From: Myxococcota bacterium | Lineage (GTDB): Bacteria; Myxococcota; JACRCW01 | NCBI GenBank assembly: GCA_040752415.1 | Contig: JBFMGU010000272.1 | Location: 1-14,061 of the forward strand | DNA length: 14,061 bases | Reading direction: 5' to 3' | Shown: positions 1 to 14,061 of the stretch, piece by piece | How positions within the stretch are numbered: the first letter of the stretch is position 1 | How the letters are laid out: every line of letters starts with the position of its first letter | Notes under the pieces: generated by a model | Databases searched by the model: none | Told to the model about the DNA's origin: nothing | Seen by the model: only the letters and a program-made list of their open reading frames with translations | Position numbers and translations under genes: made by a program

Positions 1-1
1 G

Positions 2-364
2 CCCGCCGCCCCTCCGGCAGCCAGCGCGCCACCCGCCGCCGCTGCCACTGCCGCTGCCACTGCCGCTGCCGCTGCCAACAAGGACGACGGCCCCGGTCAC
101 GAGCGCTACCGCGAGGGCATGCGTCACGCCGCGGCAGGTCGCCTGGATGAGGCGGAGGCAAGCCTGCGTGAGGCCGTGCGGATGGACGCCACCAAGCCCT
201 CCTACCTGACGGCGCTCGCGCGCGTGTTGCTCGCCAATCCGCGTTATGAGCGCGCGGGGACGCTGCCGGTGGTCCGCTCGTTGTTGGACCGCGCCCAGGC
301 TCTGGCGCCGGGCGACGCCGAGGTCAGCGCGCTGCTGCAACGCATCCAGCAGGAGCTGGGCTGA
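2..364 (+). CDS. Partial (5'-truncated) protein with an Ala/Pro-rich linker and a C-terminal TPR-like helical domain
   Basis: The frame is open from base 2 (PAAPPAASAPPAAAATAAATAAAAANKDDGPGHERYREGM...) to TGA at 362-364. TPR-like pattern: GRLDEAEASLREAVRMDATKPSYLTALARVL...LDRAQALAPGDAEV. Confidence 0.75.
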   Translation, partial: PAAPPAASAPPAAAATAAATAAAAANKDDGPGHERYREGMRHAAAGRLDEAEASLREAVRMDATKPSYLTALARVLLANPRYERAGTLPVVRSLLDRAQALAPGDAEVSALLQRIQQELG

Positions 365-382
365 TCGGCCTCCATCGCCGAT

Positions 383-483
383 GACTTGCTGGTTGTCGGG
401 GGATTCCCAAAGCAAGTCCGGAGTCAAAAGGTGGTCCCGCGACGACGGGCGAGCGACTTCTGACTTCTGACTTCCTTCTGGGA
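383..483. repeat. Imperfect inverted repeat with a GACTTCT heptamer tandem between convergent genes (possible bidirectional terminator)
   Basis: GACTTCT GACTTCT GACTTC at 455-474. 405-430 (TCCCAAAGCAAGTCCGGAGTCAAAAG) is imperfectly complementary to 457-483. GACTTGCT (383-390) is the exact reverse complement of AGCAAGTC (411-418). Confidence 0.55.
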
Positions 484-529
484 TCAAGAGCCCATCATGT
501 CCATCGACGTCACCCCCGTGACGCGCCGC

Positions 530-1570
530 TCAGCCCTGCAGCGGGTTGAACGGCGGCGTGTTGCGACGCGTGCGCGCGCGGACACGACGGAGATTGTCCA
601 CGTAGGTCTGGTTGGTGGGCGCCAGCTCCACGGCACGCTCCAGGTGCCGCTCCGCCTCCTCCAGCGAGCCCTTGTTGAGCACCAGCGCCAACGCCAGCTT
701 GTGGTGGATGGCCGCCGAAGGCTCGAACTCCGTGAGCGCCGCCTCGTACAGCTCCACCGCCCGACCCAGGTTGTTGGCCTTCTGCGCCGACGCCGCCATG
801 TCATGCAGCGTCTTGGCGCGAACCTTGGCGTACGCGGGGTCCTCCAGCTCCTTGAGCAGGATGGCCACCTCCACGTTGTCCGGGTCGATCATCCAGGCGA
901 AGCGCGCGTGCTCCCGGGCCCGGGGGTACTCCCCGCGGGAAACGGCGCCCTTGGCCATCTCGATCTGCGCCTGCGCGTCGTCGTCGGCGGGCTCCGGCTC
1001 CGCGATCATGGGAGGTGGCGCCTGCAGCGTGCCCACCGCCAGCGGCGGCAGACCCGCGTGGACGTCCAGCTCGGCGGCACGCAGCGTCCCGTCGGGGGCG
1101 CGCAGGGCGGCGTTCTTGTCCGGGTCGGTGCGGAAGCGGATGACGCCGCGGTCGCGGAGCGCCTGCAGCGCCATGGCGGCCTCGTGCAGGGAGAGCCCGC
1201 TGGCCGCCACCAGGTCATCCACGTAGGTGGCCCCGTCCACCAGTGAAAGCAGGTAGCCCTCAAAGGGCGCCAGGCTCAGACCGGCCACGTTGACGCCGGG
1301 GATGCGCTCCGGGACGCCGTGGAATCCCAGCGCGCCGGCGCCCGTGACGCCCGTGAGGGTCAGCGCCTGGTGCACCGGTGGGGCCGCCTCCACGTGGTGG
1401 TCCTCCACGTCCATTTCAATGTCCAGAGAGTCATCCGCCACCAACGGCGCAGCGATGCGGGGATTGGAGAACTCCCCCTCGCCCGTGCCCAGGACGAAGC
1501 CGCACGCCGAACACACGCCGTCGGCGGTGTCTATCCAAGCCTTGCGGCACCTGGCGCAGCGGAGCTTCAT
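530..1570 (-). CDS. Zinc-ribbon + winged-helix-like + TPR domain protein
   Basis: N-terminal CARC-x10-CSAC. Central LAPFEGYLLSLVDGATYVDDLVAASGLSLHEAAMALQALRDRGVIRF helix-turn-helix/wing-like segment. C-terminal TPR-like repeats (LGRAVELYEAAL..., EEAERHLERAVELAPTNQTY). GGAGG-type RBS upstream (CCTCC at 1583-1587 on +). Confidence 0.8.
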   Translation of the reverse strand: MKLRCARCRKAWIDTADGVCSACGFVLGTGEGEFSNPRIAAPLVADDSLDIEMDVEDHHVEAAPPVHQALTLTGVTGAGALGFHGVPERIPGVNVAGLSLAPFEGYLLSLVDGATYVDDLVAASGLSLHEAAMALQALRDRGVIRFRTDPDKNAALRAPDGTLRAAELDVHAGLPPLAVGTLQAPPPMIAEPEPADDDAQAQIEMAKGAVSRGEYPRAREHARFAWMIDPDNVEVAILLKELEDPAYAKVRAKTLHDMAASAQKANNLGRAVELYEAALTEFEPSAAIHHKLALALVLNKGSLEEAERHLERAVELAPTNQTYVDNLRRVRARTRRNTPPFNPLQG

Positions 1571-1712
1571 GGACGCTTCCCGCCTCCTTCAGGGCGAGCC
1601 GGTCTGGCGCGGCAGACTCAACCGCGCGGGTGCCACTCGTCAACCCGCATGGCGCCGGGACCCACGCCGGCGGTGGCGGTTGCGCCTCTCACATGAAACG
1701 CTGCGCGGCGCC

Positions 1713-3098
1713 ATGCAACGCCACCTGCCTGCCCTGCTCCTGCCGTTGCTCCTGGCCGCCTGCGGCCCGGGGCTGATGTCCCAGAACCAGGCGTCCACAC
1801 CACGCCCGCCCCCGTGCGACGACGAGGTGGACTACCACTGCGACGTGCGCCCGCTCATCGAGCGCCACTGCATCTCGTGCCACGCCGAGGGCGGCATTGC
1901 TCCCTTCCCGCTCACGACGTACGCGCAGGCCGCGGAGATGGCCCCCGCCCTCGCTGCCGCTGTGGCCGACCGCACCATGCCGCCATGGCCGCCCGCGGAG
2001 TCGGAGGCATGTCCCCCGCTGGTGGGTTCCCGCGCGCTGTCCGTCGACGAGATTGAGACGTTCCAGGCCTGGGCCGCGGCGGACACGCCGGAGGGGGATG
2101 AAGCGCAGGCGCGCGCCGACGGACGCCTCAACGTGGCCCTGCAGGAGGACACCGACCTGGGCGAGCCGGAGATCACCTTCACGGTGGGTGCGGGCTACAC
2201 GCCCAACCAGAGCCTGCAGGATGACTACCGCTGCTTCATCGTCGACCTGGCGCTGACGCGCGCGGAGTGGATGCACGCGTACGAGGTGGTCCCGGGCAAC
2301 CGCGCCATCGTGCACCACGTGCTGCTCTACCAGGTGATGGAGCGCGACGTGGCCGAGCTGCAACGCTGGGACGACGAGGATCCCGGTGAGGGCTTTGAGT
2401 GCTTTGGCGCGCCCTCGCCCGGCATCCCCATGACGCTGGGGGGCTGGGTGCCCGGCCAACGCCCGCTGCGCTACCGCCAGGGCGACGGAGCGTGGATGCC
2501 CGCGCGCGGTCGCGTGGTGGTGCAGATGCACTACAACCTCATCAGCGGTCCCGGCGTCGACGAGACCACGGTGAAGCTGCACCTCGTGGAAGGTCAGCCG
2601 TTCCGGGAGATCGCCACGTTCCCGTTCCCCGGATCCGACTTCAACATCCCGCCCGGAGAGGCTGGCTACACGTGGGTGGAGCAAAGCGGCCCGCTGCCGG
2701 ACCTGCTCTTCTCCGACGACCTGCAGATCCAACTGGAAGGCGTGGCGCCGCACATGCACACCCTCGGGGAGTCCATCCTTGTGACGCTGGATGAGCCGGG
2801 AGAGACGCCGCAGTGTCTCGTCGACATCCCGCGCTGGGACTTCCACTGGCAGGGCTTCTACCTGTTCAACACCGAGGAGCCCCTGCCGCTCACGCGCGGC
2901 AGCGGCTTCACCCTCAGCTGCACGTGGGACAACACGGAGCGCAAGCAGCTCGTCGTCAACGGCGTGCGGCAGGAGCCACGCTGGGTCACCTGGGGAGAAG
3001 GCACGCGGGATGAGATGTGCCTGGTGTACCTGATTGCCTCCGGCACGCCGGGGTGGACCCAGGTGCTGCTCACCGCGCTGGAGCAGTTCTGGGATTGA
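1713..3098 (+). CDS. Lipoprotein: c-type heme (CxxCH) domain fused to a copper type II (PHM/DBH-like) monooxygenase domain
   Basis: ATG 1713 gives the signal peptide/lipobox MQRHLPALLLPLLLAAC. CISCH at 1869-1883 followed by MPPW. Cu-ligand motifs VHHV (2313-2318), QMHY (2529-2531), PHMH (2751-2759) and DEMC (3009-3020). Also DDYRCF and WDFHWQ. Confidence 0.85.
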   Translation: MQRHLPALLLPLLLAACGPGLMSQNQASTPRPPPCDDEVDYHCDVRPLIERHCISCHAEGGIAPFPLTTYAQAAEMAPALAAAVADRTMPPWPPAESEACPPLVGSRALSVDEIETFQAWAAADTPEGDEAQARADGRLNVALQEDTDLGEPEITFTVGAGYTPNQSLQDDYRCFIVDLALTRAEWMHAYEVVPGNRAIVHHVLLYQVMERDVAELQRWDDEDPGEGFECFGAPSPGIPMTLGGWVPGQRPLRYRQGDGAWMPARGRVVVQMHYNLISGPGVDETTVKLHLVEGQPFREIATFPFPGSDFNIPPGEAGYTWVEQSGPLPDLLFSDDLQIQLEGVAPHMHTLGESILVTLDEPGETPQCLVDIPRWDFHWQGFYLFNTEEPLPLTRGSGFTLSCTWDNTERKQLVVNGVRQEPRWVTWGEGTRDEMCLVYLIASGTPGWTQVLLTALEQFWD

Positions 3099-3148
3099 CC
3101 GACCGCCTCCCCGACGTCAACATCCGCGCCCTTGCCGTGGAGACCACC

Positions 3149-3718
3149 ATGACGTCCGCCCGAATTGCCTGCGCATTCTTCAGCCTTGCGCTGCTGGCCT
3201 GTCAGAAGCAGCCCGCCAGCCTCGTCATCGAGCCCAACAAGTTCCTGCCGCTGGAGCGCAAGGGGAAGACCGTGCAGCTCAAGGCGCAGACCAAGGATGA
3301 CCGCAACATCTTCATCGCCACCGTGCAGCCGGAGTGGAGCAGCAGTGATCCTTCCGTCGCCACCGTGGGTCCCGACGGGCTGGTCACCGCCCAGGGCACC
3401 GGCAAGACCGTCATCACCGGGAAGACGCAGGGCGTGGAGGGCTCGGTGGAGGTGGACGTGCGCATCGTGGGTGCCGTGGAGGTGGAGCCCAAGGAGCCGC
3501 AGAAGCTGAAGCTGGGCAAGACCATGAAGTTCAAGGCGGTGGTGAAGGATGACCGCGGCAACGTCATGCCCAACGAGAAGATCCTCTGGCGCGCCGCGGG
3601 CTACGCCATTGACGTGGACCAGGACGGCCTGGTGACCGCGCAGGCGCTGGGTGAGAGCACGCTGGTGGCCCAAGCCAAGGACAAAGAGACCCGCGTTCCG
3701 TTCGTGGTGGTGGATTGA
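3149..3718 (+). CDS. Lipoprotein with two Ig-like (Big_2-type) domains
   Basis: GGAG then ATG 3149. Lipobox LALLAC. Two related repeats: WSSSDPSVATVGPDGLVTAQGTGKTVITG and WRAAGYAIDVDQDGLVTAQALGESTLVA. Confidence 0.85.
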   Translation: MTSARIACAFFSLALLACQKQPASLVIEPNKFLPLERKGKTVQLKAQTKDDRNIFIATVQPEWSSSDPSVATVGPDGLVTAQGTGKTVITGKTQGVEGSVEVDVRIVGAVEVEPKEPQKLKLGKTMKFKAVVKDDRGNVMPNEKILWRAAGYAIDVDQDGLVTAQALGESTLVAQAKDKETRVPFVVVD

Positions 3719-3722
3719 CGTC

Positions 3723-4523
3723 GTGACGTGGCTGCTGGACGGACTGGCGGAGCTGGGCGCGGAGACCCGCGCGTTCCTCACCACCGCCGGACGCGTCCTG
3801 CGCTTCCTCCTGCTGGTGCTCCGTCACGGCGTCTGGCCCGTGCCGCCGCTGCGCACGCTCACCACGCAGGCATTCGCCCTGGTCCAGCAGTGTCTGGTGC
3901 CGGTGACGCTGGTGGTGGTGCCCATGGGCGCGCTCATCAGCCTCCAGGGCGCCTCGATGATCCAGAACTTCGGCGTGGAGCGCCTGCTGGCGCCGCTGGT
4001 GGCCCTCACCGTCGTGCGGGAGCTGGCCCCGGGCTTTGCCGCGCTGATGGTGGCCATGCAGGCCGGTACCAGCGTGGCGGCGGAGATTGCCGTCATGCGT
4101 GTGCGCGAGGAGCTGGACGCCTACGAGATCATGAGCGTGGACCCGCTGCGTCACGTGGTGGCACCGCGACTCATCTCCGGCGCGCTCATCACACCGATGA
4201 TCACCGTCATCAGCATGGGGCTTTCCGTCGCGGGCGCGTGGGCGGTGGCGGTGGGCGCACGTGGGTTTGCCAGCCGCGCTTTCCTCGACGGGTGCCTCTC
4301 CGCCATCACCCGCTATGACCTGGCCGCCTCCCTGCTGAAGAGCGCGGTGTTCGGCGTGTTGCTCTCCGCCATGAGCTGCTTCGAGGGCTACACGGCGGAG
4401 AAAAGCGCCGCGGGCGTGGGTCGGGCCGCCAACCGCAGCGTGGTGGGCGCCATCCTGGCCATCCTGCTGGCCAACTACGTGCTCAACTCCGTGCTGTTCG
4501 CGGGCGTGGTGCTGCGCACATGA
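3723..4523 (+). CDS. mlaE: MlaE/YrbE-family ABC transporter permease (first copy)
   Basis: GTG 3723 lies 4 nt after the upstream stop. Motifs VVRELAPGFAALM, GTSVAAEIAVMRVREELDAYEIMSVDPLRHVVAPRL, KSAVFG and GVGRAANRSVV. Confidence 0.88.
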   Translation: MTWLLDGLAELGAETRAFLTTAGRVLRFLLLVLRHGVWPVPPLRTLTTQAFALVQQCLVPVTLVVVPMGALISLQGASMIQNFGVERLLAPLVALTVVRELAPGFAALMVAMQAGTSVAAEIAVMRVREELDAYEIMSVDPLRHVVAPRLISGALITPMITVISMGLSVAGAWAVAVGARGFASRAFLDGCLSAITRYDLAASLLKSAVFGVLLSAMSCFEGYTAEKSAAGVGRAANRSVVGAILAILLANYVLNSVLFAGVVLRT

Positions 4524-5263
4524 CGTCGTTCCTGGCGGCGGTGGGCCGGTACACCCGCTTCACGTTGGCCGCCGTCTGGGCCCTTCCGCGACTCGACCGC
4601 GCGGAGATGATGCACCAGGCGTACCTGATGGGGGTGGGCTCCATCCTGGTCATCCTCGCGGTGTGCGCGTTTGCGGGGGCCATGCTGGCGGTGCAGGGAT
4701 TTGCGTCGCTGAAGGCGTTTGGCACGCCGGAGCTGCTGGGCATGTTCATCTCGCTGGCGGGGGTGCGGGAGGTGTTTCCGCTCGTCGGGGCGGGGTGCGC
4801 GGGGGCCAAGCTGGGAAGCGCGGTGGCGGCGGAGGTTGCCACGCTGCGCATTGGCCAGCAGATCGACGCGTTGGAGGTGATGTCCGTGGATCCCATGCGC
4901 TACCTGGTGGCGCCGCGCATGGTGGCGTGTTTGGTGGTGACGCCGCTTCTCGTCGGGGCGGGCCTGCTGGCGGGACTGGGCGCGGCCTACCTCACCGCGA
5001 CGCTGCAGCTGGGTGTGGACCCCGGCAGCTTCATCACGCGCGCGCTGGAGAACATCTCCGTCACGGACCTGCTGGCCGCGCTGGTGAAGGGCCTGGCCTT
5101 TGGCGCGCTCACCGGCAGCATGGCGTGCTGGCAGGGCTTCGACGCCGCGGGGGGGCCGGCTTCCGTCGGGACGGCGGCGAACATGGCCGTGGTGCGCAGC
5201 ATGATGGTGGGCGCGGTGGTGAACCTGTTCATCAGCCAGGCGTTCTACGGGGGGCTGCTGTGA
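4520..5263 (+). CDS. mlaE: MlaE/YrbE-family ABC transporter permease (second copy)
   Basis: ATGA overlap with the previous gene. Motifs VREVFP, GSAVAAEVATLRIGQQIDALEVMSVDPMRYLVAPRM, KGLAFG and GGPASVGTAANMAVV. Confidence 0.9.
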   Translation: MTSFLAAVGRYTRFTLAAVWALPRLDRAEMMHQAYLMGVGSILVILAVCAFAGAMLAVQGFASLKAFGTPELLGMFISLAGVREVFPLVGAGCAGAKLGSAVAAEVATLRIGQQIDALEVMSVDPMRYLVAPRMVACLVVTPLLVGAGLLAGLGAAYLTATLQLGVDPGSFITRALENISVTDLLAALVKGLAFGALTGSMACWQGFDAAGGPASVGTAANMAVVRSMMVGAVVNLFISQAFYGGLL

Positions 5264-6018
5264 ACGAGCCCATTGTCGAGCTGGTGGAGGTGTCCAAGCG
5301 CTTTGGCTCGCTCACCGTGCTGGACAAGGTCAGCATGAAACTGCCGCGCGGTGAGACCACGGTGATCGTGGGTCCGTCCGGGACGGGGAAGAGCACGCTC
5401 ATCAAGCTGCTGGTGGGCCTGCTCCGCCCCGACGAGGGCCACGTGCTGGTGGGCGGCATGGACGTCACCACCATGGGCCGCACCGAGCTGATGCGCATCC
5501 GCCAGCGCTTCGGGATGCTCTTCCAGGACGGCGCGCTGTTCCATTCCATGACGGTGGCGCAGAACGTGGCGTTCCCGTTGCGCCATCACACGTCGCTGAC
5601 GCGGGAGGAGCAGTACGTGCGCGCGGAGGCGGCGCTGGCGGAGGTGGGCCTGCCGGGACTGGGCGAGCGCAGGCCGGACCAGCTCAGCGGTGGACAGCGC
5701 AAGCGCGTGGGGTTGGCGCGCGCGTTGGTGCTGCAACCGGAGATCGTGCTTTTCGACGAGCCCACCAGCGGCCTGGACCCCGTCACCAGCGCGGCCATCG
5801 ACGAGCTCATCGTCAACACGCGGCAGCGGCTGGGGCTGACCTTCATCGTGATCACGCATGACGTGCAGAGCTGCGCGCGCATCGCCGACAACATCGGCAT
5901 GTTGTGGGAGGGACAGCTGCGCGCGTTTGGCCCGCGTGACGACGTGCTGAAGTCGCAGGACCCGGTGGTGCGGCAGTTCTTCGACCGCCAGAGCGCCGGC
6001 CCCATCAAGGTGGTGTGA
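5260..6018 (+). CDS. mlaF: MlaF/Mkl-family ABC transporter ATP-binding protein
   Basis: GTGA overlap. Walker A GPSGTGKS, FGMLFQDGALF Q-loop, signature LSGGQRKRVGLARAL, Walker B LFDEPTSGLDP, H-loop ITHD, C-terminal DPVVRQF. Confidence 0.92.
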   Translation: MNEPIVELVEVSKRFGSLTVLDKVSMKLPRGETTVIVGPSGTGKSTLIKLLVGLLRPDEGHVLVGGMDVTTMGRTELMRIRQRFGMLFQDGALFHSMTVAQNVAFPLRHHTSLTREEQYVRAEAALAEVGLPGLGERRPDQLSGGQRKRVGLARALVLQPEIVLFDEPTSGLDPVTSAAIDELIVNTRQRLGLTFIVITHDVQSCARIADNIGMLWEGQLRAFGPRDDVLKSQDPVVRQFFDRQSAGPIKVV

Positions 6019-6035
6019 AGGTCGCGTCCGACGGA

Positions 6036-6041
6036 TATCAT
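6036..6041 (+). promoter_or_regulatory. Putative sigma-70 -10 box for a leaderless TA transcript
   Basis: TATCAT (TANNNT) ends 6 nt before ATG 6048, and there is no Shine-Dalgarno between them. Confidence 0.45.
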
Positions 6042-6047
6042 GCGCGC

Positions 6048-6449
6048 ATGGATCCCGAGCTGCGGCACCAGTTGACCACGTTCTTCGCGGCGCGCCCGTG
6101 GGTGCGGCTGGCACTGGTGTTCGGTTCCCAGGCGCGTGGTACGGCGCGGGGCGACTCCGACGTGGACGTGGCCGTGCGCGGTCGGGACCTGGACACGGTG
6201 GCCTTGGCGCTGGAGCTGGGCGCGTTGCTGGGCAGACAAGCGGACGTCGTCGACCTGGACCAGGCCGGCTACCCGCTGCTGAAGGCCATCACTCGCGAGG
6301 GCGTGCTGGTCTACCAGTCCCGCCCCGGTGAAGAGGCGCGGTGGAGGAGCCAGGCGTGGACCACGCTGGAGACGGAACGCCCGTGGTTTGAACGGATGCG
6401 GGACGCGTACCTCTCGCGCCTTGCGGAAAGTGGCCGCTCCCGTGGTTGA
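6048..6449 (+). CDS. Minimal nucleotidyltransferase (MntA-like antitoxin, type VII TA)
   Basis: FGSQARGTARGDSDVDVAV fits GS-x10-DxD, followed by ADVVDL and ITREGVLVY. The gene overlaps a downstream HEPN gene. Confidence 0.88.
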   Translation: MDPELRHQLTTFFAARPWVRLALVFGSQARGTARGDSDVDVAVRGRDLDTVALALELGALLGRQADVVDLDQAGYPLLKAITREGVLVYQSRPGEEARWRSQAWTTLETERPWFERMRDAYLSRLAESGRSRG

Positions 6450-6876
6450 CGCCGACGTCATCACGCTCAAGTTGGGGGAATTGGCCCGACGCATCGCGCG
6501 CGTGGACGAGCACTACCTCCCTGCCGCGCCCGCGTTCCCCGCGAACCAGGACAGCCAGGAGATCATTGCCTTCAACCTGATGCTGTCAGTCCAGGTCTGT
6601 GCAGACATCGCCAGCCACATCATCTCCGACGAGGGTTGGCCCCCGGCGGCAACGTTGGCCGAGGGATTCAAGCGGCTGGCGGAACATGGCGTCATCACGG
6701 AAGCGCTCGCGCAGACGCTCAGCCAGGCGGTGGGATTGAGGAACGTGGTGGCCCACGGTTACGCGCGGATCAACCTGCAGCATCTCCACGCGGCCGCAGC
6801 ACGAGGTGTGGAGGACCTGCGGGAGTACACGCGACAGGTGGCCCAGTGGGTTTCAGCCCGGACGAGCGGTTCCTGA
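6442..6876 (+). CDS. HEPN/DUF86 (HepT-like) RNase toxin
   Basis: GTG 6442 overlaps the antitoxin end. RNVVAHGY fits R-x4-H-x-Y. Also VQVCADIASHII and FKRLAEHGVI. Confidence 0.88.
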   Translation: MVDADVITLKLGELARRIARVDEHYLPAAPAFPANQDSQEIIAFNLMLSVQVCADIASHIISDEGWPPAATLAEGFKRLAEHGVITEALAQTLSQAVGLRNVVAHGYARINLQHLHAAAARGVEDLREYTRQVAQWVSARTSGS

Positions 6877-6889
6877 ACGGAGCGGGAAA

Positions 6890-8383
6890 CTACCGGAACT
6901 GCTCCGCGTCCAGGCCGAACTCCTCCATGAGACGCTGGAAGTCCGCGCGCGCCTTCCCCATGGCCCGCGCCGCCTGGATGACGTTGCCCTTGGCGCGCTT
7001 CAGCGCCGCTACCACCTCGCGCTCGTCGACGCCGTCACGGCTGATGCGTGGCTGTCGCACGGAGGTTGCCGCCGCCTTCTTCTTCACCACGCGGCTCGGC
7101 TCCGGGAACGGCACGCGGCTGGTGGGCTCCACCGCGGCCATCTCCTCGCTCTGCCCGGGGTCGGTGTTCTCGACGGGAGGCATCTCGTACGCCGCCACGG
7201 TGTTCACCTCGCCGGTGATGTGCACCGCGTTGTTTGCGGAGGACACGCCGCTGCGACCCGCAATCACGCCGGGAAGATGCCGCAGGTCAATGTGCTCGTC
7301 GTCACCGGCCAGGATGGCGCCGCCTTCCAGCACCTTGGACAGCTCGCGGATGTTGCGCGGCCAGCGGTAGTTGAGCAGCGCCCGGCACGCGTCCCGACTC
7401 ACCGCCCGCGCACCACCCGCCCGCGCCAGCAGCGCGTCAATGAGCAGGCCCAGGTCCTCCCGACGATCCCGCAGCGGCGGCAGCGTCACCACCAGGGCAC
7501 TGAGCTGGTCCAGCAGGGAGCGGGCGAAACGGCCCTTGCGCGCCGCCGCCTCCAGGTCCGTCTCCGCGCTGGCCACCACCCGCAGGTCCACCGGCACCGC
7601 GCGACCACCGTTGAGCGGCGCCACGCGTGAGGTCTCCAGCACGCCGGAGATGGCCGCCTGCAGCTCCATGGGCATGTGTTCCACGCGGTGCAGGAAGAGC
7701 GTGCCGCCCGTGGAGATGCCCAGCGCACCGGCGCGCACGTCCTGGGCGCCAAAGAGCTCGTTGGGCATGCGCTCCTTGGCCAGCGCGCCGCAATCCACCG
7801 TGACGAGGCGACCCGGCCGGCCGCTCACCTCGTGCACCACCTTGGCGGCGAAGCTCTTGCCCACGCCGGGCTCGCCCAGCAGCAGGATGTGGTCGGTGCC
7901 CTCCGCGGCCTTGCGCAGCGCGGTGAGCTGCTCCGCCAGCGAGGGGCTCCAGCTGGCCATCCGTCCCAGCTCGGCCGGCTCCACGGGCGGCGCGGGCTCC
8001 ATGGGCAGCGTGAGGTAGAGCCAGAACGTGCGACCGGTCTCGATGAGGTCCCCGTTCTCCAGGCGCACCCGGTCCACCTGCTTGCCGTTGACCATGACGC
8101 CGTTGGTGCTGCCCTCGTCCTGGAGGAAGCGGCCCCCGCCCACGTCGCGCTGGATGGAGGCGTGGCGGCTGCTCATCCACGGGTCGTCCACGCGGATGAC
8201 GTCCTCGGTGGCGCGGGCGTCGTAGCCGCCTTCCGCGCCGCGGCCCAGGATCAGGGCTTTGAGGCGGGAGAGGTCAAAGGGGCCGTCGCCCACCTCGAAG
8301 CGGTCCCCCGCCCGACACACCTGATACAGGACGGGCCTCTTGGCGGCCTCCTCAGGACGGGCGCGTGCCATGGCACCTGTCAT
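6890..8383 (-). CDS. FHA-domain, sigma-54 activator-like AAA+ / Fis-HTH regulator with degenerate catalytic motifs
   Basis: FHA motifs LGR, MSSRHA and DEGSTNGVMVNG. Walker A GEPGVGKS. VDCGAL..ELFG, LPPLRDRREDL and YRWPRNIREL. C-terminal HTH GNVIQAARAMG. GAFTGA is absent and Walker B reads FLHRV. Alternative start at 8371. Confidence 0.88.
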   Translation of the reverse strand: MTGAMARARPEEAAKRPVLYQVCRAGDRFEVGDGPFDLSRLKALILGRGAEGGYDARATEDVIRVDDPWMSSRHASIQRDVGGGRFLQDEGSTNGVMVNGKQVDRVRLENGDLIETGRTFWLYLTLPMEPAPPVEPAELGRMASWSPSLAEQLTALRKAAEGTDHILLLGEPGVGKSFAAKVVHEVSGRPGRLVTVDCGALAKERMPNELFGAQDVRAGALGISTGGTLFLHRVEHMPMELQAAISGVLETSRVAPLNGGRAVPVDLRVVASAETDLEAAARKGRFARSLLDQLSALVVTLPPLRDRREDLGLLIDALLARAGGARAVSRDACRALLNYRWPRNIRELSKVLEGGAILAGDDEHIDLRHLPGVIAGRSGVSSANNAVHITGEVNTVAAYEMPPVENTDPGQSEEMAAVEPTSRVPFPEPSRVVKKKAAATSVRQPRISRDGVDEREVVAALKRAKGNVIQAARAMGKARADFQRLMEEFGLDAEQFR

Positions 8384-8457
8384 AAACGCACGCGGGGGGA
8401 CCTGTCTGCAAGAAGTTCTCCTCCGCCCGCGGTACCTGGGTGTATGGGGAGACCGTC

Positions 8458-9420
8458 ATGACGCTGGCCGCAGTCACCGTGGACCTGGACGGCGTGCGCC
8501 ACTACCACGCCATCCACGGGCTCCCCGCTCCGTCGGGGCCGGACCCCCTGCTCACGCGCGCGCTGCCGCGCTTCCTGGAGGCCTGCGCCGCCCACGGGAT
8601 CCGCGCCACGCTCTTCACCGTGGGCCAGGACCTCTCGGATCCCGACGTGGCGCGCCTCATCCGCCAGGCCGCCCACGACGGCCACGAGATCGCCAGCCAC
8701 TCCTTCAGCCACGACTACCGCCTCACCCACTTCACCGCGCAGGCCATGCGCGCGGACCTGGTGGCCGCCGTGGAGGCCATCGAGAAGGTCACCGGCACGC
8801 GCCCCCTGGGCTTCCGCGCGCCCGGCTACAATCTCAATGAGTCGCTGCTGGACGCCGTGGCGTCGACCGGCCACCGCTACGACAGCAGCATCTTCCCCAG
8901 CTGGCCCTACTTCCTGGCCCGCGCCGCGGCCATCGTGGCGTACGGCGTGCGCGGCTCACCCAGCCGGTCCCTCGTGGGAGACCCGCGACAGTTCACCGGC
9001 CCGCGTCGTCCCTACGTCCCCGCCGCGCAGGAGCTGGCCCGTCCCGCCCGCCCCGGGGAGTCCGCGCGTGGCCTGTGGGAGCTGCCCATTGCGGTGTCCG
9101 GGCCGCTGGGCCTGCCGCTGATTGGCACGTTCATTCCCATGTACCCGGCGCTGATCCGTCGCGTGTTGACGTCGTGGCGCACGCGCGTGGGCGGTCCGTT
9201 CAACCTGGAGCTGCACGCGCTGGACTTCGCGGAGGCCTCGGACGGCCTGGCGCCGGAGCTGGTCTCCCGACAGCGGGATCTGGCCACGCCACTGTCCACG
9301 CGCATCTCCGCCATCCGCTCCGTGATGGGCGCGTTGGCGGACCAGATGGAGGTGCTTCCGCTGCGGGCGTGGCTGCCGGCGCTCGGTACACCTTTGACGC
9401 GGCCGGGTGGTCGGGGATAG
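8458..9420 (+). CDS. Polysaccharide deacetylase (CE4/NodB-like) family protein
   Basis: GGGGAG RBS then ATG 8458. Motifs TVDLD, ATLFTVG, GHEIASHSFSH, GFRAPGY and YDSS. Confidence 0.88.
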   Translation: MTLAAVTVDLDGVRHYHAIHGLPAPSGPDPLLTRALPRFLEACAAHGIRATLFTVGQDLSDPDVARLIRQAAHDGHEIASHSFSHDYRLTHFTAQAMRADLVAAVEAIEKVTGTRPLGFRAPGYNLNESLLDAVASTGHRYDSSIFPSWPYFLARAAAIVAYGVRGSPSRSLVGDPRQFTGPRRPYVPAAQELARPARPGESARGLWELPIAVSGPLGLPLIGTFIPMYPALIRRVLTSWRTRVGGPFNLELHALDFAEASDGLAPELVSRQRDLATPLSTRISAIRSVMGALADQMEVLPLRAWLPALGTPLTRPGGRG

Positions 9421-9463
9421 ACAGCCGCCCCTCTCCAACGTGGGGCCTCGAGGAGTTCACGTC

Positions 9464-10126
9464 GTGACGGATGTCCGCTCCCAATCAGCCAGCGCCTCGG
9501 CCGCCGTCGCCTCCCCTTCCGCGGCGGAGGCCAAGCGTCGCAAGGAGCGCGAGGAGGACTGGGCCCTGGTCCAGCGCGCCCAGAAGGGCGAGTACGAAGC
9601 GTTCGAGGAGCTGGTCTCCCGCCACGGCGCCAAGAGCTACGCGCTGGCCCTGGGCATGCTCCGCAACCCGCAGGACGCCGAGGAGGTGGTGCAGGACAGC
9701 TTCCTCAACGCGTTCCAGAAGCTCAGCAGCTTCCGCGGGGATAGCGCCTTCACCTCCTGGCTGTACCGCATCACCGCCAACAATGCGCTGATGCGCCTGC
9801 GCAAGCAGAAGCGGGAGAGCCTCAACGTCATCGAGGACATGCTGCCCACCTTCCGCGAGGACGGCGTGCACGCGCACATCCCCGGCGGCTGGGCCCGCAG
9901 CGCGGATGACCTGGTGGCGGACAAGCAGCTCTCCAAGCGCCTGGAAGAAGGCCTGGCCATGCTGCCGGCGCAGTACCGCGTGGTGCTGCTGATGCGGGAG
10001 GTGGACGGCCTCTCCAACGAGGAGATTGCCGAGGTGATGGGTCTCTCCATCCCCGCGGTCAAGTCCAGGCTCCACCGCGCCCGCCTGGCGCTGCGTGAGC
10101 ACCTGGACAAGGAACACCAGAAGTGA
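9464..10126 (+). CDS. ECF-type RNA polymerase sigma-70 factor
   Basis: GAGGAG RBS then GTG 9464. Region 2: AFEELV...DAEEVVQDSFLNAFQKLSSFRGDSAFTSWLYRITAN. Region 4: LPAQYRVVLLMREVDGLSNEEIAEVMGLSIPAVKSRLHRAR. Confidence 0.93.
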   Translation: MTDVRSQSASASAAVASPSAAEAKRRKEREEDWALVQRAQKGEYEAFEELVSRHGAKSYALALGMLRNPQDAEEVVQDSFLNAFQKLSSFRGDSAFTSWLYRITANNALMRLRKQKRESLNVIEDMLPTFREDGVHAHIPGGWARSADDLVADKQLSKRLEEGLAMLPAQYRVVLLMREVDGLSNEEIAEVMGLSIPAVKSRLHRARLALREHLDKEHQK

Positions 10127-10144
10127 GGCGCCCGCGCCCGAGTT

Positions 10145-10170
10145 GAAACCTCGCGCGTGGGCAAGCATCT
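10145..10170 (+). promoter_or_regulatory. Candidate ECF-type promoter upstream of the anti-sigma gene
   Basis: GAAACC-N15-CATCT, resembling the AAC (-35) / CGTC-like (-10) pattern of many ECF promoters. Confidence 0.3.
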
Positions 10171-10257
10171 TTTGTGGGCAATGTGAGCCGATAAGGGCAA
10201 ACCAGGGTGGGTCCGAGGAAGGCCCGCAGCCTGGGCTGGACGGGGGCGGTAGGACGC

Positions 10258-10500
10258 ATGAAGACGACGTGTCAGGAAGCGGCGGCGGTTCTCAGCGATT
10301 ACGTGGACGGCAACCTCCCGCCGGAGGAGGCGGCGCTGATGAAGTCGCACCTGGATGACTGCCCGCCGTGCGCGTCGTTCCTCAAGAGCTTCAAGGTGGC
10401 CACGGATGCCACGCGCCTCATGCTGCTCAAGCAGATCCCGGGGGACTTCCAGAACCGGCTCAAGTCCTTCCTCAAGGCCCGCTGCGGCGGCGGCCACTGA
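10258..10500 (+). CDS. Small soluble zinc-binding anti-sigma factor (zf-HC2/ZAS)
   Basis: AGGA RBS then ATG 10258. 80 aa. TCQE...LSDYVDGNL...HLDDCPPC (H-x3-C-x2-C). No hydrophobic transmembrane segment. Lies directly downstream of the ECF sigma. Confidence 0.9.
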   Translation: MKTTCQEAAAVLSDYVDGNLPPEEAALMKSHLDDCPPCASFLKSFKVATDATRLMLLKQIPGDFQNRLKSFLKARCGGGH

Positions 10501-10523
10501 TCCCGTCCCACGTCTTCCACCCA

Positions 10524-10563
10524 CGCGCGGTTTTCCCCGGGGCGGTTTGTTGAAACCCGCGCG
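10524..10563. repeat. Imperfect palindrome downstream of the anti-sigma gene (terminator or operator candidate)
   Basis: CGCGCGGTTTTC (10524-10535) pairs at 11 of 12 positions with GAAACCCGCGCG (10552-10563), with a 16-nt loop. Confidence 0.5.
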
Positions 10564-10584
10564 CGCGGCATTACGCTCTGACCA

Positions 10585-10609
10585 TGAACCGCGGGCGCAC
10601 GCAGCGTCT
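10585..10609 (+). promoter_or_regulatory. Candidate ECF-type promoter upstream of the Cys-rich lipoprotein
   Basis: TGAACC-N14-CGTCT ends 23 nt before ATG 10633. Confidence 0.35.
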
Positions 10610-10632
10610 GCGCGTTTTCCTCGGAGGCATCC

Positions 10633-11379
10633 ATGCGCTCGTCCCTGTTGATGTCCTGCGTGATGCCCGGGCTGTTGGCGGGTTGCCTCACCGGCTCGGA
10701 CGAGGGCCTCAACAACGGGGAGCGCGGTGAGATCTCCATGGCCATGCCCGGCCTGCCGGTGGAGCACCAGCCCTTCGAGATCACCATCTTCGTCCAGCGG
10801 CAGAGCGCCATCTGCGGCCGCGGCCAGGTGTGCGTGGAGGATGAACCCATTGTGGGCATGGCCGCCGGCTGCGAGGACGAGAGCATCTGCGTGGTGGCGC
10901 AGCAGGACCCGGTGGAGGAGGACCGACGCTGTCGCGTCTCCGTCGACGCGCACCAAGCCGGCGAGACGCGCCTGCTGGTGGAGGTGGAGACAGCCAGCGG
11001 GGTGATCCGTCGTGATGTGTTCCCCATCCGCGTGACCAGCCCCACCAGCATGGAGGTGACCTGCGCGGCGTGTGACCAGGGCCTGGCGCCGGGGCAGGAG
11101 GCGGAGGCGCAATGTCGGCTCTACAACCGCGCGCTCAGCCCGGACCCGCTGCAGGGCGCCTGCGACGCGGTGCCCATGGGCCTGAGCGTGGAGGTGGAAG
11201 GCAACCTGGGAATGATCGCGCCCGCCGACGCGCAGGCCCAGGGTCCGCGTTTCTCCGACGAGGCACCGGCGGGCGCGCGCGCGTTTGGCAACGTGTTCAC
11301 GGTCCGCAAGAAGCTCCCGCAGGCCGCGGAGGTGCGTTTCTCCGCCGGTGAGGTGGAGCACCGCATCACGGCGCACTGA
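10633..11379 (+). CDS. Cys-rich lipoprotein of unknown function
   Basis: GGAGG RBS. Lipobox LLAGC. 11 cysteines in 248 aa. Beta-rich appearance. It fills the gap between recognised genes in the same orientation. Confidence 0.75.
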   Translation: MRSSLLMSCVMPGLLAGCLTGSDEGLNNGERGEISMAMPGLPVEHQPFEITIFVQRQSAICGRGQVCVEDEPIVGMAAGCEDESICVVAQQDPVEEDRRCRVSVDAHQAGETRLLVEVETASGVIRRDVFPIRVTSPTSMEVTCAACDQGLAPGQEAEAQCRLYNRALSPDPLQGACDAVPMGLSVEVEGNLGMIAPADAQAQGPRFSDEAPAGARAFGNVFTVRKKLPQAAEVRFSAGEVEHRITAH

Positions 11380-11386
11380 GGTGCGG

Positions 11387-12085
11387 ATGGCGCTCTTTGG
11401 CATCAGCGACCTGCATCTCTCCCACCGTTCCAACAAGCCCATGGACGTGTTTGGCCCCAACTGGGTGGGCCACACGGAGAAGATGGCGCGCGCCTGGGAC
11501 GCCCTGGTCCGTCCCGACGACGTGGTGCTGGTCCCCGGCGACATCAGCTGGGCGCTGAAGCTGGAGGAGGCCGACCTGGACCTCCAGTGGCTGGGCGCGC
11601 GTCCGGGGACGAAGATCCTGTGTCGCGGGAACCATGATTACTGGTGGCAGGCCATTGGTCGCGTGCGCGCGGCGCTGCCGCCGTCCTGCAAGGCGCTGCA
11701 GAACGACGCCGTGGACCTGGGCGCGTACGTGGTCTGCGGCACGCGGTTGTGGGCCGCGCCCGGGCAGCTGGACTTCACCGAGGACGACCGGCGCATCTAC
11801 GAGCGCGAGATTGGTCGTCTGAAGATGAGCCTGGAGGCGGGGAAGAAGCTGGCGGCGGGACGGCCGCTGGTGGTCTCGGTGCACTACCCGCCCTTCGCCG
11901 CCAACGGCAGCCACACGGACTTCAGCCGCCTCATCTGCGAGTCCGGCGCGCGGCTCTGCGTCTACGGCCACCTGCACGGAGCGCGCGCGCATCGCTCCGC
12001 CGTGGAGGGCGTGCGGGAGGGCGTGGAGTTCCATCTCATTGCTTGTGACAAGCTGGACTTTGTGCCTAAAGCGCTGTGGCCATGA
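11387..12085 (+). CDS. Calcineurin-like metallophosphoesterase (DR1119/COG1768-like)
   Basis: GAGGTG RBS then ATG 11387. Motifs SDLHLS..KPMDVFG, PGDISWA, RGNHDYWW, HYPP and YGHLHG. Confidence 0.9.
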   Translation: MALFGISDLHLSHRSNKPMDVFGPNWVGHTEKMARAWDALVRPDDVVLVPGDISWALKLEEADLDLQWLGARPGTKILCRGNHDYWWQAIGRVRAALPPSCKALQNDAVDLGAYVVCGTRLWAAPGQLDFTEDDRRIYEREIGRLKMSLEAGKKLAAGRPLVVSVHYPPFAANGSHTDFSRLICESGARLCVYGHLHGARAHRSAVEGVREGVEFHLIACDKLDFVPKALWP

Positions 12086-12996
12086 TGACCACACCTCGGC
12101 AGATTCTCCCGCTCACCCTGTTGTGCACGCTGTGGCTGACCGCCGCCCCGGCGTGGGGCCAGGAGCAGCCCACCGCGCTCCCGTCGGGGGAAGCCCCGGC
12201 CGCCCAGCCTGCCGAGCCGCCCCCGCCCGTGGCGCAACCCACGCCTCCGCCCCAGGCGCAGCCCGCTCCCGCGCCCACGCCCGGTCCCGCGCCGACGGAG
12301 TTGCCACCCGCCTCGCCGAGCGCGGGGGTTGGCGCGCTGGAGATTCACAGCGACGTGCCCGGCGCGGACGTGCTGGTGGACGGTCAGCCCGCCGGGAAGA
12401 CGCCAGTCCGCGTGGACAACCTCACCGCCGGGCCGCACCGCGTGCAGGTCACGCGCGAGGGTGGGGCGCCGCTGATTCGTGAGGTCACCGTGCAGGACGG
12501 GCTCACGGTGCGGATGGACGTGAACGTGGGCTCGGGTCCCAACCGGCAGCCCACCGGCACGCTGGGCAACGCCGCGCAGCCGCCCCCGCCTCCGCCGGCC
12601 AAGAAGAGCAGCGTGCTGCCGGGTGGTGAGTTCTTCTCCACGTTCGTGAGTCAGCCCTGGGCGTGGATTGCCGGTGCGTTTGCGCTGGGCGCCGCGCTGG
12701 TGGCCGCCATCCTGTGGAGCTCCACGCCGGACAACCTGCCGCTGGGCATCAAGATCCCCGGCAACGTGACGGTGTCCGCCGAGCAGTGGCGCATCCTGCA
12801 GTTCACCACGGTGGGCATTGCCATCGTGGCCATCGTCGTCACCATTGGGTTGTTCATCTGGCCCAGCCTGCCCTTCGCCAAGTTCCTCTCGCTCCCCGAC
12901 CTGAGCAAGATGATGAACAAGAAGGACGAGAAACCGGCGCAGCCGGAGCAGCAGCAGTCGCCCGGGACGACGTCACCAGCCCCCAGCGCGGGCTGA
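12082..12996 (+). CDS. PEGA-domain membrane protein with a signal peptide, Pro-rich linkers and two C-terminal TM helices
   Basis: ATGA overlap. Signal peptide ending AWG. PEGA-like segment GALEIHSDVPGADVLVDGQPAGKTPVRVDNLTAGPHRVQVTREG. Two hydrophobic segments (WAWIAGAFALGAALVAAILW and VGIAIVAIVVTIGLFIW). Confidence 0.85.
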   Translation: MMTTPRQILPLTLLCTLWLTAAPAWGQEQPTALPSGEAPAAQPAEPPPPVAQPTPPPQAQPAPAPTPGPAPTELPPASPSAGVGALEIHSDVPGADVLVDGQPAGKTPVRVDNLTAGPHRVQVTREGGAPLIREVTVQDGLTVRMDVNVGSGPNRQPTGTLGNAAQPPPPPPAKKSSVLPGGEFFSTFVSQPWAWIAGAFALGAALVAAILWSSTPDNLPLGIKIPGNVTVSAEQWRILQFTTVGIAIVAIVVTIGLFIWPSLPFAKFLSLPDLSKMMNKKDEKPAQPEQQQSPGTTSPAPSAG

Positions 12997-13001
12997 GCTT
13001 A

Positions 13002-13029
13002 CCGCGGTTCCCACTCGGGTTGACCGCGG
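13002..13029 (+). terminator. GC-rich hairpin just after the PEGA gene stop
   Basis: CCGCGGT (13002-13008) pairs with ACCGCGG (13023-13029) around an inner CCC-ACTC-GGG. No U-tract follows. Confidence 0.3.
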
Positions 13030-13033
13030 AGAG

Positions 13034-13188
13034 GATGGCCCTTGGCCGCGGAATGGCAGACAGGAATGGCTGCGCCACGGAATTGAGCCATTGATTTCAT
13101 GATCCCTGGGGGCATTGGTTTTCGAAGCGAGGCCAATGGACCGTGGCGCAGCCATTCCTGTCTGCGATTCCGCGGCCCAAGGGCCATC
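13034..13188. repeat. Long near-perfect inverted repeat (47/48-bp arms, 60-nt spacer)
   Basis: 13034-13080 versus the reverse complement of 13141-13188 shows one mismatch and one 1-nt indel. The inner 25 bp are perfect. Confidence 0.93.
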
Positions 13189-13264
13189 ACTTCGCAGGTG
13201 TCAGGCTCACTCGCCGCTACGGGGCAAACCTCACCGGGAACCGTTGTCACGGCATTTCCAGGAA

Positions 13265-13738
13265 TCAGCCGCCGTCGGCGGGACGCGTGTGCGGTCCGTA
13301 GGGCGGGCAGCCGCGCTCCGGCATGTCCGTGCCCGCACGACCCGGGATGGGCTCCAGGTCCGCTTCTCCCTGGTTGGGGAAGAGCTGGATGTGCTCACTG
13401 CGCGACTCGCCCTTCTCCAGCACCATGGTCTCGGTGCAGCCGCGCGCCACGATCAGCTCGCCCTGGCAGCTGTCCGGGTCCTCGCACGCGGTGACGTCGA
13501 TGAAGAAGCGCGTGTCCGGCGGCACTTCCGTCTGCAGCTTGAATTGCGACTGCTCACTGAGCTTGATGGGACCGTAGACGTACGGGGTGTCGCCGTTGGT
13601 CTTGCGCACCACGATCATCAACGTCTCCAGCGGCGGCACCGTGGGCTCCTTGTCCAGGTCCAAGGAGACACTGGCCGCGGGCTGACACCCGGCGCCCAGC
13701 AGCACACCCAGCAGAAGCGCACGTTGCTGCATCATCAC
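13265..13738 (-). CDS. Hypothetical lipoprotein
   Basis: Signal peptide/lipobox QQRALLLGVLLGAGC, a beta-rich mature part and further cysteines (CEDPDSC, RGC, RGCPP). It is closely spaced with the upstream minus-strand gene. The exact start among GTG/ATG/ATG is uncertain. Confidence 0.75.
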   Translation of the reverse strand: MMMQQRALLLGVLLGAGCQPAASVSLDLDKEPTVPPLETLMIVVRKTNGDTPYVYGPIKLSEQSQFKLQTEVPPDTRFFIDVTACEDPDSCQGELIVARGCTETMVLEKGESRSEHIQLFPNQGEADLEPIPGRAGTDMPERGCPPYGPHTRPADGG

Positions 13739-13744
13739 GCCCCA

Positions 13745-14059
13745 TCAATTGCGCAGGTTGCGCGCATCCACAGAGATGTCCGTCCCGTTGGGATTGGGCG
13801 GGTTCATGAAGAAGTACACCGCCGTCCCCACGCCGCCCGCCGTGGCCCCGCCCACCGCCGCCACGACGATGATCACCACCGGCACCACCAACGCCACCGC
13901 CACCAGCGGCACCGCGCGCCCCACCGCGTTGCCACCGCCGCCACCCTCGGTGGGCTCGTCGGGGGAAGGGCCTGGTCGGGCCTCCGCGCTGTTCCCGCCC
14001 GGTGATGACGACGTTGAAGCCACTGGCGCCGGGTCCGCCCCGCCCTTCCCGCCCGGGAA
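13745..14059 (-). CDS. Partial (5'-truncated) protein: C-terminal Pro/Gly linker and hydrophobic membrane anchor
   Basis: The frame is open to the window edge (FPGGKGGADPAPVASTSSS...). Long hydrophobic Gly/Ala stretch VPLVAVALVVPVVIIVVAAVGGATAGGVGTAVYFF. The stop lies 6 nt from the next gene. Confidence 0.7.
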   Translation of the reverse strand, partial: FPGGKGGADPAPVASTSSSPGGNSAEARPGPSPDEPTEGGGGGNAVGRAVPLVAVALVVPVVIIVVAAVGGATAGGVGTAVYFFMNPPNPNGTDISVDARNLRN

Positions 14060-14061
14060 CA

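Follow-up and report, generated by a model that had tools for sequence, protein, structure and literature searches.

Two genes converge on a tail-to-tail intergenic gap near the right-hand end of the window, by which we mean the whole 14,061-nt stretch of DNA that was analyzed. The gap is 268 nt long (positions 12997 to 13264) and has a GC content of 0.62. To its left, on the + strand, is a gene for a secreted or membrane protein with a PEGA domain (12076 to 12996, stop codon at 12994-12996, GC3 0.90; Pfam E value 3.8e-14). Nine homologues align at the C-terminus of this protein; its best other relatives are only 48-50% identical to it and come from metagenomes. The start of the PEGA gene is overlapped by a metallophosphoesterase gene (11285-12085), and because of this overlap the two genes probably constitute one operon. 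To the right of the gap, on the - strand, is a convergent gene (13265 to 13738, GC3 0.89) encoding a protein of 157 aa that belongs to no Pfam family; we refer to the product as lipoprotein-like, a label of our own rather than the output of a prediction tool.

Genes on the contig also include those for an FHA-sigma54 activator, an ECF sigma factor, MlaE/ABC transporter components and PEGA proteins. The region 3651-6018 resembles an Mla-like lipid-transport module with a duplicated permease, in which two MlaE-type permease genes lie in tandem (3651-4523 and 4520-5263) ahead of a gene for an ABC ATPase. A Polbeta/MNT-type nucleotidyltransferase gene (6015-6449, Pfam E value 5.6e-14) adjoins a gene for a HepT-like RNase (within 6328-6876, E value 5.1e-21), and these genes (6015-6876) have the makeup of an MNT-HepT toxin-antitoxin-type pair. 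No match to a transposase, RAYT, integrase or reverse transcriptase family was returned by a Pfam scan of the 26 distinct ORFs of the window, in agreement with a preliminary description of this DNA, which had listed neither transposase nor reverse transcriptase.

The gap is non-coding. GC3 in four reading frames of the palindromic element described below is 0.58-0.72, compared with 0.87-0.91 in four genes. A search of 5.8 billion proteins brought up no relative of the longest frame that crosses the element (83 aa, - strand). A match at an E value of 6e-5 among 1.84 billion representatives was discarded as a chance match of 20-24 residues to the repeat unit of a 2753-aa protein. There are no tandem repeats in the gap, the single array detected (12934-12952) falling inside the PEGA gene, and a scan for tRNA and tmRNA genes was negative.

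The hairpin core and its folding

An ungapped inverted-repeat finder located a core palindrome of about 170 bp within the gap, at 13026-13195. It consists of a left arm (13026 to 13080) and a right arm (13141 to 13195), each of 55 nt, separated by an asymmetric apical region of 60 nt (13081 to 13140) with two small stems on the + strand. Four inverted repeats were found in the 14-kb window, and complementarity above 80% was seen only in the hairpin arms. In an alignment of the near-perfect parts of the arms (13034-13080 with 13141-13188), 46 of 48 columns are complementary; a G/G mismatch (13055/13166) and an additional C within 13176-13178 account for the other two, a divergence of about 4%. 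This pairing, with its one mismatch and one indel, had been noted in the preliminary description and was confirmed, as was the outward extension of the stem by GCGGAG (13026-13031) and CTTCGC (13190-13195), which pair on the + strand with one G-U. The doubled 8-mer reported for the left arm was also recovered: GGAATGGC occurs there at 13050 and 13063 on the + strand (13050-13057, 13063-13070) and once more at 13151-13158 on the - strand. All three occurrences in the window fall inside the arms, compared with 0.63 expected; a count of three is reached by 8 of 200 shuffles. The 8-mer is absent from L001, the related locus discussed below. GC content is 0.61 in the core and 0.48 in the apex, against 0.70 for the contig.

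Each arm also contains an outward-facing TGGCGC-N5-TTCC, at 13144-13158 on the + strand and 13063-13077 on the - strand. This motif resembles the -24/-12 arrangement of a sigma-54 promoter, minus the GC of the -12 element. The promoter reading was set aside; were such motifs active, they would direct antisense transcripts into both flanking genes.

The core hairpin is clearly real and well beyond chance. Folded as RNA, the 268 nt of the gap reach -162.8 kcal/mol on the + strand (shuffle mean -105.3, z -10.7) and -154.5 kcal/mol on the - strand (z -10.5), while 242 nt folded as DNA reach -88.2 kcal/mol (z -11.8); in each of these analyses none of 200 shuffles folded as well. The core alone gives -126.7 kcal/mol on the + strand and -114.7 kcal/mol on the - strand, and G-U pairs number 9 on the + strand versus 4 on the - strand, of 97. 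None of the 46 pairs of the long stem is G-U, and the four G-U pairs of the + strand core fold are all found elsewhere. Since the two strands fold equally well and the long stem is free of G-U pairs, the symmetry appears to be a property of the DNA rather than of an RNA shaped by long selection. The evidence for a strand preference at the RNA level is weak; the extra + strand G-U pairs lie outside the long stem.

These results bear on the possibility that the element is transcribed from a promoter of its own, either as an independent gene for a structured RNA or as a supply of double-stranded RNA. The fold is very stable and the + strand is somewhat favored by its energy and G-U count. However, the symmetry is at the DNA level, no promoter-like site was found at the element, and there is no conserved homologue in which covariation could be seen. 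Nor was an Rfam family identified: the whole window gave no match to Rfam 15 at the element, and the best match of the element searched alone was a generic plant miRNA-precursor hairpin at 27.1 bits, far from the gathering score of 142. An RNA gene thus seems very unlikely, and the structured ncRNA put forward as an option in the preliminary description gains no support from the Rfam and promoter searches or from the symmetric long stem without G-U pairs.

Neither the apex nor the single arms fold above chance on their own. The apical 60 nt folded alone do no better than shuffles (z +0.24 and +0.04), and single arms form no hairpin above chance (z -0.12 to -1.36, with 15 to 91 of 200 shuffles as good). 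The sequences of an inner pair proposed earlier, CCATTG/CAATGG, are indeed present, but the minimum-energy fold prefers a 10-bp stem between 13112-13121 and 13128-13137, which includes CAUUGG (13113-13118) and CCAAUG (13132-13137). The apex holds two similar direct copies of a motif of about 11 nt, CATTGATTTC (13089-13098) and CATTGGTTTTC (13113-13123); either copy can pair with CCAATG at 13132-13137, giving alternative apical folds.

Outside the core, an 8-bp pair formed by CGGTTCCC (13005 to 13012) and GGGAACCG (13236 to 13243) had been proposed as a short stem closing around the long hairpin. The two 8-mers exist, but in an unanchored local alignment 170 of 2000 shuffles do as well as the outer flanks, and so do 68 of 356 places of the same geometry elsewhere in the window, which is no more than chance. 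With the 8-mer removed, the flanks do not stand out from shuffles, since between 411 and 1777 of 3000 attain the score under the different scorings. A global alignment anchored at the 8-mer is reached by 0 to 46 of 3000 shuffles and by 2 of 574 real-sequence controls, the anchor having been picked post hoc. The closing stem was consequently rejected as a chance pairing, and the argument from its architecture in the preliminary description falls with it. We have taken 13026-13195 as the feature and left the outer pair, an unproven part, out of it.

The corresponding junction in a relative

A genome scan with an alignment of the nine PEGA homologues gave 61 pattern matches, of which one was confirmed. 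This locus, L001, labelled as a Deltaproteobacteria MAG, was the sole relative locus returned. It has a four-gene order in common with the window. The metallophosphoesterases are 75% identical over 232 aa and the PEGA proteins 46% identical; the orthologue of the 157-aa protein (L001 5365-6162) is 51% identical to it over 136 aa (E value 2e-40), with the alignment extending to the last residues. Beyond the 157-aa gene, the C-terminus of the fourth gene product matches that of L001 in 11 of 17 residues.

The convergent stop codons are 12 nt apart in L001 (5353-5364) versus 268 nt in the window, and there is no hairpin at the L001 junction, where none of the eight inverted repeats of that locus is located. 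As the L001 junction is only 12 nt long, the hairpin lies within what appears to be lineage-specific extra DNA. By this comparison, about 256 nt of the window are without an L001 counterpart and are placed cleanly between intact gene ends, although L001 is a single distant relative (46-75% protein identity) and the 256-nt difference is unpolarized, loss in the L001 lineage being possible. When the gap was aligned with L001, homology picked up again only within the downstream gene; the left side of this alignment is misaligned, and it is therefore illustrative only. The arms are about 4% apart, far below the divergence of the two lineages, which would make the palindrome younger than the split between the window and L001. 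This suggests a young palindrome.

An internal control is provided by the other convergent junction of the window, where the ends of the HepT-like gene (6876) and the FHA-sigma54 activator gene (6890) are separated by 13 hairpin-free nucleotides. Hairpins of this length are thus not a routine feature of convergent junctions in the host genome.

L001 has a repeat structure of a different kind at 10925-11130, between ORFs at 9512-10837 (- strand) and 11028-14054 (+ strand). In this mirrored array, about five tandem 21-nt units are followed by a central palindrome and then by about five more tandem 21-nt units; the units have an inverted 8-nt core in common (CCGGTAAC / GTTACCGG).

The synteny with L001 is also relevant to the authenticity of the sequence. 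The window appears to be an entire metagenome contig, and the element is situated 0.8 kb from its 3' end, where a fold-back or a chimeric join in a metagenome assembly might be suspected, and a fold-back artefact had been named beforehand as an outcome that would undo the observation. A fold-back would duplicate the flanking gene, however, and not create new sequence; the flanks of the element are not mirror images, and the gene order across it is the same in the independent genome of L001. The mismatch and the indel between the arms imply that both exist as separate sequences. In view of the synteny and the arm differences, we find an assembly artefact highly improbable.

A second explanation on which the comparison bears is a two-way terminator or insulator that evolved locally, with no mobile origin, and that ends or stabilizes both mRNAs and stops read-through into the opposing gene. 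The hairpin is positioned exactly between two convergent stop codons, it folds equally well from either direction of transcription, and no other terminator-like site was detected in the gap. In this it resembles a bidirectional intrinsic terminator, a GC-rich hairpin common to two convergent genes and usable from both strands. Unlike such a terminator, the element has no U- or A-tracts: no T-run follows the stem on either strand, and the terminator scan found no site at the element. At about 55 bp, its stem exceeds several-fold the roughly 5-20 bp of the scan's model. The preliminary description had remarked on both the missing U-tract and a length far beyond the needs of an intrinsic terminator, and rightly so. 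The homologous L001 junction is without the element, and both that junction and the other convergent junction of the window manage with 12-13 hairpin-free nucleotides. A stem selected as RNA would be expected to gather G-U pairs, of which the long stem has none. Finally, a near-perfect duplex of about 50 bp would be expected to be a good substrate for RNase III rather than a protective cap, which argues against shaping for the latter role. A terminator of local origin is, on this evidence, a somewhat unlikely explanation.

Searches for further copies and known families

Neither a second copy of the element nor any fragment of it exceeding 12 nt turned up in the 14-kb window or in 15 kb of L001. 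Searches of 72,556 plasmid records and 50,697 phage records by blastn at a distant setting gave no match. When the 83-aa frame was searched against 185,579 species-representative genomes, there were 129 pattern matches, none of which was confirmed; the source genome itself was not recovered either, and since the scan needed an exact 8-residue peptide, it was sensitive to near-identical copies only, and a diverged family would escape it. A literature search for miniature hairpin elements in myxobacteria turned up no paper; a repetitive sequence of M. xanthus is said to have been the subject of a paper in 1991.

The boundaries of the element gave no sign of a target-site duplication: at 35 paired boundaries, direct repeats flanking the element never exceeded 2 nt. 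The strongest inverted repeat is internal to the element, and the outermost pairing is at chance level. To the left of the palindromic start, TTAC at 12999-13002 resembles the target of IS608, but a match of 4 nt is at chance level and this reading was dropped. An invertible promoter switch was likewise rejected: no promoter-like site was detected, the scanned ORFs include no recombinase, and the arms are only 60 bp apart.

That only one copy is visible, with no relatives in the genome, plasmid and phage searches, is what would be expected if the palindrome were a recent, neutral and purely local product, for example an inverted duplication formed by template switching during replication in a spacer that was already enlarged, and without function or mobility. 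Arms nearly identical as DNA, together with an asymmetric apex and asymmetric outer flanks, fit this explanation too. It leaves unexplained, however, the extra 256 nt or so of spacer relative to L001; no source sequence for the arms was found elsewhere in the window, and the repeated GGAATGGC gives the arms an organized appearance, albeit weakly (the 8 of 200 shuffles cited above). We consider a neutral local palindrome unlikely.

The searches leave still less room for a relic of a retron msr/msd region or for a single-strand recombination site like the attC of integrons. The shape of a long imperfect hairpin is all that recommends either, and a retron msd-like relic had been suggested on first inspection. 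In a retron the reverse transcriptase gene is adjacent to msr-msd, downstream and on the same strand, whereas here the two neighbors converging on the element are both conserved, syntenic, non-RT genes. Among the 26 ORFs neither a reverse transcriptase nor an integrase was detected, and there was no Rfam match. Such an origin appears extremely improbable.

Likely origin of the palindrome

On the basis of the sequence comparisons, the feature is a lineage-specific, non-coding DNA palindrome, with a core of about 170 bp that lies within roughly 256 bp of additional spacer. In bacteria, insertions of palindromes between genes are common. The reading that we favor, with a probability of roughly 40%, is that this palindrome may be a copy of a hairpin-forming miniature insertion element of an unrecorded kind, similar in behavior to MITEs and REPINs, which would serve only incidentally as a two-way 3' hairpin. 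An insertion is favored by the presence of the element here and its absence from L001, the statistical significance of the palindrome, the symmetry of its strands, its low GC content and the hairpin-free control junction. Against an insertion we have counted the single visible copy, the want of a target duplication and of hairpins within the arms, and the absence of an enzyme among the 26 ORFs. The MITE- or REP-like nature proposed in the preliminary description is strengthened in one respect, by the hairpin-free 12-nt junction of L001, and weakened in the first three of those just listed.

We infer mobility, an enzyme acting in trans and any effect on transcripts by analogy with REPINs and with the effects of REPs at convergent genes. 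On this analogy, the hairpin element would be moved by an enzyme whose gene lies elsewhere in the genome. The element may have been kept because an insertion of 0.2 kb into a tail-to-tail gap, one of few such places, breaks nothing. Transcripts arriving at the element from either gene would form a duplex of about 55 bp, which could pause RNA polymerase, block 3' exonucleases or suffer cutting by RNase III. The element would in that event act as an incidental two-way barrier at the 3' ends of both convergent mRNAs.

A close architectural parallel is with REPINs, which PMC3116915 describes as extragenic inverted doublets whose two halves, set apart by a spacer, fold into long hairpins. As in that account, two inverted arms with a spacer would here combine, as single-stranded DNA or in mRNA, into a single long hairpin; the location is extragenic and non-coding, and the REPIN enzyme, the RAYT transposase, acts in trans (PMC3116915). 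The dimensions differ: the arms here are 47-55 nt long with a 60-nt spacer and a core of about 170 bp, as against the GI doublet, for which the same paper gives 71 bp between two invariant 16-mers (PMC3116915). Moreover, a REP unit makes a hairpin of its own, in contrast to the arms of this element, which form none above chance. The window has no RAYT among its 26 ORFs, and the likeness drawn here is one of architecture. REPs and REPINs also occur in many copies and are over-represented in extragenic space, whereas one copy is present in this 14-kb window and none in the 15 kb of L001.

A similar comparison may be made with the palindromic MITEs and intergenic repeat units of other bacteria. 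The Correia, ERIC/IRU and RUP elements are short non-coding units, palindromic over much of their length, which genomes tolerate in 3' intergenic gaps; where these units are transcribed, the ends of the transcripts are affected. The present element is likewise small, non-coding and largely palindromic, and it occupies a 3' intergenic gap. It differs from them in that it has no target-site duplication, its termini are undefined, its strongest inverted repeat is internal, only a single copy is visible and there is no parent insertion sequence. MITEs have terminal inverted repeats; in this element the inverted repeat is strong, but the outermost 8-bp pair is at chance level. Where MITEs are recognized from filled and empty sites, the 12-nt junction of L001 may be regarded as an "empty" site in one distant relative.

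As for possible effects on transcripts, a recent preprint (bioRxiv 10.64898/2026.03.23.713779) treats the REPs of E. coli as 3'UTR regulators that act as partial terminators and mRNA stabilizers, and links REPs between convergent genes with 3'-end effects on both. The present element is comparable to the REPs described there in being a hairpin-forming extragenic palindrome at 3' ends (bioRxiv 10.64898/2026.03.23.713779). REPs are short, however, and exist in hundreds of copies, whereas this element is long and has one known copy. By its sequence the element is an orphan; it may work like a REPIN or a palindromic MITE, although two of their defining features, hairpins within the arms and a target duplication, were looked for and not found.

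A more far-reaching reading would make this element the first example seen of a family of mobile long hairpins, so far unrecorded, from an uncultured lineage of high GC content that is deltaproteobacterial or Myxococcota-like. The hairpin would then be moved in single-stranded form, and either the enzyme responsible or its mode of action would be one that has yet to be linked with substrates of this kind. The lack of a target duplication, the lack of REP-type hairpins within the arms and the four GGAATGGC-type sites in mirrored pairs are the basis for this suggestion, which we regard as speculative and rather unlikely.

Should the palindrome prove to be single-copy, it would be a local curiosity of little wider consequence. 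As a member of a mobile family, on the other hand, it would open a first way into the miniature hairpin elements of an uncultured lineage that has been poorly sampled, and would represent a natural case in which one insertion rewires the 3' ends of two convergent genes.
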